Sequence record: PZ166176.1
Direction: 5' to 3' (one strand)
Origin: a phage
DNA: 64,000 nt
Below the pieces are notes generated by a model. It ran no database searches. It was given only the letters and a program-made list of their open reading frames with translations, and was not told the DNA's origin. How positions within the stretch are numbered: the stretch's first letter is position 1; each line of letters begins with the position of its first letter. This document shows, piece by piece, positions 1 through 64,000 of this stretch. The position numbers and the translations under genes were made by a program.

Positions 1-110
1 ATTAACAAGGAAATAATAAACGATAAAAGATTTCCCGATTGTTACTGTCTTAGTAACCTCTACACGTTTAACACCTTGCATGTATTTTGCCTTACCGGAA
101 TAGAGTAAAA

Positions 111-392
111 TCATTTTGCATTCCTCTTGTTGTTGATAACATCCATAGCAGTATATGGTTTATTAGTGCCATGATACTCCAGAATCATTGGAGAGCCTTC
201 TTGCACTACTTCAAAGATACCATAAACAGAACTTTCAGCAAATACCATTTGCTTCGTGCCTTCATCGTTTACAACGAGAGAAAACTTCTTGCCTGTCCCG
301 TTGAGGATCTCGTATTTCTTGCCAGCAGTGAATAATCCAGAGTACCACTCATTATCTGTTGCTTTTACACACTTCAGAAAAGTCTTTATCAT
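111..392 (-). CDS. hypothetical protein (93 aa)
   Basis: ORF from the six-frame track; GAGGAG-like RBS upstream of the ATG on the minus strand; same orientation as neighbouring leftward genes. The antisense ORF 87-335 is discarded. Confidence 0.5.
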   Translation of the reverse strand: MIKTFLKCVKATDNEWYSGLFTAGKKYEILNGTGKKFSLVVNDEGTKQMVFAESSVYGIFEVVQEGSPMILEYHGTNKPYTAMDVINNKRNAK

Positions 393-742
393 TTCTTTTT
401 GCTCCTCTTTTTAGATTTCTCATACAAACCTAACACAGCCGCTTCTTTTGCACAAGTAGGAACTGAAGTCATTCCTCTTCTTTTTGCTTCTGGAAGATTG
501 AGTGTCCACCATCCGAACCAATAAATTTGGTCTGCCGTGAGTGGTTCAGCCATTGGATCTGCCTCCTGCTCCTCAAGACGTTGCAACGCTTCTTCAATCT
601 TCTCGATTGGTGTGTCAAAGACGAATGCCTCCGTATCAAATTTATCTTTCTTAGGAACTGATTTAGCTACTTTGAGAACCTCGTTTTTCGGTTTCTTAGT
701 AACGTTCTTTGGCTTTGATAACTTCTTCGGTGTTTTCGCCAC
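389..742 (-). CDS. hypothetical protein with lysine-rich N-terminus (117 aa)
   Basis: ORF with GTG start preceded by GGAGG; N-terminal KK/PKK-rich segment suggests nucleic-acid binding (inference only). Confidence 0.45.
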   Translation of the reverse strand: MAKTPKKLSKPKNVTKKPKNEVLKVAKSVPKKDKFDTEAFVFDTPIEKIEEALQRLEEQEADPMAEPLTADQIYWFGWWTLNLPEAKRRGMTSVPTCAKEAAVLGLYEKSKKRSKKK

Positions 743-935
743 TTACTACCTCCATACGATCTAAAAAGTCATTCACAAATCTCCAGTAACGTTGACCTGT
801 TCTAAGATCTTCATAGATAACCACAGGATCAAACACTTTAGATATTCCGGCAGGTTTTGGAAATTCCACTACCGTATATAAACCACCTTTTGCTACACAA
901 GAATAGGTTACGCCTGTAATTGGATAGTTGCTCAT
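696..935 (-). CDS. hypothetical protein (79 aa)
   Basis: ORF with GGAG upstream of ATG; 47-nt overlap with the downstream gene makes the exact ends uncertain. Confidence 0.4.
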   Translation of the reverse strand: MSNYPITGVTYSCVAKGGLYTVVEFPKPAGISKVFDPVVIYEDLRTGQRYWRFVNDFLDRMEVVSGENTEEVIKAKERY

Positions 936-1126
936 TTCTTTACGTACTCCATGATTGGGGTGTGGTCGCCAGTAAGCGTAACACGGCTGTAGGACACATC
1001 TTGTGTCTTCAGTGTATCAATCCACTCTAAGAAGTGTTCTTTCGCTTCTGTGTAGTTCTGTGTGCCTTTAACAACGTGTATACCATCTAGAGTTACACGG
1101 AATACCATTTGAATAACGTCTTTCAT
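932..1126 (-). CDS. hypothetical protein (64 aa)
   Basis: ORF with AAGGAGG RBS six nt upstream of ATG (minus strand). Confidence 0.5.
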   Translation of the reverse strand: MKDVIQMVFRVTLDGIHVVKGTQNYTEAKEHFLEWIDTLKTQDVSYSRVTLTGDHTPIMEYVKK

Positions 1127-1239
1127 TTCTTACCTCCTTTATTGTCAAAATAGCTTACCAGAATATCGTGAACCACACATAAGGCAAAAATCAGAACAAT
1201 TGTTGCCAGGACTGGATTCTCACTAATCAGTGCTATCAT
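1123..1239 (-). CDS. small hydrophobic membrane protein (about 38 aa)
   Basis: Internal Met of track ORF 1123-1320 preceded by GGAGGTGG; product MIALISENPVLATIVLIFALCVVHDILVSYF is a single predicted transmembrane helix. The longer N-terminus overlaps the upstream gene and is probably not translated. Confidence 0.3.
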   Translation of the reverse strand: MIALISENPVLATIVLIFALCVVHDILVSYFDNKGGKK

Positions 1240-1546
1240 CTTTAACCACCTCCAATTGTCTTTCGAGTTTGACCTTGTTTGAGAACTGATAATGACACAA
1301 CTTACATTGCATGTCAACAATCTGATAGTGATTTAACCCTACAATTTTAACTTCCTTTGCACCATCCCACTCCAAATACTCAAAGCCATCCAAATGATTA
1401 CTCTTGTCCAACAGGAATGCTATCTGCTGCCATTCAATCTGAATGTCATTTAAATGATATGCTGCACAGAAGATATCCTCATAGTAAAAGACGATCATTG
1501 TCATTGCTTCGTCCAGCACAACTACCTCTTGTCTTGTAAATCTCAT
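1223..1546 (-). CDS. hypothetical protein (107 aa), first gene of the leftward unit
   Basis: ORF with TAGGAGG RBS upstream of ATG; sits immediately left of the divergent control region. Confidence 0.55.
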   Translation of the reverse strand: MRFTRQEVVVLDEAMTMIVFYYEDIFCAAYHLNDIQIEWQQIAFLLDKSNHLDGFEYLEWDGAKEVKIVGLNHYQIVDMQCKLCHYQFSNKVKLERQLEVVKDDSTD

Positions 1547-1590
1547 TCTAGCCTCCTAAACGCGTCTCTGATGCACTTTTTATATATAAG

Positions 1591-1619
1591 ATGATAAATC
1601 ACCTTACCTAGTAAGTAAA
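1591..1619 (-). promoter_or_regulatory. sigma70-like promoter for the leftward genes (-35 TTTACT, 17-nt spacer, -10 TATCAT on the minus strand)
   Basis: Hexamers read directly on the reverse complement, correctly spaced and positioned upstream of the 1546 start. Confidence 0.4.
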
Positions 1620-1801
1620 CTTGCTCTACGAGCCTCTTATGAAGCTTATGTTATAGGCTATACTATTGCTACCTGTTTAAGCAAGGTTTTTGCACACAGA
1701 AAATAATTTTTAATAAAACTCTTGACTTTTGTGTTCGAAGTATGCTACCCTAGAAATCTATTAACGAGCGCAGCGAGTTAAGGTTTTAGGTTGTTGATGT
1801 A

Positions 1802-1833
1802 GTACTCTGTACTCAAGTACTGTACTCCGTACT
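1802..1833. repeat. array of five GTACT repeats within 32 bp
   Basis: GTACT at 1802, 1809, 1817, 1822 and 1829; further GTAC sites at 1888, 1907, 1911, 1989 and 1994 flank AT-rich tracts. Confidence 0.8.
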
Positions 1834-1835
1834 AG

Positions 1836-1882
1836 ATTAATAATTATTAAATATTAATAATAAATAATTATTAGATCTAACA
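1836..1882. repeat. AT-rich tract with internal palindromes (ttaataattattaa)
   Basis: Nearly pure A/T for about 45 bp between the GTAC clusters; a second AT-rich tract lies at 1921-1965 and a perfect 14-bp palindrome TGATCTATAGATCA at 1968-1981. Confidence 0.8.
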
Positions 1883-1966
1883 AACAGGTACAGTGTATCA
1901 GAACTGGTACGTACAGATCAACTTCTATCAATTAAAAATAAAATAATAAATTATTATAAATAATAC

Positions 1967-1995
1967 TTGATCTATAGATCAGTATGAAGTACAGT
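1967..1995 (+). promoter_or_regulatory. sigma70-like promoter for the rightward genes (-35 TTGATC, 17-nt spacer, -10 TACAGT), overlapping the palindrome TGATCTATAGATCA
   Basis: Hexamers and spacing read directly; AT-rich UP-like region upstream; the palindrome in the spacer looks like an operator. Confidence 0.4.
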
Positions 1996-2027
1996 ACGGA
2001 ACATCTTAACAAGAATGGAGGTGTGCA

Positions 2028-2213
2028 ATGATTAGCGAGAATCCGTGCAAATGGCATCATGTGCCTATTAAAGATTGTATGTCTTGTAATCCACGTTCTA
2101 TTTATAACATTGCATCTTATGATGATGACAATGTGTTAGACGATGATGAAGGCTGGGAGGATTTAGATTGGACTGGTTATGAAACCAAAAAGGATAAAAT
2201 TATTCCTAGTTGA
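2028..2213 (+). CDS. hypothetical acidic protein (61 aa)
   Basis: ORF with strong RBS (AATGGAGGTG) upstream of ATG; Asp/Glu-rich C-terminal half. Confidence 0.5.
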   Translation: MISENPCKWHHVPIKDCMSCNPRSIYNIASYDDDNVLDDDEGWEDLDWTGYETKKDKIIPS

Positions 2214-2286
2214 CTTAAGATATCCTTCGTGCTAAACTAGAAGTGAGGAGATGCCGATCACTCCCCATTTGGGGTTCGAAGGATAT

Positions 2287-2502
2287 ATGCAAAATAGCTT
2301 TTATTTTAGGTGCCGTGCTTGTAATAGGCATTTGACAAACCACTCCAGACGTGATAAAAATGGAGTCATCAAGGAATCAGACCTCTGTTCTATTTGCACA
2401 GGTTTGGCTTTTGATGATAGTCCCGAAAGGGTTTATCAGCATCAATGTATAACAGACGTTCTCGTGTCAAACTTGGTAGAGGACGAACAACTAACAGATT
2501 AG
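2287..2502 (+). CDS. hypothetical Cys-rich protein (possible zinc ribbon)
   Basis: Track ORF 2251-2502; start placed at the internal ATG after GAAGGA; CxxC...CxxC pattern (CRACNRH, CSIC). Confidence 0.4.
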   Translation: MQNSFYFRCRACNRHLTNHSRRDKNGVIKESDLCSICTGLAFDDSPERVYQHQCITDVLVSNLVEDEQLTD

Positions 2503-2510
2503 GAGGAACA

Positions 2511-2759
2511 ATGTCTCTATTAGAAAAACACGTGTTTGAAGATGGTAACGGCAATGCAGTTTTTCTTTTCCATCCAGAAAAATACACATCTGAAAACAAT
2601 GGTACAACTTCTATTGTAATCACTAAAGATGTTAAAGTTATTGATTTCTTGGCTCTGATGCGAGAGATGGATCTTGAAATTAATACTTTTAACGCAGAAG
2701 CTTTGGTTGTTGCTCTTCTGGAAAAGAAAGATAGTGAAGAAGTAGCAGAATATGCTTAA
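2511..2759 (+). CDS. hypothetical protein (82 aa)
   Basis: ATG at 2511 preceded by AGGAGG (2501-2506); the track ORF starting at 2445 is a longer in-frame artefact. Confidence 0.55.
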   Translation: MSLLEKHVFEDGNGNAVFLFHPEKYTSENNGTTSIVITKDVKVIDFLALMREMDLEINTFNAEALVVALLEKKDSEEVAEYA

Positions 2760-2766
2760 ATAACTA

Positions 2767-2796
2767 TTGACAAACGTATCCTTCATATGTTAGGAT
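2767..2796 (+). promoter_or_regulatory. promoter-like site (actattgacaa motif: -35 TTGACA, 18-nt spacer, -10 TAGGAT) with inverted repeat GTATCCT...AGGATAC
   Basis: Consensus -35 hexamer; weak -10; the 7-bp inverted-repeat arms at 2776-2782 and 2793-2799 overlap the -10 region. Confidence 0.4.
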
Positions 2797-3005
2797 ACGT
2801 TCATCAAGTGTGGTAACAGGGTCGTTGACTTTTGTTAAGAGGGGCTTGCACTGCGGTAGTGTTAGAGACTACTTCTTCAGAGGTTAGCTACCAAAGAGGA
2901 AAAGGAATAGTCTCGGCTCAAGAACTTTTACGCTGAAAGTTGGGCTTGGTCTTAGAGAATGTAGCGGTTCTCTACAATCGTCAGCGTCTCTGTTACCACA
3001 TTTAT

Positions 3006-3080
3006 GGCCCTGTAGCTCAATGGGAGAGCTGTCGGCTCATAACCGATAGGTAGCTGGATCGAAACCAGCCAGGGCCACCA
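3006..3080 (+). tRNA. tRNA with anticodon CAT (Met, or Ile2 if lysidine-modified), CCA encoded
   Basis: Cloverleaf folded by hand: acceptor GGCCCTG/CAGGGCC, D-stem GCTC/GAGC, anticodon loop CTCATAA, T-stem GCTGG/CCAGC, discriminator A, CCA. Confidence 0.8.
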
Positions 3081-3082
3081 AC

Positions 3083-3157
3083 GTCTTTATGGTGTAATGG
3101 ATAGCACAGGAGTCTTCTAAACTCTTAGTCAAGGTTCGATTCCTTGTAAAGACACCA
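3083..3157 (+). tRNA. tRNA-Arg (anticodon TCT), CCA encoded
   Basis: Acceptor GTCTTTA/TAAAGAC, anticodon stem GGAGT/ACTCT with loop CTTCTAA, T-stem CAAGG/CCTTG with loop TTCGATT, discriminator A, CCA. Confidence 0.8.
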
Positions 3158-3353
3158 GAACATTTTAACATGAATTAGCTCAAGTGATTTGAACCCACTA
3201 CTGATCATGGTGGCAGAGAATGAGGCAAGTATGTCAGACATTATAAACAAAGGCCACGGTTATATTAGAAGACATAAATGCTCGAAGAGCACCGTTCGTT
3301 GAGAACGGGGGTTGGTGGAGTCACCATTCATGGTAAAATGTTTTAAAAAACTA

Positions 3354-3383
3354 TTGACAACTAACATTATTTTATGTTAGATT
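3354..3383 (+). promoter_or_regulatory. promoter-like site (-35 TTGACA, 18-nt spacer, -10 TAGATT) with palindrome TAACAT...ATGTTA
   Basis: Same actattgacaa motif as at 2767 and 4103; lies just upstream of tRNA-Ser. Confidence 0.4.
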
Positions 3384-3391
3384 ATAAGTAT

Positions 3392-3482
3392 GGAAGGGCA
3401 AATCGACGTGGCGACGAAAACGGTCTTGAAAACCGCCGAGCTTGAAAGAGCCTTGGGAGTTCGACTCTCCCTCCTTCCGCCA
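3392..3482 (+). tRNA. tRNA-Ser (anticodon TGA), long variable arm, CCA encoded
   Basis: Acceptor GGAAGGG/TCCTTCC, anticodon loop CTTGAAA, long variable arm, T-stem GGGAG/CTCCC with loop TTCGACT, discriminator G, CCA; the D-arm is irregular. Confidence 0.7.
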
Positions 3483-3486
3483 GATT

Positions 3487-3572
3487 GGTAGATTGGTGAA
3501 ATGGTAGCCACGACAGTTTGCTAAACTGTAGTCGGAAACGGCGTGTAGGTTCGAGTCCTACATCTACCGCCA
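3487..3572 (+). tRNA. tRNA-Ser (anticodon GCT), long variable arm, CCA encoded
   Basis: Acceptor GGTAGAT/ATCTACC, D-stem GTGA/CCAC (read as in the analysis), anticodon stem ACAGT/ACTGT with loop TTGCTAA, T-stem GTAGG/CCTAC, discriminator G, CCA. Confidence 0.8.
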
Positions 3573-3578
3573 AATTAA

Positions 3579-3664
3579 GATGAGTTGGCTGAATGGTTTA
3601 AGCGGCGGACTGTTAATCCGTGTTCGAAAGAACGATATAGGTTCAAATCCTATACTCATCGCCA
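3579..3664 (+). tRNA. atypical tRNA: serine-like body (long variable arm, discriminator G) with anticodon GTT (Asn codons), CCA encoded
   Basis: Acceptor GATGAGT/ACTCATC (perfect), anticodon stem GCGGA/TCCGT with loop CTGTTAA, variable arm hairpin GTTC-GAAA-GAAC, T-stem ATAGG/CCTAT with loop TTCAAAT, discriminator G, CCA. Isotype cannot be settled by eye. Confidence 0.55.
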
Positions 3665-3671
3665 GAATTAT

Positions 3672-3750
3672 GGACTTGTAGAGTTAAGGTAAACCCCCAG
3701 TCGCCAAGAGGCTTCTGGAATTGCAGGTATCGAATCCTGCCGAGTCCCAG
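3672..3750 (+). pseudogene. degenerate tRNA-like element (no CCA, 8-nt T-loop, no clean anticodon arm)
   Basis: Acceptor GGACTTG/CGAGTCC and T-stem GCAGG/CCTGC are recognisable, but the D and anticodon arms do not fold canonically and CCA is absent. Confidence 0.3.
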
Positions 3751-3754
3751 CTTT

Positions 3755-3829
3755 GCTCCTATAGTATAATGGCTATTACAACGGTTTTGTAATCCGTGGA
3801 TCTCTGTTCGATTCAGAGTGGGAGCACCA
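3755..3829 (+). tRNA. tRNA-Thr (anticodon TGT), CCA encoded
   Basis: Acceptor GCTCCTA/TGGGAGC, anticodon loop TTTGTAA with a U-U loop-closing mismatch, T-stem CTCTG/CAGAG with loop TTCGATT, discriminator A, CCA. Confidence 0.75.
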
Positions 3830-4102
3830 ACACAACATTAAGAGCACTGTGATTGATCGTCGTATCCTGTGCACAAGGTCTGCTCGAAAGACAGTGTTCT
3901 TAGTATTGTGTTGATCACAAAAAGAGTTACCTGAAACTTGACCGGAGTAGGGTTGGATGGGGCAAAAGAAGAAGCGGCTCTCCCATCGACAGCAACGAAG
4001 AATAATATTTGACTTTGGTTTTGTATTATTTTAAGTTAGCTTACCGAACGTAGGGCTAGTCACCCAATGGGATACTCGTCACTGTCCCGCTCAATAAAAC
4101 TA

Positions 4103-4132
4103 TTGACAACCAATAGTAAAATGTAGTATAGT
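4103..4132 (+). promoter_or_regulatory. sigma70-like promoter (-35 TTGACA, 18-nt spacer, -10 TATAGT) with inverted repeat ACTATTG...CAATAGT
   Basis: Good match in both hexamers; lies upstream of tRNA-Gly and restarts transcription inside the tRNA region. Confidence 0.55.
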
Positions 4133-4143
4133 AAAGATGTAGG

Positions 4144-4217
4144 GCGTTCTTGGTGTAGCGGTAGCATTCCGTCCTTCCAAGTCGGCGGCACGAGTTCGAT
4201 CCTCGTAGAACGCTCCA
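4144..4217 (+). tRNA. tRNA-Gly (anticodon TCC), CCA encoded
   Basis: Acceptor GCGTTCT/AGAACGC (perfect), anticodon loop CTTCCAA, T-stem ACGAG/CTCGT with loop TTCGATC, discriminator T, CCA. Confidence 0.75.
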
Positions 4218-4315
4218 AATTATTTAATAAAGGGTTGCCAGAAAACTTTCTCTTTTACTCATGGTTTTCTCCTTCTCTCACACCTCTTCTGGTTGCCCTT
4301 CATTAAATGATTTAT

Positions 4316-4391
4316 TGGTTTGTAGTGTAGTCCGGTAGCACACGACACTTTGACTGTCGTAGGTTTGGTTCAAATCCAGACAGACCAGCCA
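4316..4391 (+). tRNA. tRNA-Gln (anticodon TTG), CCA encoded
   Basis: Acceptor TGGTTTG/CAGACCA, D-stem GTGT/ACAC region, anticodon stem CGACA/TGTCG with loop CTTTGAC, T-stem TTTGG/CCAGA with loop TTCAAAT, discriminator G, CCA. Confidence 0.75.
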
Positions 4392-4396
4392 TATAA

Positions 4397-4473
4397 CGGA
4401 ATTTAGCTCAGTTTGGTAGAGCATACGCTTTGGGAGCGTAGGGTCGCAGGTTCGAATCCTGCAATTCCGACCA
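4397..4473 (+). tRNA. tRNA-Pro (anticodon TGG), CCA encoded
   Basis: Acceptor CGGAATT/AATTCCG (perfect), anticodon stem TACGC/GCGTA with loop TTTGGGA, T-stem GCAGG/CCTGC with loop TTCGAAT, discriminator A, CCA. Confidence 0.85.
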
Positions 4474-4479
4474 ATCAAA

Positions 4480-4553
4480 TGTTTCGTAGTTCAATGGTAG
4501 AACCCACGACTGATAATCGTGAGACACAAGTTCGATTCTTGTCGAAACAACCA
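4480..4553 (+). tRNA. tRNA-Ile (anticodon GAT), CCA encoded
   Basis: Acceptor TGTTTCG/CGAAACA, D-stem GTTC/GAAC, anticodon stem CACGA/TCGTG with loop CTGATAA, T-stem ACAAG/CTTGT with loop TTCGATT, discriminator A, CCA. Confidence 0.85.
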
Positions 4554-4555
4554 GT

Positions 4556-4625
4556 TTCCCGTTAGACTTACAGGATAAGAGTTCCACAGCTTATTGTGAT
4601 GTTGGTTCGAATCCAGCACGGGATA
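4556..4625 (+). pseudogene. degenerate tRNA-like element (no CCA, irregular anticodon arm)
   Basis: T-arm GTTGG-TTCGAAT-CCAGC and an acceptor pairing with a 1:72 mismatch are present, but the anticodon region gives only a 4-bp stem with a 6-nt loop and ACA replaces CCA. Confidence 0.3.
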
Positions 4626-4631
4626 CATAAT

Positions 4632-4710
4632 AGCGGGATAGAGGAGTCTGGTCGTCCTCGCCAGTTTCATATGCTGGAGATCATCGGTTCAAATCCGATT
4701 CCCGCCTCCA
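4632..4710 (+). tRNA. tRNA with anticodon CAT and an A1:C72 mismatch (second Met/Ile2-type tRNA), CCA encoded
   Basis: Acceptor AGCGGGA/TCCCGCC, D-stem GAGG/CCTC with an 11-nt loop, anticodon stem CCAGT/GCTGG with loop TTCATAT, T-stem ATCGG/CCGAT with loop TTCAAAT, discriminator T, CCA. Confidence 0.65.
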
Positions 4711-4825
4711 AATATCGCTTGCCAGCGGTATCTTTGAAGACCTTGCCTGGTTCCTTCTAAGATGGAGGGGTGCGACTCCTTAACGCACAATTATAATAAA
4801 GCATTTCAAATTAACAGTATTTATT

Positions 4826-4848
4826 AGCCTCCTTATTGGAGGCTTTTT
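4826..4848 (+). terminator. rho-independent terminator after the tRNA cluster
   Basis: Hairpin AGCCTCC-TTATT-GGAGGCT followed by TTTT. Confidence 0.75.
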
Positions 4849-4867
4849 GCTATCTATTGAATAAAAC

Positions 4868-4896
4868 TTGACTTATTATTTTTTATATGTTAAGAT
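4868..4896 (+). promoter_or_regulatory. sigma70-like promoter (-35 TTGACT, 17-nt spacer, -10 TAAGAT)
   Basis: Hexamers read directly; followed by AGGAGG and the ATG at 4918. Confidence 0.5.
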
Positions 4897-4917
4897 AAAG
4901 TTTAGGAGGATTTTATT

Positions 4918-5214
4918 ATGCCTAAACTAAAACGTGGTCGTGGAAGACCAACAGCCGAAATGCAACAGATCTACGCAATGGATGCGGCGCAAGCAAGTGT
5001 AAAAGAATTATTTGCAGAGCATTATTTAGAAGCTATGCGATATATTGTTGAACTTGTTAATGATAAGGATGCAGCAAAACCTCTCCGCTTCCAAGCAGCT
5101 AAAGCTATTAAAGAGCAAGTAGAAGAATGGTTAGAAGAACATTATGAAGCTATGGAAGAAGAAACCCCTGCCGTGCAGAATACAGATGACGTTCCTAAAA
5201 AGATCGTAATCTAA
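4918..5214 (+). CDS. hypothetical protein with AT-hook-like KRGRGRP motif (98 aa); small terminase subunit possible
   Basis: Strong RBS; own promoter and two downstream terminators; N-terminal PKLKRGRGRPT motif suggests DNA binding; lies upstream of the large terminase. Confidence 0.5.
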   Translation: MPKLKRGRGRPTAEMQQIYAMDAAQASVKELFAEHYLEAMRYIVELVNDKDAAKPLRFQAAKAIKEQVEEWLEEHYEAMEEETPAVQNTDDVPKKIVI

Positions 5215-5229
5215 TCCCTCTCCTCTCTT

Positions 5230-5260
5230 GGGGCTTTGCCCCTCCTCCTTGTTATTTTTA
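5230..5260 (+). terminator. terminator hairpin GGGGC-TTT-GCCCC followed by a T-rich tract
   Basis: Read directly after the stop codon at 5214. Confidence 0.55.
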
Positions 5261-5263
5261 ACA

Positions 5264-5298
5264 CCCCTCTCCGAAAGGTTAGGGGCTTTTTTATTTTT
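5264..5298 (+). terminator. rho-independent terminator (stem CCCCT...AGGGG followed by CTTTTTTATTTTT)
   Basis: GC stem followed by a long T-run; second of two tandem terminators. Confidence 0.75.
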
Positions 5299-5303
5299 AA
5301 TGC

Positions 5304-5333
5304 TTGCAATTGTATATCATTTTGTGATAAGAT
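5304..5333 (+). promoter_or_regulatory. sigma70-like promoter (-35 TTGCAA, 18-nt spacer, -10 TAAGAT)
   Basis: Same -10 hexamer as the promoter at 4868; followed by GAGGAGGA and the ATG at 5355. Confidence 0.45.
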
Positions 5334-5354
5334 CAGATATGAGGAGGATAAAAT

Positions 5355-5525
5355 ATGCGCAATTTTGTAGTTAAAAATGATTTTAACCGTTCTTCTTATC
5401 ATAAAGATAAAAAGAATGATTACACACGGGTTTGGAACTTGGAGGAAGAACTTTATGATGACAGAGAAGACTTGGAAAGAGATCCTAGCGGAGGCTCAAC
5501 CAATGGAAGTGAAGAAGATAGTTAA
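5355..5525 (+). CDS. small acidic hypothetical protein (56 aa)
   Basis: ATG at 5355 six nt after GAGGAGGA; not in the track (below 60 aa). Track ORF 5377-5592 in another frame is the alternative. Confidence 0.3.
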   Translation: MRNFVVKNDFNRSSYHKDKKNDYTRVWNLEEELYDDREDLERDPSGGSTNGSEEDS

Positions 5526-5575
5526 CAACGCCCCTTCTCTTCCTAAAATAAAATTTTATGAGGAAGTAGAAGATA

Positions 5576-5968
5576 ATGAATCTAAAGACTAAAACTGTAT
5601 TAAGTTTTGTTTTAATTGTTGTTCTTATTCTTGCCGGAATGTTTGCTTATAACAAGATACGTGAGTCTGGCTACAAAGATGGTATTGCCTATCAAACGCA
5701 AGTATATCAAGCAGCCCAAGCAAAAGCAAAACAAGATTTCGATGTTCTTCAAAAAAGAGCGGATGAAGAAAGAGCATTATTAAATACTCAAATAAACAAC
5801 TTGTCTAAAAACAATGCACAATTAAAAGCAGATTTAGAGAAGAAGAAACAAACGATCAATGAGGATACAACGAATTATGCAAAAACTAATTCTGGCAGTA
5901 TGTCTTGCTTTGCCCCTAATGATGACGGGTTGTTCATCATCAACAAAAGTTTCCCCAGTTCTTATTGA
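5576..5968 (+). CDS. putative i-spanin (Rz-like): N-terminal transmembrane helix plus coiled coil
   Basis: GAGGAAG RBS; product begins with TM helix VLSFVLIVVLILAGMFAY followed by a Gln/Ala/Lys-rich coiled-coil region; overlaps a lipoprotein ORF in another frame. Confidence 0.45.
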   Translation: MNLKTKTVLSFVLIVVLILAGMFAYNKIRESGYKDGIAYQTQVYQAAQAKAKQDFDVLQKRADEERALLNTQINNLSKNNAQLKADLEKKKQTINEDTTNYAKTNSGSMSCFAPNDDGLFIINKSFPSSY

Positions 5969-6203
5969 TGAGTGTAAGGCTGTAGCCATAGAAAAGGTTA
6001 AAGGTCCAGATTCGGACTTGATGGATAAAGTATCGACACCTGTGCCATACACTAAAAATCAAATTGCAAAAGGGGTTAGTAGATCTGAAGTTGTTAACAA
6101 CCAAACTCAAAACAATGCTCTTTGGGAGCAAGATAGACGAAAGGTTCTAGGTTTACAAACATATATTAAAACACTGCAAGAAAAAGGTATTATTGCTGAA
6201 TAA
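5859..6203 (+). CDS. putative o-spanin (Rz1-like lipoprotein), overlapping the i-spanin gene
   Basis: Signal peptide ending in lipobox-like LMMTGC (Cys-first mature protein); probable start at the internal ATG at 5877; 110-bp out-of-frame overlap with 5576-5968. Confidence 0.35.
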   Translation: MRIQRIMQKLILAVCLALPLMMTGCSSSTKVSPVLIDECKAVAIEKVKGPDSDLMDKVSTPVPYTKNQIAKGVSRSEVVNNQTQNNALWEQDRRKVLGLQTYIKTLQEKGIIAE

Positions 6204-6212
6204 GGAGGGAAT

Positions 6213-8288
6213 GTGGCAAAGAAAAAGGCAGCAGGTAGTTTAGCTGGAGTAGATATTGAAGTAAAGGCTCAACCAGGTAAACAGACTCTTGCAATGGATT
6301 TAATGCCAGAAGTTATGATTTATGGTGGTGCCGCTGGATGTGTTTCTGCTGAAACAGAATATCTTACAAAAGATGGTTGGAGACAGATTAGTGAATATTC
6401 TGGAGAGGATATTTACCAATACAATCCTAAGAATAAGCGTTTAGAATTGGTAACACCTTATTTTGTAGAATACGATTTAAATGGAGATAACCTATACAGA
6501 ATAACAAATGGTGTAGGATTGTTCCAAGAACTTAGTATGGAACACCGTTTTGTATTCTATAAGAAAAAGAAATCAAAGAAACATTTCGAGATTCTTGTAG
6601 GAGATCTTATTGCATTACAGCAAATAGGAAAACCCCTGCAAGGTTATGTAGAAAATCCATTCGGTAAACGTGTTCCTTTTAACATACCTGGTAAAAAGAG
6701 CACTTACTTAAAAATACACGAGGTTATTTCAACAGATGATAAGAAATATTGTTTTGAGACTCCAAGCAGCTATATTGTCTTTAGACGTGGCGATCACTGC
6801 TTCGTTACTGGGAATAGCGGCAAGTCTCGTCTGCTATTGCTGAAAGCTTTAAAATACGCCTACAAAGACCCTTTGTTTGGTGGAATACTTTTCCGTAAGA
6901 ACACCACTGCTCACCGTAAACCAGGTGGTCTGTTTACAGAAGCAAAACGTTTGTATCTTCCTTTACAACCGCACGTAAAAGAAAGTACAATGGATATCAT
7001 TTTTGAAGCCACTGGTGGTGGAACCCTCAAATTTGACCATTTGGAAAATGATAACGTAACAGCAGAAACAAACCATCAGGGTACACAGTATTCAATGGTA
7101 GGTTTTGACGAGTTAACCCACTTCACACAATATGAAATGCTCTATCTTCTGGGACGTATGCGTTCAGAGTCAGAAACAAGTTTCATGTTGTGCACATGTA
7201 ACCCTGACGCAGATAGTTGGGTTTTGAATTGGGTGTTACCTTATCTTGATGAGGGTGGTTATCCTAGAGAAGATATGTGTGGTAAACAAAAATATTTCAT
7301 CATTGTTAACGATGAACCTGTTTTTGCTGACACACCTGAAGAACTGAAAGAAAAATATCCAGAAAACTGTTTCATGGAAAACCCTAATACAGGGGAGACA
7401 GTTGTTATTGAACCACAAACTTTCGTATTTATTGGTGGGACAATATTTGATAACCCAGAACTCATTAGGCTTAACCCTAATTACTTAGCACAGCTTAAAT
7501 CACAAACAGCGATTAAAAGAGCACAGCTTCTGGACGGTTGTTGGTTTGCACGTATTCAGAAAGAATCTTTCTTTCAACGTGAATGGTTACATAAAATATC
7601 TTATAAAGATGTTCCTAACAATCTTAAACTAATGCGAGCATGGGATAAAGCTGTTTCAGTTCCTACAGAAACTTACCGTTATCCAGACTATACAACATCT
7701 GTCAAAATGGGTAAAGACCAAGATGGTAATATCTACATCTTTGGCGACTATGATTATGATGCTGTGGATGAGAAAAGTAAAATTTTCGGAAGGTTTCGAA
7801 GACTACCTGGGGAAAGGGATAACCTGATTCTAAATCAATGTAAGATTGATGGACCAGAAGTTACAGTAGTGCTTCCTAAAGACCCATCTGGTGCTGGGAC
7901 AATAGAATACACAGAGTCTGCAAAGAAACTTATTCTAGAAGGTTTTGTTGTTAAACCAGATGCTATGCCAGGTAACAAGAAAAAGCTTCAGCGTTTTATG
8001 CCTTTTAGTAGTGCGTGTCAAAACGGTTTTGTTTATATTGTTGAAGATTCTTTCCCTAATGTGGAAACTTTAACCCACTTTTATAAAGAATTGGAATCTT
8101 TCAATGGTGAAAGATCTACAGCCACTATTAAAGATGACATTCCCGATGCTGCTGCCTCTTGTTTTAATACTCTGTCAAAAGAGAATACTTTCAAAGCAGT
8201 AGCTATCCCTACAACAACAAATGCTCCTACAGGATACAGTAGAATGAACAGCGGATTTCACCAACCGTATAGTGTCCGTAAAAGATAA
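6213..8288 (+). CDS. terL: terminase large subunit, interrupted by an intein in the Walker A P-loop
   Basis: Walker A (GGAAG...SGKS) is split by an inserted segment; Walker B-like MVGFDELTHF; size and position upstream of the portal gene. Confidence 0.85.
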   Translation: MAKKKAAGSLAGVDIEVKAQPGKQTLAMDLMPEVMIYGGAAGCVSAETEYLTKDGWRQISEYSGEDIYQYNPKNKRLELVTPYFVEYDLNGDNLYRITNGVGLFQELSMEHRFVFYKKKKSKKHFEILVGDLIALQQIGKPLQGYVENPFGKRVPFNIPGKKSTYLKIHEVISTDDKKYCFETPSSYIVFRRGDHCFVTGNSGKSRLLLLKALKYAYKDPLFGGILFRKNTTAHRKPGGLFTEAKRLYLPLQPHVKESTMDIIFEATGGGTLKFDHLENDNVTAETNHQGTQYSMVGFDELTHFTQYEMLYLLGRMRSESETSFMLCTCNPDADSWVLNWVLPYLDEGGYPREDMCGKQKYFIIVNDEPVFADTPEELKEKYPENCFMENPNTGETVVIEPQTFVFIGGTIFDNPELIRLNPNYLAQLKSQTAIKRAQLLDGCWFARIQKESFFQREWLHKISYKDVPNNLKLMRAWDKAVSVPTETYRYPDYTTSVKMGKDQDGNIYIFGDYDYDAVDEKSKIFGRFRRLPGERDNLILNQCKIDGPEVTVVLPKDPSGAGTIEYTESAKKLILEGFVVKPDAMPGNKKKLQRFMPFSSACQNGFVYIVEDSFPNVETLTHFYKELESFNGERSTATIKDDIPDAAASCFNTLSKENTFKAVAIPTTTNAPTGYSRMNSGFHQPYSVRKR
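6339..6815 (+). mobile_element. mini-intein (about 159 aa) in the terminase P-loop
   Basis: Begins CVSAETEYLTKDGW directly after GGAAG and ends ...DHCFVTGN before SGKS; excision would restore the P-loop GGAAGSGKS. Confidence 0.6.
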
Positions 8289-8291
8289 TTG

Positions 8292-8320
8292 TTGACAAAA
8301 GTCACTTTAAAGTGTATTAT
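8292..8320 (+). promoter_or_regulatory. sigma70-like promoter (-35 TTGACA, 17-nt spacer, -10 TATTAT) upstream of the portal gene
   Basis: Strong consensus match; the palindrome ACTTTAAAGT lies in the spacer. Confidence 0.6.
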
Positions 8321-8389
8321 AACTAGATAGGTGAGGTTGTATATAATACAGCCTTGCCTTAACGATTTTATACCTGACTGGAGGAACAA

Positions 8390-9955
8390 GTGTCAACAGG
8401 AAAAAGAACGTACACTAAAAAGTCAGAATACTGGGACAAAGGTGCTGCAAATAAAGCTGCTCTCTCTCCAACAAAAGAGGCAGAGAAAGAGAAAACGTTA
8501 CTCCTGTCACCTGAAATAGGAACGATCGGATTAAACTCAATCAAAGCATTTACGAATTTCATGCAACCTTATGAGACTCGTTTCCCAGAATGTATTCGCA
8601 CTTTTAAAGAGATGGGTGAAGACCCTGATGTAGCTACTGCTCTTGACGCTACATATATCTTTGTAGATAGAGCATTCTTTGATTTCAAGATAAAATACAA
8701 TGTAAACTCGGCAAAGTCAAGAAAAGCTGCTAAGTTTATTGATTACATGTTGCGCAATATGCAAGCCCCTCTACGTCAATATGTTAGATCACTTTTGACA
8801 TATAAGCAATATGGTTTTGCATTCGCAGAGAAAGTTTATGAGTTGGATGAAGATCCTAAAAGTCCTTACTTTGGGTATTGGCGATTAACCAAACTGGCTT
8901 TTAGACCACAAGACACTCTTCACATGGCTCAACCTTTTACATATTCGGCAGACGGACGTTCTATTCTATCTGTTAACCAGAATATCACCAATACGATGTT
9001 AGCTCCAGGTAATACAACTTTAGAAACGGGTATTAAAGAAATCCCTTTCAGTAAAGTTTTATTTGTTGGTAGCAACATTACAGAGAATAATCCACTAGGA
9101 GTTAGTCCGCTTTTAGCTGTATATCGTAGCTGGCGTGAAAAATCTCTTATTCAGGAATTTGAGGTTATTGGGGTATCTAAAGATTTAGGCGGTATGCCAG
9201 TTCTTAAGGTTCCAAGTGACATTCTAAACAGGGCATCTTTAGATCCTGCTGGGGATGAAGCACAATCTCTTCGAGTTCTCCAAGCCAACATCGCTAACCT
9301 ACACTCTGGTGAACAAGCCTACATGGTATTGCCTTCAGACGTTTATGAAGGCACAGTGATGCGTCAATACGATCTTGTATTCCAAGGTGTTGATGGCACG
9401 GGTAAACAGTTTGACACTCAAGCACTAATCAAACAACGCAAGCTAGATATTTATAACCGCTTTGGTGCGGGTGTGTTGATTATGGGTGATGGTGATGCAG
9501 GAAGTTTTGCGCTTTCTGACAACAAACAAACACTATTGTCTCATTTTATTGAGCGAGATGTAGATATTGTTGTAGAAGCTATAAACTCTCAACTGATCCC
9601 TCAAACACTACGACTAAACAATATCTTCCTTTCTGATGAAGATATGCCTAAGTTTGTCAGTGGTGAAATGGGTGATCCTGATATTGAAGTAAATGCTAAA
9701 GCTATTCAGCAGTTGGTAGCCTCTGGTGCAATACCTTTAACCCCAGAAGTTATTAACGAGTTCCTTGAAAAAATTGGTTTTGAATATCGCATCCCTGATG
9801 ATATTGTTGCCAATAAAGAGAAATTCTTTGAATTCATGGATAACTATATGCCTGACAAAACTTCACGATCAGGAGATGGTTTAGCTACAGCGGGAACTGG
9901 AACGTCTGATACTGTTTCTGCTCTAGATCCTTCAGCACAAAACCTGTCGAATTAA
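8390..9955 (+). CDS. portal protein (521 aa)
   Basis: GTG start after GGAGG; size and position directly after the large terminase; called by synteny. Confidence 0.7.
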   Translation: MSTGKRTYTKKSEYWDKGAANKAALSPTKEAEKEKTLLLSPEIGTIGLNSIKAFTNFMQPYETRFPECIRTFKEMGEDPDVATALDATYIFVDRAFFDFKIKYNVNSAKSRKAAKFIDYMLRNMQAPLRQYVRSLLTYKQYGFAFAEKVYELDEDPKSPYFGYWRLTKLAFRPQDTLHMAQPFTYSADGRSILSVNQNITNTMLAPGNTTLETGIKEIPFSKVLFVGSNITENNPLGVSPLLAVYRSWREKSLIQEFEVIGVSKDLGGMPVLKVPSDILNRASLDPAGDEAQSLRVLQANIANLHSGEQAYMVLPSDVYEGTVMRQYDLVFQGVDGTGKQFDTQALIKQRKLDIYNRFGAGVLIMGDGDAGSFALSDNKQTLLSHFIERDVDIVVEAINSQLIPQTLRLNNIFLSDEDMPKFVSGEMGDPDIEVNAKAIQQLVASGAIPLTPEVINEFLEKIGFEYRIPDDIVANKEKFFEFMDNYMPDKTSRSGDGLATAGTGTSDTVSALDPSAQNLSN

Positions 9956-9983
9956 AAATATTTAATATTTTTTAATTTTTCTA

Positions 9984-10011
9984 TTGACAAAACAACAAAT
10001 ATCCTGTAGAC
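9984..10011 (+). promoter_or_regulatory. promoter-like site (-35 TTGACA, 16-nt spacer, -10 TAGACT) with AT-rich upstream element
   Basis: ctattgacaa motif preceded by about 25 bp of A/T. Confidence 0.45.
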
Positions 10012-10048
10012 TAAGATTTATGGGATATCTGTTTTTAAGAGGTTTCAA

Positions 10049-10528
10049 ATGGAACTCAATAAAGATACACTGTGGGAACTCTTCAAAACCTTCGCTGGTT
10101 TTAAAGAGAATTCTGAATCCCAACAAGATTCTATACCATCTCAAAAACCTGAAACTCTAGTCAAACAAAATAAATTTGATGAAGAAAAGATGCAGGTTAT
10201 TGAGGTCTTGTATTGTCCACCTGAAGAAGACGATCTCCACGGAGAGCGCATGTCTGATTTGGAAATCAGGAAGATGGTTGACAACTTCAATGAGAATATT
10301 ACCAATATTAGCGGTAATCTTGGTCACATGAAGAACACCGATAAGTTTGCTCCAATTAAAGCTTGGGTAAATGAAGTCGATTGTTACATTGGTGACGAAC
10401 TCGTTGTGGAAGGAACTCCCCTCGTTAAAATCCAATTCAACGACCCTGAATTATATCAAGCTCGTAAAGACGGCGTTCTTAAAGGTTTGAGTATAGGCGC
10501 AATGGGCGTTAAAGTCAAGAAGGACTAA
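10049..10528 (+). CDS. head morphogenesis protein, function unknown (159 aa)
   Basis: ORF between the portal and scaffold-like genes. Confidence 0.4.
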   Translation: MELNKDTLWELFKTFAGFKENSESQQDSIPSQKPETLVKQNKFDEEKMQVIEVLYCPPEEDDLHGERMSDLEIRKMVDNFNENITNISGNLGHMKNTDKFAPIKAWVNEVDCYIGDELVVEGTPLVKIQFNDPELYQARKDGVLKGLSIGAMGVKVKKD

Positions 10529-10530
10529 TC

Positions 10531-11646
10531 GTGGCAAATACATATTTAACTAACGTAGACTTTTCTGGAAAAGCTACGGAAGAGTCACTAGGTGCTCATA
10601 TTGCTTACACTTTTGATTTTCAAGGTGGAGCGGCATCTGGTTATAATACCCCCCTTTTATTTAAGTCAGACGGATCTCCAGACATAACTTTTGAAAAGTT
10701 AGAAGCTCTCACTAAAATGGGAGAAGATGTTACAGAGTTACGTAAAAGCTATATTCAACAAGTGATGGATCGCATTTCTGAAAAAGTGCGTGAAAAATTT
10801 GAAGCTGGTTGGGATTGGGTTTACGTTATTGATGCTGACTTCGATGCGAACGTTGCAATTTTCTGTTCAGATAACGGTATGTTCTCTGTTGGCTTTAAAG
10901 TTGACGGACTGAATGTTGAAGTTGAAGAGGTTGCTAAACCTGTTGTTCGTGTTACTGATTATCAAGTTGTTGATGGTGATGTAATGATCTCCATTGATTT
11001 CTTTGAGGACGTTTTAGACGATGCTTTGAGTAATCTCGTTAAGAGTTCCTTGAAACAAAGTCAAGTTAAAGATTATTTAGTGAAAGCTCACGCTAAAGCT
11101 AATACAAACTCTGTGGATGCAGAGGCTAACCCCGCAGGTGATAAATCTGCAAACACAACTGGAATCAATAAAGGAGAAACCCCTTTGGAAAATATCAACA
11201 AAGAAGAATTCCTGAAATCTGCTGAATTCCAAGAACTGATGAAAGCACAGATCGCTGAAGCTGTAGAAAAAGCAGCCGCAGATGCACGTGCAGCCGCAGA
11301 ACTTGAAGCACAGGAAAAAATCGCTAAGGCAGAACAGGAAGCAGAAGAACTTCGTAAAGCTGAACAAGCTCGTATCGAAGAAGAATATACAACTGTTGTT
11401 AAATCCTATTCTTTCGTAGAAGAAGACAAAGTTGAAGCTCTCGTTAAATATCTGGTAGACAATAAAGATATCGCTGAAACTATCGTCAAAGCATTCGAAA
11501 AAGCACGTGCAGAAGTGGACGCAGTTAAGAAAGAATTTGGAACAGAACGTGGTGTTGACGTGATCAATACTCAACCTGTAGCTAAATCTTCTTCTGAACT
11601 GATTAGTCAGAAAGCTGCTGAACTTAAAAAAGCCCAGAAACAATAA
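10531..11646 (+). CDS. putative scaffolding / head core protein (371 aa)
   Basis: GTG start; C-terminal half is Ala/Glu/Lys-rich coiled coil (EAEELRKAEQARIEEE); lies just upstream of the decoration and capsid genes. Confidence 0.45.
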   Translation: MANTYLTNVDFSGKATEESLGAHIAYTFDFQGGAASGYNTPLLFKSDGSPDITFEKLEALTKMGEDVTELRKSYIQQVMDRISEKVREKFEAGWDWVYVIDADFDANVAIFCSDNGMFSVGFKVDGLNVEVEEVAKPVVRVTDYQVVDGDVMISIDFFEDVLDDALSNLVKSSLKQSQVKDYLVKAHAKANTNSVDAEANPAGDKSANTTGINKGETPLENINKEEFLKSAEFQELMKAQIAEAVEKAAADARAAAELEAQEKIAKAEQEAEELRKAEQARIEEEYTTVVKSYSFVEEDKVEALVKYLVDNKDIAETIVKAFEKARAEVDAVKKEFGTERGVDVINTQPVAKSSSELISQKAAELKKAQKQ

Positions 11647-11665
11647 TCTTAGGAGATTAAATTAA

Positions 11666-12064
11666 ATGGCTAAAGGAATTACTTTATCTAACTCTCGCCA
11701 GGAATTCGGACACCTGGTTCTGGGTGGAGTGTTTAGCTCTGACCTTGGACACTGTGTACGTGAAGTTAACCTGGTTAAAACAGCAACCATGAAAATTGGT
11801 TCTATCCTGAAAGCTGACAACACTGAAGCTGCTAAAGCTGAAGCTGCCGATGCTGCTAAAGTTCTGATTTGGACTGATGCTCTGTTCGGTATTGACGATG
11901 TAGCAGTAGGTGACACTTTCACCGCAGTTGTTGGCGTACGTGATCTTACTCTGAACCGCTTTGCAGTATACTACAAAGATGGCTCCCTGGTAGATGACGC
12001 TGGCGTAGCAGCACTGGAAACACATGATCTGAAACTGACCGAAAAAGTCGTTTTCACTTCTTAA
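11666..12064 (+). CDS. putative head decoration protein (132 aa)
   Basis: Small gene directly upstream of the major capsid gene; codon usage typical of highly expressed genes (CTG, CGT, GGT). Confidence 0.45.
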   Translation: MAKGITLSNSRQEFGHLVLGGVFSSDLGHCVREVNLVKTATMKIGSILKADNTEAAKAEAADAAKVLIWTDALFGIDDVAVGDTFTAVVGVRDLTLNRFAVYYKDGSLVDDAGVAALETHDLKLTEKVVFTS

Positions 12065-12085
12065 TTTTAATAGGAGATTAATATA

Positions 12086-13087
12086 ATGCCAGCAGTAATT
12101 TTAGATCAGGTTGTAGATTTCAGCCCTATGATCGAACTTCAGGATTCCCCTGATACACTGATTGCCAGCCTGAATCTGTTCAGTGTTGACTATCATTCAA
12201 CTACCGCTATTGAAATCGGTAAAGAAAAAGCTGAAGATGCTCTGATCTCCGCTCGTGAGCGTGGTGGTGAGCGTAACTTCCTGAGCATGAAAAATCCAGA
12301 ACTGAAAGCGTTCCGCATTCCGTTCTTCCCTCTGGATAAAAACATCAAAGCTCAAGATATCCAATCTTTCCGTAGCTTTGCAATGGCAGGAATCAATGAC
12401 TCTCTGCGCACAGACGCTGAAGTTGTTAACCGCTATATGTCCCAGATTCTACGTGACGTAGCAAAAACCAAAGAGAAAATCTTTGCAGAAGCAGTTATGG
12501 GTCGTGCCTATAACGGCGTAGGTGGTGCAGCTAACTCTGCATACAACTGGTATACCGAATGGGGTGCTACCCAGAAATCTGTTGCTGTAGACTTTGCTTC
12601 TACCACTATTTCTCCAGCAGCCACTATCGAGAAAGAAGCTCGTGCTTACATCATCGATACTAAACAAGATGGCTCTACCGCTACTCGTATCGTAGCTCTG
12701 TGTTCTCGTGAATTTTTCGCATCTCTGGTTAACTCTCCATTTGTTCGCCAGGCGTATCAGTATTTCCAGGGAACTCCTAACCTTCTGCGTGACCGCCTTA
12801 GCGGTAACATGGATGTTCAGGTGTTCGAATGGAACGGTGTAACTTACATTGAAGATATCCACGGTAACATCCCTGCTGGTGAAGCATATGTTCTGCCTAT
12901 GGGTATCGAAGGTATGTTCCAGGCGCACTACGCTCCTGCGGATACTCCAGAACTGGCTAACACCCAGGCTCGTGAACTGTATACCTTCATGATCAGCCAG
13001 CACCGCACTATTCAGCTTCAGTCTGAATTCTCGCTGCTCGCAGTTAACACCCGTCCAGAACTGGTAGTTAAACTGACTACGGCTTAA
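12086..13087 (+). CDS. major capsid protein (333 aa; lambda gpE-like family suggested)
   Basis: Size, position after the decoration gene, strong RBS (AGGAGATTAATATA ATG), high-expression codon usage, and a strong terminator downstream. Confidence 0.7.
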   Translation: MPAVILDQVVDFSPMIELQDSPDTLIASLNLFSVDYHSTTAIEIGKEKAEDALISARERGGERNFLSMKNPELKAFRIPFFPLDKNIKAQDIQSFRSFAMAGINDSLRTDAEVVNRYMSQILRDVAKTKEKIFAEAVMGRAYNGVGGAANSAYNWYTEWGATQKSVAVDFASTTISPAATIEKEARAYIIDTKQDGSTATRIVALCSREFFASLVNSPFVRQAYQYFQGTPNLLRDRLSGNMDVQVFEWNGVTYIEDIHGNIPAGEAYVLPMGIEGMFQAHYAPADTPELANTQARELYTFMISQHRTIQLQSEFSLLAVNTRPELVVKLTTA

Positions 13088-13108
13088 TAGAACTCTGTTA
13101 AGATTAGA

Positions 13109-13141
13109 GGCTCGTCCGTGATGGGCGAGCCTTTTCTGTTT
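13109..13141 (+). terminator. rho-independent terminator after the capsid gene
   Basis: Stem GGCTCGTCC / GGGCGAGCC with loop GTGAT followed by TTTTCTGTTT. Confidence 0.75.
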
Positions 13142-13171
13142 ACAATAAGAGTTTACAACGAGGAGATTGAT

Positions 13172-13516
13172 ATGTCAAACCCAGAATTGAAACGTTACTT
13201 TAGTTATCACGAAATGATTCGTGATTTCGAATCGCTTTCACCACTGATCGATGCTGATAAAACATTAGTATCTGCGCCACCAATGTCTTTCTATCTGAAA
13301 GATGGTCGTATTGCATTAGGTGGAAACTTCATCCACTTCCTCACACGTTTGAGAGAAGAAACAGGTATTCTTGTGCATCCTTTTGCAAGTGAAGAACACA
13401 TGGGTTACTATCTTGTAAGTTACGAAGACTATGCACCTGTAAAAATCAAAGAAGAAGTTTTAAAAGTAGAAGCGGTAGACACTCCAGCTAAAAAACGTTC
13501 CCTTCGTAAAAAATAA
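13172..13516 (+). CDS. hypothetical head-tail joining region protein (114 aa)
   Basis: ATG at 13172 preceded by GAGGAG; the track start at 13118 falls inside the terminator hairpin and is unlikely. Confidence 0.45.
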   Translation: MSNPELKRYFSYHEMIRDFESLSPLIDADKTLVSAPPMSFYLKDGRIALGGNFIHFLTRLREETGILVHPFASEEHMGYYLVSYEDYAPVKIKEEVLKVEAVDTPAKKRSLRKK

Positions 13517-13525
13517 GGTGGGCTT

Positions 13526-14074
13526 ATGCTGAATGCGGTAGAGTTGGCACCACTGATCCGAATTCTTGTTTATAACCCTTCTCAAGAAGTATTGCCAGAT
13601 GCAATGCTGATTCAGATCATCCAAACTTGGATTGATATTATAGGGAATGAAGATAAGGATAAGTGTGCAGTATTGTGGAACAGCTTGATTTCTGTTTTAG
13701 AGTATCTATGGAACAACGATGTTCTTAACAACAGTACTCAAACAGGAGGAGCTATGTCCCGCAGAGAAAAGATGGGTGAAGTCGAAGTTGAAGTTAAATT
13801 TAACAACGGTCAAGTAACTTATAAGTCTCCGTGGGAAGATATCTATCATAACTATTTAAACGGTCTTATGGTCATTCCTGGGTGCACGGCAGGACGAGGA
13901 GCAACCAGTAAAGTTCTTATTGGCGGTGTGGATGCTCGTGAGATTGATCGAGTAAACAGCGATCCTAACTCTGTGAATGGTCTTGGTAATGTTGCAAGTG
14001 TTGATCGTAATACACGTAACGTTAATTATTTGCGAAATTACGGACCTGTTTCTTTTTATCGTAGGGACAAATAA
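13526..14074 (+). CDS. hypothetical head-tail connector region protein (182 aa)
   Basis: AAGGTGG RBS; between the capsid and sheath genes. Confidence 0.45.
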   Translation: MLNAVELAPLIRILVYNPSQEVLPDAMLIQIIQTWIDIIGNEDKDKCAVLWNSLISVLEYLWNNDVLNNSTQTGGAMSRREKMGEVEVEVKFNNGQVTYKSPWEDIYHNYLNGLMVIPGCTAGRGATSKVLIGGVDAREIDRVNSDPNSVNGLGNVASVDRNTRNVNYLRNYGPVSFYRRDK

Positions 14075-14562
14075 TGGAAAGTGAGATCTTACCAGGTGAC
14101 GATACAGATTGGGAAACCATTATCAAAAAGATGATGGATCTTGAACAAGTTCAAATCGAAGCTGGTTTTTTAACAAACAAAAGGCATCCTGAATCAGATC
14201 TCACTATTCCTGCAATAGCAGCTATTCAACAATATGGTAATGAAACAAACAACATACCTGCTCGCCCTTTTATAACAGATGGTGCTGTTATCTCACAGAA
14301 CAATATCGCTAAAAAGATGAAGCAGGTGTTTGCAAATTACTTACTGAATAATGTCGGGTTAGCTGTTTTTGAGCCTATAGCGAGAGCCTCTAGAGAAGGA
14401 ATAGCTCAAGCGATTGCAATGCAACGTTATCGTCCTTTATCTCCTGTGACAATTAAGATACGACAAGATAAAGGCAACTATTCTAATCATATCTTAATAG
14501 ATACGGCACACATGATAAATGCAATCGAAACAAAAATCACAAAAAGCAAGTCTAAAAAATAA
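14074..14562 (+). CDS. hypothetical head completion / tail completion region protein (162 aa)
   Basis: Start overlaps the previous stop (ATAATGG). Confidence 0.45.
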   Translation: MESEILPGDDTDWETIIKKMMDLEQVQIEAGFLTNKRHPESDLTIPAIAAIQQYGNETNNIPARPFITDGAVISQNNIAKKMKQVFANYLLNNVGLAVFEPIARASREGIAQAIAMQRYRPLSPVTIKIRQDKGNYSNHILIDTAHMINAIETKITKSKSKK

Positions 14563-14563
14563 C

Positions 14564-14592
14564 TTGCATAAACTTTGTTTTTGATGTATACT
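14564..14592 (+). promoter_or_regulatory. sigma70-like promoter (-35 TTGCAT, 17-nt spacer, -10 TATACT)
   Basis: Good match in both hexamers; followed by AAGGAG and a GTG at 14608. Confidence 0.5.
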
Positions 14593-14607
14593 AAAAAGGA
14601 GATACAA

Positions 14608-15024
14608 GTGTTACTAGATCAATTTACTCTCCTTGATCTAACTGAATACCAAGGTCGTAGACGAGTCTACAAAGAGGCCGTTGGTTCAGTTATTGCTAAC
14701 TTAGAAAGTAGTGTAGAATATGAACAATTTACTATTGAAGCGGCAAGCTTACAACCGATATCTGGTAAAACACTGAATGCACTACCTGAAGGTTACAGAT
14801 CTAAGGCTCAATATAGTTTCTGGACTAAAACAGAAATGAAGGGGTTACAACAAGGAACAGAACAGTTATCAGATCAGATATTGATAGATGGTAAATGGTA
14901 TTCTGTTTATTCCCTTAAAGATTGGACCAGAACATCTTTCTTAGTCCATCATCACTGTGTTGCGATATTAGACGATCAAAACAACTCCTGGTCTTATGGA
15001 ACAGAAGGAGGAAACTTTGGCTAA
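14608..15024 (+). CDS. hypothetical protein (start uncertain; GTG at 14608 or ATG at 14584)
   Basis: Track ORF 14575-15024; the GTG at 14608 has AAGGAG seven nt upstream, whereas the ATG at 14584 lies inside the predicted promoter. Confidence 0.4.
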   Translation: MLLDQFTLLDLTEYQGRRRVYKEAVGSVIANLESSVEYEQFTIEAASLQPISGKTLNALPEGYRSKAQYSFWTKTEMKGLQQGTEQLSDQILIDGKWYSVYSLKDWTRTSFLVHHHCVAILDDQNNSWSYGTEGGNFG

Positions 15025-15655
15025 TATTTACCAACAAATAGAAGCATACGAAAATGCCATCTACTTAAATATAGGTGGCTTCCTTCAAGAATTAGTGGGG
15101 TTGCCAGTCTATGTTATGGATAAGCCATTCATTAAACCGGATACTCCTTACCTAGCACTACGTATTATCACTTCCAGCGATTCTGGAGGTTGGTCTTACC
15201 GAAGCTCTATTCAAAATGATATGTATTCCTACGAGATGGATAATACCTACGAGATTGAACTTGTAGCCTATCGTGGAAGACCTACCACTTTGATGAGCTA
15301 TGTTCTGGCTGCTCTCCGTGGTGCAGAGGAATTAAAATACAAACATCTCTATTCTAAAGGTCTTGGTTTTTTAGGAGCCTCCAATATAGCTCAAGCCAAT
15401 ACAATTGTAGACGGAGATAAGACTGAATTAAGAGCGCGTATGGTTATGACGTTCAACACTCGTATGAGTATTGAAGATATTGCTACTACACCAATAGAAG
15501 CAATCAACATGCACATCCGTTCATTCAGAGATAGTTACAATGATCCTATCCCTTTAGATTTAATTCTAAACAGGATTTATGCAATTACTTTGGTTCCAGG
15601 CGAATACTCGTCAGTCAATCAAAATGGATCATTATTTAACAACCCTACCGAATAA
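14996..15655 (+). CDS. hypothetical tail-associated protein (219 aa)
   Basis: ORF; GAAGGAGG RBS suggests the in-frame TTG at 15017 may be the true start. Confidence 0.45.
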   Translation: MEQKEETLANIYQQIEAYENAIYLNIGGFLQELVGLPVYVMDKPFIKPDTPYLALRIITSSDSGGWSYRSSIQNDMYSYEMDNTYEIELVAYRGRPTTLMSYVLAALRGAEELKYKHLYSKGLGFLGASNIAQANTIVDGDKTELRARMVMTFNTRMSIEDIATTPIEAINMHIRSFRDSYNDPIPLDLILNRIYAITLVPGEYSSVNQNGSLFNNPTE

Positions 15656-15689
15656 ACTCATTGGAATTAAGTTTCTAACAGGAGCATAA

Positions 15690-17063
15690 ATGGCAACTTT
15701 TCGTGAAAAGGTAGCAACCGTAACTTTACTGTATGGTGCTACATCAATTCGTGAAACCCAGTTCGATATTCCCCTGATCCTTACAGGTCAGAACGTAACT
15801 GGCGAAGCGATTCAATATTACTCTTCTTCCGATGCACTTTTGGAAGCAGGTTATGGATTAAATGATCCAGCGTATATTATGGCAGTCAAACTGTTTAACG
15901 GTTTGTTCCCACCAGATCAAGTTATGGTTGGTAAGCGTGAAGTTACAAACTTTACTCTAACTCCAATCGTAGAAGATAGTGCAACTTACACAATTACCAT
16001 CAAAAATGGTACCAAGAAAAAAGAATTTAAATTCATTGCTGATGACACTGCAACTGCACAAGAGATTGTAGTTGGTCTGACTGAAATGATCAATGCAGAT
16101 CTCGTTTATGGCCCACTGTTTACAGTAGCTAACAACGGCGCCGCAATGACTTTCACTCCAGTAGAAGGTAAGTTTGGTTCTATTGACAGCACAGGTTTCA
16201 CTCAAGAAACTGTCTATGCTAATGCTATTACGGAAGATATTGCTGCTCTGCATGATATTGATAGTAGCTGGTTCTGGACCCTTTCAGATTCCCATGAAAC
16301 AGAAGATGTTCTAGCTTTGGCTGCATGGGTAGAAGAGAATGATAAAGTTTACTTCTTCTCTAGCTCTGAACCTGGAATTAAAACGAAAGCAGAAGATAAC
16401 GTTCTGGAACGACTGAATGACCTCGGTTATAATAACACTTGCTTTGCTTTGTGGATGACCGATGCAGATTCTGTATTCCCAGAAGCAGCAGTTGTTGGTG
16501 CAATCTGTTCTCGTCAACCTGGTTTAACTACTCTTCACGGTAAAACACTGGTAGGCGTAGAGATCGAGAAACTGGATCAGACTTCGGAAAATAATATTGT
16601 TCAACAGAACGGTAACATCTATCGTAAAGAGCATGGAACTCTGTTCTATCGTGATGGATTGATGGTTAGCGGTTTCTTTGTTGATTATGTTGTTCATGCT
16701 TTGTGGTTTAAAGCTCGCACAGAAGAATCACTGTTTACACTGTTTAAACAACAGTCTATGCTGGGTGGCGGTGTTCGTGCTACTTCAAACGGTCTGGCTT
16801 TGATTCGACAAGCTGTTCTGGCTAACCCGATCCAAGTAGGTATCCTCAACGGTTCCATCGCTAATGAAGTTGTTACTTCTGAAGAGACTGGTTTGCGTGT
16901 CGATCTGAAACCTATTGTTTATATTCCTTCTCGTGCCGATATGACTGATGCGCAAATCAATGCTCGTCTGGTCGATGGGATGAAGATTGAATATGTTTAC
17001 GCTGGCTTCTTCCATTACGTTAAAGTTCAGGTCAACGTCCTGACTAACCGTACTGCAAACTAA
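15690..17063 (+). CDS. putative tail sheath protein (457 aa)
   Basis: Large gene followed by a 159-aa gene, two chaperone ORFs and the tape measure; high-expression codon usage; called by synteny only. Confidence 0.5.
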   Translation: MATFREKVATVTLLYGATSIRETQFDIPLILTGQNVTGEAIQYYSSSDALLEAGYGLNDPAYIMAVKLFNGLFPPDQVMVGKREVTNFTLTPIVEDSATYTITIKNGTKKKEFKFIADDTATAQEIVVGLTEMINADLVYGPLFTVANNGAAMTFTPVEGKFGSIDSTGFTQETVYANAITEDIAALHDIDSSWFWTLSDSHETEDVLALAAWVEENDKVYFFSSSEPGIKTKAEDNVLERLNDLGYNNTCFALWMTDADSVFPEAAVVGAICSRQPGLTTLHGKTLVGVEIEKLDQTSENNIVQQNGNIYRKEHGTLFYRDGLMVSGFFVDYVVHALWFKARTEESLFTLFKQQSMLGGGVRATSNGLALIRQAVLANPIQVGILNGSIANEVVTSEETGLRVDLKPIVYIPSRADMTDAQINARLVDGMKIEYVYAGFFHYVKVQVNVLTNRTAN

Positions 17064-17065
17064 TA

Positions 17066-17090
17066 CGGCGGGGGTTAAGCCCCCGTTATC
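17066..17090 (+). terminator. hairpin CGGGGG-TTAA-GCCCCCG after the sheath gene (weak T-run; attenuator-like)
   Basis: GC-rich stem-loop read directly; only a short U tract follows. Confidence 0.4.
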
Positions 17091-17109
17091 AAAATAAAGA
17101 GGATCTATA

Positions 17110-17589
17110 ATGGATAAAATGCTTACTGGCGTAATGGCCTACGACCCATCTCAAGTTATCCTTTCATTAGGTGGTTGGGAACCGTGGGGTTTTGCGGCTG
17201 ATACTAAAATCGTTATTGCTAAATCTAACGATATTATCAACCCTTATTCAGGGACTGATGGCGACGTTTCTCTAGCTTTGAGTCGTAACCGTTTGGGAAC
17301 ACTCACAATGTCTTTGCAACGCACATCTCCAGCTAACGAAGTACTTGCAACATATGCACAAACAATGTATTCTACTCGTCAAGTAGCGTTCAGTGTTTAC
17401 TTGGAAGACCCACGTGGCTATTACATTAGCACGATTGGATGGATTCAAAGTCAGCCTGAAGATACTATTGGTGAAATGATTACAGAGAACCAATGGGTTA
17501 TTGGTCTTAAAGATGCAAGCCTTCTGCGTAATGAAGTTGGTGTAGGTTTGAGCACCCTTAACTCAATCTCTGCTCTGACAATTCAATAA
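17110..17589 (+). CDS. putative tail tube protein (159 aa)
   Basis: Position after the sheath gene, size, strong terminator downstream; called by synteny. Confidence 0.5.
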   Translation: MDKMLTGVMAYDPSQVILSLGGWEPWGFAADTKIVIAKSNDIINPYSGTDGDVSLALSRNRLGTLTMSLQRTSPANEVLATYAQTMYSTRQVAFSVYLEDPRGYYISTIGWIQSQPEDTIGEMITENQWVIGLKDASLLRNEVGVGLSTLNSISALTIQ

Positions 17590-17594
17590 TAAAT

Positions 17595-17616
17595 AAAGGG
17601 CAGAAATGCCCTTTTT
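17595..17616 (+). terminator. rho-independent terminator after the tube gene
   Basis: Hairpin AAAGGGCA-GAAA-TGCCCTTT followed by TTTTT. Confidence 0.75.
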
Positions 17617-17634
17617 ATCATTAGAGAGGAAAAT

Positions 17635-18117
17635 ATGTCACAAGAACAAGATAACACAATTCAAAAATATGCTCGACCAGAAGAAGTAGTTGAGATTCCG
17701 TTAGATGGAAACAGATCTGTTACTTTCCGTATTATGAAGTGGAGTCCATCTAAAGTGTTTGACAGGATTCCAGAATTGGGTAGTGTTCTGGTTGTTCCTA
17801 TGACTATGTATAGCACAGCAACAATGTCCGCAGACGAAGACCTTGAGTCACGTATTGCTATGGCACTGATCCAACTTTTTTCAGGTTTGGAAGAAAAGAA
17901 TTTAACTGTCTTTTTGCGTAAAATTTTAGATGAGGTTTATACCCAAGACGGTTATAACGTTGCAGAAAATTTTGATGAATTATTTATGGCTCACCCAGAA
18001 CTAGTGTTAGATCTTACTGCTAAAGTTCTGGAGGTAAACTACGGCCCTTTTTTCAAACGAGGTTTCGGAAAACTGTTCACACAGCTTCAGGCGATGACGA
18101 GTTTAGCAGCAAATTAA
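17635..18117 (+). CDS. tail assembly chaperone (G-like, 160 aa)
   Basis: Located directly before the tape measure gene; contains a slippery heptamer near its 3' end and an overlapping -1 frame ORF. Confidence 0.5.
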   Translation: MSQEQDNTIQKYARPEEVVEIPLDGNRSVTFRIMKWSPSKVFDRIPELGSVLVVPMTMYSTATMSADEDLESRIAMALIQLFSGLEEKNLTVFLRKILDEVYTQDGYNVAENFDELFMAHPELVLDLTAKVLEVNYGPFFKRGFGKLFTQLQAMTSLAAN

Positions 18118-18383
18118 CACCTGCGATTGAACATGCTATCGACACAGCAACGAAAACCCTTACTTTGAAGTGGTATGAGGTTATTCTTTGCAAAGTCGTT
18201 AAAGATACCTCGGAAACACTGAAAACATTAGATAACTACGGTGTAGATTATCTTTTAAAACTATATGAGTATTTAACATACGAAGAGTATGTTGAAGCCA
18301 TGTATGTTAAAGACACTTCAATAAAGAGAAAACATCAAAACCAGACAAATAAAATGTCAGATTTGTTTAAGAAACTTGTTTAA
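18048..18383 (+). CDS. -1 frameshift extension of the tail assembly chaperone (GT-like fusion product)
   Basis: Heptamer T TTT TTC at 18048-18054 in the zero frame of 17635-18117; the -1 frame is open from 18024 to 18383 (track ORF 18165-18383 is in this frame). Confidence 0.45.
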   Translation, partial: FFQTRFRKTVHTASGDDEFSSKLTPAIEHAIDTATKTLTLKWYEVILCKVVKDTSETLKTLDNYGVDYLLKLYEYLTYEEYVEAMYVKDTSIKRKHQNQTNKMSDLFKKLV

Positions 18384-18403
18384 TCCAACACGAGGAACAT
18401 ACT

Positions 18404-20392
18404 TTGTTAGAAATTAACGCCTCCAAAATTAGTAACGTGGTTACGTTTAAGGTGGACAAGAACAGTCTCAAGGAAGCAAAAGATGCCGTGTTGAGTGTTC
18501 AGAAGTTTGCAAATAAAATGCAACCCACTATGAACATGACCAAGTTTAGACAACAAATGAAAGAGATTGAGCGTGAACTTAAGAAAGCTCAAACTCAAAG
18601 TCAAAAGCCTATGCGAGCACCTACTCCCGCTGGAGCGGGTGCTCCTGTAGGTGGTTCTGGTAGACCTAGAACTCCTAAAACGCCGCAAGGAAGAGAAGAA
18701 GAAAAAGCTCGTAAAGCTGCTGAACGCGAAGCTAAAGCAGCAGCACGTAGGGAAGACTTAGGTAATCTTCGTTTGCAGAACTTTAACTACCGAGCAAGAG
18801 CATTTAGTAAAGCAAGCCCTGGTGCTATGCAAGAAGCTAGAGACGTTATGGGTAAAGCCGTAGAGCAATACAAAAAGGGTGAAATAACTCTTCAACGTAT
18901 GAACCAAGCTCTTGCTCACCAGTTAGATGCTTTACGCAGATCTCATCGTGAAAAGAATGCTGAAATAGAAGACGAGGTTCGAGGTCGTCGCCGTATTCGT
19001 AGAGAGCTAGAAGCAGAAGCTAAAATGCGTATACGTATGCGAAATCGTGAACTTAGAGATATAGAACGCAACCGTAAGCGTGAATTAGCTCAACAGAAAC
19101 GTGATCGTGATCGTCGATATGGACAATTAAAAGAAGGTGCAGCAGGTCTTAATCCACGCATGATTGCATCCTCTTTGATTGGTGCTGGGCTGTTTGCAGG
19201 TGGTTCTGTAGTTGGTAACACGTTGATGAATACTAACGAAAGAATTAAACTTGTAAGCCGTGGTGCTGAAAACGTTCAGACAAACGCCAACGCTATTTTG
19301 GCAATGACAGCTTGGGGTGAACAGAACGGTGTAGACTCTGCAAATATTATTAAATCAATAGATAATATTAAAGACGTTCGTGAACGTCTTGGTAATACAG
19401 TTTTAGCTGCAAAGTGGAATGAGAAAGAAGGGAAGTGGAAAGGCGGTGATAATGGCATAACTGACATTATGAACTTGTTTGGATGGAATCCAGAACAGCT
19501 TAAACCTTTACAGAACGATCCTTTAGCTTTTATTCAGGCTACTGTTAATGAAGGTGAGCGTCGAGGTATGAACTCTGCTCAAATCGGGCGACTTCTTGAA
19601 AACCTTGGTGATGACCTTATGCACTACCAACGTATGTTTAGTAAAAACGGCGAAGGGTATAATGAAGTATTGAAGATGCTTCAAAGAACAGGTGCAACAT
19701 TAACTCAAGAACAAATAGATGCTTCTAAAGAGTTTACTCGTTTTGCTGCAACAGTTCAGCTTGTAGGTCAAGGTATGCAGAACCATTTCTTAGAAGGTTT
19801 TGTAAAAGCTTTACCTAAAGATGATTCTTGGTTGGATAACGTTAAAGTGCTAGATCAGTTCGCCAAAGATTTAGGTGAAGAACTCGGTAAGACAACAGTT
19901 CAATTAGGAGGTTTTGCTAAAGAATTGGGAGATGGTTTCGGATCTTTTACCAATTGGCTTAAAGAAACATTCCCAGATACATTCGGAGACAACACAGATC
20001 CTAATAAATCTATAGCACAAAAAGCATACGAGGCAACGCAAAGTGGAGACAGCAATCCTGTAGCAGATTGGTTGTACAATTTAACAGGTATTGATACACA
20101 AGATATTGGTCGTATGTGGAGAGGAGAACAAACAAGAACACGTGCTTTTGGATTTGGTAATCCTCTTGAAGATTTACGTGAATCAGCCTATACACCTAAC
20201 GTAAGTTTGGCTCGTAATCAACCTGTTGTTGAGAATACGGTAGCAATACCAAGTGATCTTATCAAAGTTACGATCAGCCCTTCTTCAGAGTTTGGAAATA
20301 TTCTTGATGCAAGAATTCAAAATAGCGGAAATAGCATTTTCCAACGTTTGTCTCTTTCAACTCTAAGTGGACAATCTAACACTGGTGGTTAA
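18404..20392 (+). CDS. tail tape measure protein (662 aa)
   Basis: TTG start after GAGGAACA; Arg/Lys/Glu-rich coiled-coil middle region; position after the chaperone pair. Confidence 0.65.
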   Translation: MLEINASKISNVVTFKVDKNSLKEAKDAVLSVQKFANKMQPTMNMTKFRQQMKEIERELKKAQTQSQKPMRAPTPAGAGAPVGGSGRPRTPKTPQGREEEKARKAAEREAKAAARREDLGNLRLQNFNYRARAFSKASPGAMQEARDVMGKAVEQYKKGEITLQRMNQALAHQLDALRRSHREKNAEIEDEVRGRRRIRRELEAEAKMRIRMRNRELRDIERNRKRELAQQKRDRDRRYGQLKEGAAGLNPRMIASSLIGAGLFAGGSVVGNTLMNTNERIKLVSRGAENVQTNANAILAMTAWGEQNGVDSANIIKSIDNIKDVRERLGNTVLAAKWNEKEGKWKGGDNGITDIMNLFGWNPEQLKPLQNDPLAFIQATVNEGERRGMNSAQIGRLLENLGDDLMHYQRMFSKNGEGYNEVLKMLQRTGATLTQEQIDASKEFTRFAATVQLVGQGMQNHFLEGFVKALPKDDSWLDNVKVLDQFAKDLGEELGKTTVQLGGFAKELGDGFGSFTNWLKETFPDTFGDNTDPNKSIAQKAYEATQSGDSNPVADWLYNLTGIDTQDIGRMWRGEQTRTRAFGFGNPLEDLRESAYTPNVSLARNQPVVENTVAIPSDLIKVTISPSSEFGNILDARIQNSGNSIFQRLSLSTLSGQSNTGG

Positions 20393-20399
20393 TAAAATA

Positions 20400-20422
20400 C
20401 CTCGCTTCGGCGGGGTTTTTTC
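20400..20422 (+). terminator. rho-independent terminator (CCTCGC-TTCG-GCGGGG plus TTTTTT)
   Basis: UUCG tetraloop hairpin followed by a T-run directly after the tape measure stop. Confidence 0.8.
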
Positions 20423-20429
20423 GTTTCCC

Positions 20430-20459
20430 TTGACACGAAGTTTCTATATGTGTTACAAT
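20430..20459 (+). promoter_or_regulatory. sigma70-like promoter (-35 TTGACA, 18-nt spacer, -10 TACAAT) for the baseplate genes
   Basis: Consensus hexamers immediately after the terminator. Confidence 0.55.
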
Positions 20460-20518
20460 AATCAATATGGGAAGATCTTGCATCTTCCTTTTGGCATTAT
20501 CATTACTACGAGGTTATC

Positions 20519-21220
20519 ATGGCAGCAATGACTCCACAACAGTCGGTGAGAGCCGTCTATAAGGCAGAACAGGAAATCAACTCTACCGAGAATAAAAATA
20601 CCTCGGCATCTACTGTAAAAGGTGATAATGGTTTCTGCATTTTAGCAAGTGTTTATAATAGTTCAAGTGATCAATACATTCAAAACTTTAAAGCAATTAC
20701 TTTCGATTCAGTCCCTGAAATAGGTGTAACTCGTGAGGCAGATGTTACAAGTTTTCCAGTAGAATCAGGATCAGATGTAAGTGACCACGTTCAAATAAAA
20801 AACAACAGATTTAAACTTTCAGGTATAATTACCGAAACACCAATTCGGCTTATGCGAGATCAATTATACAGTGCAGGTGTAAATGGAGCAAGGATTTCTC
20901 AAGCAATAGAATACCTAGATCAAATATTTGAGTCAAGACAACCAATAGTTCTTTTGACAGAACATAGAACTTTTGAAAATGTTATTCTCAAAGGTTATTC
21001 CTATGATTATAAATCTGAATTTGCTATGCAATTTGATTTAGAGTTTGAACAAATCCGTCTTGTTTCTAAGGCCACTACTAACGCTATTGCTGTAAAAACA
21101 GCACCAAATAAGTCAACTGGTGGTGATGTGAAAGGTCAAGTTGCTTCGAATGGTCCTAAGTCAGATATTACAGTAAGAACTGCTGAAGCTACTAATACCC
21201 CAACAAACAACGGAGGTTAA
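20519..21220 (+). CDS. tail / baseplate structural protein (233 aa)
   Basis: ORF in the post-tape-measure baseplate block. Confidence 0.45.
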   Translation: MAAMTPQQSVRAVYKAEQEINSTENKNTSASTVKGDNGFCILASVYNSSSDQYIQNFKAITFDSVPEIGVTREADVTSFPVESGSDVSDHVQIKNNRFKLSGIITETPIRLMRDQLYSAGVNGARISQAIEYLDQIFESRQPIVLLTEHRTFENVILKGYSYDYKSEFAMQFDLEFEQIRLVSKATTNAIAVKTAPNKSTGGDVKGQVASNGPKSDITVRTAEATNTPTNNGG

Positions 21221-21222
21221 TA

Positions 21223-21636
21223 GTGACAACTTATTCTAAAACAACAAGGTCTACAAGTAATACAGGCTACAGTGCAGTTTATCTGGAGGACCATTCTACT
21301 TATTTTGCATGGTATCTGAAAACTGAAGAGTACCCTGATCAAACATATACAGTTACATTGGATGGAGTTGATTATGACATTCGTTTAAGGTGGAACACTA
21401 GGGACGAGTCTTGGCAATGTCAGATGGGATTATCTGGAGATGATCCAAGTATAAGTTTCAAAGTTACAAATGGTTTAGATCTTCTTAAACCTTATAAATA
21501 TCTTGAAAGTGTTCCAGATGGTCAATTGTATATAGTAGATACAGTTAAGATTAATGGTCGTCCTGGGTATACAACTACAGGTCGAGATAAACGTTTTGTA
21601 TTGGTTTATATTGATAACAAACCTAATCAGGCGTAA
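21223..21636 (+). CDS. tail / baseplate structural protein (137 aa)
   Basis: ORF tightly packed with its neighbours. Confidence 0.45.
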   Translation: MTTYSKTTRSTSNTGYSAVYLEDHSTYFAWYLKTEEYPDQTYTVTLDGVDYDIRLRWNTRDESWQCQMGLSGDDPSISFKVTNGLDLLKPYKYLESVPDGQLYIVDTVKINGRPGYTTTGRDKRFVLVYIDNKPNQA

Positions 21637-21645
21637 GGAGATAAT

Positions 21646-22656
21646 ATGGCAGAAAGAGAGTATACAAAAGCTCCTGCCCCTAATTTAAACAGGGCATACA
21701 AATTATTAATTGGTTCTGCCACAAACACAATACAGAAGAGAACTAAGAACTCGGCATTTAAATCTACAGTAGATTTGGATACCAAGTTAGGGACAACAGA
21801 AAAATCCTCTTCTAATTTGTATTTGTTGCAAGACCATCAAATAACCTTCAGCATTAAGAAAGATAATAACAAAGATCCTAACCAAGCAGAGATTGTAGTT
21901 TATAACCTTTCGGATGATACTGTTAATTATATAAACCGTGGTATCCGAAATAACTTGGCTGTTGCTTTAGCGGTAGGATACGAAGGTGAAGAGTTGGTTA
22001 TGATCTTCAAAGGAACTATCCAATGGGTTAGTGATACTTTTGACTCGGTAGACAGGAAAACCACTTTACACTGTTTGGATGGCGGTATTAACATTGCAGA
22101 AGCAAGAACAAGCCGCAGTTATCCAAAAGGAACTAAAATCAAACGTGTTGTGACAGATTTGGTAAAGGATTTAGGAACTACAGAAGGTAATATACACGTA
22201 GATAATGATCAAACCTTATCTTCAGCAACAGCTATGTGTGGAAACACTTCACATTACCTAGAACATATTTGTAAAAGTATTGATCACAATGTGTCAATAC
22301 AAGATGGATCTGTTTATGTTACTCCTCGTTCACAAATGTCTAGTGCACGTAGCGCCTATATTAGCCCTGAAACTGGTCTGATAGGAAGTCCAGAACCATT
22401 CCACAACGATATAAAACCTACTAAAAAAGTTACCAAGTCCTCTAAGAAGGCAAAGAAACCTACAGATGGTGTTAAATTCAAATGCCAAATGAATGGTGCA
22501 ATATTACCAGAAAAAACAATCTGGTTAAAAAGCCGAGATTATGACGGTCCATTTAAAGTTGTTTCTGTTTCTCACAATGGTGATAAAGAGGGTAAAGAGT
22601 GGGTTACTGAAGTGGAGTGTGTATCCGTGTCTGAAATAATGACTAAGGAGAAATAA
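21646..22656 (+). CDS. putative baseplate hub protein (336 aa)
   Basis: Position after the tape measure; function not verifiable by motif. Confidence 0.4.
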   Translation: MAEREYTKAPAPNLNRAYKLLIGSATNTIQKRTKNSAFKSTVDLDTKLGTTEKSSSNLYLLQDHQITFSIKKDNNKDPNQAEIVVYNLSDDTVNYINRGIRNNLAVALAVGYEGEELVMIFKGTIQWVSDTFDSVDRKTTLHCLDGGINIAEARTSRSYPKGTKIKRVVTDLVKDLGTTEGNIHVDNDQTLSSATAMCGNTSHYLEHICKSIDHNVSIQDGSVYVTPRSQMSSARSAYISPETGLIGSPEPFHNDIKPTKKVTKSSKKAKKPTDGVKFKCQMNGAILPEKTIWLKSRDYDGPFKVVSVSHNGDKEGKEWVTEVECVSVSEIMTKEK

Positions 22657-23390
22657 TGGATGCATTGAATTTTGTCACAGCAATGCGTGGCTTAATGACA
22701 GAACAATTAGCAGAAGTCCATACAGCCTTGCCAGTCCGTGTGACTGGTGTTAATTATGGTGCTAAAACTGTCACTTTAGAATCTATTGTTAAAAACACAC
22801 GATCTAGTGAAGATGAAATAGATTATCCAACTTTCGAAGATGTTCCTTTCATGGTTAATGGTGGTGGGACAGGAAGAATCTCATTCCCTATTAAAGCTGG
22901 CGATTTAGGAACTGTTATATTTTCTGAAAGAGATCCTTCTAATGCACTGCAAACTAGTGGGGAAACCTCTTCATCATCCACTTTTATGCAGCCTTGTGGA
23001 TTATACCCTATTTGTTTTATTCCCAAAATAGCTACAGGAACAGATTCAACAGAAGCTGTAGATTCTGAAAAGGTAGTTATTTCTAATAACAAAAACACGT
23101 ACGCTTCTTTCGACCCTACAGGTAATATTTCAATATGGAATAGTCAAGGGATGAAAATAGATATTACTACCTCCGGTATTACTATTACAGATGGCACAGG
23201 AACTTTGGATCTAAAAGGTGGTAATTTAACTTTCAAAGGCGGCGTGGCAGATATCAATGGTCTTAAAATAGACCAGAACGGTTTGATGACAGATGGTAAT
23301 GGCATCGGATTCCATACTCACACGCACACGGTTCGTAACATTCAGAGCGGTAACTCAAGTGCCGAGTCCTTAAAACCAACAGGAGCCTAA
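22656..23390 (+). CDS. putative baseplate central spike protein (244 aa)
   Basis: Position immediately upstream of the baseplate wedge-like gene; start overlaps the previous stop. Confidence 0.35.
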   Translation: MDALNFVTAMRGLMTEQLAEVHTALPVRVTGVNYGAKTVTLESIVKNTRSSEDEIDYPTFEDVPFMVNGGGTGRISFPIKAGDLGTVIFSERDPSNALQTSGETSSSSTFMQPCGLYPICFIPKIATGTDSTEAVDSEKVVISNNKNTYASFDPTGNISIWNSQGMKIDITTSGITITDGTGTLDLKGGNLTFKGGVADINGLKIDQNGLMTDGNGIGFHTHTHTVRNIQSGNSSAESLKPTGA

Positions 23391-23391
23391 C

Positions 23392-24015
23392 ATGGGAATC
23401 CCTTTTGACTTAAAGCTTGGACCAAACAACGACCTCATCATGGACGATGGGGATTTGGTCCTCACCACAACCAGAACAGAAATTGCAGCACAAACTCTTG
23501 GGATAACTCTGAACACGTATCGTGGAGAGTGGTTTTTAAATACTAACTTCGGTGTTCCTTACTTACAAGAGATTATTGGTGTTGCTAGAAAGAAAGATAT
23601 TGTAGACAGAATATTTTTAGCGGAGATTGCCAAAAACGTTTACATAGATACAATAAACAGTTATAAATCTGCTTACGACATGGACCAACGTTATTACTCA
23701 ATGACAGTTATGGTGACAGTTGGAGCAGATACAGTAACATCCATATTCAATACTCAACCTTCTGAAGAGTTTATTTACCCTGAAGCTGGTGAAGACAATG
23801 CAGCGATCATTTGTGAAGCTTACAGTATTGTTGAGAATTCGAATAGACTTTATCGCTTTATCAACTTTGTTGGTTTGCCACGTGATACCTACTCTACTTG
23901 GTGGAATGAATGGTCTACAGAGTCAGCAGGGGAAAGAATCATGGTTAACGAAAAAGGTGATGCATTAGCTACAAACAATAATTTCGGTATAACAGCTATG
24001 ACAGGAGTAGAATAA
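23392..24015 (+). CDS. putative baseplate wedge protein (gp25 / GPW-like)
   Basis: N-terminal region MGIPFDLKLGPNNDLIMDDGDLVL resembles the gp25-like baseplate wedge family; position fits. Confidence 0.4.
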   Translation: MGIPFDLKLGPNNDLIMDDGDLVLTTTRTEIAAQTLGITLNTYRGEWFLNTNFGVPYLQEIIGVARKKDIVDRIFLAEIAKNVYIDTINSYKSAYDMDQRYYSMTVMVTVGADTVTSIFNTQPSEEFIYPEAGEDNAAIICEAYSIVENSNRLYRFINFVGLPRDTYSTWWNEWSTESAGERIMVNEKGDALATNNNFGITAMTGVE

Positions 24016-24488
24016 TGGCAGATTTAACTACGATCAAAGTTTCTGATCTTACACAAACAACCTCTGTATCTGATACAGATTTCTTTGTAACAGATCAGGC
24101 TGGAATAACAAAGAAGACTTCTTTGAAAGTGCTGTTGAGTGGTGCAGGGGTAACTAGAAACCGTTTAAATGCACGTGGAACAGTAACTAGCACCTTGGCA
24201 TTAGATATTAGTTCAGCAGAATATTTTTCGGCAACTTTATCTTCTGCAACATGCACAATTAGTTTTACTAATATTCCAGTAGCAACGAATGCAGTTTTAA
24301 ACTTTACTTTAGCTTTGCGTCAAGGAAGTGGCGCAAATAAAGTCGTATGGCCTTCTTCTGTAAAATGGAGTTTTGGTCGTTCCCCAGTTTTGAGTTATCG
24401 TCAAGGTGCAACAGACACTTTTGAGTTTATCAGTTATGATAATGGTGCAACTTGGACAGGTAGCTTAGTTTTAGCAGGAGTTATTTAA
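24015..24488 (+). CDS. baseplate-associated hypothetical protein (157 aa)
   Basis: ORF; ATGGCAG start overlaps the previous stop. Confidence 0.45.
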   Translation: MADLTTIKVSDLTQTTSVSDTDFFVTDQAGITKKTSLKVLLSGAGVTRNRLNARGTVTSTLALDISSAEYFSATLSSATCTISFTNIPVATNAVLNFTLALRQGSGANKVVWPSSVKWSFGRSPVLSYRQGATDTFEFISYDNGATWTGSLVLAGVI

Positions 24489-27364
24489 TGTCAAGAGTTA
24501 AGCACAATATTGACAACACGTTTCAGTTGATTGAAGGGTTGGTTCAGTTTTTGGAAAGAAATACTGGGCTTACCATAGATCCTACGGTTCAGCATTACAT
24601 TATCAACCCACAAAACGTATTGGCGAACAACAGACACTTTATTAACTGGACAGCGCAGGAAGGGCAACCAAACGGTGACGCTACTACCGAAGGTCAATCT
24701 GTGCTTATCACTGGTTTTGCTTATGCATATTTGGCTACAGGGGATAAAAAATATCTTGAATCTGCCGAGAAGTATTGGCAAGCCTATATAGATCACTTCT
24801 TCGGGGGCCAACCTATTCCTGATCCTCCGGCTAAGTATCGTCCCAACTGGATCATCAATGGTAAAGAACCACGTTTAGCACATTACCCTCTCACAGATGA
24901 TGGGTATCCTACGCACGGTGGGTTCAAAGGTAGCATGATGACTTGGATTAACGGAAGGACTGTTATTCCTAAAGGTGCACCGCATTGGGGGGAATACTTA
25001 GATAAAGCTTGGTTTGCTTTCAATGGCAATCTTGGTTGGAACTCCGTTAACGCAACAGTTTATGCAACTAATCCAGATGGTTCAACCAACTGGAAAGAAT
25101 ATGGAGATCAGTGGGACGTTGAATGGATTATAGATCGTCTAGGACGTAAAGTTGATTGGGATGGTAACATTTTATCTACAGATCACAGCTTCGCAGAATA
25201 TGGAACAGTGCAACTTAAAAATGCTTCTGTGAACGGTGATTATAAATTCAACTACGCTACATGCAACCCTGTAGAACACGGTGGATATCTGCTTAAGCGT
25301 AATGAGATGTGGCATAACCGTCCTGTAAACGTTCCGGTAGAGTTAGGTTATCAAGATAATGCTTCCGATGCTGAAACGTGGTGGTGTGATGCAAACTACT
25401 TGATGTATCAGATCACAGGAGAGAGAAAATACTGGCTTTGCTGGCAATCTTCTTTATTGTTGTGTCAAGACTACTCAAACATCGATATGTTTGATAAATT
25501 CTTCCGTAGATCTACGACAGCAATAATTCCTTTTACAGATGGTATCTCGTATGATTACTCATACCCATCTACAGCAATACCTAAATATTCTCGTGACGAA
25601 TTAGGATACACAGTAATTCGCCAAGATGTTTCAGCACAAACAACTCTAGAACAACAGGCAGTTTGGTTCAGAGTAGATCAGAATTCAAAACTGCGTATTG
25701 AGTTTCAAGGTGTAGATGATGCAGGGGAAGGTGTTCTTTTCCGTCCAGAGCTAGAATTAAGCAAAACTAAGAGTGAAACAGACACAGTGACATATCGTTG
25801 TGGCTTACCTCTTGGTGCAGCTAATATGACTAAGATGGATATACCTTTATCTAGTTTTATGCGCACCGAACCTCCTGGAGGTGGTGTATATATTATTGCT
25901 GAACCCAGAATTATTGTTGACTGGGGAAGCAATACTGTGATACAATATAAATATGCAACTGGTATTGCTGGGACAAATAGTGATCAGATAGTTTCTGCTA
26001 ATATGGATTCAGATGGTGGTTTTACTGTTGGGTTTTGGTTAACACCAACTAAAACAGCCAATTTAAAATCTATTACATATCGTTCATACGCAGATGATTT
26101 TAACATCACTATTACGGATTCCGCAGGTTGGAGATGGTGGGCCATGTTAGAAAAAACAAATTCTGCATGGGTTACTAAAGCTTTAAGTCCTGCTGATTTC
26201 AAATTAAGCACTTGGCAACCCAATCATAACGACACAGAGACAAAACCTTCGTCAATAAACCTGACTGCTGTTGATCAGATCAACATTGCATTGGATTCTG
26301 AACCTGCAAATGGCTTGACAGGGGCAATCGATTTTTATTGTGTTAACGATATCCCATCTTTGTATTCTTCAGCCGCTGGTGATGATTACACAATGTATTT
26401 CAGGGTTACAGTTTCATCTGAAAATCCTTATACAGCAAAACTTGGAGATTGTACAATACTGGACTATAAACTTGACAGTTTGAATTATACTCCAGGAATC
26501 ATTCCATTTTCCAATATTAGTGATCCTAACACAGCATTATATGACGGTTGGCGTGGTATTCCTTACCCAGGTTATCAATACCCATCCTTATATTGTTTTA
26601 AAGGGAGAGATATTGACTGGGTTCGTATGAACAACAGTATAGACTTTTTATATGATTCACAAATGTGGTTTTATAATAAGTTTGCCCCTGTAATGCCTGG
26701 GCCAATGGCACAAGCTTATGTTTGGGATCGTTGGGATGCTCATAAATATGGAAACAAAAATGAGTTCACAATGTATCATTGGAACGATAAAGCTTGGGAT
26801 GGTTATGAAGCACGAGCATTCTTCTGTGCGTGTCATACGGTATACGAACTAAAGCGACGAGGAGCCGAAGTTCCTGAAAAACTTTTAACAGTTTGTAAAA
26901 ACTGGATCAACTACCTGAAGTGGTTCCAAGATAACAACGAAGGAAGAACACCAACAATATTTTATCCCAACGGAGAAGTGGCTGCGCCTGTAGATGACTT
27001 TACAAGTCACATGTCTGCGCTCTTTATGGCGGGATGTGCTATAATGGGGATGGCTGGATATGATTCAGAAATTCCTAACATTAAAATAGTAGCAGACCGC
27101 TGTTTTGAACTTATTCAGGAAAACTATATTGTTCTTGGTCCTAATCACGTTATGAATGGTTGTTGGAGTGCTGCTCCTAGACCAGACAGTGATAACGGAG
27201 TCTTCTTTGGCTTCCACGCTGGAGAGTTGTTACGTGGTTTTGGGTTGTATGCTTTATACAAAAAACTTAATCCCCAAAATGCATTACCTGTTTTGGATTC
27301 GAGCAATATTCCTGCACTTACTGTTTTGACAATGGCAAACATTAGTGTGGACGTTACCGAGTAA
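24488..27364 (+). CDS. large tail / baseplate structural protein (958 aa)
   Basis: Long ORF within the baseplate block; no recognisable catalytic motif. Confidence 0.5.
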   Translation: MSRVKHNIDNTFQLIEGLVQFLERNTGLTIDPTVQHYIINPQNVLANNRHFINWTAQEGQPNGDATTEGQSVLITGFAYAYLATGDKKYLESAEKYWQAYIDHFFGGQPIPDPPAKYRPNWIINGKEPRLAHYPLTDDGYPTHGGFKGSMMTWINGRTVIPKGAPHWGEYLDKAWFAFNGNLGWNSVNATVYATNPDGSTNWKEYGDQWDVEWIIDRLGRKVDWDGNILSTDHSFAEYGTVQLKNASVNGDYKFNYATCNPVEHGGYLLKRNEMWHNRPVNVPVELGYQDNASDAETWWCDANYLMYQITGERKYWLCWQSSLLLCQDYSNIDMFDKFFRRSTTAIIPFTDGISYDYSYPSTAIPKYSRDELGYTVIRQDVSAQTTLEQQAVWFRVDQNSKLRIEFQGVDDAGEGVLFRPELELSKTKSETDTVTYRCGLPLGAANMTKMDIPLSSFMRTEPPGGGVYIIAEPRIIVDWGSNTVIQYKYATGIAGTNSDQIVSANMDSDGGFTVGFWLTPTKTANLKSITYRSYADDFNITITDSAGWRWWAMLEKTNSAWVTKALSPADFKLSTWQPNHNDTETKPSSINLTAVDQINIALDSEPANGLTGAIDFYCVNDIPSLYSSAAGDDYTMYFRVTVSSENPYTAKLGDCTILDYKLDSLNYTPGIIPFSNISDPNTALYDGWRGIPYPGYQYPSLYCFKGRDIDWVRMNNSIDFLYDSQMWFYNKFAPVMPGPMAQAYVWDRWDAHKYGNKNEFTMYHWNDKAWDGYEARAFFCACHTVYELKRRGAEVPEKLLTVCKNWINYLKWFQDNNEGRTPTIFYPNGEVAAPVDDFTSHMSALFMAGCAIMGMAGYDSEIPNIKIVADRCFELIQENYIVLGPNHVMNGCWSAAPRPDSDNGVFFGFHAGELLRGFGLYALYKKLNPQNALPVLDSSNIPALTVLTMANISVDVTE

Positions 27365-27372
27365 GGGGTAAA

Positions 27373-29526
27373 ATGAAACAAGCTATATTTACTGTCACGC
27401 GAGACAAGAGAGTAAATGCGAGTTCATTTAACTACACGACTGTTGACGGAACAGCAGTCGCTGGTAGAGATTATATTGCAAAATCGGGAACACTTGTGTT
27501 CCCTGATGATGCGGATTCTGCTACTATTGTGGTTGAAGTATTTGAACGACCAAAGAACTCAATAGATCTTAACTTCTCCCTCCAAGTTTCAGGGATTAGT
27601 CAAAATAACATGATGGTTGAAACGACCATTAATTGTATTATAACTACTATCCAAGAAAATACTACTCCAATAACTTGGACTACAAAAGACGTTAAAATGT
27701 TCTCTCCTATGTATTGGACAATAGATTCTCAAGCAACGGAAAGTTGTTCTATTGTATCTCATGGAGACTCTTTTACTGCAAGATTTGTAAACAGAACAAC
27801 AGCAGGTTTGGCAGGGGTTATCTGGAGCACAGTTGACAAATATGACCATAAAGGTGTTGGGTATTTGCCTCACACAGATTTAAGTTCAGAGAAACTTTGG
27901 TTTAAAATGGAAATTAGTCAAAACATGCCAGGTTTTAAAGAAGAACCTTTGGTGCCGACTTTGACTGTAACTCTCCTGGATAAAAGTGTTCATTATGTCA
28001 GTTTAGGATTCTACGCTTCAGATATTTCAGAAGATGGTAAAACAGCCACAATAAAGTTAGATTTTGGTAATATCTTTTCTGGCCCTAATAATGATATTCC
28101 TTTGGATATGAGTGCTGTAGATAATATTTTCTTCTCTTTGATTACAGCAAGGTATGAAGAAATAGAAGAGATTATACCTATTGCCAGTCAAGAGGCTTGG
28201 TTTACTTTCACTCTTCTTGAACCTACTTCTGGTTACAGTATGATGAAAGTCAGCAACCTTGTCCAGCCTGAACATGATATTCGCATGTGCACATCTTATG
28301 ATGATATGTATAACCTGACTCCAGAGAGAGTTATTTATAATACATATGCACTAGGTTATCGTGGAATGATTAACCATTACAACGGAATGTCTCACTATTA
28401 TGAGTTCTCATGGAACGGAACATCTTGGGCTTTAAATAGATCTGTTTTCCTGAATCCGGCTACAGAAGCTTGGCTTAACAGTTTCCATTCTATAGCTAAT
28501 GAAAATGGCTACACAATAATGAACTCTTTGAGTTTTGAGTTGATGAGCACAGTTTGTCCTGTTGAATGGGTCCAGCATGATTGGAACGATGCTCTTGCAG
28601 CAACAGGGTATAAGCCTCCTAGTTACGTGTTGTCTCCAACTATTGACGAAGGCATGGAATATTTGCAAAATGTTATTAACAAAATAGCATCTATTTCTCA
28701 AGCTAATAACATTCCAGTCGTAATTCAAATTGGTGAACCTTGGTGGTGGTATAATACAGCAAGTAAAATGCCTTGTATATATGATTACACTACCAAACTG
28801 GCATTCAATACAGAAACAGGCTTATTTGCACAAGACGCAGGAACAATAGATAATTATAAAACAGGAACACCATTTGACGAATACTATGCATTTTTGTCTC
28901 GTAAACTAGGGTTAAGAGTTACAAAGTTTGCAACAGACACCAGAGCAACTTATCCTGGAGCTAAAGTAACATTGCTTCCGTTCTTACCGTCAATTATTGG
29001 CAACGGTTTGATGGAGAAAGTTAACTTCCCGTCTGATTACTACATTCCTGAAGCTTTTGATTTTTACTGTTCAGAGTGTTACGACTGGCTTCTGGAAGGT
29101 AAAATGATGAAAGCATTCGATGCAATTACCATACCACATGAAAAATTAGGTTTTGAATATTCTGATATTCACTATCTTTCGGGTTTTGTTCCAGATGCTA
29201 CTCTTGCACCTTTGTATGGCTTCGATCCTGAATCAAACTACCGCACGTATCTTTGGAAAATGATTATAGGTAATATAGTGTTGAACGCCAATAAGTTCAA
29301 TGGGCTTACACAATATATATGGGCCTATCCTCAAATAATGCATGATTCCATCACGGTAGTTAATTCTCAATCCCAAGTTTTCTATATGGGTAATGTGCCT
29401 TTGAATTGTTATTTGCAAGATATCACTCTTAAACAAGCAAATGTTGAGATTGCTACCATAAGTGGAATTACATTAGCTACTAAATCTGGAGAAGATTTAG
29501 TAACAACACAAAAATTTTATATATAG
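27373..29526 (+). CDS. large tail-associated protein (717 aa)
   Basis: Long ORF following the 958-aa gene. Confidence 0.5.
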   Translation: MKQAIFTVTRDKRVNASSFNYTTVDGTAVAGRDYIAKSGTLVFPDDADSATIVVEVFERPKNSIDLNFSLQVSGISQNNMMVETTINCIITTIQENTTPITWTTKDVKMFSPMYWTIDSQATESCSIVSHGDSFTARFVNRTTAGLAGVIWSTVDKYDHKGVGYLPHTDLSSEKLWFKMEISQNMPGFKEEPLVPTLTVTLLDKSVHYVSLGFYASDISEDGKTATIKLDFGNIFSGPNNDIPLDMSAVDNIFFSLITARYEEIEEIIPIASQEAWFTFTLLEPTSGYSMMKVSNLVQPEHDIRMCTSYDDMYNLTPERVIYNTYALGYRGMINHYNGMSHYYEFSWNGTSWALNRSVFLNPATEAWLNSFHSIANENGYTIMNSLSFELMSTVCPVEWVQHDWNDALAATGYKPPSYVLSPTIDEGMEYLQNVINKIASISQANNIPVVIQIGEPWWWYNTASKMPCIYDYTTKLAFNTETGLFAQDAGTIDNYKTGTPFDEYYAFLSRKLGLRVTKFATDTRATYPGAKVTLLPFLPSIIGNGLMEKVNFPSDYYIPEAFDFYCSECYDWLLEGKMMKAFDAITIPHEKLGFEYSDIHYLSGFVPDATLAPLYGFDPESNYRTYLWKMIIGNIVLNANKFNGLTQYIWAYPQIMHDSITVVNSQSQVFYMGNVPLNCYLQDITLKQANVEIATISGITLATKSGEDLVTTQKFYI

Positions 29527-29534
29527 GAGTAAAA

Positions 29535-31481
29535 ATGTCAACTACAATTACTAATTTACCCGAAACATCAAAAGTTAATGGTTCTGATTACCTAGTTTTA
29601 GACCAATCTGATAAGACCGTTAAAAGCACAGTTTCTAACTTTCTTGCTGACACTGGGGTGGTTTTAGCCACCCAGTTGAAAGATACAAATGGAGCAGATT
29701 TAATACAATCCTCAAATGGTAATACTGTTCAGGAAGAGTTGAATAACAATCTTCTTAATGATCGTGAACAGTGGTGTCGTAGTCTTGCTGAGGCAGGGTT
29801 AACCCTTGTCAACGGTAGCTTTGAAGAAGGCGCTACATTAAATAATAAGACCGATGCTGTTTGGTATATTGCAGGCGGTCAGTGTTATTCATGGGATGGT
29901 GCACTACCTAAAGAAGTTCCAAATGGCTCAACTCCAGAAACATCTGGTGGTGTTGGTCTGGGTGCGTGGGTTAGTGTTGGTGATGCATCGTTGCGCACTG
30001 AACTTTCCTCTTTATCAGGGGCTAATCTTGTTGGGTATAGCGTTTCCATGAGATATAATGAAGAGACTGTTGGGTGGATGTTAGAAAATCTCACCGACAG
30101 AGCTTTATCATCAAGTGATTTCCCTGGAGACGATGCCGGAGAACAAATAAATAACGGTCTTGATTTTTTACGCTCCCAGAATGAGAAATATAGACAAGGG
30201 GGAACATTAAACCTACCCAGAGAAACACTGAATGTATCGACACCGATTACACTCGACAGAACTCCAAGCGGTGCGCCAGATGAAAATGATGAATATACAA
30301 TATCTGGCTCTGGAAAAGGAGGGACAGTACTGATAGCGGGTAATAGCTTCCCACCAGATAAAGCGGTTTTAACAACTAACTCTGCTAATGGTAATGCGGT
30401 TCAAGGTTTTAAATTAAAAGACTTTTCCATCAGGGGTGGCAAAAACGGACTTCGTATTGAAACCGCATCAAGAAGTATAATAGACAGCATCAAAGTTTCG
30501 GGATCAGGTTCGGACGGTATTTATGTAGGTAATAGCTGGGTCAATCTTTATAGTCAGGTGCTTGTAGATTCAAGCGGTGGTAATGGAATTACGTTCGATA
30601 ATAGTCTACAAAAAACAAGCACAACAGTACTTTCAGGATACCAGTTAAAAAACAAGGGGTCAGGTTGGGATTTTGGTTTTATGAACTATTCAGTGGCAAT
30701 TGCCACTGCTTCAGATCAGAACTCACAACATGGCTATAAAATATCAAGGTCGGAAGGATTTGTTCTTATATCTCCGGGAGCGGAAAGCAACGGGGGTGCT
30801 GGTATATTAGCTGAGGCATCAACATCTTTAGGGGAAAACAAGAGCGTCCTAATTCAAGGAGCTTTTTGCCACAATAATAATAAGATAGGTACTTACGCGA
30901 ATCTTTTATATGCGGTGAGTACTGCTAACACAATAAACCGTGTAAAAATAACAGATAGCACAGCACATTCCAGCCCTGTAGGTTCTCCAGATGTTGTTGC
31001 TGATGGGAACGAATGCGTTGTCACAATAGATAACTGCGTACTACCTAACGGCTGGGAATCCAGAAATGGTGGATATATTGACTGGGTTCATCATACCCTA
31101 TATGTACAGAAACCAGGAATCACAGGGGCAACAGCCATATGCAACTTAAGAGGAACTCAGGGGCACGGTAGAAATGAAGCTTCTGCTTCTGATAGTTTTG
31201 CTGGGGAAGTAACCATAGTAGCAAGTCCATTAGCGCCTTCAACAGCGACAAGACGACTTGCTATCTATAAACTTTTTATTTGCGTAGCAGCGGATACCGG
31301 CGTTCAATGCGAAGTGATAAAACAATTGGGTTACGTATCTGGAAATGTTCCAGGTTCGCCAAGTTTCACATGGAGCATCGGTTCATCTCATGAATTGATA
31401 GCAACCCCAATAGGGTCTACAGCCGGAACGTTCTATTTTGAAATCACAACGGATTCGCAAGTTGTAGCCCTCAAAAGATAA
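29535..31481 (+). CDS. putative tail spike / fibre protein (648 aa)
   Basis: Long ORF; Gly/Ser/Asn/Thr-rich middle region consistent with a beta-helix receptor-binding protein (inference). Confidence 0.45.
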   Translation: MSTTITNLPETSKVNGSDYLVLDQSDKTVKSTVSNFLADTGVVLATQLKDTNGADLIQSSNGNTVQEELNNNLLNDREQWCRSLAEAGLTLVNGSFEEGATLNNKTDAVWYIAGGQCYSWDGALPKEVPNGSTPETSGGVGLGAWVSVGDASLRTELSSLSGANLVGYSVSMRYNEETVGWMLENLTDRALSSSDFPGDDAGEQINNGLDFLRSQNEKYRQGGTLNLPRETLNVSTPITLDRTPSGAPDENDEYTISGSGKGGTVLIAGNSFPPDKAVLTTNSANGNAVQGFKLKDFSIRGGKNGLRIETASRSIIDSIKVSGSGSDGIYVGNSWVNLYSQVLVDSSGGNGITFDNSLQKTSTTVLSGYQLKNKGSGWDFGFMNYSVAIATASDQNSQHGYKISRSEGFVLISPGAESNGGAGILAEASTSLGENKSVLIQGAFCHNNNKIGTYANLLYAVSTANTINRVKITDSTAHSSPVGSPDVVADGNECVVTIDNCVLPNGWESRNGGYIDWVHHTLYVQKPGITGATAICNLRGTQGHGRNEASASDSFAGEVTIVASPLAPSTATRRLAIYKLFICVAADTGVQCEVIKQLGYVSGNVPGSPSFTWSIGSSHELIATPIGSTAGTFYFEITTDSQVVALKR

Positions 31482-31487
31482 AAACAA

Positions 31488-31510
31488 CCCCGCTTCGGCG
31501 GGGGGTTCTT
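31488..31510 (+). terminator. terminator-like hairpin CCCCGC-TTCG-GCGGGG (same module as at 20400)
   Basis: Identical stem-loop motif to the tape-measure terminator; downstream T tract is weak. Confidence 0.5.
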
Positions 31511-31530
31511 AGAAAAACAAAGAGGTACTT

Positions 31531-31842
31531 ATGAACGAGATGTTCTCACAAGGTGGTAAAGGTTCAACTGGAATCTTAACCAATAAACAAGCAGTAGCCC
31601 GTCACTTTGGAGTTAAACAATCTGAGGTTGTTTACTTCTCAGTTGGTGCACTGCTTGATGGGTACAAAGTTATCTATGATAAGGAGACGCAAAGGGCGTA
31701 TTCCCTACCTGCTGATATTGCCCCAGGTACTATTGCCATTAGTCTTAGTGCTGCCGGAGTATTAGTTCACTCTGCGGGTAATGTGGACCTTGGGGAATTA
31801 GCTGTATCTCGTGATTTAAAAAGTAATGAGAACGCACTATGA
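31531..31842 (+). CDS. hypothetical protein (103 aa)
   Basis: ORF with RBS AGAGG; sits between fibre-like genes. Confidence 0.45.
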   Translation: MNEMFSQGGKGSTGILTNKQAVARHFGVKQSEVVYFSVGALLDGYKVIYDKETQRAYSLPADIAPGTIAISLSAAGVLVHSAGNVDLGELAVSRDLKSNENAL

Positions 31843-32081
31843 GAAAATTTTTAATAGGTATGTTCTGTACATATCCTGATAATAAAGTCAGTTCTACGAA
31901 AGTCTGGAACGCTGTAGGCATGTCGGTTATGACAGGCATGTTTATCTTTTTAGGAATAGAAAAAGAAATTCCTGAATGGATGGGTTGGGCTTTTGTTTTC
32001 ATGATAACTCCTTCTCGCCTCATGAAAAATCTTATTGATTTACGCTGGGGCAGATCACAATCTACCAAAGAGGATGACTAA
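31839..32081 (+). CDS. small membrane protein with two predicted TM helices (holin-like topology)
   Basis: 80 aa; hydrophobic segments VWNAVGMSVMTGMFIFLGI and WMGWAFVFMITP followed by a charged C-terminus. Confidence 0.35.
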   Translation: MRKFLIGMFCTYPDNKVSSTKVWNAVGMSVMTGMFIFLGIEKEIPEWMGWAFVFMITPSRLMKNLIDLRWGRSQSTKEDD

Positions 32082-33568
32082 TGGACGAATATGGTTTGAC
32101 AGATGCGGGATTTGTAATCCCGACTTTTGACGATGTTTTAAACAACTACATGACAGCAGTAAAAAACACATTTGGTGCAGATGCAGCCACTTCGGAAGAT
32201 ACTGTGATCGGACAACTGTTTAGAATAATTGCATACACAGATTACACATTGTGGGAAGGTATGCAAGGTGTTTACAATACTCAAACACTGGATGGTGCAG
32301 AAGGTATTTATCTTGATGAAATCTTTTCTAAACGCGGTTTCTATCGAGCAGGGGCAGCAGCAAGTACAGGTTATGCATATGTTAAGAGTAATAACAAAGC
32401 AGCTTGGACTTATGAGCTAGGCACGGATATTTACTTCAACTCTGATAGTGATATGAACTACTATGTTAGCACACCAACTATGTTGAATGCTAAGATTGCA
32501 GCTTATCAAATCTCTCGTGCTAATGCAACTGCTACAGGTGTTCCAAATATTACTTTTTATGCACAAAGTGCGGTGGATGGAGGACTAAACAGTAAAACAC
32601 TTGCACCTGGTTCTTCTACATTTATAACCGATCTTGAAACTTTTATCAAGGCGAATTTAACAGAAGCTGATCGTAGTCTTGTATTTTCTGATTCAGGTAA
32701 CTTATCAATTGGTTTTACTTCTTTAACCAGCGATACTCCAGTGGGACTAGTAACTCCTATCAAATTTTATGCCAGTGTTCCAGTTGGAACCAAATGGAGT
32801 GAAATTCCAGTAGTTGCAGCAGAGAAAGGATACAATCCTGTTGGTGTGGAGTCTATTACAGGGATATCTTCTACCTTTACAGGTTATCTTGACAGTGGTA
32901 ACTTTTATTCATTTTCTCCTGGTCGGGATGTTGAGACAGATGCAGAATTCCGCTCTCGTTTCAATGACAACGTTGATGAAGCTAACGCAGGGACACGAGC
33001 AGCTATTGTGAAAGCTCTGTTACTTACAGATGGTGTTACTAAGGTGAAGATTTATGATAACCCTACGTTACATGATCAAGAACACGCTCCAGCTATGACT
33101 TTCCAGACTATAGTTTATGGTGGCAGTGCAGAAGAAATTGCAAATGTTATCTATAAAACCAAACCAATCAACACTTTGACACACGGAACAACTAACATAA
33201 CAGTTACAACAGAAGATGGAGGACAAGAAATTATTCGCTTCTCTCCTGGTGCTTCTGCTATGTATTCCGTAAAACTTGTTTATCAAACTGTCAACGGAAC
33301 AACTTTAAGTGGAACAGAAAAACAAAACATCGTAGAAGCTTTACAAAACCTGCAAGCTTACTTTGAGTTAGGTTCTTCAGTAACGAACGATCAAATCAAA
33401 GGTGTTATTTATGCAGCACTTGCTTTTGGACGCTTGACTTCTCTTCGTGTTTATGTTAAACTTAATACTGAGGATGACAGTAAATATACAGAGAATAATA
33501 TAGTTCCTGCTTATAATGTTGTCCCTTCTTTTGACCTTGATAACATTTCTTACGAGTATGGAGTGTAA
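32081..33568 (+). CDS. putative baseplate J-like protein (495 aa)
   Basis: Size and position (followed by a roughly 200-aa gene and a fibre gene, as in P2-type baseplate modules). Confidence 0.4.
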   Translation: MDEYGLTDAGFVIPTFDDVLNNYMTAVKNTFGADAATSEDTVIGQLFRIIAYTDYTLWEGMQGVYNTQTLDGAEGIYLDEIFSKRGFYRAGAAASTGYAYVKSNNKAAWTYELGTDIYFNSDSDMNYYVSTPTMLNAKIAAYQISRANATATGVPNITFYAQSAVDGGLNSKTLAPGSSTFITDLETFIKANLTEADRSLVFSDSGNLSIGFTSLTSDTPVGLVTPIKFYASVPVGTKWSEIPVVAAEKGYNPVGVESITGISSTFTGYLDSGNFYSFSPGRDVETDAEFRSRFNDNVDEANAGTRAAIVKALLLTDGVTKVKIYDNPTLHDQEHAPAMTFQTIVYGGSAEEIANVIYKTKPINTLTHGTTNITVTTEDGGQEIIRFSPGASAMYSVKLVYQTVNGTTLSGTEKQNIVEALQNLQAYFELGSSVTNDQIKGVIYAALAFGRLTSLRVYVKLNTEDDSKYTENNIVPAYNVVPSFDLDNISYEYGV

Positions 33569-33570
33569 AA

Positions 33571-34200
33571 ATGGCAGTGAGTGTTGACCATGTAACAACT
33601 TGGGCCAGTATCAATGAAGATGTTAAAAACCTTCTGATTGAAGATTTTAAATCTTCTCCTAACATTGTCAAGCTCCTCTACATCGTATCCAGTGAAAAGC
33701 AAAAGATAGATCAGGCAATGATCTATCTTGCTAAACACCGCTTGATCTCTACAGCCACAGGCAAATACCTAGATATTCTAGGGGAAGAAATGGGGATCGA
33801 ACGTAATGGCTCTGATGATGAAGAGTATAGAACAATATTAAAAATCAGGGCTTACCGCGTAGCCTCATCGGGGACTCGTGGTGACATAATTGATATCTTC
33901 GCCCGTTTCACAGGAACAGAGCGTGAAACGCTTAATACTTACGTAGGTTTGAATAAAACCTTTGATGTGTTTTTCTACAACCTGTGTCTTCAATCTGATC
34001 AAGCTTTAGAGCAGTTGCTAAGTGTTTTCCCTATTATTAGTAGCTACCGTCTTGGAGCAAAAGCAGGATCAGCTTTTGGTTTTAGTTCTTATTATGCTAC
34101 CAAACCGCCTCATGGTATTGGTGGTTTAGGTTCCCTGTACATGGAATCTACTGGGGATGAAACAGGACGCATGTGTACGCTTCTCAAGCAAATAGATTAA
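33571..34200 (+). CDS. putative baseplate protein (gpI-like position, 209 aa)
   Basis: Synteny: between the J-like and fibre genes. Confidence 0.35.
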   Translation: MAVSVDHVTTWASINEDVKNLLIEDFKSSPNIVKLLYIVSSEKQKIDQAMIYLAKHRLISTATGKYLDILGEEMGIERNGSDDEEYRTILKIRAYRVASSGTRGDIIDIFARFTGTERETLNTYVGLNKTFDVFFYNLCLQSDQALEQLLSVFPIISSYRLGAKAGSAFGFSSYYATKPPHGIGGLGSLYMESTGDETGRMCTLLKQID

Positions 34201-34209
34201 GGAGTTTAA

Positions 34210-35271
34210 ATGGCGAAGCCAATATATTATCCTGACTGGGCTACACAAACTGTAACGCTCCCAGGAACTTTAAACACAAACAAAATTAGACCTAAAGAAA
34301 CCATCCGCACAGTTGGTATGGATTATGGTCAAATCATGACTTGCGAAGAAATGAACTGGATTCTTAATAATATCGGTTTATGGATTCGCTATTTGGTGGA
34401 TGACTTTCTTCCAACTTTGCCTGATACTTACTTGCCTTTAGTGGGAACTAAGATTACAATGGCTGGTGACGCTACTGGTGAGGCTACTTGGAATGGTAAC
34501 AAAGAAGTTACTTTATCTATCCAGGTTCAAGATAACAGTCATAATCACTTGTCGGCAAACATTACAGATGCCACTAGTTCAACAGTAACACCAAACGTGC
34601 TGGTAAAACGTGATGCGGGTGGTGCTATTTATGGTGGCGATGTTTATGTTAACGGTACTTCCACAACAGATCCTGCAACACTGTTCTTCAAAAACTTTGC
34701 AGGACAAACAAATGGTGAGATTTCTGCCGAGTATCAAAGCGGAGGTCAGCTTTATATTTATCGTAGAAATCCTAGCACAGGTAGTGTATCGGCAGGTGTT
34801 CGTTTATATGATGCAGGTTATGTTCTAATAGATAATCCAAGATCAAACAGTGGACAAGATACTTCTAACGGAAATGCTTTAGTTCGTTTAGATTATCTGA
34901 ACTCTCGTTTGACTTCCCTTCAGAACACATTGCAGACGAATATTAACACTGTTCAAAATAACTTGAATAATGTTAACAGCAACCTTTCTTCCCGTATAAA
35001 CAATGTAGAAAGTAATCATCAAAGTCAGATTACAAATAACTACAATTATGCTAACGGAACCTTTGTAAGAGATATTCGTTATACTAGCCAAGGTGTGTAT
35101 TATCCACCAGGGAACGAGGTTTCTTGGACTTATATCTGTTCTTCTGGTTATGTTCTTTCTGGTATTATCGTACAGGAAACAGGACGTAGTTCTGCGGATA
35201 ACATCGGTGGGGTTTATTTCAAACGCCTCCAGCGCAACGTTAACGGAAACTGGTACGATATCGGAGGCTAG
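34210..35271 (+). CDS. tail fibre protein (353 aa)
   Basis: Asn/Ser/Thr/Gln-rich repetitive C-terminal region; followed by a chaperone-sized gene. Confidence 0.5.
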   Translation: MAKPIYYPDWATQTVTLPGTLNTNKIRPKETIRTVGMDYGQIMTCEEMNWILNNIGLWIRYLVDDFLPTLPDTYLPLVGTKITMAGDATGEATWNGNKEVTLSIQVQDNSHNHLSANITDATSSTVTPNVLVKRDAGGAIYGGDVYVNGTSTTDPATLFFKNFAGQTNGEISAEYQSGGQLYIYRRNPSTGSVSAGVRLYDAGYVLIDNPRSNSGQDTSNGNALVRLDYLNSRLTSLQNTLQTNINTVQNNLNNVNSNLSSRINNVESNHQSQITNNYNYANGTFVRDIRYTSQGVYYPPGNEVSWTYICSSGYVLSGIIVQETGRSSADNIGGVYFKRLQRNVNGNWYDIGG

Positions 35272-35272
35272 A

Positions 35273-35818
35273 ATGAGATTTACAAATTTTAAAAGATATA
35301 TTCCCGAAGATCCCGAACTAAAAGAATTGGTAGAAGTAGAGAACATTCTTTTTCTTCGTTGCGATCAAGGTTACGATTGGTATGATTTACGTAGCACAGA
35401 ATTCAATAACGATAAAATGAAAGTCGTTTTTGACGATCAAAATCGTATTGTGTTTTGGAATACTGATCCTACACTACTTTGCCCTGAAGATCTTTCTATA
35501 GCACAAGTAGACTTTAATATAGATACTTTTGAGGATATTAGGAACAAGGTTCTGGATTTAGAAACCTTAACTCTTAAGGATAAAGAGTATTCCCGTGAAG
35601 AGTTGATGACACAAGCTAGTGCAAAAATTCGCTCTTTACAAGAAACAGCGGTAGCACTTATAACACCTTTACAGTATGCTAAAGATTTAGAAATGGCTAC
35701 TGAAGACGAATTAGCTTATCTTAAAAATCTTCAAGTTTATGTAGTTAAACTAAATCGTGTTCCGCTTCAAAAAGACTATCCTTACGCTATAGATTGGCCT
35801 ACATTACCGACAGAATAA
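35273..35818 (+). CDS. putative tail fibre assembly protein (181 aa)
   Basis: ATG at 35273 preceded by GGAGG and directly after the fibre stop; the track ORF starting at 35093 overlaps the fibre gene and is unlikely. Confidence 0.4.
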   Translation: MRFTNFKRYIPEDPELKELVEVENILFLRCDQGYDWYDLRSTEFNNDKMKVVFDDQNRIVFWNTDPTLLCPEDLSIAQVDFNIDTFEDIRNKVLDLETLTLKDKEYSREELMTQASAKIRSLQETAVALITPLQYAKDLEMATEDELAYLKNLQVYVVKLNRVPLQKDYPYAIDWPTLPTE

Positions 35819-35827
35819 GGGATCACT

Positions 35828-36163
35828 ATGGAATTTCAAGAAGCATGGGGACTTGCAAAGGATGCAATAATCCCTTTAATCGGAGTCATCTGGTTCTTTT
35901 TCAAACAAAAAATGGATAAATTCGGCTCTGATCTTGAGGAAATGGAGGAGAAAAGTCGAGAGCTAGAGAAGAAGTTGGTCTTTGTTGAATCAACTTATGC
36001 AACTAAAGCCGAACTTACCCAGATGCTAAATCAAATTAACTCTACATTAATGGCAAATAATAACACCCTTGAGCAAAAAATTGAAAAGATTATGGACCTC
36101 AAGAATGCGACTATCCAAATGATGCTAGATGACATAGTTAAACGTACACAGAATAAGGGGTAA
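35828..36163 (+). CDS. small protein with N-terminal TM helix and coiled coil (111 aa)
   Basis: Hydrophobic AIIPLIGVIWFFF followed by a heptad-like EEMEEKSRELEKKL region. Confidence 0.45.
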   Translation: MEFQEAWGLAKDAIIPLIGVIWFFFKQKMDKFGSDLEEMEEKSRELEKKLVFVESTYATKAELTQMLNQINSTLMANNNTLEQKIEKIMDLKNATIQMMLDDIVKRTQNKG

Positions 36164-36166
36164 TTA

Positions 36167-39100
36167 ATGGCAACATTCCCAACATATCCAGCAACGTCTC
36201 TCGAACAGGGCGTAGACCTGGTTATTTTCTCATCTAACCAACTCCATGATGTTATTAATGGAAGTGCTACAGAGAGTATTGAAACAGAATCAGGGTTGAT
36301 ACCAACCCTGAGAAAAGCCCTTGTTGACAACTTTTTCTTTAAAAGCCCATTGGATTGGGCGCAAGGCACAAACGAAACAGTTTTTAACCAACTTCGTTAT
36401 TTCCAGAATGGAGTATTGAGCGGTTATTACTATGCCCCTAACGCTACATTGGTTAACCCAATCCCTATGCAAGGGACTCCAGTAGGAGATAACAACTGGG
36501 TATTGTGGGGACTGAAGACAGAACAATTGGCAACAGAAGTCACCCCTTGGGTATATTCTGGTGCAACTGGTTATGAAACAGTAATTAGTCCTCCTTACAT
36601 CTTTGATAGTGCTATTGTTACGATCAATGGTGTTATTCAGGTTCTGGGGGAAGCTTTCCGTATAGAAGACAGTAAGATCATCTTATCTGAACCTTTGGGA
36701 CACGATCCTGCAACAGGACTGCCAAACAAGCTTTTTGCTTATATTGGTAAAATCGTAGCTTCAGCAGATACAGATCCTAATCTAGAGAACCGTCTTGTTA
36801 GTTTAGAAACAAAAACGGAAGAACTAACAGAAAGCATGGATAAAGTCCCTCTGCAAGCTATTGCTCGTAAGTATGGTTTGTTAGATGATGAGGTGGCTTA
36901 CGCAACAGCAGGTCAATCGTTAACAGGGATTAAAGCTCTGTATGATCCGGTAGCACAGTCTTCCTACACATTACCTCCTAACATCACAGGAACTTTAACA
37001 TCCTTATCTGTTTCTGGAGTAATGACTTATTCTGGAGGATCTGTAGACCTTTCTGCACTGGCTGTTGAGCGTGGACAGTTTGTTCATTTGCCTACAAGCT
37101 TTGGTAATAACGTAACTCTGACAGCTAAAAATCAGACGATTGGACGTGGTGCTGGTCGTTATCGTTGGGCTGGAAGTTTACCAAAAAGTATTTTGGCCTC
37201 TGATACATTGGAGACAAGCGGAGGATTAGGTCCAAATGCATGGGTTCTGACTAATACAGAAGGACTGTTAACCCCTCGTGGTGGAACATACAACGATCTA
37301 TTCGATGTTGTCTACTTGTCAGAATTTGCTAACAATACAACTACCTATACCACACCAGAAGCAGCTTTCCAGGCGGCACTGTTAGCAGCAAAAGCTTCGA
37401 AAAGCAAGATTCTCGATGCTTACGGTTGCGACATGACTTTCACGACAAGCTCTTTTGATATTCAAGATATCACTTTGCGTGGTGGTGTGTTCCGTGGTCA
37501 ACGCGACTATCGTGTGCAGAATGCTACAGTAGAAGGCACAACTTTCCGTAACTCTCGTGTTATGTATTGGGGTGGTGCTGTGCGCATGTTCGATTGTTTG
37601 TGGGACGGTGCTCCTCGCGCAGGTCAAGTTGGTAGCTTGGTATTCCAAGGCAACCCAATATCAGGTACTTTTGAAATTGATAATTGTACTTTTAAAAACG
37701 GGTTATATGGCATTCTTCAACAAGGAACAGGGGAACCAGTAACACGCGGTGTCTTCCGTAACCTTACCTTCATGGACATGCAAGGTGATGCAATAGAACT
37801 GAACGTCATCAATAAACATTATGACGATGGTTGTGTGATTGAGAATATTTACCTGTCTAATATCGATGGGACTAACGCTCCTATTCCTCTGTCCAACTGG
37901 GGTATCGGTATCGGTGTAGCTGGTAAAGGACCATATGGTTACGGAATCCCTGATGATCAATATTGTAAGAACATTACAATTCGTAACGTTTTTGCAAAAC
38001 GTTGTCGTCAGATTGTCCACGTAGAAGTTGGTCGTAATATCTCTATCGAAAACATTCATGGCGATCCAGATCAAACCGTATCTGTTGGGACAGGTTTGGC
38101 AACTGGCGCAGTTGTAATGTATGGAAGTAAAGACTTTACGATTGATGGTGTTTATGGAGAGCCTAAAACAGACGGTAGCACACTTGCAAGTAATATCCGT
38201 ATGATTTACTTGGAGTGGGGAACTAACGCAGTTCTGGATGAAGAGGGTAATCCGGTAGTTCCGGCACAGGGCAGACCTTCAAACCCATGCTTTAACTATT
38301 CTGTTCGTAACATTCACACCAAAACTGGGCGTGTTTTTGCGGGAGTTTCCGCTGGGCCAGGTTATGAAAACAGAGTTAGCTTTGAAAATATTCGTTGCGC
38401 TGCCTTGCAGTTGTTCGGTATAGCTTCTTGGCTTTCAATGTCTAACATCACCTGTAATATCTTCGATTGTGTTGGTCAACCTGAATCTGGTCCAGGGACA
38501 TTTTATGATGGATTCTTCCGTAGAGAAAAATCTGTTCTTGAAATGGTTAACGTAAACTGTTACCCAGATGGCAAGACGATGGTTACTGGTCGTCCACAGT
38601 GGAGCCGTTGCCGTTACTCGGATATTCATCGTGTCAACTGTAATGTTGAAGCTAATATGTATACCAATATCGCAGGTGGTATTGGAGCTATTGTAGGGAC
38701 AACGGGCAAAGTTTATTACTTAGAGCCTAATCCTAGTCGAAACATTGATGGAATGCATTTCCCAACAGGGAAAGAGTTTGACAAAGGGGATATGATAGTC
38801 AAGGCGGATAATACGTTCTTCCTTGTAACAACAAGTGGGGCATATATTCCAGATATCCCAGCTTTCGGTATTCGAGCTACACAGGCAGGAGATACCTTCC
38901 TGACACAGAACTTGACTCCTAACGGGACAGCAACAAATGCTTCTTGGTTGTATCATTACCCTCTGTCAGCAGGGACACGTATCCGTATTCCTGGCGCTGG
39001 TGTAGGTGGAGCAGATTTGGACACAGTTATTACTCGTGCACCTTATCAAGATAATGATACGTGGACTAACCCAGTTAAAATAGACATTGCAGATCCAATT

Positions 39101-39220
39101 GTAACGCCTACAAGTGCTGGAGTTAGAATTAAAACCATACCTAATGATTCCAGTAATGTTTCTGTAGGTAATACTGCGGTTATTCGCCCAACGCCAGTAG
39201 TAGATGTGCCAACAACCTAA
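36167..39220 (+). CDS. large tail spike / fibre protein (1017 aa)
   Basis: Long ORF; Gly/Asn/Thr-rich repetitive middle region consistent with a beta-helix fold (inference). Confidence 0.5.
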   Translation: MATFPTYPATSLEQGVDLVIFSSNQLHDVINGSATESIETESGLIPTLRKALVDNFFFKSPLDWAQGTNETVFNQLRYFQNGVLSGYYYAPNATLVNPIPMQGTPVGDNNWVLWGLKTEQLATEVTPWVYSGATGYETVISPPYIFDSAIVTINGVIQVLGEAFRIEDSKIILSEPLGHDPATGLPNKLFAYIGKIVASADTDPNLENRLVSLETKTEELTESMDKVPLQAIARKYGLLDDEVAYATAGQSLTGIKALYDPVAQSSYTLPPNITGTLTSLSVSGVMTYSGGSVDLSALAVERGQFVHLPTSFGNNVTLTAKNQTIGRGAGRYRWAGSLPKSILASDTLETSGGLGPNAWVLTNTEGLLTPRGGTYNDLFDVVYLSEFANNTTTYTTPEAAFQAALLAAKASKSKILDAYGCDMTFTTSSFDIQDITLRGGVFRGQRDYRVQNATVEGTTFRNSRVMYWGGAVRMFDCLWDGAPRAGQVGSLVFQGNPISGTFEIDNCTFKNGLYGILQQGTGEPVTRGVFRNLTFMDMQGDAIELNVINKHYDDGCVIENIYLSNIDGTNAPIPLSNWGIGIGVAGKGPYGYGIPDDQYCKNITIRNVFAKRCRQIVHVEVGRNISIENIHGDPDQTVSVGTGLATGAVVMYGSKDFTIDGVYGEPKTDGSTLASNIRMIYLEWGTNAVLDEEGNPVVPAQGRPSNPCFNYSVRNIHTKTGRVFAGVSAGPGYENRVSFENIRCAALQLFGIASWLSMSNITCNIFDCVGQPESGPGTFYDGFFRREKSVLEMVNVNCYPDGKTMVTGRPQWSRCRYSDIHRVNCNVEANMYTNIAGGIGAIVGTTGKVYYLEPNPSRNIDGMHFPTGKEFDKGDMIVKADNTFFLVTTSGAYIPDIPAFGIRATQAGDTFLTQNLTPNGTATNASWLYHYPLSAGTRIRIPGAGVGGADLDTVITRAPYQDNDTWTNPVKIDIADPIVTPTSAGVRIKTIPNDSSNVSVGNTAVIRPTPVVDVPTT

Positions 39221-39281
39221 TGGAATAGAGGGGGATTCCCCCTCTTCTTCCAATAGAATGGTCTAATGATAGGAGAGATAA

Positions 39282-41306
39282 ATGAATTTAACAAGACCTA
39301 ATAGTGCGATAGCCGATCTGGTAGAAGCTACTTATCGAAAACGTCGCAGCTTTGAGGCAGGTTTTACATTACGTAATTCCCGTGAAGTTTTGCTGTTAGC
39401 AGCAGAAGGGAATTATTACCAATGGAAAGGAACTTTTCCTAAAGTTGTTCCAGCAAACTCTACGCCAGCCACCACAGGTGGTATTTCTTCCCTTGCATGG
39501 CAAAGTGTTGGGACCGCTGATGATATAGCAATTATCAATGCCAAGTTTACGGCAATGCAGCAACAGATTGATGATCTGTCGGAAACAATACCTGAAGCTG
39601 GTAAATCGGCTTATCAGATCGCACTTGATAATGGTTTTGTTGGAACAGAAGCACAATGGCTTGCTTCTTTGAAAGGGGATACTGGTGCTCAACTTAATAT
39701 TAAAGGATCATTAGCAAACACTAGTGAACTACCATCCACAGGTAACGTTGCAGGGGATGGTTATATCGTAGGTGATGTAATCTACGCTTGGGATGGTTCT
39801 GTTTGGAAACTTATTTCTTCTCTTGGGCCAGAAGGTAAATCAGCTTACGAGGTATGGTTGGCAGATGGTAATACAGGATCTGTTTATGATTTTCTTACCT
39901 CTATAAAAGGTGATAAAGGTGATGTTGGTCCTACAGGGCCACAGGGAGCACCTGGTGTTAACGCCAACGGTTTTGATTATCGTGGGGATTTGCCTTCTAC
40001 AAGTAACTTACCACAACCAAACTCTGAAAACGTAAGTCAAGCTTATTCTATCAATGGTAATCTTTATGTCTCTAATGGGACAGCTTGGGTCAACATGGGT
40101 AATATTGTTGGTCCTCAAGGTCCACAAGGTGAGGCAGGTAAAGACGGTCTTGATGGAACAGATGGAGATGAAGGGAAGTCTGCATATCAAAGTTGGCTGG
40201 ATGCTGGTAATGAAGGGACAGAAGTAGATTTTATTGCCTCACTTAAAGGTCCAAAAGGAGACAAAGGTGATCAAGGAGAGCGAGGTCCACAAGGTGAACT
40301 AGGTCCACAAGGACCAGTGGGTGCAACAGGATCAGGCTTAGATATTATCGGGGTTCTGAACAGTGAAGCTGAACTTCCTCCTACCGGAGAAGTAGGTGAT
40401 GCATATAAAATTAATAATGATTTATATGTTTGGGTTCAAGATGCTACGGAATGGATGAATGTTGGCAGTCTTGGAGGAACATCAATTACAGCTAAAGGTC
40501 ATGTTCCGAACAGTGAAGCTCTCCCTGTTTATAATAACTATGGCGATGCCTACTTAACTGAAGACACTAGTAATCTTTACATCTATACCTACGATCAAGA
40601 CACCAATTCCGCATCTTTTGTTGACATGGGAAGTATTAAAGGCGACAAAGGTGAAAAAGGGGATAAAGGAGATAAGGGTGATCCTGGAACAAACGGAACC
40701 AACGGTACTGATGGGACCAACGGTAAGGACGGCGCACAGTGGTTTGTAGCAACAACTAATCCAGTCGCAGGAGACGGTGTTATCAATGATTACGCCTTCA
40801 ATACTACCACTGGAGCAGTGTTCAAGAAAACAGATTCTTCTACTTGGACACTTATAGGAACTCTTCCTAGTATACCAGAAGCACCTCAAGACGGCTTGAC
40901 GTATGGTCGTTCTGATGGGAACTGGATTGAAATATCAGGATCAGATCCTACGGAAGCTATAACACCAACTAGAGTTACAGCAGGTTTCATGGAACTTGAA
41001 ACAACTACTGCCAACTCTGGAGCATCTTGGACCCCTTCTGGAACTTCCAATATGTATGTTGTTACAGTAACTGACGCTCTGACAGTTGGAGCATGGCCTG
41101 GTGTCACTGGCTCTACAAAGCCTAAAGCGTTTTCAGCAATGATTTATTTGATTCAAGATACAACGGGACACACGGTTACACTAGATGCGTCTTATGGAGC
41201 ACTGAATGATACAGAAATAGCAACTACTGCTAACGCAGTAACAATTTTGCAATTAACGTATCCTGGTGTGGGTAATGTCGTGGACATGGTTGTTGTAACA
41301 CGATAA
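39282..41306 (+). CDS. collagen-like tail fibre protein (674 aa)
   Basis: Several Gly-X-Y runs (GDKGDVGPTGPQGAPG, GPQGPQGEAGKDGLDGTDGDEG, GDKGEKGDKGDKGDPGTNGTNGTDGTNGKDG) and a threefold repeat GKSAYxxWLxxGNxGxxxDFxxSLKGxKGD. Confidence 0.6.
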   Translation: MNLTRPNSAIADLVEATYRKRRSFEAGFTLRNSREVLLLAAEGNYYQWKGTFPKVVPANSTPATTGGISSLAWQSVGTADDIAIINAKFTAMQQQIDDLSETIPEAGKSAYQIALDNGFVGTEAQWLASLKGDTGAQLNIKGSLANTSELPSTGNVAGDGYIVGDVIYAWDGSVWKLISSLGPEGKSAYEVWLADGNTGSVYDFLTSIKGDKGDVGPTGPQGAPGVNANGFDYRGDLPSTSNLPQPNSENVSQAYSINGNLYVSNGTAWVNMGNIVGPQGPQGEAGKDGLDGTDGDEGKSAYQSWLDAGNEGTEVDFIASLKGPKGDKGDQGERGPQGELGPQGPVGATGSGLDIIGVLNSEAELPPTGEVGDAYKINNDLYVWVQDATEWMNVGSLGGTSITAKGHVPNSEALPVYNNYGDAYLTEDTSNLYIYTYDQDTNSASFVDMGSIKGDKGEKGDKGDKGDPGTNGTNGTDGTNGKDGAQWFVATTNPVAGDGVINDYAFNTTTGAVFKKTDSSTWTLIGTLPSIPEAPQDGLTYGRSDGNWIEISGSDPTEAITPTRVTAGFMELETTTANSGASWTPSGTSNMYVVTVTDALTVGAWPGVTGSTKPKAFSAMIYLIQDTTGHTVTLDASYGALNDTEIATTANAVTILQLTYPGVGNVVDMVVVTR

Positions 41307-41311
41307 CAGAA

Positions 41312-41337
41312 GCCCCGAAAGGGGCTTTCTTTTTATG
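41312..41337 (+). terminator. rho-independent terminator (AGCCCC-GAAA-GGGGCT plus TTCTTTTTAT)
   Basis: GNRA-type tetraloop hairpin followed by a T-run. Confidence 0.8.
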
Positions 41338-41347
41338 GAGGGTTTAA

Positions 41348-44020
41348 ATGTTTCCAATTCCAATATTTACTATTATGACCAGCACTGGTGTCGTTCCTCT
41401 GCCAGCAGGTATTGTTAAAAAAGTAATTACTTTAGATTACCCAGATAATGCTGGTAATTCTAACAGCAGTTTAGCAATTTTGCTTAATGATGGTAGATTG
41501 TTTACTCAAGGCGCAAACCTCTTTGGTGAGATTGCAGATGGAACTCGTAGTGCACGATTCAATAATTTCCACTTAGCTTCTACTGTAGTAGCGGATGTGT
41601 TTACCGCAGATCGTTGTTTTGTTATTAAAACTAACAGTGGGGGATGGCAATATTCAGGATTGACAGCAGGGTTAGTAGGATCTATAGCAGCAGGTGGTAC
41701 GGATGCATGTGTAACTACTTGGACCAGCTTTCCATCTGTAATAACAGGGACTATCTCTTTAGCCAATCTTAAAGAGGTTAAGGGAGGATATAACAACACT
41801 CTCTGGTTAATGAATAGTGGTGTTCTTTATGGATCGGGTCAAAACACAGTAGGTAGTTTAGGTGCAAGCACTACTAACGAAGTTTCTACTCCTCGTCAGA
41901 TAACAAGTTCAGCAGTTGCTTTTGATGCAGGTTACAACCAATGCTCTTATGTCAACAATGTGGGAACCTTGCGTGTTTGTGGAGCTAGTAAAGGTTTAGC
42001 AGGTAATAATAACACAACAACAGCTTTTGTCAATGCCAAGATATCCGCTACTGAAACAGTGTATGTCAAAGATTACATCAATACAGTTTCCCAGACAATA
42101 GTTGTAGGAGATACCTCCGGTGGCACGGGTACAGTAAACTACTTATATGTCAGGTCTAATACAGAAACAACCTACACTAAACTGGATACCTTTGCAGCAG
42201 GTTTCTCAACATGGAAATTTCCACCAAGCCGCCACTCTTTTTTCGTTGGGATCAACAATTCCTTGTGGGCTATTGGTAAGAACTACACTGCAAACTTAGG
42301 TTTGGGGTATGATTCTGCGAGCGGAGATCCACTCCAAGTGGGAAAACCAGTTAAACCTGAAGGAGTGGGTTCTTGGGATATAAACAAGCTCACAAGCGTT
42401 CATACGCTGAATATGGATATTACTAACCAATTAGGTTATCAAGGAACCTTTTTCGTTTATAACGGGGATATGTATTATTCCGGTATTTGGAAAGATGGGA
42501 AAGCCTCGTATCTGTTCAACAGTGGTCTAAATTATAATAAATTCACACCGATAGCAAGCTCTGTGATTACGGGTGATATTCTGGCAACTGGTTTAACTAC
42601 AGATTCTTTAGGAATTTGTATTGTAGGTGGAACTAAACAGTTGACACATTCTGTTAGCCCAGAAGGAGGTAAACTTTTCAATATTAAATACACTTCTTCT
42701 GCCCCTGCAAACATGACAATATCATCCACTGGTTTAATGACTTTCCATGCAGAAGGTGGTTTTGATGCAGGTATGACAGCCTTAAACGCTGAAGGAACAA
42801 CTTTATCAGATACCTCTGGAGGATATGCTTCAACATTGAGTGTTTACACCCCTAGCTTATCTGCGATGGATGTAGGAACAACACAAACAATGGTAGCAGA
42901 AATAACGCCAACAGGAGCAGCAAGCTTACCTGGTATGGTTGTTGAGTATACAACTACAGATCCTAATGTTGCTACAGTAGATCCTACAACTGGTGTAATA
43001 ACTGGTGTTGGTGATGGTGGTTGTAGAATTGGTTGCACAGCTACGTATCAAGGTGTTGTTACCGCTTCTGATAGTTCTTATTTAACGGTGAACGCTGTTG
43101 CGGGAAAGGAGTTAGCTCCATCTCCGAGTAGTAGTTTAACGGTTCTAAACGGATATTTCAACCACTCGGCAGATGGGGCAATTACGTTCCCAATTTTATC
43201 GGGTACTGTCACACCAGCTAACTTTGTAGTTAAGGTGGATGACGTTGTAATACCTTCAAATAAAGTAATATTTAGAAATAAAGCTTTCTCTACAGTGGAT
43301 AGTTATCCAGCAGGAGAATATAGACTGGCTATTGAATTTGCAAGTGCTTCAGTAGTGAATAGTGTTGATGTGTCTATGGAAGCAAATCCAGATCTTTTAG
43401 AATTATGGGGCGGCAACAGAATTGGTTATTCTACAAGCCCAGCCTCACAATTCTTAAAAGGTTGTGCTAACTTAAGACGAATAACTTCTGATTGTTTTAG
43501 TAACACATCTTACACCGGAACATCTATAAGTGGTATCTTCTCTGGCTGTACAAGTTTGACAGCTATCCCTGAAGGATTATTCAGTGATGCTTTATTTCCT
43601 TCAATGACAACAATGTCAAGCACGTTTGAAGGTTGTACATCTTTAACATCTATTCCTTCAGATTTATTTAAGAATCTATCAAAAGTTACAAGATATTCTT
43701 ACACCTTTAAAGATTGCACCTCTCTTGCAGAAGTTCCAGCAGGAATGTTTGATAATATTCCAACGAAAGTGACCTCTTTAACAGCTACATTCCAAGGTTG
43801 TTTAGCACTTACAGATTTTAATAAAATCTTTAATGACAACCCAGGGTTAACGGTTTGTGGTCAACGTGGAGCATTATCTTCTTTCTTTAGTGGATGCACA
43901 AATCTTACAGGAACAGGAGTAACATTAACAAGCACATTAGGTGGAGCAGCTAATAGTTACCTATTCAGGTATTGCACAAAACTTTCTGATTATAACAATA
44001 TTCCTTCGGGTTATAAATAA
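41348..44020 (+). CDS. tail fibre / adhesin with Ig-like domain and C-terminal leucine-rich repeats (890 aa)
   Basis: Ig-like segment (TTTDPNVATVDPTTGVITGVGDGG) and repeated CTSLTxIPxxLF units resembling BspA-type leucine-rich repeats. Confidence 0.5.
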   Translation: MFPIPIFTIMTSTGVVPLPAGIVKKVITLDYPDNAGNSNSSLAILLNDGRLFTQGANLFGEIADGTRSARFNNFHLASTVVADVFTADRCFVIKTNSGGWQYSGLTAGLVGSIAAGGTDACVTTWTSFPSVITGTISLANLKEVKGGYNNTLWLMNSGVLYGSGQNTVGSLGASTTNEVSTPRQITSSAVAFDAGYNQCSYVNNVGTLRVCGASKGLAGNNNTTTAFVNAKISATETVYVKDYINTVSQTIVVGDTSGGTGTVNYLYVRSNTETTYTKLDTFAAGFSTWKFPPSRHSFFVGINNSLWAIGKNYTANLGLGYDSASGDPLQVGKPVKPEGVGSWDINKLTSVHTLNMDITNQLGYQGTFFVYNGDMYYSGIWKDGKASYLFNSGLNYNKFTPIASSVITGDILATGLTTDSLGICIVGGTKQLTHSVSPEGGKLFNIKYTSSAPANMTISSTGLMTFHAEGGFDAGMTALNAEGTTLSDTSGGYASTLSVYTPSLSAMDVGTTQTMVAEITPTGAASLPGMVVEYTTTDPNVATVDPTTGVITGVGDGGCRIGCTATYQGVVTASDSSYLTVNAVAGKELAPSPSSSLTVLNGYFNHSADGAITFPILSGTVTPANFVVKVDDVVIPSNKVIFRNKAFSTVDSYPAGEYRLAIEFASASVVNSVDVSMEANPDLLELWGGNRIGYSTSPASQFLKGCANLRRITSDCFSNTSYTGTSISGIFSGCTSLTAIPEGLFSDALFPSMTTMSSTFEGCTSLTSIPSDLFKNLSKVTRYSYTFKDCTSLAEVPAGMFDNIPTKVTSLTATFQGCLALTDFNKIFNDNPGLTVCGQRGALSSFFSGCTNLTGTGVTLTSTLGGAANSYLFRYCTKLSDYNNIPSGYK

Positions 44021-44022
44021 GA

Positions 44023-44052
44023 AAAGGAGCCAAATGGCTCCTTTCTTTTATT
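44023..44052. terminator. bidirectional rho-independent terminator between the convergent plus and minus modules
   Basis: Hairpin AAAAGGAGCC-AAAT-GGCTCCTTT with A-run upstream and T-run downstream, so a U tract follows the stem on either strand. Confidence 0.8.
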
Positions 44053-44542
44053 CAGCGTTCAACCCTTCCCCATGTTCTTGATGCCAAGCTTCATGGTGCA
44101 GAGGACACAGCCATAGAACATCTAACGGTTTATCATAATCACAATGATGAGCATGAACATCAACAGACCCACACACTTGGCAAGGTTGTTTTACTAACTT
44201 TCCATCTCGGAGTGCGTTACCTACAGCTATATGAGCAGAACGTTTTTTCGGATTCTTTTCGATGTAACGTTTCTTAGCTTCATTAGCCTTATCTTTACCT
44301 TTCCCTTTTGCGTAAGCCTCTTTCAAAGCTTTGCGCTCTGGGGTCTGATCTCTGCTTTTATCATACTCTTTGTAATATTCAGATTTATCTTTACGATTCT
44401 GTTTAACATCTTTCTTATTACATTCCTTGCATTTATTGACGTGACCGTCAGCCATAGCTTTATGTTTGTAAAATTCAGTGAGGGGCTTTAACACCCCACA
44501 CTTGAAACAAACCTTAGAAGCAATGCAGGAAGTTTCGACCAT
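44048..44542 (-). CDS. HNH homing endonuclease (free-standing)
   Basis: C-terminal HNH signature (VHAHHCDYDKPLDVLWLCPLHHEAWH) and upstream Cys cluster (CFKCG...CKEC); start placed at the Met of MVETSC; the longer track ORF to 44740 is out of context. Confidence 0.6.
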   Translation of the reverse strand: MVETSCIASKVCFKCGVLKPLTEFYKHKAMADGHVNKCKECNKKDVKQNRKDKSEYYKEYDKSRDQTPERKALKEAYAKGKGKDKANEAKKRYIEKNPKKRSAHIAVGNALRDGKLVKQPCQVCGSVDVHAHHCDYDKPLDVLWLCPLHHEAWHQEHGEGLNAE

Positions 44543-45446
44543 ATTGCAGTCCAATAGGGGCAAATGGAATATCATCATCGAAGTCCATTGGAGGTTCTTC
44601 TTGATTACTTGGAGTTGGTTCTGGTTGTGGTTCAGGCTTCTTAACTTCTTTCTTCTCTTCTTTCTTAGGTTGTTCTGCGGAACCACGGATGGCAGCAGCA
44701 ACTTTATCAGACAGAGCCAGAACTTTACGAGCAGAGTCAATCAGATCTTCTACAGATACAGTCTTAATGGTATGGTCTTTACAAGCATTGAGGATAGCGT
44801 GACCAACAGATGCCCCAAGATCATAATCATTAATATCAACGCCACGAGATTCAGCAATTTCCGATTTCAGTGTGACAGTTGCAGATTGAACAACCCCAGC
44901 GATATCGAAAGCATCGCCTTTAACACCATTACGAATCAGTTCCAGTGCACCATTTACTGCGTGACCAGTTTCCAGACCTACAGTATCACGTTTTTTATAG
45001 GATTGCTTAGGAGCAGCATCGTTGGAACCTTTATTGCCAGAAGATTTGTTAGACTTCTGAACACCATCGGTAGACAATACTGTAATACGAGATTTTTTAG
45101 TATTGTAGTAAGTTTTACCGCCTTTATTATCAACGCGATCAATATCAATACTTACTTCTACACCTTTTTCAATAGTGATCCAATTATCACCTTCTTTGAC
45201 TTGCAGGTTTTCATAACCTTCTTTCAGTTCAATGTCACCAAGAGAAATCCAAACACCTTTCTCATCTGGTTTAGCACCTTTCTCTTTCAGAACAAGAGAA
45301 GCTCGGTGAGTTGAAACAATCGTTTTTCCTTCCCAATGAAAAGTTTTAGGTTCAGCGAATTTATCCAGTTTAACGTAGTCTACGATACCAGTTGCATAAG
45401 TTACGGTTTTGCCTTTACGATCAGTTTCAGTATTAATTACGGACAT
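44514..45446 (-). CDS. ssb: single-stranded DNA-binding protein with internal DFDDDIPF acidic tip and a 15-aa C-terminal extension
   Basis: Sequence PPMDFDDDIPF matches the conserved SSB C-terminal tip, preceded by a Gly/Ser/Asn/Lys-rich linker; the ORF continues APIGLQYGRNFLHCF past the usual end. Confidence 0.6.
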   Translation of the reverse strand: MSVINTETDRKGKTVTYATGIVDYVKLDKFAEPKTFHWEGKTIVSTHRASLVLKEKGAKPDEKGVWISLGDIELKEGYENLQVKEGDNWITIEKGVEVSIDIDRVDNKGGKTYYNTKKSRITVLSTDGVQKSNKSSGNKGSNDAAPKQSYKKRDTVGLETGHAVNGALELIRNGVKGDAFDIAGVVQSATVTLKSEIAESRGVDINDYDLGASVGHAILNACKDHTIKTVSVEDLIDSARKVLALSDKVAAAIRGSAEQPKKEEKKEVKKPEPQPEPTPSNQEEPPMDFDDDIPFAPIGLQYGRNFLHCF

Positions 45447-45462
45447 TATTATCTCCTCTACA

Positions 45463-45855
45463 TTACATTAATTTTGCACAGAAAGAGCGGAGTCTTTCCA
45501 TATCATCTTGCTCTAACAGGTATTTACCTTTACCTATTCCAACTCCAATTTCACCATTAGGGAAATGAACTATTTGCACTGGAAAACCTCCGAGTTTAAT
45601 TGTGGCAGCTTTGCCTTCTTCGTCTATAACGTTTCGGATTGTATCTTGCAGTGAAATGAATTCTTTGTTTGTAACAGTGGTTTCAATTATTTCAGATGTT
45701 TCAACACGAGCAGTTAGCTTCTTGTTTCCACCTTGAATAACCAAAATTTGAAAATAAAAAGAGTTGTCAAGACCTATAACATTTTTCTCAACTAGTGTCA
45801 AACTGGTATAGTTTCCATAAACAGTTTCAACAGCTATCTTAGAACGTTCAGTCAT
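45463..45855 (-). CDS. hypothetical protein (130 aa)
   Basis: ORF in the replication module. Confidence 0.5.
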   Translation of the reverse strand: MTERSKIAVETVYGNYTSLTLVEKNVIGLDNSFYFQILVIQGGNKKLTARVETSEIIETTVTNKEFISLQDTIRNVIDEEGKAATIKLGGFPVQIVHFPNGEIGVGIGKGKYLLEQDDMERLRSFCAKLM

Positions 45856-45900
45856 TGAATGCTATCCTATCATAAAATGTTTAATATTGTCAAGCTTTAA

Positions 45901-46494
45901 TTACCAAGGAATATCATCTTCTTCCAATCTGGCATCTACTTTAGGTGGACGTGGAACCTTAACCTCTTTCACAAAACGAAGATATGGGAAACGTGTAGCA
46001 ATTTTAATAACATGTTTGGCATCTTCTCTAACATCTTTGTGCAAGAAGCAGATCCCTGTTTCCAAGGTTGTTTCAAAATCTTTAGAATAATAACAGTCCT
46101 TCCCATCAAATGCAGCCTGGCAGATGGACAGATCGAACTCATTTAGAAAGGTTGTCATTACGCTTGGTTCCATAATCATAAGGTTGCAAAGCTGACCATC
46201 ACGTTCAAACTCAAAAACGTGTTTAAGACCAGTAACACCTTCATAATTGTCAGAAGCCTCTTTGTTTCCTAGTTTACGAATATTGGTTCCCATTAAAGCA
46301 GATGCAATTAATCCTTGTATTTGTTCTTCAGTCTGATGTGCAGGAAGGGATGTATAGAAATCCAGATCACGTCCAGCAATATCAAGAATACGCCAATCAC
46401 GAACAGCACCGCCAGCCAAGACAGAATTAGGATCAGCGATCTTTAATACGGTAAGAATCTCTTTGGCAATATTGATTTGTTTTGATTTAGTCAT
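45901..46494 (-). CDS. nucleotidyltransferase with CCA-adding-enzyme-like head motif and SSB-tail-like C-terminus
   Basis: LAGGAVRDWRILDIAGRDLDF matches the GGAVRD...DxD signature of tRNA nucleotidyltransferase / poly(A) polymerase head domains; C-terminus EEDDIPW resembles the SSB tip. Confidence 0.5.
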   Translation of the reverse strand: MTKSKQINIAKEILTVLKIADPNSVLAGGAVRDWRILDIAGRDLDFYTSLPAHQTEEQIQGLIASALMGTNIRKLGNKEASDNYEGVTGLKHVFEFERDGQLCNLMIMEPSVMTTFLNEFDLSICQAAFDGKDCYYSKDFETTLETGICFLHKDVREDAKHVIKIATRFPYLRFVKEVKVPRPPKVDARLEEDDIPW

Positions 46495-46705
46495 TGATAC
46501 GCTCCACAGTTACTTTTACAACATCGTCCATATTAATCTCATCCCCCAAGACCTCAATAACACCTTCCTCATAAAGTCGAGCACATTCTTCCCACACTTC
46601 AGCTTCCGTCATTCCACCTGCAATCTTATTTGCAAGACCTTTAATAACATCTTCATTTTGTTCATCAACAAGAATTGAAACATTAAAGCTCACTAATTTA
46701 CGCAT
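46487..46705 (-). CDS. hypothetical protein (72 aa)
   Basis: ORF; acidic. Confidence 0.45.
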   Translation of the reverse strand: MRKLVSFNVSILVDEQNEDVIKGLANKIAGGMTEAEVWEECARLYEEGVIEVLGDEINMDDVVKVTVERIND

Positions 46706-46882
46706 TGTTTTCTCCTTATACTTCTAAACGGAAAGTTTCTTTAGATACAAAATCGTATCCACCTTTTTCAAGCCAGTTATTGTAAACCTCATCGGCTTGA
46801 GACTCTATCATAAAATACCGAGTGGTAACTTCGTCTCCGACAATACGCACAATTTTATAGCAAATCATGATACCATTTCCCA

Positions 46883-47074
46883 TTAATCTTCCTCCAGATC
46901 AATTTCATTGTAACAATGTATGCAGAAACCATCATTGTGCATATGTTGTTCATAAGACATATCTTTACCACAAGACCAACAACGGATATCCCCATCGTCC
47001 CATTCACGTTCTTCTTCACCTTCAAATTCATCTGGTAGGTAAGGCATACCAAGACAATCTAAATCGTAATGCAT
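46883..47074 (-). CDS. small zinc-ribbon-like protein (63 aa)
   Basis: CxxC...CxxC pattern (CWSCGKD...CIHC); GGAGGAG RBS upstream. Confidence 0.5.
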   Translation of the reverse strand: MHYDLDCLGMPYLPDEFEGEEEREWDDGDIRCWSCGKDMSYEQHMHNDGFCIHCYNEIDLEED

Positions 47075-47086
47075 ATCTCCTCCTAT

Positions 47087-47106
47087 AAAGGGGCAGAAGC
47101 CCCTTA
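47087..47106 (-). terminator. hairpin AGGGGC-(4-nt loop)-GCCCCT between the polymerase and downstream genes (weak terminator or stability element)
   Basis: Stem-loop read directly; on the minus strand it is followed by TTTAT and then the RBS of the next gene. Confidence 0.4.
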
Positions 47107-47122
47107 TAAAACAATGAGTTAA

Positions 47123-50100
47123 CTAGTGACAGGACGCCCAGGAATTACCCACATCATACCCAGCAGTAAGCTGAACATTAAGATTGTAAAATTCTCCAGC
47201 CTTAGTAACAGCTAAAGCAGCAAGTTCACCTGCCCGACTATAAGCTGTAAACCATCCACCTTTGGGAGATTCATGAATGTTAGCCCAAATTTGCCCTGTC
47301 TCTTTTTCCTTATTATGCTTCCATTCTTCGACTTTAGCAAGGCATTCTTTATCAATTTTCTTTTGTTCTTCAGGATCGTCTACTTTCTTCCAACCTAATG
47401 ATTCAGGTGAAAACCATTTAAATTCTACAAGGTTACGAGAAACTTCAAGCTGGGCTTCATCGTGATATGCAATCATTTGTTGCACGAAATCTTTATTCTT
47501 CCAGTCATCTTTAAAGAAGTCAACACTTAGCCCTTCTTCTTCGATCATGTCATCATAAATAACCATTGCACGTTTAGCACAGATAACCCCACCGCTTTGG
47601 AACAGAGAGTTAAGAATCGCGTGAGCAGAACGAGTAGGAACCTTACGACCGTCAATACCCAAAACATATTGTTTACCAGTCTTAACCCAGAAATCGTTTA
47701 AACGTTCTTTAAGACGCGCCAATGGGAATGCAGCTTCCCAGAAAGCATCGAACACCAATTGCCCTGTAAACTTGTCGCTACCAATTGTTTTAGCAACCTT
47801 GTCGGCTTGTGCACCATAGGTAATACCATACTTAACAGATTTAGCAGGACTACGTTCAAATTTACGTCCAATAGTTTCAGTGATACGTTTTGCCATCATT
47901 GTGTGAACATCATTAGGTTTCTCTAACAACAGAGCGTTACAATATTCGTGTGGCTCCGGCTCGTACCGCCAACAGTTTCCTGTGATGGTAATGCAGTCTT
48001 TCTGACGCATGACCCACGTACCAAGTTCTGTTTGTGGACACCAAACATCCTCTACACCCCACTCTTCAATAGTCAAACTTTGAACAGGAATGTGAGAGCG
48101 GTTAGTCAATGTTGCCACTTTTACTTTCTGCTCTTTTGTATTGAAAGCTACAGAGATATTGCCTCCATGCACCAGGTACGAGGCAGTTAAAGCTGCTTCA
48201 AAAAGTTCACCTGGGTTCTGCGCCCAACGCCAAACAGGTTTTTGTTTATGTTCGTGCCAGTAACCATCTGCAATCAAGAAACCTTCCAAGAAAGCTACAC
48301 GCTCGGCATGAGACATATTAACTACACGTTCTACCCACGGAACATCCCATTTACCTTGTTGAACAGAAGTTAAACTATTTACCTGATCTTGTTCCATGTT
48401 AAATGGAGCATTACAAATAATGTTATCTCCTGTGCAAAGCTCGGCAGTTGTTCTGACTTTAGGCACATAAGTATTCCCTTTACTACGGGTATTAACATAC
48501 CAACGGTGATCTGCTGTTGCACGGTAAGTGTGTGATTTCCCTTTAATCTCAAACGTCTTACTATTTTTATAGAAGACCTTACCTTTTACTTTAGTCCATT
48601 CTTTCAGACCTGTTTCAGCATTGTACCCTAAAATCTCATCCCCTTCCTTCAGGTCGTGATATCCTACCCAACCTTTACGAGTCAAAGCTTGAGCATCCAT
48701 CGGCACACAGTAATGCGATTCAATTTTTGCTTCCAAAGAGTCGAAGTCGTAGCCAATCTGGAAGTATTTAGGAACTTCTACACCAAACAAGTTACGCATC
48801 TCCCATCCAAACAAAGATGTGACACGAGGAATATTAGCTACAGATCTATGCTTCATACGAGAGGTTGCAGCATCACATGTAGCGGCTGGGGTAGGAATAC
48901 GCCCATCCGCCCTTACTGCGGCTAAGAAACCTTTATCGTATTCTTGATCTTCTTCATCTTCTTCCCAATCGGCACCGCCACCTAAAATAGAGTTCCTACG
49001 ATGCTTATACGTTAAGTATTCTACAATCTGTGTAGCATAAGGAAACTTCTCACCCAAAGCTTGCAGGTTAGGACAAATTTCTTTTTCCTGACCTTTGGTA
49101 AAACACGGGTTAGTCAATACTTTAAGACCGCGACCTTTACCTTTTGCTATACGCTCTTGAATCTTCCTTTCCAGGGTTTCCGGTGTGCACTCCAGATGAT
49201 CACAACGATCCTGACAAAAATTAGAAGATAGGGTTTGCTCAACGTAAGCTCGAATACCTTTCTGAAGTTCTTCCTCGCTCTTTTTAATTTTGGTGCCAGA
49301 TTTAAGCGTCAAGTCTTTATCTTTATATTCAGACGGTACCCAACCTAATCCTACGAGCCAGTTTTTAATATGGGTTGTATCGTTCAATGTTGCAGGGATG
49401 TTAGGATCACATAGAGGCTCATCTGCTGCAACTGGTAGTTTCCACTCTTTCCCCAACATAACTAACCACCAATCGCCATCCCTCTCTTCCAAATGACCAT
49501 CATGTTTCTTAGCAAAATTGATCATATGGTTAGTTGGCTCTAAGTTCTTTTTAATTTGCAACTTAGGTGGAATAAAAGCCTTAAGATAACCTTTTGTTGC
49601 TGGTTTAGGTGGCAAAATAGGCTCAACGAGTAAACGAAGACGCTCCATTTCTGCATCCAAAAAAGCAAGGTTCTCTTCTGCTTGCTTCATGTTAAAAGCA
49701 AACCCACGGTGTTCCTGGCGTGTAATAATGTCTGCTACACGTTGTTCAAGTTCAAACGGACCTTCCCATTTATCATAATCACCCCATTCTTCCATAAGGT
49801 AATTATATACGCTCGTATTGGCTTTGTTGTCATAGATACAGTAATAAAGCATGTCCGCAGCAAAAGTCTTAAATCGATCCTCTTCTGGAATCTCTTTACG
49901 GAAATCTATTTTTACATCACCACCTGCCTTTCGAGAAAGTGCTGCCAAACTATGTCCTGATTTGCCCTCAATCTTTCGATCTGGGTTTAACACTTTACTC
50001 AAAATCAAGGAGTCAATAAGTTTTACCTTATTTTTGCCCCACGTGTTATATTTAACACTGTAATCTAAGCCATAAAACAGTTTTGTAGCCAACCAGTCGT

Positions 50101-50455
50101 AGTTGATACCGTTGTGAGCCACAGCCATTTCAACCAGATATTCAGGCTTATCTTTAAAATAACCTTCATGATTAATAAAGTCTGGGAAATCTTTTAGTTG
50201 AAAATGTGTGTAATCTTGCGCCACATACTCTTTAAGAACATATGTGTATTTGCCATCTGACTCTTCATAAGGACGCCCATCAAAGATGTATTTAGGACCA
50301 TCGTGGAAAGCTACTATTTCTCCTGTTTCATGGTTCTCTAAGACAATACAGTGCATTTGAAATGTGTCTTTGAGACGATAAGGACTAGCTAAATAATCAA
50401 TAGTGTCATTATTCAACAATCCGTTTGCTTCAATATCCCATGTAAACTTACTCAC
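47123..50455 (-). CDS. family A DNA polymerase with 3'-5' exonuclease domain, interrupted by an intein
   Basis: Exo motif DIEANGL; motif A region GYDFDSLEAKIESHY; motif B ERSPAKSVKYGITYG; motif C HDEAQLEV; a 245-aa insertion separates motifs A and B. Confidence 0.85.
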   Translation of the reverse strand: MSKFTWDIEANGLLNNDTIDYLASPYRLKDTFQMHCIVLENHETGEIVAFHDGPKYIFDGRPYEESDGKYTYVLKEYVAQDYTHFQLKDFPDFINHEGYFKDKPEYLVEMAVAHNGINYDWLATKLFYGLDYSVKYNTWGKNKVKLIDSLILSKVLNPDRKIEGKSGHSLAALSRKAGGDVKIDFRKEIPEEDRFKTFAADMLYYCIYDNKANTSVYNYLMEEWGDYDKWEGPFELEQRVADIITRQEHRGFAFNMKQAEENLAFLDAEMERLRLLVEPILPPKPATKGYLKAFIPPKLQIKKNLEPTNHMINFAKKHDGHLEERDGDWWLVMLGKEWKLPVAADEPLCDPNIPATLNDTTHIKNWLVGLGWVPSEYKDKDLTLKSGTKIKKSEEELQKGIRAYVEQTLSSNFCQDRCDHLECTPETLERKIQERIAKGKGRGLKVLTNPCFTKGQEKEICPNLQALGEKFPYATQIVEYLTYKHRRNSILGGGADWEEDEEDQEYDKGFLAAVRADGRIPTPAATCDAATSRMKHRSVANIPRVTSLFGWEMRNLFGVEVPKYFQIGYDFDSLEAKIESHYCVPMDAQALTRKGWVGYHDLKEGDEILGYNAETGLKEWTKVKGKVFYKNSKTFEIKGKSHTYRATADHRWYVNTRSKGNTYVPKVRTTAELCTGDNIICNAPFNMEQDQVNSLTSVQQGKWDVPWVERVVNMSHAERVAFLEGFLIADGYWHEHKQKPVWRWAQNPGELFEAALTASYLVHGGNISVAFNTKEQKVKVATLTNRSHIPVQSLTIEEWGVEDVWCPQTELGTWVMRQKDCITITGNCWRYEPEPHEYCNALLLEKPNDVHTMMAKRITETIGRKFERSPAKSVKYGITYGAQADKVAKTIGSDKFTGQLVFDAFWEAAFPLARLKERLNDFWVKTGKQYVLGIDGRKVPTRSAHAILNSLFQSGGVICAKRAMVIYDDMIEEEGLSVDFFKDDWKNKDFVQQMIAYHDEAQLEVSRNLVEFKWFSPESLGWKKVDDPEEQKKIDKECLAKVEEWKHNKEKETGQIWANIHESPKGGWFTAYSRAGELAALAVTKAGEFYNLNVQLTAGYDVGNSWASCH
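47975..48709 (-). mobile_element. intein (about 245 aa) with LAGLIDADG-like motif, inserted after polymerase motif A
   Basis: Starts CVPMDAQALTRKGW, contains ERVAFLEGFLIADGYW, ends ...DCITITGN followed by Cys; the termini resemble those of the terminase intein. Confidence 0.6.
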
Positions 50456-51249
50456 TATTCCTCCTTTCTAATGTTCTCCAGAACCCACTGAAGTTCTTTT
50501 AAACTTAAACTTCTTACTCCCGCAGTTTTACTAGCTTCAGCTTTAAGTAACGGGTAAGCCTCAATGATACGCGTTTTAAGATCAGAAGTCAAGGCTTTTA
50601 AAAAATAGGTAGATGCTTCAGATAAAGAATCTTCTTCTGATAACACTTTACCTGCACTTGCTCCCGCTCTCCTAACAGCTATATCGTAGTCTTTACTGTT
50701 ACCTAATACGAACAGTCGATTCTCTCCTAAAACAACGGGAGAACGCTTCTCGTTGCGTTTAATCCATACTTGGAATACACAAGGAACATCCCAAGGTTCT
50801 CCATGAAGAATAAAAGATCCTTTTGGACATTCTTCTTCGTAAAGAAGATGCATATGGGGATTTAGTTTGTGTGCAAAAAAGATTTTTTGAAATGTGCGAG
50901 GCAAGATAAAACAAATACCACCTTCGTTATCCAGCATTTCAGCACAATGGTTAAAGAATTTAATGGCAAGACTAGCATTTTTTCCAAATGGAGGATTACC
51001 GACAAAAGCAGTTACACTACCAACAGACTCAACAGATTGAGCTAAAAAATCTGCCTCAATACAATCTTCAAACTTAGGGTCAATATCAAAAGAAGTTATG
51101 TTTTTAAAACAAGAAGAGAAAGCTCCTTCTCCCGCAGATGGTTCTACGTAGTTAGCTTCCTCTCCAAAAATTTCTTTGATCTTATCACATAAGAACCCCG
51201 CATAAGCGGGGTTAGTGTAATATTGATCAAGTGTGTTCAACTTGCTCAA
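50455..51249 (-). CDS. DNA methyltransferase (amino-methyltransferase, NPPF motif), no cognate nuclease seen
   Basis: SAM-binding motif EPSAGEGAF and catalytic motif VGNPPFG; upstream DQYYTNP motif. Confidence 0.6.
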   Translation of the reverse strand: MSKLNTLDQYYTNPAYAGFLCDKIKEIFGEEANYVEPSAGEGAFSSCFKNITSFDIDPKFEDCIEADFLAQSVESVGSVTAFVGNPPFGKNASLAIKFFNHCAEMLDNEGGICFILPRTFQKIFFAHKLNPHMHLLYEEECPKGSFILHGEPWDVPCVFQVWIKRNEKRSPVVLGENRLFVLGNSKDYDIAVRRAGASAGKVLSEEDSLSEASTYFLKALTSDLKTRIIEAYPLLKAEASKTAGVRSLSLKELQWVLENIRKEE

Positions 51250-51258
51250 TAGTCCTCC

Positions 51259-51690
51259 TTAGTTGTTAGCGAACTCAATAGTGAGGTCAACTTTACCATC
51301 ATCAGAAATAACCATGTTTTTAGTATTTTTAAAGATGATATCTACTTTACCTTCACTTACACGACAAAATGCAACACCATCTGCAACTTTATCGATATAA
51401 TATTTGTAAGAAAGAATACCCACTTTACTACGACCAGCACCTTTTGTGAAAGAAGGGCTTACATCGAAACGGAAACCTTTAGAAGAAACAACACGGTAAG
51501 AACGTCCAGTTGGGATATGTTCAATAACAGAAACATTGTTCTCAACAACTTTTACAGCAAACTCTTCAGGATGATCCTCAACAATCATATGTGGGATGGC
51601 AAATGCCAACGCTTGTTTGTGTTTAATAACACCAGCACCCAGAGCACCAGCAGCTTTAACTTTTGCATTCAGATCGATTGTCATACGCAT
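51259..51690 (-). CDS. hypothetical protein (143 aa)
   Basis: ORF with RBS; between the primase-helicase and methyltransferase genes. Confidence 0.5.
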   Translation of the reverse strand: MRMTIDLNAKVKAAGALGAGVIKHKQALAFAIPHMIVEDHPEEFAVKVVENNVSVIEHIPTGRSYRVVSSKGFRFDVSPSFTKGAGRSKVGILSYKYYIDKVADGVAFCRVSEGKVDIIFKNTKNMVISDDGKVDLTIEFANN

Positions 51691-51760
51691 TTTTACTTCT
51701 CCTCTTGTTTGGTTGATGAGACAAGTATAAGTCCCTTCCGCAAAGTTGTCAACAGGTATT

Positions 51761-51784
51761 TTTAATAAAAGGGCCGAAGCCCTT
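51761..51784 (-). terminator. rho-independent terminator at the 3' end of the primase-helicase gene (minus strand)
   Basis: Hairpin AAGGGC-TTCG-GCCCTT followed by TTTATTAAAAAT on the minus strand; overlaps the stop codon. Confidence 0.6.
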
Positions 51785-53561
51785 AATAGTTGCTATCCGT
51801 AGGCAAATTAGCAGGATTGTTGAAATACTGCTCTTTGTCATGCAGAGTTGCAGTTCTAATGTCATAGTAAAACTGCCCTGCCGGACCAGTTTCCGAGAAC
51901 TCACGGTTTTTTAGGATAAAGCAATGAGTCGTATTGCGTTCTACAGGGTCTTCAGCGGCTTTATCTCGTTCCAAAGCCAAGGTAATACCAGCACCTTTAG
52001 CCAAGAAACTACTACCCATTGCATCGTCCTCTGTTAAGTGTTCATTGCCACCATTAGCCGATTTCTTAACGTGTGAGATGACGATAATAGTTATAGCATA
52101 CTCTTTCATGATGCGCTTCAACCATGTTGCTAACTCTTCCTGGGCTTGAACATCCATACCAGAAAGCAAATCAGAATAAGGGTCGATAACAAGAATTGTT
52201 ACTCCAAAATAGATGATCATCTCCAAAACTTTTTCTTTGATAGACTCCACATCTGCTCCACGATCATCACACACATAAAAACGTGGTGATCCATCTTCTC
52301 TTTCGTAAAAATCTAGGATTTTTTCTTTATTCTCTTCCAAGATTTGAAATTTCTCTTCCGGTGTTTTCCTGTGCAGAGGAATATGCAGGAACGAGGACAA
52401 CAGGTTACGAGAGTATTTCTTATAAGTTGCTTCCAAGGACAGAATGCCGAGGGTATGTTCTGGGTGCGCAACAATAATATGTTTTGTGATCTCGTTCACC
52501 ATCAAAGTTTTACCGATACTGGTCTTTGCTAGGATGACTGTAATCTCTTCCTCTACTAAACCACCACCCAGCATATTTGCAGCAACACGCATAAAAGGGG
52601 GCAAGGTAATCATCTTGGATTCCAAGCATTCTAATGCAGCTTCATACAAGACATTAGAAGCATAAACACCTGCTGGGGTGTATAGACGAGCACTCCAAAA
52701 AGCCTTTACGAAATCCTTTGCACGACCTTCTTCCAGATACTGATTGGCATCCTTAAGATCCATCTGCATACGGTAGACTTTGTTACGAGGTAGCACCTTA
52801 ACAATATTTTCAAATGCCTCATTACCTGCTTTGTCATTATCCATGCAAACAATAATCTTCTTAAATTTTTCAAAGAAAGGATATTGTGCCTGAACTTGTT
52901 TATACATACTGGTTTCACCAGTTGTGCCACTAACTACTGCTGGAAGTTCATATTTGTTGTCCAAGTTTTCAGACAGCATTTGATAAGCTGCCAGAGCATC
53001 GTGTTCACCACCTGTAATTACCACAGTATGAGAACGGTCTGCAAAACGAATTTGTCCAAAAAGATCTACATCTTTACCTACTTGACCAATAGGTTTACTG
53101 AAATCTTTAGGATGAATACGACGCTTAAAACCAACCAATTCTTTACCGATGGTAGTTGGATATAAACAACTTTCTACTACCATCTGATCCCCTTCCTGAC
53201 GGTATTCATAACGAACACCATAGAAAGATGAAACTTTTTCTTTAATGCCTCGATAACCACGTGGGTTGGCTGATGTTTCTTGAACAATTTTACGATGAAT
53301 CTGTTTATTAAATTCCGAACCCACAATCTCCTCCTCTTCTTCTAAAACTTCACCATTTTCTCGTAACCATTCTACGCTAGGAATAGTGTATTCACACGCA
53401 AAGCACTTAGCACCTTTATGCTCTCCATTAGAATCTAATCCATAAACCATCAGGTTATTACGAGAGCGATCCTTGCCATTTTTCATGCAGCGCGGACAAC
53501 CTGTATGCCCTTCCTTGCTAAGATCAACATCAAATCCATATTTAGTTATAATGTGCGACAC
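51783..53561 (-). CDS. bifunctional DNA primase-helicase (T7 gp4-like)
   Basis: N-terminal zinc finger (CPRC...CFAC), Toprim region (VVITGGEHD, IIVCMDNDKAG), helicase Walker A (AKTSIGKT) and Walker B (LVIDPYSDL). Confidence 0.8.
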   Translation of the reverse strand: MSHIITKYGFDVDLSKEGHTGCPRCMKNGKDRSRNNLMVYGLDSNGEHKGAKCFACEYTIPSVEWLRENGEVLEEEEEIVGSEFNKQIHRKIVQETSANPRGYRGIKEKVSSFYGVRYEYRQEGDQMVVESCLYPTTIGKELVGFKRRIHPKDFSKPIGQVGKDVDLFGQIRFADRSHTVVITGGEHDALAAYQMLSENLDNKYELPAVVSGTTGETSMYKQVQAQYPFFEKFKKIIVCMDNDKAGNEAFENIVKVLPRNKVYRMQMDLKDANQYLEEGRAKDFVKAFWSARLYTPAGVYASNVLYEAALECLESKMITLPPFMRVAANMLGGGLVEEEITVILAKTSIGKTLMVNEITKHIIVAHPEHTLGILSLEATYKKYSRNLLSSFLHIPLHRKTPEEKFQILEENKEKILDFYEREDGSPRFYVCDDRGADVESIKEKVLEMIIYFGVTILVIDPYSDLLSGMDVQAQEELATWLKRIMKEYAITIIVISHVKKSANGGNEHLTEDDAMGSSFLAKGAGITLALERDKAAEDPVERNTTHCFILKNREFSETGPAGQFYYDIRTATLHDKEQYFNNPANLPTDSNY

Positions 53562-53573
53562 TTTGTTCTCCTG

Positions 53574-53852
53574 TTAAAATGGTTCGTTAGTCTCCATCAT
53601 ATATTCTGCTTCTAGTTCTTCCATATGCTTTCTAAATTGGAAAGCAATTTCTGCTACAGTTACATTTAAATCTTTTTCAAAAACTTCTGTAGAGCCTTCA
53701 TAAAAACGAATACCGTCAATTAAAAGCCCTCCGTGGTAATCCCAATCACTTTCACGAGAAAGCGGGTTAGGCTCTTCATAATAGTAATCCACCTCCACAA
53801 CTAAGGCTTTCCCGTTACGAGTGGTGTATTCAAAATCAAAAGTGTTAATCAT
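53574..53852 (-). CDS. hypothetical protein (92 aa)
   Basis: ORF; acidic. Confidence 0.45.
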   Translation of the reverse strand: MINTFDFEYTTRNGKALVVEVDYYYEEPNPLSRESDWDYHGGLLIDGIRFYEGSTEVFEKDLNVTVAEIAFQFRKHMEELEAEYMMETNEPF

Positions 53853-54796
53853 TATAGCTCCTCAAATAAAAGTCTACGACGCTCATTCAACACATCAATG
53901 TGATAATGAGTCCTGACATACTTAGCTAATGCTAATCCTTTCTCCATGCAAACATCGGGAGCACTTAATAAGTATTCCGTAATATCTTTCCACTCGGAAG
54001 GTGTTTCAGCAAAGAATAACAAATCTTTAAACTCTTGTGTATGATAATTCTCACGAGGAGAACAGATCAAAGGTAAACCCTTAGCACCTGCCTCAAGAAT
54101 TTTAAGATTGCTTTTTGCATTATTAAACACGTTATCAATCAATGGCGCAAGACTGATTTGATGACCATCGTAAGATTCCATGTAGTTGGCATATGGTCTT
54201 ACACCTTCATAAACACAAGTTGGTGCTACATTTTCTCTGATTACAGACCATTCACGACTACTTAAAACTTCAGAATCCCTACGAAAACCACATATTGTAA
54301 GATCTTTACCAAAATCGGGCAAGATAGCCAAATCTTGTTTATGTGTTTCACTTCCAGCCCAGACTAATGGAGTTTTGGAGTAGCGATCACGGGTCAACAC
54401 AAATTGACCTTCATCATAAGGAAGTCCATTAGGGATTATGTGCACATTATCATTGTATTGTGAAAGTTCAACTTGCAAGGCAGGTGTCGTAGTTGTAACA
54501 AGATCACTGTGCTCTAAAAACCATTTTAAATGTTCACGAATACCTGATTCAAAAATACCTTCTAACATGTGTCCTTTTGGAATAACTAAAGAGTCATCCA
54601 AATCCATAACCATTTTAAAGCCTAGGTTTTTAAGGGCTAAAAAGCCCTCTTTACCTTTTGTTGGCACTCCGTTAAAAACGAAAACGTTGTATTTAGGTTG
54701 TGAAGAGAACTGCCTTGAGTAAGGCAGCACTACCCTATGGAAATCGCAGACACTATAATTGATTCCGTTACGATTGTCAAGAATTATTTGTCCCAT
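53852..54796 (-). CDS. glycosyltransferase-like protein (paralog 1)
   Basis: Paralogous to 54804-55751 (shared blocks VWAG, KSNLKILEAGAKGxPxxCS, VRTHY); the blocks resemble nucleotide-sugar-binding GT-B enzymes (inference). Confidence 0.4.
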   Translation of the reverse strand: MGQIILDNRNGINYSVCDFHRVVLPYSRQFSSQPKYNVFVFNGVPTKGKEGFLALKNLGFKMVMDLDDSLVIPKGHMLEGIFESGIREHLKWFLEHSDLVTTTTPALQVELSQYNDNVHIIPNGLPYDEGQFVLTRDRYSKTPLVWAGSETHKQDLAILPDFGKDLTICGFRRDSEVLSSREWSVIRENVAPTCVYEGVRPYANYMESYDGHQISLAPLIDNVFNNAKSNLKILEAGAKGLPLICSPRENYHTQEFKDLLFFAETPSEWKDITEYLLSAPDVCMEKGLALAKYVRTHYHIDVLNERRRLLFEEL

Positions 54797-54803
54797 ACTT
54801 CAC

Positions 54804-55751
54804 CTACAAACTTTCAATAACCTGGCGTCGCAACTCATTTGCATCTGCCAGATTATAATGTGTTCGAACATGTTCAGCCAAGAACAAGCCACGATCTTCC
54901 CGATAGTTTGGATTGCGAAGAAGCTTAACAATTTCGTAATGCCATTCTGCTTTGTTCTCTGCGTAAGCAACAGCACGAGCATCTACAGGGTTAAAATAAG
55001 GTAATACCTTAGAACAAACAATCGGAATACCCTTTGCTCCAGCTTCTAGGATTTTGAGATTACTTTTACAATTATTAAAATCATTATCTACCAAAGGAGC
55101 TATAGCAATAGCATGACTTTCGTAAACACTCATGTAATTATCTAAATCTTTTACAGCAGCTTTATATTTAGCATTTGGTAAATTTCTGCGAATCTTAATC
55201 CACTCTTGTCCCGTGATGCTCTGCGATGCTTCATATCCCGCAATAGTAAGAAGTTCATCATCGAAAGTATTAGAGACTAGTCGTAAATCGGGTTCGTGAC
55301 TAGCACCGCCAGCCCATACAACAGGGGTACCGGATGAACGATCATTTGACAAAGTGAATTGTCCACTATCAAAAGGAAGTGCATTTCGGATCACAACAAC
55401 ATTCCTATTTAAGTGACGGATCTTATATGCCAAGTATTCCGTAGTCACAATAACCACATCAGCAAGCTTAACCATAGCCACAATAGCATGAGTGTTTGAC
55501 TCGTATAAACTTGCTAAATAATGCTCTGGATTAAGTTGGTAAAAATCATCTAAATCTACAACAACCTTAACACCTTGACGTTTCAAAGATAAAACGTATT
55601 CTGCACCTTTAGAGTGGATACGGTTAAACACAACAATATCTTTCTTAGGTTGAAAATTATTGTTGTTAAATGGCATAACAATACGATGATAGTCACAACC
55701 GCTATGAGGTTTTGCATCAATTTTTAGTTTAGACCATTTTTTATTTGACAT
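54804..55751 (-). CDS. glycosyltransferase-like protein (paralog 2)
   Basis: Tandem paralog of 53852-54796 with the same conserved blocks. Confidence 0.4.
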   Translation of the reverse strand: MSNKKWSKLKIDAKPHSGCDYHRIVMPFNNNNFQPKKDIVVFNRIHSKGAEYVLSLKRQGVKVVVDLDDFYQLNPEHYLASLYESNTHAIVAMVKLADVVIVTTEYLAYKIRHLNRNVVVIRNALPFDSGQFTLSNDRSSGTPVVWAGGASHEPDLRLVSNTFDDELLTIAGYEASQSITGQEWIKIRRNLPNAKYKAAVKDLDNYMSVYESHAIAIAPLVDNDFNNCKSNLKILEAGAKGIPIVCSKVLPYFNPVDARAVAYAENKAEWHYEIVKLLRNPNYREDRGLFLAEHVRTHYNLADANELRRQVIESL

Positions 55752-56424
55752 GTGCTAGTGCCTCCTCATAGGAAATTCGGATTTTCCCATTTTTAATATC
55801 CTCTAAAGATGCTTTATATTCTTCCCAGTTAATCCCGATAGCAGCTTCTTTCTCTTCTTTTGTCAGATTAGCAAAAGGCATAGGGTTGTTTCCAAAAACA
55901 TCGTCTGGGTGGATATAAGCCATGATACGAAGTGGACAAGGTGTTGCCTGAATACCATGATTCAAACCAGCAGCTTTCAAACGGTGTCCCCATTCGGCAT
56001 CTTCAAAACCATAACCGTGAGTGTAAGGGCGGAAATAACCCATCTTCTCAACAACGGCACGAGAATACATTGCAAATTGACACATTGCAAGTTCCCAGAG
56101 AATAACTTCTCCTTTGCTTCCAACAACTTTATCTTTGAAGTACTCCGGCATACCAAAGAAATCCCATCCTCCAGAAACAGCTTGATCTACAAAGTATGTT
56201 TCCCATCCTTCCATGACTGGGTAGCAATCGTCGTCAAAAATAAACCAATAATCATAACCTTCTTCATAAAACTGGTGCATAAGTTCATTCCTGGCATAAG
56301 CTACACCTTTACGGTCTGGATCGTTGAATACTCGAAAATCTGCACGTGGATCTGTTACAAGGTAGTCTTTAAGTGGGCGGACACCTACAGTGATAACACC
56401 CACTCCGATTTTAATATTTTCCAT
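55741..56424 (-). CDS. putative GT-A-type glycosyltransferase (DxD motif)
   Basis: Motifs GVAYARNELM and WFIFDDDCYP are typical of family-2-like GT-A folds. Confidence 0.4.
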   Translation of the reverse strand: MENIKIGVGVITVGVRPLKDYLVTDPRADFRVFNDPDRKGVAYARNELMHQFYEEGYDYWFIFDDDCYPVMEGWETYFVDQAVSGGWDFFGMPEYFKDKVVGSKGEVILWELAMCQFAMYSRAVVEKMGYFRPYTHGYGFEDAEWGHRLKAAGLNHGIQATPCPLRIMAYIHPDDVFGNNPMPFANLTKEEKEAAIGINWEEYKASLEDIKNGKIRISYEEALAHVK

Positions 56425-56432
56425 TTTCTCTC

Positions 56433-56996
56433 CTAAATAGTTTTACTGTGATCGTGACAGTGTAATAAATGATGTATAGACCGTTGAGGATTTGTTTGAC
56501 CTAATCTGTAAATGTGAAACAGATACATTCCCCGCATCAATCCTAACCTCTTTCCTTTTTCATGTAAAGTGCGAGAGAAAATTAAGTCGAATTGGATAGA
56601 TTTTTCTTCGAAATGAATTTCATTCCACAATGATTTTCTAAAAAGCAAAAAGAAACCTGCCAAAGGTGTTCCGAAAGGAACTTCTTCAACACTCACTTTA
56701 TGATATTCTCTTGCAATCTTAGCATATTCTATATGGTTTAGAATATCTGGATCATCGTTAATTTGGTTAGAGAAAAGCTGATAACCACTGCCTAACCTGT
56801 TACAAGTTGCACCTATTACATCAAAAGGCGGGTTTGACATAACAAGCTCTTCAAGCATAGATGGTTGATCAGGTAGGAGGAACATTGTATCGGTATCTCT
56901 TAAACACACCCAACTATCATCTGGAAGAACGGCAATGGCTTCATTGATAGCCTTGCCGATATTTCCTGTCAGATAGGGAGTAATATAATAAATCAT
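56433..56996 (-). CDS. putative glycosyltransferase-like protein (weak)
   Basis: Acidic DTD motif (CLRDTDTMF) in an N-terminal Rossmann-like region; clustered with three other GT-like genes. Confidence 0.3.
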   Translation of the reverse strand: MIYYITPYLTGNIGKAINEAIAVLPDDSWVCLRDTDTMFLLPDQPSMLEELVMSNPPFDVIGATCNRLGSGYQLFSNQINDDPDILNHIEYAKIAREYHKVSVEEVPFGTPLAGFFLLFRKSLWNEIHFEEKSIQFDLIFSRTLHEKGKRLGLMRGMYLFHIYRLGQTNPQRSIHHLLHCHDHSKTI

Positions 56997-57012
56997 TCTC
57001 CCCTCCGTTATA

Positions 57013-57204
57013 TTAACTGTCGGCTACAATCCCGCGTTTAATCATTTCCTGTTGGATTTGGATGACACGATCTCGTGCTTCCATGTATTCTTTAAAAGAT
57101 TCTTGAAGATGGTCACGAGCTACGTCTCGTAGCTTAATCAGCTTGTCGTTTGTCACTTCTTGAAGAGAGATTTCGCCAGTTTCATTGGTCCCAAGCGTTT
57201 TCAT
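57013..57204 (-). CDS. hypothetical protein (63 aa)
   Basis: ORF. Confidence 0.4.
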   Translation of the reverse strand: MKTLGTNETGEISLQEVTNDKLIKLRDVARDHLQESFKEYMEARDRVIQIQQEMIKRGIVADS

Positions 57205-57412
57205 TTACAACCTCCTTAATAGCTACTGCACAGTTCTTACAAATACATTGACCTTTGTTCTTAGAAATTTCAATGTAAGGTTCATTTTCGTTTTCTCCGC
57301 GTCGTGAGTCGTATATTACTGTATTGAAGCAGACAACGCAAATGTTTTTAATAACGACATATTTTTGCACTTTCTGTTTAGTGCGAAAATTGACTTCAAT
57401 GACTTCTCCCAT
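57182..57412 (-). CDS. small Cys-rich protein (zinc-binding?)
   Basis: Track ORF 57182-57460; start placed at the internal Met; CVVC...CICKNC pattern. Confidence 0.4.
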   Translation of the reverse strand: MGEVIEVNFRTKQKVQKYVVIKNICVVCFNTVIYDSRRGENENEPYIEISKNKGQCICKNCAVAIKEVVNENAWDQ

Positions 57413-57696
57413 CAGTGAATCTCCCCTAAAATATTGTTTTGAGACATTACTGCGGAGCATTCTACAGCATCATGAGTCCTTGCAAAACGCTCCCACAACA
57501 CAGCATCTACTTTAAGAACCATACAAGGATAAATACTGTCGTTGATCATGTCAATGCTATATTTATCTACATCCTTTTCATCTTCCATAAACAAAGTAGC
57601 GTATGCTTCTAAATGCTTACGGGTGTAGTATACATCCTCTTCAGTAAGACCGACAACCAGGTAACTTGCTACAACAACAGTATTATCTTCTTGCAT
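57412..57696 (-). CDS. hypothetical protein (94 aa)
   Basis: Track ORF 57412-57759; start placed at the internal Met (MQEDNTVVV) to avoid overlap with the upstream gene. Confidence 0.4.
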   Translation of the reverse strand: MQEDNTVVVASYLVVGLTEEDVYYTRKHLEAYATLFMEDEKDVDKYSIDMINDSIYPCMVLKVDAVLWERFARTHDAVECSAVMSQNNILGEIH

Positions 57697-57697
57697 T

Positions 57698-58219
57698 TTA
57701 ACTCCCCTTTGGTAGATAGAAACCATGCACTTTATCTCGATAAACAAGACGCATATCACGTTCCCAGTGTGTCCTTATATTCCGTTTCTTGAAGTATAGA
57801 GCACCTTTAGTAACATCTAAAACAGACCGCAATTCAGGAAAATGTTTCTCTAAATAAAGTAAACGCTCCGCTATTGCTTTTGCTTCCTGCCACTTATCTT
57901 TCTCTGTTACGTTAAAAGTTTTCGCATATGAGAATTGTCCTTTCTGGAACAAGACTCCTCTGACTGTGTTAGGGAAGTAGGTATCATTTCTTCTGTTGAT
58001 TACCACGTTCCCAACGGCATTCATTCCTTTTTTACCCAGACCGCGACCTTCTGCGTAAATTGCACAAGCTAATAGAATTTTATCATTATATTGCTTTGTA
58101 CATTTGTGAACTACTTTAGCGGTTTTTACGTTTGCAGCTTCGGCTTTCGCCACAACAGGTGTAAATGTAAAAGCAGTTAAGGATAGTAACGCAACTGTTA
58201 CAAAGTTTTTTATCAGCAA
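57698..58219 (-). CDS. secreted cell-wall hydrolase (SleB-like), candidate endolysin
   Basis: N-terminal signal-peptide-like segment (VTVALLSLTAFTFTPVVAKA) and motifs LACAIYAEGRG...GMNAVGNVVINR...VLFQKGQFS. Confidence 0.55.
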   Translation of the reverse strand: MLIKNFVTVALLSLTAFTFTPVVAKAEAANVKTAKVVHKCTKQYNDKILLACAIYAEGRGLGKKGMNAVGNVVINRRNDTYFPNTVRGVLFQKGQFSYAKTFNVTEKDKWQEAKAIAERLLYLEKHFPELRSVLDVTKGALYFKKRNIRTHWERDMRLVYRDKVHGFYLPKGS

Positions 58220-58318
58220 ATTTTGCCTCCTTTTTAAGTTAACGAATTTCTAGTATAGCACGATAGAGGCTTTATTGCAAGAGGGGTATTTCTCCCCCTC
58301 AAAATCATTTGTTAATTA

Positions 58319-58921
58319 TTATGGACATTCATACCATTCTTTTTTACCACCGAAGGCCATCACCACATCACAAATATCCAGACCAGCTTTACCTACACCA
58401 TATGCTTTCAGCTTCCATTCCCCATCTTCACGGACCAAGGAAGCCACGTGGCAGATTGTGTTGCCAGCTACTTCAGGAGCCAGGAAGTCAAAATCCAGAA
58501 TTTCCACATTGCGCTCGGAGTCGAAGATTTTAAGCATACCTTCAGAAGCATGACCAAAACGTTTCAGACCTGTATCATCATCAATGGTCAGAACAAAGGC
58601 AATCTCTTGTGCATCAGGAGAGATTTTAGCTAGAGTAATATCAATCTGCTCCATGCTGCCAGTTCCATCACGAACATCGTCACCAGCGAAGGTAGAACGT
58701 TCAGGATCAAACTTGTTAGCATAGCAAACCAGATGACGTGCAGACAGCATTTCAGGATTGCCAGCGGCATTGTGACGACAAACCAGTGCACTTACATCCA
58801 GATCCAGTTTAGAATCAGATTTCCAAGAGAATTCAAGGCGCAGTTCTTTCAGAGCCGGAGCAACTTTCTTCAGGGAAATTTTTTCGCTAGAGCCTTTTTT
58901 CAGGGAAATTTTATCAGTCAT
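58319..58921 (-). CDS. TerD-domain protein
   Basis: N-terminal KISLKKG repeats, DLDVSAL and later acidic segments characteristic of TerD-family proteins; 200 aa. Confidence 0.6.
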   Translation of the reverse strand: MTDKISLKKGSSEKISLKKVAPALKELRLEFSWKSDSKLDLDVSALVCRHNAAGNPEMLSARHLVCYANKFDPERSTFAGDDVRDGTGSMEQIDITLAKISPDAQEIAFVLTIDDDTGLKRFGHASEGMLKIFDSERNVEILDFDFLAPEVAGNTICHVASLVREDGEWKLKAYGVGKAGLDICDVVMAFGGKKEWYECP

Positions 58922-58936
58922 CTTTTGTCTCCTCTA

Positions 58937-59206
58937 TTATTTAAGTGTAATACCAGTTACAGTCAATTCTACTTCCAAAAGCTTAGATGTGTTTTGGATT
59001 GATACTAATTGTGCATGATGGTTTAGTTCTACAGCAGAACAATCATTTTCCCCATCATCTACTTTTAAATAAACAATGATTTCACTAAGGTCTAAACCAT
59101 TTTCGTCAAATGCATTTTCATAGACGAAAGTATCTCCTACATCCAAATCTTTAATGGTAAGGCATCGTTTATTTACTTTTTGCTCATCAATTTCGAAGTT
59201 TAACAC
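58937..59206 (-). CDS. small protein, paralog of 60228-60572
   Basis: Shares DLDVGxTF...NGLD...LEVELTVTGITLK blocks with the 114-aa protein on the other side of the vWA gene. Confidence 0.45.
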   Translation of the reverse strand: MLNFEIDEQKVNKRCLTIKDLDVGDTFVYENAFDENGLDLSEIIVYLKVDDGENDCSAVELNHHAQLVSIQNTSKLLEVELTVTGITLK

Positions 59207-59435
59207 TTCTTCCTCCTAATGTTATCTCCGGTTTGTATATACGAAGAATTATAGCATTTTCATTTTCTTTGTCAACCCATTCTTCATAATCGGGCCATAC
59301 ATGAATCTCTACTCTACTTACAATATCTTCCATTCGCACAGTCCCAATGAAATACTCTTTGAGACTGCGCATAATGAAAGCTTCTCTCTCGCGCCAATAA
59401 TTTTCTATGACTTGAGAGGCAAGCTCGTCGATCAT
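59187..59435 (-). CDS. hypothetical protein (82 aa)
   Basis: ORF between the TerD and vWA genes. Confidence 0.4.
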   Translation of the reverse strand: MIDELASQVIENYWREREAFIMRSLKEYFIGTVRMEDIVSRVEIHVWPDYEEWVDKENENAIILRIYKPEITLGGRSVKLRN

Positions 59436-60226
59436 TTTTTAGCACCTACTTTAACAACCCACTCTCCGAACTCTTCAGATAAGAGTTTGTCATAAAGCTC
59501 TGAATCTGTCAAGTCTAAATCTTTAATGCCAATAAAACCAACATTATCATAAGCATTTGCCAGTTCTTTCAGGAAGCCGAACTTCTCATTACCAACGCCA
59601 ACCATGAACCAATAAATAGGTTTATTCTTATTCTCTTCGATAAGACGACGAACAGCACTAGGATCACCATTCTCACCATCCGTCTGGAAGAATACAACAC
59701 CAGGGGTAACGTCAGCACCTGGTTCAGATACAGCTACAACTTTTTCACGCTCTACAGACACTGTTTCAGTTTTACCAAGCAGACGATTAAAGAAGCCTTT
59801 CTTTGGAGCCTCCTCTTGTACCACTTGTTTAGTGGTAATATATTTAGTAACAGTGCCAAAATACTCATCGTAGATATCCGCCATTACAGGGGCGTAATTT
59901 GTTCCACCTCCGATACGAACATTACGCATACATTTGCCAACATAGTCATCGTAAACATCTGCTGTTGCTGGAGTAAGCTCTTGGGAACTCGTATTGAAGG
60001 CCCACATATCAATTTGTTGATTATCGTCGAACAGCATACCAAAAGGAAGCAGTTTACCTACAAAATCACTCACTACCCCACTAGAATATAGACCATGCAT
60101 ACTACCAGAAATATCTAGAGCACATGCTACACGAAGAACAATCTTACCTTCATTCAGGTTCTTATTCTTTTTCAGAGAGAAAGCAAGGTTTTCTTGACGT
60201 TTTTTCAGGCTGATTTTCTCGGACAT
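59432..60226 (-). CDS. von Willebrand factor A domain protein (TerY-like)
   Basis: MIDAS motif ALDISGSM with downstream acidic residues; N-terminal KISLKK segment shared with the TerD gene. Confidence 0.55.
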   Translation of the reverse strand: MSEKISLKKRQENLAFSLKKNKNLNEGKIVLRVACALDISGSMHGLYSSGVVSDFVGKLLPFGMLFDDNQQIDMWAFNTSSQELTPATADVYDDYVGKCMRNVRIGGGTNYAPVMADIYDEYFGTVTKYITTKQVVQEEAPKKGFFNRLLGKTETVSVEREKVVAVSEPGADVTPGVVFFQTDGENGDPSAVRRLIEENKNKPIYWFMVGVGNEKFGFLKELANAYDNVGFIGIKDLDLTDSELYDKLLSEEFGEWVVKVGAKK

Positions 60227-60227
60227 A

Positions 60228-60572
60228 TTATTTCTCCTTCTTAAGTGTAATATTGGTAACTTCTAAATCTACTTCCACCATATTTGTATCTGGTGGGATG
60301 CAATGAGTATAGCCTCGTTGTGCTAGTGATCCATTAATACAAATCGCACTGTTTGTGGAATTTTTAATGAACACCAAGTTACGGTAGGTATCCAACCCTG
60401 CGTCTTCATAGGCATCATAATACATGAATGTGGCCCCTACGTCAAGATCTTCGAAAGCAATAGGTAAATCCTGACTTTTTTCTTCTTGAATATTGAATCT
60501 AAACACGCATACCTCCTCTACCAATTTTGAAGCCCAAATCGTAAGCTTCCTTAGTGATCTTTTGTAACTCAC
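60228..60572 (-). CDS. small protein, paralog of 58937-59206
   Basis: Shared blocks DLDVGATF, GLD, VEVDLEVTNITLKK. Confidence 0.45.
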   Translation of the reverse strand: MSYKRSLRKLTIWASKLVEEVCVFRFNIQEEKSQDLPIAFEDLDVGATFMYYDAYEDAGLDTYRNLVFIKNSTNSAICINGSLAQRGYTHCIPPDTNMVEVDLEVTNITLKKEK

Positions 60573-61062
60573 TTATAGGAAGTGTTACAAGAGGATCATC
60601 TTCTTCAATTTCCATCTTGTCATCTTCTGTTTCAATGAGAGTATTATGCACTTTGTGATAAGGGTTGTCAACACGTTTAAACTTATTCTTTTCTGTGCTG
60701 AAAAAACAATCTGGATCTTCTTCACCATCACCCCAACCTTGGTTAGGATCTCCGTCAGATTGTTCTGTAGGGATTTCACCTGTAAAGTACTCTTCCAGCA
60801 CCATAGCAATACCGTCCCTTGGATTTGAGGAATGCATTAAATCACAAACCTTACCCCAATCCATAGCCCATTCGAACCGTTCACGAACGCCATTTTCATC
60901 CTCCTTTCCAGAGAAAACACAACCATAACTATCATAGTTGCCATACATCTCTTCAATAACAACACCGTCCTTCAAAAGAAAGAGGTAGCAAGGTGATCCG
61001 TCGAAAGAAGTAGAAAGGGCAGCTTTGCCCGATTCTTTGCACAAAAAGCTAAAACAACCCAT
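60499..61062 (-). CDS. hypothetical acidic protein (187 aa)
   Basis: ORF; 3' end overlaps the downstream paralog gene by 74 nt. Confidence 0.4.
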   Translation of the reverse strand: MGCFSFLCKESGKAALSTSFDGSPCYLFLLKDGVVIEEMYGNYDSYGCVFSGKEDENGVRERFEWAMDWGKVCDLMHSSNPRDGIAMVLEEYFTGEIPTEQSDGDPNQGWGDGEEDPDCFFSTEKNKFKRVDNPYHKVHNTLIETEDDKMEIEEDDPLVTLPISELQKITKEAYDLGFKIGRGGMRV

Positions 61063-61265
61063 TACAAACCCTCCTTCAGATTATCAAGAGCTACAGTGGT
61101 TTCACAAGAGTCTCCATAAGTTTTATGATGTTCCAGAAAAGCTTCGGGTCCACCCCAGTCATTATCTTGTGTATTCCAGCCATCAATAAAAGCATCTTCA
61201 ATGATTGTGATCAGTTCTTGTCGGGTTAACTGGATAATATTAGGATCGTTATCGTAGTTAAACAT
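61062..61265 (-). CDS. hypothetical protein (67 aa)
   Basis: ORF with RBS. Confidence 0.4.
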   Translation of the reverse strand: MFNYDNDPNIIQLTRQELITIIEDAFIDGWNTQDNDWGGPEAFLEHHKTYGDSCETTVALDNLKEGL

Positions 61266-61430
61266 CTTCTTCCTCCTCTAAAATATGGAACCCGTAATTA
61301 CAATAATCCTGAAAGGTTTCGTGCGCAAGATCTTCTATATCCTCTTGAGACATATCATCTTCAATTTCGATATCCACAACCTCATTGCATCCACACCAAG
61401 CAGTTTCAATATTCACTCGTAATGTTTTCA

Positions 61431-61628
61431 TTACTCCTCCTCCTCATTGAAGTCAATATCTGCAAGGAGTTCGAATTTACGGAAGTTACGACAACCTTCA
61501 TAAATATAACAATCACGACAAACTGCTAGAACACTTGCGGGATATATACCTCCCATCGGTGCGAATCGTTTTTCGTCATCATAACGGACACCAATGTCTT
61601 CATCAATTATATAGATACGGATTCTCAT
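61431..61628 (-). CDS. hypothetical protein (65 aa)
   Basis: ORF; contains Cys residues; overlaps the upstream stop by 4 nt. Confidence 0.4.
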   Translation of the reverse strand: MRIRIYIIDEDIGVRYDDEKRFAPMGGIYPASVLAVCRDCYIYEGCRNFRKFELLADIDFNEEEE

Positions 61629-62737
61629 TTACCAAGCCCTCGTTTCACAGCAGCTACCATCCCGTCTTCCAGAGATTGAACTTCATTAATATAATCAACA
61701 CGAGCAGCACGGGCTTCCGTATTGATGCGGTTAGTTTCTTCCAACATCTTAACCAAGTTTTCCTGATCGTGACGCAGAGTTTCAATATCCAACACTTGAC
61801 GGTTAGCCAGTGCTGCTGCTTCGATCTGATTCTGTGTGGCAAGATCGCTACCCAGTTTAATTGCCAGGTTAAATTCATCAAGAACGTTATTCTGCGTCTC
61901 TGCTGCTTTCATTTGACGTAAGCTCTCGATATACATTGAGAAGTTAGCAGAGTAAGCAGGAATAACATTATTTACTATGTTACGCGCAGATCGCATTAAG
62001 CTTGCAGAAACTTTTTGCATACCTTGTACACGCGGTCCCATTTGGACACACAGTAGGCGCAATGCTTTTAAATCTGCAATACGAATCTCCAGAAGATCCA
62101 AAGTATCTCGGATCACTTGTCGCTGTTCTACTGCATCTTCTGGAAGAGCAGCCAAAGCTTGTTCTTCTTTTTCATAGGTTGCTGTTAGAAGCTGCATATC
62201 TCGGTTCAAACTTGCAGCATATTGTCCAATAGCTTGATGCAGCTTTTCAAGATATACCAAGGAATCTTCTTCTTTGCGAATATCCATTTGAAGGTTCTTT
62301 ACCAACTCTTCAATACGGTTATTAACATTATCAAACTCCCCGAACAGGTCTTCTTTCATACCCATAACTTTTTTAATGAGTTTAGTAATACCCTTGCTTT
62401 GTTTAATAGAGTTTGGATCAAGTTGTTTTGCCTGTTTAATCAAAGCTGTGAGTCGTTCACTCATCTGATCGCCTTGATTACTACGTTGATGTTTTAACAC
62501 CTCGGCATTCAAGGAACGCAAGGTTGTTCCTGCCTCTGCCCCAATCTCTTCAATCTCTTGTCGGGTCATAGAAGGCAAAACTGGAACTTCTTGCGGTGCC
62601 GCTGGTGCATAAACAGGACTGGCATCTAACACGCTTGGAGCGAATACAGATTTACTTGCATCTGTTGTTGCAGCGAATACACTCATTTCAGACTTCTTCT
62701 GACCACCAGTAGCTGCTTTTAAAAATGGACTTGTCAT
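61625..62737 (-). CDS. coiled-coil protein, possibly TelA-family (toxic anion resistance-like)
   Basis: 370-aa, largely helical, Gln/Leu/Glu-rich; size and architecture fit TelA-like proteins but no diagnostic motif could be verified by eye. Confidence 0.3.
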   Translation of the reverse strand: MTSPFLKAATGGQKKSEMSVFAATTDASKSVFAPSVLDASPVYAPAAPQEVPVLPSMTRQEIEEIGAEAGTTLRSLNAEVLKHQRSNQGDQMSERLTALIKQAKQLDPNSIKQSKGITKLIKKVMGMKEDLFGEFDNVNNRIEELVKNLQMDIRKEEDSLVYLEKLHQAIGQYAASLNRDMQLLTATYEKEEQALAALPEDAVEQRQVIRDTLDLLEIRIADLKALRLLCVQMGPRVQGMQKVSASLMRSARNIVNNVIPAYSANFSMYIESLRQMKAAETQNNVLDEFNLAIKLGSDLATQNQIEAAALANRQVLDIETLRHDQENLVKMLEETNRINTEARAARVDYINEVQSLEDGMVAAVKRGLGK

Positions 62738-63324
62738 TCTTCATTCTCCTCTTCTGCATCTCTTATATATGGTGAAACACCGTACTCTTTAGCTACTTTA
62801 ACCCAATCATCCCATTTATACAACCATAATTTTCCTTCAGTTCCTTCTTTATCTGATTTCAACCACATGTTAGGTTGCTTGCCTGGGTACATGCGATTAG
62901 GTTTACGATTATAACCTCTAACACATCTTGTCGCAAACCTATCTACCAGAACAAGAACATATTTATATTCGTGGTTCAACGGCTCTTTGGAAGTGGCTTT
63001 AGGATTAGCCCCTAACTCTGCTGCCAGTTTTTGCCAATGAGCACCGTGTCTACTAAACTTACCCATACAACCATCAATAGCATGAGCAATTTCGTGCTTC
63101 ATTGTATCCACGATCATATCTCTTGTGGAGTTCTTATGCAAGTGCCAATTTACAACAACAATTTTATCTCGGTAGTTGCACCAACCGAAAGAGTTATTCA
63201 CTTTGTTTCTAACACAAGCTTTATATCCTGCTTCACGTAACATGTTGTAGTAAACAGGAAAATCTTCTTTTATTTCCTGCATCACTTCCCACCACAAGAG
63301 TTGCAAGTCTCTCTCGGTATGCAT
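62734..63324 (-). CDS. SprT-like zinc metallopeptidase
   Basis: HExxH motif (MKHEIAHAI) followed by HGAHW, as in SprT-family proteases. Confidence 0.5.
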   Translation of the reverse strand: MHTERDLQLLWWEVMQEIKEDFPVYYNMLREAGYKACVRNKVNNSFGWCNYRDKIVVVNWHLHKNSTRDMIVDTMKHEIAHAIDGCMGKFSRHGAHWQKLAAELGANPKATSKEPLNHEYKYVLVLVDRFATRCVRGYNRKPNRMYPGKQPNMWLKSDKEGTEGKLWLYKWDDWVKVAKEYGVSPYIRDAEEENEE

Positions 63325-63327
63325 AAC

Positions 63328-63921
63328 TTACACCTTAAAAGCGAAATGCGTGGTCGTGGCTTCAAAATCAGGGCCAGATAAACTTGCACTGAAATCTGAA
63401 ATATTTGTAATTAAAAAGCTTTTATGCATACCTAACACAGCCACGCTTTCAATATCTTCTACTAACATTTCAATCATGTTAGAAACATGGCTGAACGTAT
63501 AGTTTTGTTTTTTGATGGTGTAGAAAGAAAGACTCCCACCTGCTGTATAAGATACCTCTTCAAAATCTTTAATCGTATATTGTGTGCCATCAGTAAAGAA
63601 AATGGTAGCTTTATTAGTAGCACGTTTCTTGTTTTTTGGTCCTTTTTTACGTTTACTGCGAGTAGGCAAACCGTTTGGAAATACTGTAGCTACAAATTCT
63701 TCAGGAGAAACCTCCTTACCGAAATCATAACCGTAAGAAACAGCGTCTATAAACTCGTCGTCTTCATTTTTAAAATAATGAAAATAGGGCCAATTTGAGA
63801 GATTATCGAGCATCTTATGCTCATCCACAGCAGAGAACGTATCCCTCAAAGCACGTGTGATTTGCAAAGCATTAGGCAAACTTTTAACACCTGTAATGGA
63901 AGTACGAATAGAAATTGTCAT
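63328..63921 (-). CDS. hypothetical protein (197 aa)
   Basis: ORF; basic patch KRKKGPKNKKR. Confidence 0.45.
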   Translation of the reverse strand: MTISIRTSITGVKSLPNALQITRALRDTFSAVDEHKMLDNLSNWPYFHYFKNEDDEFIDAVSYGYDFGKEVSPEEFVATVFPNGLPTRSKRKKGPKNKKRATNKATIFFTDGTQYTIKDFEEVSYTAGGSLSFYTIKKQNYTFSHVSNMIEMLVEDIESVAVLGMHKSFLITNISDFSASLSGPDFEATTTHFAFKV

Positions 63922-64000
63922 TGTTTTTCTCCTTATTAACGTCGCTTGCTACGAGATGAACTCTTTTTACTTAAAGGGCTATTGTAAGATTTACGAGTTG

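Follow-up and report, generated by a model that had tools for sequence, protein, structure and literature searches.

A probable early transcription control region between opposed gene blocks of a phAPEC8-like phage, with a predicted promoter–hairpin module conserved among its relatives

The 481-bp divergent intergenic region at positions 1547–2027 of sequence record PZ166176.1 is probably an early transcription control region. To this reading we assign a probability of about 60%; the region would combine promoters facing both ways with UP elements and with lineage-specific, operator-like GTAC sites. The window analysed, a stretch of 64,000 nt, belongs to Phapecoctavirus and is 99.6% identical to Mt1B1_P17 in region 1547–2027, so that by sequence the phage carrying the region is a phAPEC8-like E. 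coli myovirus. The region has no similarity to E. coli chromosomes or plasmids. Literature searches yielded neither mapped promoters nor temporal switches nor origins for phapecoctaviruses or phi92-like phages, and neither a transcriptome for the genus nor transcript-mapping or protein-binding data for any phapecoctavirus. Comparisons were made with 12 close relatives and with sister and outer clades (phiWec181/188, PsgM04F, Citrobacter Tr1 and phi92), and the BI-EHEC and KKP3954 records were set aside as unreliable at GTAC. The features of the region are as follows.

1223–1546, minus strand: leftward flanking gene (107 aa), bordering the divergent region
1547–2027, no strand: divergent intergenic region, 481 bp; the homologous interval is non-coding in the annotations of relatives
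1591–1619, minus strand: PL, a leftward sigma70-like promoter (TTTACT-17 nt-TATCAT) predicted by promoter scan
1688–1696, plus strand: single DnaA-box-like 9-mer TTTTGCACA, judged a chance match
1696–1751, plus strand: P1, a predicted rightward promoter with TTGACT (1722–1727), an 18-nt spacer, TG at 1743–1744 (extended -10) and TACCCT (1746–1751)
1761–1781, plus strand: conserved hairpin element with outer stem TTAAC/GTTAA and core CGAGC-GCA-GCGAG (1765–1777)
1801–1835, plus strand: array of five GTACT units starting at 1802, 1809, 1817, 1822 and 1829 (spacing 7, 8, 5, 7)
1836–1873, no strand: A/T tract 1, the genome's least stable duplex segment, internally palindromic, with tandem period 7/17
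1871–1882, plus strand: TTAGATCTAACA motif, holding a GATC (Dam) site and common to several clades
1888–1914, no strand: three further GTAC sites (GGTACAG; GGTACGTACAG) starting at 1888, 1907 and 1911
1921–1966, plus strand: A/T tract 2, adjoining the P2 -35, placed and composed as an UP element would be
1967–1995, plus strand: P2, a predicted rightward promoter (TTGATC-17 nt-TACAGT), the ATG of the first gene lying 33 nt downstream of the -10
1968–1981, no strand: perfect 14-bp palindrome TGATCTATAGATCA, spanning the P2 -35 and spacer and containing two GATC sites
1988–1997, minus strand: two GTACT units, AGTACAGTAC (GTAC starts 1989 and 1994), covering the P2 -10 hexamer
2028–2213, plus strand: rightward flanking gene (61 aa), bordering the divergent region

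The leftward block consists of small ORFs and of ligase, exonuclease and ribonucleotide reductase genes. An earlier note had described the rightward genes as early; this suits the three small ORFs that come first but not the block as a whole, which continues through a tRNA cluster to spanin, terminase, portal and structural genes, with a terminator-like hairpin at 4826–4844 ahead of the late genes of the unit. Sigma70-type promoters are predicted in both directions between the two blocks, and the suggestion of a divergent control region or early switch is borne out to that extent. PL is followed by a short 5'UTR hairpin (1562–1574) and then by the AGGAGG ribosome-binding site of the leftward gene. 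It is almost invariant in the 12 close relatives, and its GATGATAAATCACC core can still be made out in phiWec188 and Tr1. P1 is kept in phiWec188, Tr1, phi92 and a Klebsiella phage, and P2 has positional equivalents that read TTGACT-N17/18-TAGAGT in phiWec188 and phi92, with TATAGT in Tr1.

The spacing is likewise retained in phiWec188, Tr1 and phi92, where P2 precedes the first ATG by 25–35 nt and P1 precedes P2 by about 200 nt, and the position and order of the two persist while the flanking proteins drop to 33–56% identity. Each of P1 and P2 matches the consensus at 8 of 12 positions, and neither was listed by the automated promoter scan. The hexamers of all three predicted promoters match the TTGAC(A/T)-N17/18-TAnnnT promoters ahead of tRNA genes. 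We uphold the control-region reading; P1 and P2 keep their places even where the flanking proteins share only about 42% identity. Substitution density by sub-segment among the close relatives varied too little to discriminate.

The 22 nt upstream of the -35 are 91% A/T at P1 and 95% at P2, compared with 59–82% at five other promoters in the window. UP elements occur at rrnB P1 and at T5 and T4 early promoters, and A/T tract 2 and the A/T stretch 5' of P1 may act in the same way; a tract equivalent to A/T tract 2 lies upstream of P2 in every clade. With the divergent early promoters of virulent coliphages, which use host sigma70 and UP elements, the region shares TTGAC-type -35 hexamers, 17–18-nt spacers, TAnnnT -10 hexamers, A/T tracts directly 5' of the -35, and back-to-back promoters between opposed blocks. 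It differs from them in the conserved hairpin downstream of P1 and in the overlay of GTAC and GATC sites on P2, and the promoters here are predicted from sequence. We propose that host sigma70 RNA polymerase would read the region, with PL driving the leftward small ORFs, ligase, exonuclease and ribonucleotide reductase genes, and with P1 and P2 in tandem driving the three rightward small ORFs, the tRNA cluster and, further on, terminase and structural genes.

The element immediately downstream of P1 is constrained across the subfamily, and this combination of a promoter and a small hairpin motif went unnoticed in the first reading of the sequence. The sister clades and phi92 retain P1 (TTGACT-N18-TACCCT), the 13-nt CGAGCG-N(1-2)-AGCGAG within a covarying hairpin, TTAGATCTAACA, an A/T tract and P2. 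Across 15 distinct sequences, 12 nt of the hairpin element are invariant. Pairing holds in 79% of cells, against 32–43% in slid controls, and the covariation score of 0.348 compares with 0.177 in shuffles, none of 500 of which reach 0.348. In the outer stem, pair 16–35 occurs as UA, CG, UG or GU in 15/15 sequences and pair 18–33 as CG, AU or UA in 12/15, and RNAalifold recovers the inner helix. The core can be read as C:G, tandem G.A/A.G, G:C and C:G pairs closed by a GNA loop, and the mini-hairpin formula GCGNAGC is found within it. The pattern GCG-N(1-2)-AGC holds in each of the 15 distinct module sequences, with loops GCA, GAA, GATA and GAAA. Nearest-neighbour folding of the hairpin gives only -2.1 kcal/mol; according to a review, standard folding parameters cannot capture the GCGNAGC mini-hairpin motif (PMC13037366).

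A covariance model finds one copy of the hairpin in the window and three in the full genome of a relative. The module of P1 plus the 13-mer is likewise present three times per genome, in several genera, with the hairpin 14–17 nt after the -10 in each copy. In Mt1B1_P17 the other two copies are at 23.0 kb and 135.1 kb. The bare GCGNAGC core occurs genome-wide at chance frequency and without enrichment, and Rfam returned zero matches in 1547–2027 at E <= 5. A search of metagenomes with the pattern TACCCT-N(10-22)-GAGCGMAGCGAG was discarded as too permissive: 21 matches had a TTGAC -35 (all loci, including viral and GenBank relatives), and the others were treated as chance. We read the hairpin as the cis-element under evolutionary constraint and probably a recognition site for a regulator of the three transcription units. 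Either the transcripts of this three-copy promoter family or the displaced non-template strand would begin with the CGAGC-G(N1-2)A-GCGAG hairpin.

If the hairpin acts as RNA, it could be a nut/put-like or stabilising element on three early transcripts, serving processive antitermination or 5'-end protection, and the P1 leader, including the GTACT array, could fold on the P2 and ribosome-binding-site region and so tune the first rightward genes. We consider this doubtful. The hairpin does occupy roughly +5 to +27 of the predicted P1 transcript, as in three transcription units per genome, its stem covaries, and the rightward unit must cross tRNA genes and the terminator-like hairpin to reach the late genes. 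The 287-nt P1 leader is also more stable than expected (-61.4 versus -48.0 +/- 4.6 kcal/mol in shuffles, z = -2.95), with array positions pairing with 1985–1997, although this z-score owes much to self-complementary GTAC and A/T palindromes. The lambda nut site consists of boxA and boxB, and the boxB loop is a GNRA-like pentaloop. Like lambda nut and HK022 put, the element here is a conserved small hairpin placed tens of nt after several early promoters of long operons. Unlike them, it has no boxA partner (the interval from the P1 start to the hairpin holds nothing resembling CGCTCTTA), its loops GCA, GAA and GAUA differ from the GNRA type typical of boxB, no N, Q or RfaH-like antiterminator was identified among the neighbours by Pfam scan, and it has no Rfam relative.

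The same element bears on the proposal that the region is a replication origin, a role that is no more than a possibility. The two nearly pure A/T tracts pointed out earlier are indeed 94% A/T (1836–1882) and 93% A/T (1921–1965). They rank first and second for A/T content among the 45-bp windows of a 151-kb relative genome, and they are the two least stable 50-bp duplexes of that genome. P1 reads toward A/T tract 1, its -10 ending at 1751 and the tract starting at 1836. As to the TTAGATCTAACA motif, TTAGATCT and CTAACA are common to at least 4/5 clades. A/T tract 1 is not present in phiWec188, Tr1 or phi92. No recognisable promoter adjoins A/T tract 1, and the UP-element idea gives no explanation of its extreme instability.

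Origins of several kinds can be compared with this arrangement. An E. coli oriC-type origin has DnaA boxes, A/T-rich 13-mers and a GATC cluster. The region resembles E. coli oriC in its A/T-rich tract, its several GATC sites and one TTWTNCACA match, and it is unlike oriC in that there is a single DnaA box, GATCTnTTnTTTT 13-mers are absent in the right orientation, and other parts of the window match its GATC density (four sites in 110 bp). The DnaA-box-like 9-mer occurs 15 times genome-wide, against a rough composition-based expectation of about 18, and an oriC-like origin was rejected on these grounds. With respect to iteron origins, an A/T-rich unwinding element is present in the two least stable duplexes; the GTACT units are 5 nt long with irregular spacing of 5–8 nt, they are missing in the sister clades, and no phased repeats of about 17–22 bp were found. 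The earlier note had also called for a GC-skew analysis, which was run on a relative genome and proved uninformative: cumulative skew has a local minimum at the region and its global minimum near 20 kb in Mt1B1_P17, at another divergent point, and since skew follows gene direction everywhere it cannot identify an origin. As regards the origin half of the earlier proposal, an extremely unwinding-prone tract with a predicted promoter reading into it is present, but phased or conserved iterons are not, and the one DnaA-box match is at chance frequency.

A rival reading is a transcription-activated origin of the T7 primary, T4 oriF/oriG or ColE1 type. The T7 primary origin comprises promoters 1.1A/1.1B and an A/T-rich region, T4 oriF and oriG each a middle promoter and a downstream unwinding element, and ColE1 is a transcription-dependent plasmid origin. 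Here, the P1 transcript would run into A/T tract 1 and the RNA of the resulting R-loop would prime rightward synthesis, while the displaced non-template strand could fold the GCGNAGC mini-hairpin as a priming or helicase-loading signal, with GTAC and GATC sites modulating firing. We regard this as unlikely, though several features are consistent with it. The two least stable 50-bp duplexes lie 40–130 bp downstream of P1, at a divergent gene switch and the local cumulative skew minimum, and among the genes of the phage are a family-A DNA polymerase and a helicase, both more than 40 kb from the region according to the annotation of a relative. Every natural variant of the conserved element conforms to the GCGNAGC/GCGNNAGC formula, and this motif is reported from the complementary-strand priming sites of G4, St-1 and alpha3, from RSF1010 ssiA and from N4 early promoters (PMC13037366). 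The loop set is a better fit to the DNA GNA/GNNA rule than to the RNA GNRA rule, since GAUA falls outside the latter.

As in the mini-hairpin DNA described by Hirao, all variants (GCGCAGC, GCGAAGC, GCGATAGC and GCGAAAGC) conform to the formula, here with the core inside a longer stem. Unlike the mini-hairpins of G4/St-1/alpha3, RSF1010 and N4, this one belongs to a dsDNA myovirus, lies 3' of a sigma70-type promoter and has invariant tandem GA steps on either side; the annotation of the relative genome lists no N4-type polymerase. With the T7, T4 oriF/oriG and ColE1 origins the region shares a promoter reading into a very unstable A/T tract and a hairpin-forming signal on the strand that an R-loop would displace. 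It is unlike those origins in the lineage-specific occurrence of the unstable tract and in the triplication of the module, whose other two copies have no comparable A/T tract. Absence of both A/T tract 1 and the array from the sister clades means that the DUE-like feature is not conserved, and a second, larger A/T-rich non-coding region exists at 13.3–13.6 kb. The position of the global skew minimum and the chance frequency of the bare core also count against an origin. More speculative still is the broader idea that the promoter and the CGAGC-G(N1-2)A-GCGAG module form a previously undescribed initiation signal of Stephanstirmvirinae, acting here, in conjunction with the most readily melted DNA of the genome, as a transcription-activated origin whose displaced-strand hairpin would recruit priming or helicase machinery, the GTAC cluster making firing or P2 sensitive to a GTAC-specific modification or binding protein.

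GTAC and GTACT sites are clustered in the region far beyond chance. All five GTACT repeats reported within 32 bp (1802–1833) were recovered, two of them full AGTACT palindromes, as were the five additional GTAC sites (1888, 1907, 1911, 1989 and 1994). Ten GTAC sites thus fall inside 196 bp (Poisson P ~4e-15), in a window that has 65 GTAC where about 200 are expected (ratio 0.33, the lowest among all 16 4-bp palindromes) and 40 GTACT against 114 +/- 13 expected. The best 200-bp window of the Mt1B1_P17 genome holds 8 GTAC, and every other window holds at most 3. Positions 1988–1997 are the exact reverse complement of array positions 1817–1826 (10 nt). Tandem Repeats Finder did not call the array because the spacing of its units is irregular, and the units are without helical phasing.

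Conservation of the array, proposed earlier as a check, is confined to one lineage. It is kept in relatives of the phAPEC8 clade, with only 3 units in dw-ec, and is missing from phiWec181/188, PsgM04F, Citrobacter Tr1 and phi92, which retain the remaining architecture; the array-less relatives are also without GTAC at their P2 -10. The weight that had been placed on the array is therefore not sustained, the sister clades keeping the rest of the region without it. Apparent loss of GTAC by purifying changes in BI-EHEC and KKP3954 was rejected as evidence on the array: the GTAC changes in these records are genome-wide, nearly all C-to-T or G-to-A, and half are nonsynonymous. The BI-EHEC assembly was made from nanopore reads only, the sequencing platform of KKP 3954 was not found, and GTAC has apparently been misread throughout the genome in both records.

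We propose that the phAPEC8 clade gained the GTACT array together with the remaining GTAC sites. Placed within the P1 leader and over the P2 -10, they would most likely be operators for a small phage protein that shuts off P2 and roadblocks P1, and the A/T-rich DNA between them could be looped by that protein. Ribbon-helix-helix repressors use short-repeat operator arrays, such as the omega protein heptads of pSM19035 and the MetJ met-boxes. As in those arrays, contiguous short motif copies follow one another at 5–8-bp spacing, some direct and some inverted, and one group of them overlies a -10 hexamer. Unlike them, the GTACT array is irregularly spaced and restricted to a single clade, and no cognate protein was found with Pfam: scanning of seven flanking small proteins gave zero matches, and no DNA-binding protein was identified beside the region. 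A Zn-ribbon-like 83-aa protein was rejected as a clade-specific DNA-binding neighbour because it is also present in the array-less clade. A phage GTAC methyltransferase was rejected as well, since three 'DNA methyltransferase' annotations in Mt1B1_P17 lack Pfam support and one of them is an XkdF-type protease.

Potentially, the array could have no function of its own and be a recent product of slippage or duplication in a low-complexity, indel-prone spacer, its GTAC content being incidental. This is a possibility of some substance, though we think it the less probable account of the sites. Its restriction to the phAPEC8 clade and its variable copy number are in keeping with such an origin, as are nearby tandem duplications in relatives (AAGGTTTT is repeated in anhysbys, and A/T tract 2 is expanded in BI-EHEC) and the resemblance of A/T tract 1 plus GATCTA..GTACAGT to a degenerate duplicate of A/T tract 2 plus P2. 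With 143 GTAC sites per genome, selection against a single site would be weak, so persistence of the cluster is no proof of function. Against incidental origin, this is the sole GTAC cluster of a genome threefold depleted for GTAC, and it consists of three separate groups of sites, including the inverted exact 10-mer over the P2 -10, a pattern that simple slippage does not produce.

The 14-bp palindrome does overlap a rightward promoter, as claimed in the earlier note, lying across the sigma70-like TTGATC (1967–1972)-17 nt-TACAGT (1990–1995) of P2. The emphasis placed on it is not supported. Perfect 14-bp palindromes number 4 in the window, where Markov simulations give 4.45 +/- 2.1, and the right arm is mutated in 4 of the 12 close relatives (phAPEC8, EP57, KKP3954 and nieznany); the palindrome was rejected as an operator for both reasons.

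We attach almost no probability to the idea that the region marks the physical genome ends, as a terminal repeat, or a packaging recognition site. The GenBank record of nieznany starts and ends inside the region, but its ends, which overlap with an internal deletion, seem to be an artefact of assembly. The related phage BME3 is reported to have a 342-bp direct terminal repeat (PMC12210895), which is without nucleotide similarity to the window. The idea is effectively refuted by Mt1B1_P17, whose record ends carry an exact 328-bp direct repeat, while the region lies at 97.1–97.6 kb of 151.2 kb. Records that start about 3 kb to the right (536P1 and TSP7_1) were rejected as indicators of ends: they begin near the first gene past the tRNA cluster, TSP7_1 at the ATG of that gene and 536P1 29 bp upstream, and no terminal repeat was found in 536P1.

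Many phapecoctaviruses and phi92-like phages have been isolated for use in therapy and biocontrol. In this region the conspicuous and the constrained are separate, the GTACT repeats and the palindrome being lineage-specific or at chance level and the promoter–hairpin module being shared across genera in three copies per genome. The depletion of GTAC, together with its concentration here, hints that these phages face a GTAC-specific modification or restriction pressure, and the GTAC pattern of BI-EHEC and KKP 3954 is a warning that some deposited genomes carry motif-specific errors. The promoter–hairpin module is a candidate new cis-regulatory motif outside the coverage of Rfam, and it offers a small, concrete target for studies of early gene control or replication initiation.

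By sequence comparison, the window is assigned to a Phapecoctavirus (Stephanstirmvirinae, phAPEC8-like myoviruses of about 150 kb). Seventy-two phage records match positions 1400-2300, 63 of them with at least 95% identity over the region, and the highest identity (99.6%) is to Mt1B1_P17 and ECO340P2. The region at 1547-2027 is non-coding and is bounded by a leftward 107-aa gene (1223-1546) and a rightward 61-aa gene (2028-2213). To the right are two further small ORFs and ten tRNA genes (3006-4710), followed in the annotation of Mt1B1_P17 by spanin, terminase, portal and the structural module; to the left are small ORFs and genes for anti-restriction nuclease, ligase, exonuclease and ribonucleotide reductase. 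The genome has three divergent gene-orientation switches including this one, the other two being at ~12.6 kb and ~20.2 kb in Mt1B1_P17. The intergenic region of vB_Ec-G1 (PQ433349) is 98.5% identical to the window and its neighbouring leftward protein only 77.6%, hinting at a recombination boundary where the control region ends.

Directly upstream of tRNA-Met lies a stretch of ~200 nt (2806-3003, + strand) that is enclosed by a 16-bp stem, with a sigma70-like promoter (2767-2796) ahead of it. Its RNA minimum free energy is -76.8 kcal/mol, versus -53.1 +/- 4.2 for shuffled sequences (z = -5.6); no Rfam family matched it, and it is a candidate structured non-coding RNA. The top Rfam match of a tRNA-like sequence missed by ARAGORN (3392-3478, + strand) is tRNA-Sec, at 37.4 bits and thus below the gathering score of 47; a pseudo-tRNA is annotated nearby in Mt1B1_P17. 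A weak match to the RyhB model (4797-4851, + strand; 29 bits versus a gathering score of 55) overlaps a terminator-like hairpin (4826-4844) and is probably just the terminator.

The region is best explained, with a probability of about 0.6, as a divergent early transcription control region carrying three sigma70-type promoters, UP elements, a promoter-proximal hairpin and a layer of GTAC sites. A/T tract 2 and the stretch upstream of promoter P1 would serve as UP elements, the conserved hairpin would mark P1 as a member of a three-member promoter class, and the GTAC sites would form a lineage-specific control layer on P1 and P2. The positions that the earlier note gave for the array, tracts and palindrome were all correct on re-check.

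Features of the region (window positions)
1591-1619, - strand: PL, putative promoter
1722-1751, + strand: P1, putative promoter, TTGAC(A/T)-N18-TACCCT with TG before the -10; shared across clades
1765-1777, + strand: CGAGCG-N(1-2)-AGCGAG, invariant, 14-17 nt past P1
1802-1833, + strand: array of five GTACT units, inside the P1 leader
1836-1882: A/T tract 1
1871-1885, + strand: TTAGATCTAACA(G/A)AC motif; shared across clades
Between A/T tracts 1 and 2: three GTAC sites
1921-1965: A/T tract 2
1967-1995, + strand: P2, putative promoter, TTGATC-N17-TACAGT; an A/T tract directly abuts it upstream
1988-1997, - strand: two GTACT units, exact reverse complement of 1817-1826, over the P2 -10 hexamer

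The array was found in 12 of 12 aligned phAPEC8-clade sequences, with most GTAC reading ATAC or GTAT in BI-EHEC and KKP3954, and its presence within this clade says little at so close a distance. The informative comparisons are with phiWec181/188, PsgM04F, an IMG/VR contig, Citrobacter phage Tr1, phi92 (a different genus) and a Klebsiella phage, whose leftward proteins are only 33-56% identical. Both the GTACT array and A/T tract 1 are absent from these next clades, which share, in order, P1, CGAGCG-N(1-2)-AGCGAG, the TTAGATCTAACA(G/A)AC motif, an A/T tract and P2. P2 reads TTGACT-N17/18-TAGAGT in phiWec188 and phi92, usually has GATC in its spacer, and is followed by the first ATG 25-35 nt downstream. 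Because these clades keep the ordered elements without the array, the array is a lineage-specific insertion into a conserved framework. Lack of conservation of the array, which the earlier note named as something that would refute its candidate origin or early switch, is thus what is seen at this phylogenetic depth.

The 14-bp palindrome (1968-1981), to which that proposal also appealed, does not stand out, as the window contains four such palindromes versus 4.45 +/- 2.1 expected. Its left arm is the invariant P2 -35, but phAPEC8, EP57, KKP3954 and nieznany carry mutations in its right arm, and the symmetry is therefore not constrained. A GATC density as high as here (4 in 110 bp) occurs elsewhere in the window too.

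GTAC is the most under-represented 4-bp palindrome of the window (65 observed versus about 200 expected, ratio 0.33), and GTACT occurs 40 times versus 114 +/- 13 expected. Ten GTAC sites nevertheless fall within 1802-1997 (Poisson P about 4e-15), the sole GTAC cluster in the full Mt1B1_P17 genome, where the top 200-bp window has 8 sites and others have at most 3. Where relatives have no array, their P2 -10 has no GTAC either, so the two groups appear to be of joint origin. An auxiliary array about 170 bp upstream of a core-promoter site, across very A/T-rich DNA, is how a looping operator system would be expected to look. Pfam searches of seven flanking small proteins and a check of the 83-aa neighbour identified no protein binding the GTAC sites. 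Given that dw-ec has only three units and that the array neighbourhood is prone to small duplications, the array may instead have arisen by neutral slippage.

GTAC also behaves anomalously genome-wide in BI-EHEC and KKP 3954, where 44% and 63% of window GTAC sites (for example 8410, 13734, 34175 and 37665) read ATAC or GTAT, versus only 4-19% alteration for eleven control 4-mers. The changes are almost all C-to-T or G-to-A, and about half are nonsynonymous, versus about 17% of other substitutions and 0/7 in Mt1B1_P17. The BI-EHEC assembly was made from nanopore reads only (PMC8686590), and the pattern is most simply read as motif-specific basecalling error where GTAC is modified; alternatively, there may be very strong selection against GTAC. 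On either reading GTAC is under special pressure in these phages and, error or selection alike, the two genomes are unusable for judging whether the array is dispensable. The changes point to GTAC being modified in virion DNA, or else to deposited genomes that contain errors at this motif. Pfam supports none of the three 'DNA methyltransferase' annotations of Mt1B1_P17: it identifies the gene at L019 38,391-38,870 as an XkdF-type serine protease, and those at L020 21,846-22,355 and 28,772-29,455 matched no Pfam family.

P1 and the 13-nt element beyond it form a promoter-hairpin module with three copies in Mt1B1_P17, at 22,983 (+), 135,136 (+, antisense to local genes) and 97,392 (-, the region under study). 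The first two carry the variant GAGCGATAGCGAG.

Other module copies in Mt1B1_P17
22.96 kb (L018 22,960-23,135): TTGACT-N18-TACCCT + CGAGCGATAGCGAG
135.1 kb (L020 35,113-35,250): TTGACT-N18-TACCCT + CGAGCGATAGCGAG

The 135.1-kb copy faces against the surrounding genes and runs antisense to a 69-aa membrane-like ORF; a nested hairpin follows it. The module also occurs two or three times in Justusliebigvirus and Klebsiella-phage contigs, and once in each of two unrelated-looking viral contigs. Fifteen distinct module sequences share 12 invariant positions and can be read as a hairpin with a variable outer stem, C:G, tandem G.A/A.G, G:C, C:G and a loop of GCA, GAA, GAUA or GAAA. In the outer stem 79% of cells pair, versus 32-43% with the partner slid by 1-3 columns, and the covariation score is 0.348 versus 0.177 +/- 0.037 in shuffles (0/500 reach 0.348). 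Pair 16-35 is UA, CG, UG or GU in 15/15 sequences, pair 18-33 is CG, AU or UA in 12/15, and RNAalifold independently returned the inner helix. As the sequences are related to one another, this support is good, not conclusive. With a covariance model from the alignment (E <= 1), the window yields exactly one match and the Mt1B1_P17 genome three; Rfam has no family in 1547-2027. An RNA-level nut/put-like or leader mechanism is possible, if doubtful.

Every natural variant has a core that obeys the 'mini-hairpin DNA' formula, GCGNAGC/GCGNNAGC, a motif reported at the complementary-strand priming sites of G4, St-1 and alpha3, at RSF1010 ssiA and at N4 early promoters (review, PMC13037366). The bare core occurs at chance frequency in the genome; it is the extended element alone that stands out. 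Points in favour of a transcription-activated replication origin are a hairpin-forming signal lying on the strand that an R-loop would displace, a promoter directed into an unstable tract, the location at a divergent switch and the extreme instability of the duplex. A/T tracts 1 and 2 rank first and second in A/T content among 45-bp windows, and by nearest-neighbour energy they are the two least stable 50-bp duplexes of the 151-kb Mt1B1_P17 genome. Positions 1839-1894 (A/T tract 1 plus GATCTA...GTACAGT) resemble 1942-1995 (A/T tract 2 and the P2 core), with 72% identity across 39 nt at a spacing of 103, which points to a local duplication, long ago, of the sequence upstream of P2. The GC-skew analysis proposed in the earlier note, run on Mt1B1_P17, does place a local minimum of cumulative skew at this divergent switch, but the skew mirrors the coding strand all along the genome and reaches its global minimum at about 20 kb. 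Moreover, the A/T tract that would serve as unwinding element is lineage-specific, the other two module copies lack such tracts, the lone DnaA box is a chance match, and a second large A/T-rich non-coding region occurs at 13.3-13.6 kb. We consider an origin unlikely. It and the RNA-level mechanism are the two main alternatives to the control-region explanation and differ mainly in the roles given to hairpin and leader; literature searches turned up neither origin mapping nor a phage transcriptome for the genus Phapecoctavirus.

Physical genome ends in the region are refuted by the exact 328-bp direct terminal repeat at the ends of the Mt1B1_P17 record (L018 1-328 and L021, 150,875-151,202), about 54 kb off, and the break of the nieznany record here looks like an assembly artefact. 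Next to the Mt1B1_P17 repeat copies lie about 1.2 kb and 0.6 kb of non-coding DNA, including some of the genome's most A/T-rich segments. In BME3 (PP239276) the first 342 bp are present three times and the first 788 bp twice near the right end; these repeats disagree with the annotated DTR coordinates, probably a record-building problem.

Overall, the divergent control region is an ordinary kind of element, and the parts of it that deserve follow-up are the promoter-hairpin module and the GTAC anomaly.

Follow-up and report, generated by a model that had tools for sequence, protein, structure and literature searches.

Probable host-type promoters with embedded inverted repeats in a tRNA and small-RNA gene cluster of a phAPEC8-like coliphage

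The tRNA and small-RNA cluster

The stretch of DNA analyzed here (64,000 nucleotides; hereafter the window) is from a Phapecoctavirus, a phAPEC8-like E. coli phage, and contains a cluster of tRNA genes interleaved with structured non-coding segments. Three promoter-like sites within the cluster (P1 to P3) divide it as follows:

2806-3004, + strand: nc1, a structured non-coding RNA and first putative P1 product, multi-branched, with a 23-bp closing stem
3006-3080, + strand: tRNA-Met(CAT)
3083-3157, + strand: tRNA-Arg(TCT)
3158-3343, + strand: nc2, a structured segment (-53.9 kcal/mol, z -4.1) whose long closing stem ends 10 nt before the -35 hexamer of P2
3392-3829, + strand: putative P2 products, comprising a tRNA-Ser(UGA)-like RNA (3392-3481), tRNA-Ser(GCT), tRNA-Asn, an uncalled tRNA-sized segment (3665-3754) and tRNA-Thr
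3830-4092, + strand: nc3, a non-coding segment with a strong 5' hairpin (3830-3911)
4144-4710, + strand: putative P3 products, comprising tRNA-Gly, tRNA-Gln, tRNA-Pro, tRNA-Ile and tRNA-Met, with uncalled segments in between
4826-4851, + strand: intrinsic terminator (AGCCTCC/GGAGGCT followed by a T run), which closes the tRNA unit and is the only convincing + strand terminator of the region

The predicted fold of nc1 (-76.8 kcal/mol, z -5.6) contains 73 pairs, 12 of which show compensatory changes among three sequences, and no Rfam match was found for it; the cluster holds at least this one covariation-supported non-coding RNA outside the Rfam families. An Rfam scan of positions 1500-5400 (E ≤ 1) returned tRNAs and sub-threshold noise only. 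The last ~45 nt of nc3 are conserved in distant lineages. Five small ORFs adjoin the cluster, and searches of Pfam and PHROGs assigned none of them to a DNA-binding family or to any other family with a known function. A scan of the + strand, which called 4826-4844 only, detected no convincing terminator between positions 1722 and 4826, and because the terminator at 4826 is the sole convincing one, transcriptional read-through across P1, P2 and P3 is expected. For ~40 kb downstream every gene is encoded on the + strand, with no evident antisense promoter.

Promoter anatomy and a shared 12-mer

The three promoter-like sites and the sequence that they have in common are located as follows:

2753-2803, + strand: promoter P1, with an A/T-rich tract upstream, the -35 hexamer at 2767-2772, TG at 2788-2789, the -10 hexamer TAGGAT at 2791-2796 and a predicted start at ~2803
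3340-3390, + strand: promoter P2, with an A-tract at 3343-3349, the -35 hexamer at 3354-3359, TG, the -10 hexamer TAGATT at 3378-3383 and a predicted start at ~3390
4092-4139, + strand: promoter P3, with an A-rich tract, the -35 hexamer at 4103-4108, the -10 hexamer TATAGT at 4127-4132 and a predicted start at ~4139
2762-2773, + strand: first copy of AACTATTGACAA, including the P1 -35 hexamer TTGACA (2767-2772)
3349-3360, + strand: second copy of AACTATTGACAA, including the P2 -35 hexamer (3354-3359)
4098-4109, + strand: third copy of AACTATTGACAA, including the P3 -35 hexamer (4103-4108)

The -35 hexamer is a perfect TTGACA (6/6) at all three sites and is followed by an 18-nt spacer, which places the TAnnnT -10 hexamer inside the 16-19 bp range of sigma-70 promoters, and 10-11 of the 12 hexamer positions match the sigma-70 consensus. 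P1 and P2 carry an extended -10 element (TGn), which is absent at P3, and the A-rich tract 5' of each site fits the preference for A at -45 to -40 observed at 54 other promoter-like sites. Each predicted start is followed after 2-5 nt by a tRNA or structured RNA, and the distance from the end of the -10 hexamer to the next RNA is 10 nt (nc1 closing stem), 9 nt (tRNA-Ser-like RNA) and 12 nt (tRNA-Gly) for P1, P2 and P3, respectively. Orthologous promoters in the sister lineage phiWec179, in phi92, in Klebsiella phage phi1_175008 and in metagenomic relatives retain the hexamers, while their spacers diverge. None of the three relatives checked has a promoter annotated at these sites, and a literature search on phAPEC8-like phages retrieved generic in-silico promoter predictions only, with no start, 3' end or expression data. 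Based on these sequence features, P1 to P3 are very probably near-consensus host-type sigma-70 promoters at which initiation is predicted. The original prediction had described a co-regulated promoter family with operators that drives tRNA and small-RNA expression. Its promoter part agrees with the consensus -35 hexamer, the spacing, the extended -10 at two sites, the A-rich tract, the placement and the conservation of the hexamers; its operator part is not supported, as discussed below.

The sequence actattgacaa, previously proposed to be common to three sites of the tRNA region, matches exactly at all three and extends to the 12-mer AACTATTGACAA; the positions formerly given for these sites (2767, 3354 and 4103) are those of the first T of TTGACA. 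AACTATTGACAA occurs at 2762, 3349 and 4098, and the 11-mer ACTATTGACAA at 2763, 3350 and 4099, each with exactly three copies in the 64-kb window, all on the + strand. The genome-wide motif search suggested with the original prediction was extended to 80 kb of phAPEC8, which has the same genome type (positions 1-50000 and 118000-147737), and yielded no copy of ACTATTGACAA. Given the base frequencies at the 54 other promoter-like sites, the probability that two more promoters match the first at six non-hexamer positions is ~7e-7. The shorter motif ACTATTG was considered and set aside: it occurs no more often than background (10 + 10 copies), which leaves the full 11/12-mer as the only special sequence. 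The exact identity of the three sites over 12 nt lies outside both the general promoter consensus and the RNA-hairpin model developed below. It is possible that some factor reads the shared 12-mer itself; yet in phiWec179 the four bases 5' of TTGACA are AGTA and GGTG in place of ACTA.

Inverted repeats and their conservation

As originally proposed, an inverted repeat is present at each of the three sites, the one at P1 being longer than first described:

2773-2801, + strand: P1 hairpin, arms 2773-2782 (AACGTATCCT) and 2792-2801 (AGGATACGTT), 10 bp, loop of 9 nt
3361-3367 (CTAACAT) and 3374-3380 (ATGTTAG): P2 repeat, 7 bp, loop of 6 nt
4099-4117, + strand: P3 hairpin, ACTATTG (4099-4105) and CAATAGT (4111-4117) around the loop ACAAC, 7 bp, loop of 5 nt

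Probabilities for these repeats were obtained from dinucleotide-preserving shuffles of each 50-nt segment. The P1 repeat is clearly non-random (p=0.0004), and the corresponding RNA hairpin has a folding energy of -16 kcal/mol (z -5.4). Its 3' arm spans promoter positions -11 to -2, and an outer helix can form between TTGA (2767-2770) and TCAA (2804-2807). In phiWec179, all 10 pairs of the P1 hairpin are kept through A-T to G-C and C-G to T-A changes and one G.T pair, and the fold of this hairpin has -17.4 kcal/mol (z -5.6). The tRNA-Met promoters of two further relatives (L020 and L021) also contain a 10-bp hairpin in this place, but a different one; its register is shifted relative to P1, which makes a column-wise covariation analysis invalid, and these hairpins are therefore considered analogous only and not homologous pair by pair.

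The P3 hairpin includes the TTG of the -35 hexamer in its stem. In the window itself its repeat is marginal against shuffles (p=0.019) and its fold is weak (-6 kcal/mol, z -1.2), so the case for it rests on its orthologues. The hairpin persists in seven distinct orthologous sequences with covariation at four pairs; 91% of the cells of the alignment are paired, compared to 79% in shuffles, and the covariation score of 0.536 exceeds that of shuffled alignments (0.284; 0/500 reach 0.536) and of controls slid along the sequence (0.05-0.23). The imperfect pairs in this set are four G.T and one A.C. These values refer to an ungapped 20-nt alignment from which one loop base of the window sequence was taken out; MAFFT alignments set homologous hairpin pairs out of register.

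The P2 repeat differs little from shuffled sequence (p=0.11; fold z -2.1 to -1.6) and is absent from the orthologues in phiWec179, phi92, L019-L021 and L024, which is consistent with an accident of AT-rich spacer sequence. A 7-bp repeat is found in ~10% of 50-nt windows with ≤30% G+C.

The arms of the three repeats (AACGTATCCT, CTAACAT and ACTATTG at P1, P2 and P3, respectively) are unrelated and share no half-site, and the repeats occupy different positions within their promoters. Inverted repeats are not a genome-wide rule for promoters of this phage, as a significant perfect repeat was detected at only 2 of 43 promoter-like sites. For the tRNA region the pattern does hold: its promoters have a mean fold z of -2.29, with 48% of them at or below -2 (n=31), whereas the mean is -0.24 for the early promoters and -0.01 for the remaining ones (Mann-Whitney p=7e-7), a comparison that takes in orthologues and thus promoters that are not independent. 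The relatives contributing to these comparisons comprise eight loci retrieved by terminase search and 20 by metagenome scan; in a viral contig collection, the exact pattern beside P1 was found in one contig. Fold z values of the hairpins in relatives reach -5.6 in phiWec179, -4.2 in L020 and -3.2 in L019, and in the window and its relatives the loops measure 4-9 nt and the stems are variable. The sense fold is more stable than the antisense fold in 18 of 24 hairpin promoters and less stable in three, with a mean difference of -2.9 kcal/mol (Wilcoxon p=3e-4), compared to -0.3 kcal/mol for 50 control promoters. Further G.T pairs on the sense strand occur in phiWec179 P1, at position 2131 of L021, in the Gly promoter of phi92 and at position 1414 of L019.

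Hairpins also accompany other promoters of this genome type. In 12 of 14 early promoters a stable hairpin is located just 3' of the start, and in one of the two exceptions a hairpin lies over the -10 hexamer instead. At the promoter at 2210, the spacer is complementary to the ribosome-binding site of the ORF that follows, and the two can pair only in read-through RNA.

Interpretation and comparison with known systems

Unrelated repeats, arms that drift while their pairing is kept, G.U pairs on the sense strand and the bias towards the sense fold argue against a shared operator and for hairpins of the sense strand. The reading of the P1 and P3 repeats as RNA hairpins rather than operators is one that we hold with reasonable confidence. 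Combined with sigma-70 promoters internal to one unit, a protective or insulating role and a P2 repeat due to chance, the overall model appears somewhat more probable than not; within it, protection or insulation as the particular role of the hairpins is tentative.

P1 to P3 would lie inside a single long transcription unit, which would begin at promoters near 1722 and 2210 and end with the 4826 terminator. Unmodified host sigma-70 polymerase would read all three, each restarting transcription 2-5 nt before a folded RNA, with P1 serving nc1, tRNA-Met and tRNA-Arg, P2 the Ser/Ser/Asn/Thr block and P3 the Gly-to-Met block. The P1 and P3 hairpins would exist only in transcripts that began further upstream and read through the promoter. 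At P1, the spacer is complementary to the -10 hexamer and discriminator, and at P3 to the bases just 5' of the -35 hexamer and to its TTG; the spacer, being the only promoter part that is free to evolve, could be kept complementary to a fixed neighbor. The most likely role of such a hairpin would be twofold: to protect the new 3' end of the mRNA or non-coding RNA on its 5' side after excision of the downstream tRNA, and to prevent the AU-rich promoter copy from interfering with the folding of adjacent RNAs.

A transcription factor of phage or host origin that binds as a dimer and co-regulates P1 to P3 through operators, in line with the phage factor of the original prediction, would account for repeats that lie over the spacer, -10 or -35 in classical operator geometry, for a perfect 10-bp repeat at P1 and for an exact 12-mer common to the three sites beyond the general promoter consensus. 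However, the repeats have no common half-site and differ in sequence, spacing (loops of 9, 6 and 5 nt) and position, their arms change between lineages with complementarity kept and G.T tolerated on one strand, the P2 repeat is missing in orthologues, the bases preceding the -35 hexamer are AGTA and GGTG in phiWec179 where the window has ACTA, and the five small ORFs beside the cluster lack a DNA-binding signature, so that we regard this explanation as very unlikely. Accidents of AT-rich promoter sequence, in which TTGACAA is itself partly self-complementary (TTG/CAA), would suffice for the weak and unconserved P2 repeat and would fit both the frequency of 7-bp repeats in AT-rich windows and the rarity of significant perfect repeats at promoter-like sites. 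For P1 and P3 chance is already refuted by the comparative sequence data, namely the compensatory conservation of the highly significant P1 repeat and the covariation in seven distinct P3 sequences, and the tRNA-region promoters are far more structured as a class; as a general explanation it is improbable.

A role at the DNA level, in which cruciforms or single-strand hairpins tune promoter strength as a supercoiling-sensitive switch or as the target of a structure-specific protein, is also unlikely. It would be in line with the conservation of pairing rather than sequence, with an enrichment confined to one promoter class and with hairpins that always overlap core elements, be it the spacer with the -10 and discriminator, the upstream bases and TTG with the spacer, or the -35 with the region after the -10. 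An RNA-only role needs no such constant overlap, which could therefore point to a DNA- or promoter-level role. By cruciform energetics, however, a 7-10 bp stem with a loop of 4-9 nt is a poor candidate for extrusion, and the strand asymmetry, with sense G.T pairs that become A.C on the opposite strand and sense folds 2.9 kcal/mol more stable, fits a structure in the one transcribed strand rather than a cruciform of both strands. The same asymmetry bears on antisense terminators, in which a hairpin with its adjacent A-tract (a T run after the hairpin on the - strand) would shield tRNA genes from convergent polymerases. Several - strand hairpins are indeed T-rich on their 3' side, for example P3 (ACTATTG..CAATAGT followed by TTTATTG) and position 398 of L007 (AAGGGGTT..AACCCCTT followed by TTTAAAAC on the - strand), but with sense G.U pairs turned into A.C the antisense fold is the weaker one for 18 of the 24 hairpins, a T run is missing from both strands of P1-type hairpins, and only + strand genes without an evident antisense promoter follow for ~40 kb, which makes this function highly improbable. 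As a variant of the favored sense-hairpin model, the embedded hairpins might be a deliberate device of this subfamily that couples read-through to the use of internal promoters or sets processing boundaries in tRNA and non-coding RNA operons, with the lineage-specific 12-mer labeling the three promoters for a common factor; for example, a hairpin in the passing transcript or a structure-binding protein could choose between the long precursor and the promoter's own transcript as infection proceeds. We consider this variant unlikely.

Three further candidates were rejected. Sense-strand intrinsic terminators would require a U-tract, and the P1 and P3 hairpins are followed by CATCAAG and AAAATGT, respectively; the stems are too short for RNase III sites; and hairpin promoters of the N4 type do not agree with loops of 4-9 nt, variable stems and full sigma-70 hexamers. 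No RNA polymerase gene was found in the annotation of the phAPEC8 stretches examined.

The analysis adds three probable promoters, so far unannotated, to a group of coliphages that is widely isolated and comprises candidates for therapy, and outlines a likely sub-unit organization of their tRNA and small-RNA cluster. It also cautions that an inverted repeat over a promoter need not be an operator, as the comparative data here point to RNA structure. If the overlap of hairpin and promoter is functional, it would represent a compact RNA element inside a promoter spacer, of relevance to phage regulation and synthetic design.

P1 to P3 resemble strong E. coli sigma-70 promoters, such as those of rRNA and tRNA operons and the early promoters of T4 and T5, in TTGACA, TAnnnT, TG at -15/-14 in two of the three, the UP-like A-rich tract, the position before stable-RNA genes and the presumed dependence on unmodified host polymerase. 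In contrast to these, their -10 hexamers match at only 4-5 of 6 positions, their spacers are 18 bp instead of the optimal 17 bp, and they share six extra identical bases. The tRNA cluster of T4 encodes two stable RNAs of unknown function (species 1 and 2, RNA C and D) and is transcribed from more than one promoter into multi-gene precursors that host enzymes mature. By analogy, the cluster described here would likewise interleave phage tRNAs with structured non-tRNA RNAs, although the two have no sequence relation and in the present case each of three internal promoters lies directly before a folded RNA; to our knowledge, promoter-embedded hairpins have not been described in T4.

Repeats over the -35, spacer or -10 are also known from lambda OR/OL, LexA boxes and the P22 Arc/Mnt operators. 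The operators of one regulator share a conserved sequence, however, whereas the repeats at P1 to P3 are unrelated and show compensatory change. Promoters of the N4 virion RNA polymerase likewise contain a hairpin-forming inverted repeat, but with short stems, 3-nt loops, conserved bases and a dedicated polymerase. As in REP elements, which act as 3' stabilizers, and the ompA 5' hairpin, sense stem-loops lacking a U-tract would be located between units of a read-through transcript, with their structure conserved rather than their sequence, and a comparable hairpin follows directly on the start at early promoters of this phage type. Different from REP and ompA, the hairpin at P1 and P3 is made from the spacer of the next promoter together with its -10 or -35 flank, and would protect the upstream RNA by means of this promoter-derived sequence.

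Predicted promoters of the tRNA cluster and their shared sequence

Positions 1500-5400 share 99.6% identity with Escherichia phage ECO340P2 and 98.6% with phAPEC8, 150-kb coliphage myoviruses of the genus Phapecoctavirus (Stephanstirmvirinae). The leftward gene arm ends at 1546 and the rightward arm begins at 2028, where three small ORFs come first, then ten called tRNAs (3006-4710), further small ORFs and, at 6213, the large terminase; the five neighbouring ORFs scanned matched no family of known function. Within the divergent intergenic region (1547-2027) separating the arms lies an AT-rich palindrome/repeat block (1835-1965), a possible replication origin or regulatory region. A ~210-bp segment with tRNA-Tyr, located between tRNA-Ser and tRNA-Asn in phAPEC8 (stretch L001, 5063-5281), is missing from the window (3572-3579).

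Predicted promoter-associated elements of the tRNA cluster
2767, + strand: P1, predicted promoter, -10 hexamer TAGGAT, ahead of the closing stem of a structured RNA at 2806
2773-2782 / 2792-2801, + strand: P1 inverted repeat, perfect 10 bp, 3' arm over -11 to -2
2806-3004: nc1, structured RNA of ~195 nt between P1 and tRNA-Met, 23-bp closing stem and four inner hairpins
3354, + strand: P2, predicted promoter, -10 hexamer TAGATT, 7-bp inverted repeat, ahead of a tRNA-Ser(UGA)-like RNA at 3392
4103, + strand: P3, predicted promoter, -10 hexamer TATAGT, 7-bp inverted repeat taking in TTG of the -35 hexamer, ahead of tRNA-Gly at 4144

Each site combines a perfect TTGACA, an 18-nt spacer and a TAnnnT hexamer with an upstream A-rich tract and, at P1 and P2, a TG before the -10 hexamer. 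The folded RNAs lie 9-12 nt past the end of the -10 hexamers, and primary transcripts are thus predicted to begin 2-5 nt from the mature 5' ends. Ahead of these same tRNAs, phiWec179, phi92, Klebsiella phage phi1_175008 and several metagenomic relatives have orthologous promoters, with conserved hexamers and divergent spacers. None of P1-P3 is annotated in phAPEC8 (which has promoter features elsewhere), Mt1B1_P17 or ESCO13, and literature searches on this phage group yielded no start-site or transcriptome data. From these sequence features we strongly infer that P1-P3 act as promoters, as originally predicted. The favoured reading is of three strong host-type promoters inside one long transcription unit, and as promoters they are ordinary in kind.

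The original prediction, which located the sites by the first base of TTGACA, also proposed a common extended -35 sequence. A motif search across the window and another 80 kb of the same genome type recovered ACTATTGACAA in exactly three copies, all in the window and on the + strand (2763, 3350 and 4099), with identity among the sites reaching the 12-mer AACTATTGACAA. Under the base frequencies seen at 54 other promoter-like sites in this type of genome, two further promoters would copy the first at the six positions outside the hexamer with a probability of ~7e-7. Given the three exact copies, their absence from the other 80 kb and this low probability, the shared motif is real and exceeds the general promoter consensus of the phage. 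An additional promoter-like site (4009-4037; TTGACT, 17-nt spacer, TAAGTT), inside the non-tRNA segment nc3, lacks both the shared 12-mer and a significant fold.

Inverted repeats and hairpins at the promoters

Inverted repeats are present at all three promoters, as had been claimed, with probabilities against dinucleotide-preserving shuffles of 0.0004 (P1), 0.11 (P2) and 0.019 (P3). The corresponding RNA folds have energies of -16, -7 and -6 kcal/mol (z relative to shuffles -5.4, -2.1 and -1.2). The P2 repeat, which is not kept in phiWec179, phi92, L019-L021 or L024, is consistent with chance.

The P1 arms of phiWec179 (AGCGTGTCTT / AAGATACGCT) differ from those of the window by two compensatory double changes (A-T to G-C, C-G to T-A) and one G.T, with no broken pair (-17.4 kcal/mol, z -5.6). 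A 10-bp hairpin is also present at the tRNA-Met promoters of two metagenomic lineages (L020 937, L021 2131), but with different arms (ATGCCTACCT / AGGTAGGCAT). Its spacer pairs with the -10 hexamer and discriminator as in P1; since the register differs by a few bases, the resemblance to P1 is one of analogy, not of column-by-column homology. A phi92 promoter (L004 296) shares this geometry, with arms GGGAGTAT / ATACTCCC. The P3 hairpin, nnnnTTG [ACAA(C)] CAAnnnn, is kept in seven distinct orthologous sequences, while its four outer pairs vary (pair 1, A-T or C-G; pair 2, T-A, G.T, C-G, A-T or G-C; pair 3, C-G or T-A; pair 4, A-T or G-C). When these sequences were aligned without gaps over 20 nt, after one loop base had been taken out of the window sequence, 91% of cells formed pairs (79% in shuffles). 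Covariation scored 0.536, compared with 0.284 in shuffles; none of 500 shuffles attained the observed score, and slid controls gave 0.05-0.23.

Imperfect pairs of the P3 set on the sense strand comprise four G.T and one A.C, and further sense-strand G.T pairs occur at phiWec179 P1, L021 2131, the phi92 Gly promoter and L019 1414. When 24 hairpin-bearing promoters were folded on both strands, the sense fold was stabler in 18 and the antisense fold in three (mean difference -2.9 kcal/mol, Wilcoxon p=3e-4; -0.3 in 50 control promoters). This wobble bias and the stabler sense folds suggest that the pairing takes place in RNA of the sense strand. With both arms ahead of the predicted start, such RNA could form only in read-through transcripts from further upstream. 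The sole convincing + strand terminator between 1722 and 4851 lies at 4826-4844, which makes read-through across P1-P3 plausible.

Perfect repeats inside promoters are rare in the phAPEC8-type genome (2 of 43 sites). Across the subfamily, tRNA-region promoters have a mean z of -2.29, 48% being at or below -2 (n=31), compared with -0.24 for early promoters (n=14) and -0.01 for others (n=34, none at or below -2); tRNA-region promoters are more structured than the rest (Mann-Whitney p=7e-7, in a sample that includes non-independent orthologues). Twelve of the 14 early promoters have a stable G+C-rich hairpin just past the start, and one of the two exceptions instead has a 9-bp repeat over its -10 hexamer.

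Other RNA structures

nc1 folds at -76.8 kcal/mol (z -5.6), shows compensatory changes in 12 of 73 pairs (three sequences) and has no match in Rfam; driven by the predicted promoter P1, it represents a covariation-supported structured RNA without an Rfam family. It is missing in L020 and L021, where the promoter directly adjoins the tRNA. Good folds were also obtained for the non-tRNA segments nc2 (3158-3343; long closing stem, z -4.1) and nc3 (3830-4092; strong 5' hairpin at 3830-3911), and conservation of the last ~45 nt of nc3 (4044-4090) extends to relatives whose terminase identity is as low as 61-70%.

The tRNA-Ser(UGA)-like RNA (3392-3481) has an unusual D arm, is uncalled by ARAGORN and reaches 37.4 bits with the Rfam tRNA-Sec model, below its threshold of 47; this variant is kept in the metagenomic L019 and L021, and other lineages have a standard tRNA-Ser(TGA) at that place. 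Gaps of tRNA size or shorter, uncalled by any tool, occur at 3665-3754, 4218-4315, 4554-4631 and 4711-4800, and a stretch of ~70 nt downstream of the final tRNA (about 4720-4790) shows 80-95% conservation across all lineages examined. Metagenomic relatives encode a CTA-anticodon tRNA (L019 1008-1082, L020 2948-3022, L021 3045-3119), which reads the amber codon and is labelled 'Pyl' by ARAGORN.

A related arrangement occurs at a promoter-like site at 2210, where spacer segment 2220-2229 is perfectly complementary over 10 nt to 2277-2286 (ATATCCTTCG / CGAAGGATAT), which spans the predicted ribosome-binding site of the next ORF (ATG 2287). As this pairing could arise only in read-through RNA, the ribosome-binding site could be masked only in transcripts from the upstream promoter; phiWec179 and phi92-like phages retain the core of the pairing. 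At the phAPEC8 genome ends, outside the window (L005 1-5200, L006 25000-29738), the G+C-rich hairpins of the 12 early promoters have energies of -11 to -17 kcal/mol, are most commonly GGCGGCAATGGTGCCGCC and lie a few nt past the predicted starts. GenBank labels them 'PHIRE promoters'; their appearance fits conserved 5' RNA hairpins better, with transcript stabilisation or action as nut-like sites among the possible functions.

Interpretation of the promoter hairpins

The original prediction of co-regulated promoters with operators is supported in part: the promoters are supported, and the proposed operator sites for a phage transcription factor are not. A shared operator is unlikely, as the repeats have no common half-site, arm sequences are unconserved and evolve by compensatory change, the wobble pattern is strand-specific and the P2 repeat is consistent with chance. 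The P1 and P3 hairpins look like RNA elements built from the spacer, the only free part of the promoter; its complementarity would be maintained in one arrangement with the -10 hexamer plus discriminator, in the other with sequence around the -35 hexamer. Two features could still reflect a function at the promoter level or a factor peculiar to the lineage: the constant overlap of the hairpins with core promoter elements, and the exact 12-mer common to the three promoters of the window's lineage and missing in the sister lineage.

By analogy with protective stem-loops, we prefer, with modest confidence, a protective and insulating role, in which the hairpin would shield the 3' terminus of the mRNA or non-coding RNA lying upstream after excision of the downstream tRNA and would also insulate RNA folding. 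The conserved overlap of promoter and hairpin is a modest variant.

Follow-up and report, generated by a model that had tools for sequence, protein, structure and literature searches.

Structured RNAs that are not tRNAs are known from phage tRNA islands. In the lytic coliphage T4, rnaC and rnaD, the species 1 and species 2 RNAs of ~120–140 nt, lie within the tRNA cluster, abut tRNA genes, are annotated as 'small, stable RNA' and are presumably released by the tRNA-processing machinery. To our knowledge, no function has been assigned to any of the stable non-tRNA RNAs of phage tRNA clusters, neither to those of T4 nor to the later GOLLD and ROOL. GOLLD and ROOL, structured RNAs of ~600–800 nt from phages or prophages, are likewise found near phage tRNA islands and form homo-oligomers through loop–loop contacts (PMC12286853).

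The tRNA cluster of phAPEC8-type phages opens with an RNA of this general kind. It represents a new structured-RNA family, and we are highly confident that positions 2803–3005 encode a genuine conserved structured RNA. As with rnaC and rnaD, this is a non-tRNA RNA that abuts a tRNA gene in the tRNA cluster of a lytic coliphage. However, at ~200 nt it is larger than species 1 and 2, its architecture of two helices (P1 and P2) and four hairpins is unlike that of rnaC or rnaD, and it has neither the tRNA-like T-arm nor the tRNA-like 3' end of rnaC. When our two covariance models (R1 and R2, described below) were run with filters off against T4 positions 68000–76000, neither gave a significant match at rnaC or rnaD. 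Its likeness to GOLLD and ROOL lies in being a phage structured RNA beside a tRNA cluster, with a self-complementary apical loop. Membership in either class was rejected because the present family, at 160–205 nt, falls below 500 nt and no Rfam match was obtained; oligomerization, moreover, is predicted here from sequence.

The window (the whole 64-kb stretch of DNA analysed) matches Phapecoctavirus genomes at at least 99% over its first 12 kb, and positions 2445–3170 show no difference from Escherichia phage phAPEC8 (JX561091; 100% identity). ARAGORN placed 10 tRNA genes at 3006–4710. The RNA element, which occurs as a single copy in the window, stands at the head of this cluster, with the large terminase gene ~3 kb further downstream. 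It runs for ~203 nt on the plus strand, from the inferred transcription start site to the base before a tRNA with anticodon CAU, called Met (3006–3080, plus strand; ARAGORN and Rfam tRNA, 64.5 bits).

Upstream of the element lies a sigma-70-type promoter (2767–2796, plus strand), which the first-pass annotation had already pointed out and which held up in a consensus scan. Its −35 hexamer TTGACA (2767–2772) is followed after an 18-nt spacer by the −10 hexamer TAGGAT (2791–2796), with the TG of an extended −10 at 2788–2789; 10 of 12 consensus positions match, and the site is kept in the sister clade (phiWec179, L057 and L076). The promoter belongs to a phage-specific type, and its motif, AACTATTGACAA ... 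TATGTTAgAT, is also found at 3354 and 4868. From the promoter position, transcription would start at ~2803, three bases 5' of P1; at the other end, P1 stops two bases before tRNA-Met at 3006. The promoter also contains a dyad symmetry (2773–2801), formed by AACGTATCCT (2773–2782) and AGGATACGTT (2792–2801) and retained in phiWec179-type phages via two compensatory changes. This dyad could serve as an operator, or it could form a hairpin in read-through RNA.

The view that the region holds no plausible ORF is likewise upheld. No conserved reading frame is present in 2800–3005, where stop codons occur in all six frames. The sole frame that stays open comprises 34 codons with a TTG start, has neither an ATG nor a Shine-Dalgarno sequence, and is poorly conserved as protein, with about one third of its residues differing between clades. 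GenBank annotation of the region is either blank or consists of spurious small CDSs (PsgM04F, FKP3, Tr1); in the PsgM04F record, a 34-aa CDS is annotated at the RNA element.

The region had been described as closed by a 10-bp inverted repeat. This repeat is real and its 5' arm (GTGGTAACAG, 2810–2819) stands as given, but the complementary 3' arm, CTGTTACCAC, lies at 2990–2999 and not at 2991–3000. It makes up the core of an extended terminal helix, P1, of 22 bp (2806–2828 / 2981–3003), in which 2806–2821 pair with 2988–3003, U2822 and U2987 form a mismatch, and 2823–2828 pair with 2981–2986. The minimum free energy of the 206-nt stretch is −76.8 kcal/mol, whereas dinucleotide shuffles average −52.7 ± 4.2 (z = −5.76), and none of 200 folded as well. 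The presence of a real structure before the first tRNA, beyond chance, is confirmed by this folding test. R1 scores the plus strand at 220 bits and the reverse strand at 30 bits, and G–U pairs fit the plus strand only. Two internal hairpins had also been proposed. One of them, TAGAGA...TCTCTA, corresponds to the covariation-backed hairpin H4, whereas the other, GTAGT...ACTAC (2856–2860 / 2868–2872), falls outside the conserved fold, its bases lying partly in H1 (3' strand) and partly in H2 (5' strand).

The family shares a common fold in which P1 leads into a GUUAARA junction, a helix P2 encloses hairpins H1, H2 and H3, and H4 follows beside P2 (all features are on the plus strand). P1, whose strands at 2806–2828 and 2981–3003 hold GTGGTAACAG and CTGTTACCAC, is present in all 10 family members at 13–28 bp, with sequences that are unrelated between clades; it spans 23–28 bp in Stephanstirmvirinae copies compared with 13 bp in Schitoviridae copies, and 18 of 26 pairs are changed on both sides in the 10-sequence alignment. 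The junction reads GUUAAGA in the phAPEC8 copy (2834–2840) and GUUAAAA in other clades. Its UAA is invariant across the 10 sequences, and G2834 and U2835 pair with C2975 and A2974 as G–C and U–A pairs that are invariant in 10 of 10. P2 joins GGGGC (2841–2845) to GUCUU (2949–2953) and carries compensatory changes at four of five pairs across the family.

Within P2, hairpin H1 (GCACU-loop-AGUGU, 2848–2862) is paired in 100% of alignment cells. In a hand segmentation its three basal pairs are invariant and pairs 4–6 show compensatory changes; the model-fitted alignment gives 5 of 5 pairs changed on both sides, a count to which a one-column offset of H1 in the Schitoviridae sequences contributes. 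The long hairpin H2 (2865–2914) contains internal loops and an apical-loop palindrome, UAGCUA (2885–2890), and its basal stem covaries at five of six pairs. H3 (2915–2946), with a 3-nt AAG/AGA bulge and the loop ACGCU (2930–2934), measures 32 nt in all 10 hand-segmented sequences (the boundaries in UTK0002 and TR2 were set by hand), and 9 of its 13 pairs covary. In H4 (2954–2973), all five stem pairs covary.

Conservation across related phages, which had been suggested as a check, extends well beyond close relatives. By blastn, the element was found in 71 phage records, 65 of phAPEC8 type and 6 of phiWec179 type, the latter described as a separate genus (PMC12695924); the IMG/VR contig L057 holds a third variant of the phAPEC8-clade element. 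R1, a covariance model built from the phAPEC8 clade, missed every distant homologue under default Infernal filters. With the filters off, it returned full-length matches within the tRNA clusters of other phages at E-values of 4e-16 to 2e-6: L062, a 149-kb IMG/VR contig, at 57.8 bits; Citrobacter phage Tr1 at 36 bits; Salmonella phage FSL SP-058 at 35.7 bits; Klebsiella phages FKP3 and KP13-26 at ~32 bits; and TR2 and UTK0002 at ~26 bits. A blastn search from these distant copies added phi1_175008, KP2025, SP-076 and As2. The distant copies form two further clades, one in Klebsiella/Citrobacter Stephanstirmvirinae (clade 2) and one in Salmonella N4-like Schitoviridae of the genera Ithacavirus and Triduovirus (clade 3). 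These Schitoviridae are podoviruses, a family distinct from the Stephanstirmvirinae myoviruses. R2, a model built solely from seven distant sequences with the phAPEC8 clade left out, matches 2803–3005 at 83.9 bits (E ~1e-23). Since R1 finds the distant copies and R2 finds the window, the homology is reciprocal. Folded alone, the L062 copy adopts the same architecture (z = −5.82).

Outside these lineages the element is scarce. In E. coli phi92-like Justusliebigvirus, the flanking ORF and the tRNA are kept and the stop of the upstream ORF runs straight into the first tRNA, with neither promoter nor RNA between them. A blastn search that covered PLSDB plasmids as well as 5,426 complete genomes of E. 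coli did not find the element. A strict core-motif scan of one genome per prokaryotic species gave 0 matches, and a relaxed scan of the same set gave 90, none of which scored with R2; neither scan yielded a bacterial or prophage copy. In IMG/VR, core-motif scans revealed nothing beyond the three phage lineages already known, and the 53 loci of a 15-mer scan with GGTTAGCTACCAAAG were all chance matches in coding DNA. A two-motif pattern hit 16 loci in JGI metagenomes, 2 of them true and both close relatives. Given these results, the family is rare and, to date, restricted to virulent phages of enterobacteria.

Covariation bears out the fold. The family sample comprises ~90 phage records that amount to effectively 10 distinct sequences in three clades. 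Between phAPEC8-type and phiWec179-type copies, which are ~80% identical, substitutions are concentrated in helices and are compensated. RNAalifold on close relatives gave 73 pairs, nine with double changes, and within the clade (five distinct sequences) 98.6% of positions in pairs are paired, with 11 compensatory pairs (0 of 500 shuffles as high). Among the seven distant copies, 40 of 67 pairs carry compensatory changes, again with 0 of 500 shuffles as high. When all 10 sequences are combined (alignment A11), 46 of 62 pairs are changed on both sides and 94.1% of cells form standard pairs, a fraction that is inflated by the fitting of the alignments to the model. The covariation score of A11, 0.767, exceeds those of column shuffles (0.261; none of 500 reached it) and of slid partners (0.168 at most). 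In an independent, hand-made segment-by-segment table, 20 of 29 pairs covary. The structure is thus conserved both within the clade and across all three, the opposite of the refuting outcome (no conserved structure) named in the first-pass annotation, and the compensatory changes in eight helices point to selection on RNA pairing.

The rate of change is uneven along the element. Within the phAPEC8 clade, 23 of 26 P1 pairs never vary, and the interior is only 68–82% identical. Apart from three short divergent blocks, this interior is the fastest-changing part of the tRNA cluster, which is otherwise 88–100% identical between the two genera; flanking CDSs are 55–65% identical, and the regions on either side of the tRNA cluster as a whole are 95–100% identical. 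The invariance of P1 may reflect that background, recombination, or overlapping start-site and RNase P constraints. A fast-changing interior with preserved pairing, set against the mostly 88–100% identity of the cluster, fits an arms race and could have arisen from one.

The hairpin loops hold additional candidate contacts. H2 carries an apical palindrome at the same structural position in all three clades, with a different sequence in each: UAGCUA in the phAPEC8 clade, UGAUCA in Klebsiella/Citrobacter phages and (C)GUUAAC(G) in Schitoviridae. The joint chance probability of this pattern is ~0.001–0.002; further 6-nt palindromes are present elsewhere in H2. As in the HIV-1 dimerization initiation site (DIS), the apical hexamer is self-complementary, and its self-complementarity is kept as the sequence changes. 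A 6-nt self-complementary apical loop whose sequence shifts between lineages is a likeness to both the DIS and phi29 pRNA, although the former belongs to a retroviral genome and the latter to a packaging motor, and neither is homologous to the phAPEC8 RNA. The 5' and 3' ends of phi29 pRNA are likewise paired in a terminal helix.

H3 and H4 also have complementary loops. In the phAPEC8 copy, AGCG of the H4 loop (2963–2966) is complementary to CGCU of the H3 loop (2931–2934). The putative pairing switches from (A)CGCU:AGCG(U) in phAPEC8 and L057 to UUGC:GCAA or UUGC:GCAG in clades 2 and 3. Complementarity extends to 6 bp in TR2 but falls to 3 bp in phiWec179. For L062 and Tr1, the best 4-bp match from the scan is the wobble-containing GUUG:UGGC, and the equally long UUGC:GCAA was read by eye from the loop sequences; a 4-bp loop–loop match is fairly likely by chance. 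Taken together, the H2 palindrome and the H3/H4 complementarity are suggestive of real features. In addition, GUAGC of the H4 loop (2961–2965) is complementary to GCUAC in the H2 loop, so in the phAPEC8 clade H4 could pair with H2 instead of H3. An H2–H4 kissing contact was rejected as a family feature because it is seen in that clade only.

We compared the element with known RNA classes. None of the 4227 models of Rfam 15 matched 2800–3005 at gathering thresholds, and at E ≤ 10 the search returned two meaningless 11.6-bit lncRNA fragments; the copies in L090, L092 and L082 gave no Rfam match at E ≤ 1. The structured element therefore lies outside every catalogued family at both gathering and permissive thresholds. 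A tRNA identity was discarded, as neither the 10 tRNAs called by ARAGORN nor the Rfam tRNA clan fall in 2800–3005. The consensus is branched with two junctions, unlike the rod with a central bubble of 6S RNA, and Rfam 6S models found nothing. The sequence GAGGAAAAGGAAUAGUC resembles CR-I of RNase P RNA, but this motif is lost in phiWec179 and no Rfam match was seen. A CsrA sponge was rejected because GGA motifs are neither conserved nor located in loops, and Y RNA and retron msr-msd were rejected because their motifs are absent; anhysbys annotation of 1–50000 and 105760–117977 contains no reverse transcriptase or Ro-like protein. A search of the literature on these phages did not turn up a transcriptome paper.

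Genomic context separates the RNA from a role as a leader. In every lineage examined, the element adjoins a tRNA or tRNA-like gene, but only in the phAPEC8 clade does it have a promoter before it and a tRNA directly behind it. A tRNA (Rfam tRNA, 41 bits) ends 3 nt before the RNA in Tr1, and tRNA-Asn lies a few nt upstream of it in SP058 and UTK0002. L062 and FKP3 have, immediately upstream of the RNA, an element ending in CAACCA whose pairing resembles that of a T-arm and an acceptor stem, and in KP13-26 the RNA follows a short hairpin ending in ACCA; these upstream elements were read by eye and are called as tRNAs by neither ARAGORN nor Rfam. On the 3' side, relatives have unrelated small ORFs (clade 2) or spacer (clade 3). 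The designation "leader" given in the first-pass annotation therefore suits the phAPEC8 clade and fails for the relatives, which carry the RNA 3' of a tRNA or tRNA-like element. Apart from that word, the first-pass proposal of a structured non-coding RNA, possibly a stable small RNA released from the tRNA precursor, is supported. The constant feature is contact with such an element in the cluster, which argues for a separate RNA gene over a cis-acting leader. A conserved protein partner adjoining the RNA was rejected, as the downstream ORFs differ among L062, FKP3 and Tr1. Co-transfer of the RNA with tRNA-Arg(UCU) as a block is not supported: this tRNA lies downstream in every lineage, but its sequences are not close.

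We favor the reading that the conserved RNA is excised along with the tRNAs and acts in trans as a stable species, and we assign this reading a probability of about 0.6. The RNA would be made within the tRNA precursor and cut out by host tRNA-processing enzymes. RNase P cleaves at the mature 5' end of tRNAs; in phAPEC8, its cleavage at 3005/3006 would set the 3' end of the RNA, and the start site of the 2767 promoter would provide the 5' end. In the relatives, the 5' end would instead come from processing of the CCA end of the preceding tRNA. P1 locks the two ends together. Paired termini with short overhangs are a design of stable RNAs, and the paired ends (with ~3-nt 5' and 2-nt 3' overhangs) would keep RNase E and 3' exonucleases from degrading the RNA, allowing it to accumulate as a stable trans-acting species like T4 species 1 and 2. 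The H3–H4 loop contact probably staples the core.

Beyond this point the proposal becomes more speculative. The clade-specific H2 palindromes may kiss to give a homodimer; we consider dimerization through the H2 loop a tentative suggestion that is somewhat less probable than its absence. In the phAPEC8 clade, the second matching loop on H4 makes higher-order assemblies possible. The resulting RNA particle might scaffold a host or phage factor during infection or act as a decoy for it. It is unlikely, though worth stating, that a self-associating homodimer neutralizes a host factor, such as a defence nuclease that targets tRNAs or an enzyme of RNA processing, or acts on the phage tRNAs. The RNA may also have a ribozyme role.

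The evidence must be weighed against explanations in which the element works in cis or not as RNA at all. The element could serve only the tRNA operon, as a leader or processing element that shields the 5' end, insulates tRNA folding, blocks Rho termination or offers an RNase III entry site, and is then degraded. Its position directly after a promoter and directly before tRNA-Met fits such a role, and P1, at ~22 bp with one mismatch, is about as long as E. coli RNase III substrates usually are (~20 bp or more); stems of rRNA operons provide RNase III entry. Like the RNase III stems of rRNA, T7 early RNAs and T4 tRNA precursors, P1 is a long helix formed by flanking sequences in a polycistronic noncoding transcript. 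Moreover, the other spacers of the cluster (3158–3345, 3825–3915 and 4214–4315) also fold end to end into long helices, as do spacers next to tRNAs in L059 and L090. Because every other cluster spacer closes in this way, P1 alone may be a generic processing feature, and involvement of RNase III at the terminal helix is possible. Other observations are harder to accommodate. Four interior helices, together with GUUAARA, the AAG bulge and loops L3 and L4, are conserved or covarying across phage families, which exceeds what a processing stem needs; homologues in the two other clades lie 3' of a tRNA or tRNA-like element, with ORFs or spacer behind them; the tRNAs served by the promoters at 3354 and 4103 have no leader of this kind; and the 13-bp P1 of Schitoviridae falls short of the length of a classical RNase III site. 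We therefore regard a purely cis-acting role as rather improbable. A related idea is that the element is a precursor from which RNase III would release duplex-derived small RNAs or a trimmed core. This would explain the invariance of P1 in the phAPEC8 clade, and the helix length suits the enzyme. However, P1 sequences are unrelated between clades and covary so that no P1-derived sequence is conserved, and with the cluster flanks 95–100% identical the invariance may simply be background or recombination. We find this version quite improbable.

Two further explanations fare worse. The size, multi-helix junction and loop–loop contact of the element recall large aptamers, and an ORF that has a Shine-Dalgarno sequence begins 15–25 nt after P1 in L062, FKP3 and Tr1, as might be expected of a riboswitch or other cis-regulatory 5' UTR for downstream genes. 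Nevertheless, no Rfam riboswitch matches, the downstream neighbor varies from a tRNA to unrelated ORFs (clade 2) or spacer (clade 3), no terminator follows P1, no alternative pairing sequesters the Shine-Dalgarno sequence, and a P1 of 22–28 bp is too stable to switch; we give this possibility very little credence. Finally, the region might have no function as RNA, being a relic of a degenerate tRNA or mobile element, a DNA palindrome or a small protein gene. The terminal inverted repeat is reminiscent of MITE-like ends, the PsgM04F record carries its 34-aa CDS, and GGGUCGUUGACUUUUGUUAA, which covers part of P1 and the junction, bears a loose putative resemblance to the acceptor and anticodon-arm sequence of tRNA-Lys. 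Compensatory changes in eight helices speak against all of these, as does the strand contrast in R1 score and G–U pairs. No further copies were found in the window, E. coli genomes or plasmids; the frame lacks an ATG, a Shine-Dalgarno sequence and conservation as protein; and neither ARAGORN nor Rfam calls a tRNA. This reading is largely refuted and scarcely merits further weight.

The favored reading, a stable RNA excised with the tRNAs, bears on a class of phage RNAs for which the present family provides a tractable example: it is ~200 nt long, shows strong covariation and occurs in easily grown and engineered phages of E. coli, Klebsiella and Salmonella, several of which are under development for therapy. 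Its occurrence in two unrelated phage families, always in tRNA islands, suggests horizontal spread, and this shared position speaks for a function connected with translation, tRNA biology or the evasion of defences. If the RNA does form a self-associating particle, it would be a small counterpart of GOLLD and ROOL in genetically tractable E. coli phages.

The promoter preceding the structured non-coding RNA contains a 10-bp dyad at 2773-2801 (AACGTATCCT and AGGATACGTT, separated by 9 nt), which covers parts of the promoter spacer and of the -10 element. In phages of the phiWec179 type, a sister clade to phAPEC8 described as a separate genus, the arms read AAGCGTGTCTTA and TAAGATACGCTT, a joint change in both. 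Because the arms have been altered together, the symmetry of this dyad is, judging from the aligned sequences, under selection. The dyad could be the operator of a dimeric regulator; alternatively, it could form a hairpin in the read-through RNA of the upstream gene.

The first tRNA of the cluster, called as tRNA-Met(CAT) at 3006-3080, shares 95-96% identity over ~80 nt with a tRNA of T4-like Tequatrovirus phages. It is labelled tRNA-Ile in one record, and its acceptor and T arms are similar to those of E. coli ileX. Given these ileX-like arms, the molecule may be a lysidine-modified tRNA-Ile2, and one that may have been exchanged between unrelated phages. Further downstream, ARAGORN made no tRNA call for three tRNA-like stretches, at 3392-3478, 3665-3754, and 4554-4631. 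The first scores 37 bits on the Rfam tRNA-Sec model, below threshold, and has tRNA-Ser(UGA) as its counterpart in L057, an IMG/VR contig that represents a third variant. In the other two, T-arm-like and acceptor-like pairing was seen when the sequence was read by eye. All three stretches may be degenerate or unusual tRNAs.

Among relatives carrying the new RNA, tRNA features also deserve comment. In the records of Salmonella phages FSL SP-058 and SP-076 (L090 and L091; NC_021772 and NC_021782), the deposited tRNA coordinates are ~1.1 kb off the ARAGORN and Rfam tRNAs, a shift that makes the new RNA seem to sit beneath features annotated as tRNA-Lys, Pro, and Tyr. Downstream of the new RNA, at a distance of 0.3-0.5 kb, Klebsiella-type Stephanstirmvirinae encode a tRNA with a CUA anticodon, labelled "Pyl" by ARAGORN (1629-1703 in the 149-kb IMG/VR contig L062; 3027-3101 in L093). 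This is possibly an amber-suppressor tRNA.

Several spacers of the tRNA clusters are themselves structured. The spacer 3' of tRNA-Arg (3158-3345) closes on itself from end to end (z = -4.09): a long helix encloses a branched interior, and the spacer finishes in a weak run of U residues like that of a terminator. Its identity to phiWec179 is 85-95% for the most part and falls to 42% in a single divergent block of 40 nt (3240-3279), although the CDSs that flank it share only 55-65%. This spacer may be a second non-tRNA RNA. The 3' end of tRNA-Thr is followed without a gap by a long, near-perfect hairpin (3825-3915), whose core (3840-3915) is the same in the two genera, Phapecoctavirus and the phiWec179 type (100% identity). 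A hairpin of this kind also lies at L059 7052-7143. The phi92-like phages, E. coli phages that lack the new RNA, have a hairpin of the same design 3' of tRNA-Gly, and SP-058 has another long hairpin 5' of tRNA-Ser (L090 2226-2317). The window and L059 hairpins were matched, in the terminal helix P1 only, by the covariance model built from distant copies; the SP-058 hairpin was the corresponding P1-only match of the model built from the phAPEC8 clade. Finally, the spacer between tRNA-Gly and tRNA-Gln (4218-4315; 100% conserved in phiWec179) forms a ~24 bp stem (z = -5.68) closing a C/U-rich loop, UUUUCUCCUUCUCUCACACCUCUUC, that is similar to the anti-Shine-Dalgarno end of 16S rRNA.

In the region examined, Campylobacter phage B15 (MG065650) is 99.4% identical to phAPEC8, Pseudomonas phage PsgM04F (OR584014) is nearly identical to phiWec179, and one Acinetobacter-labelled record also matches E. 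coli-infecting phages of the same subfamily. On these sequence matches, all three host labels look doubtful.

Comparison of 2400-5000 of the window with L002 showed that Phapecoctavirus and the phiWec179-type genus share 88-100% identity over most of the tRNA cluster and its spacers, a few divergent blocks excepted, whereas the flanking protein genes share 40-65%. Such conservation between less similar flanks implies either that the tRNA cluster was recently exchanged horizontally or that all of its spacers are under very strong constraint.
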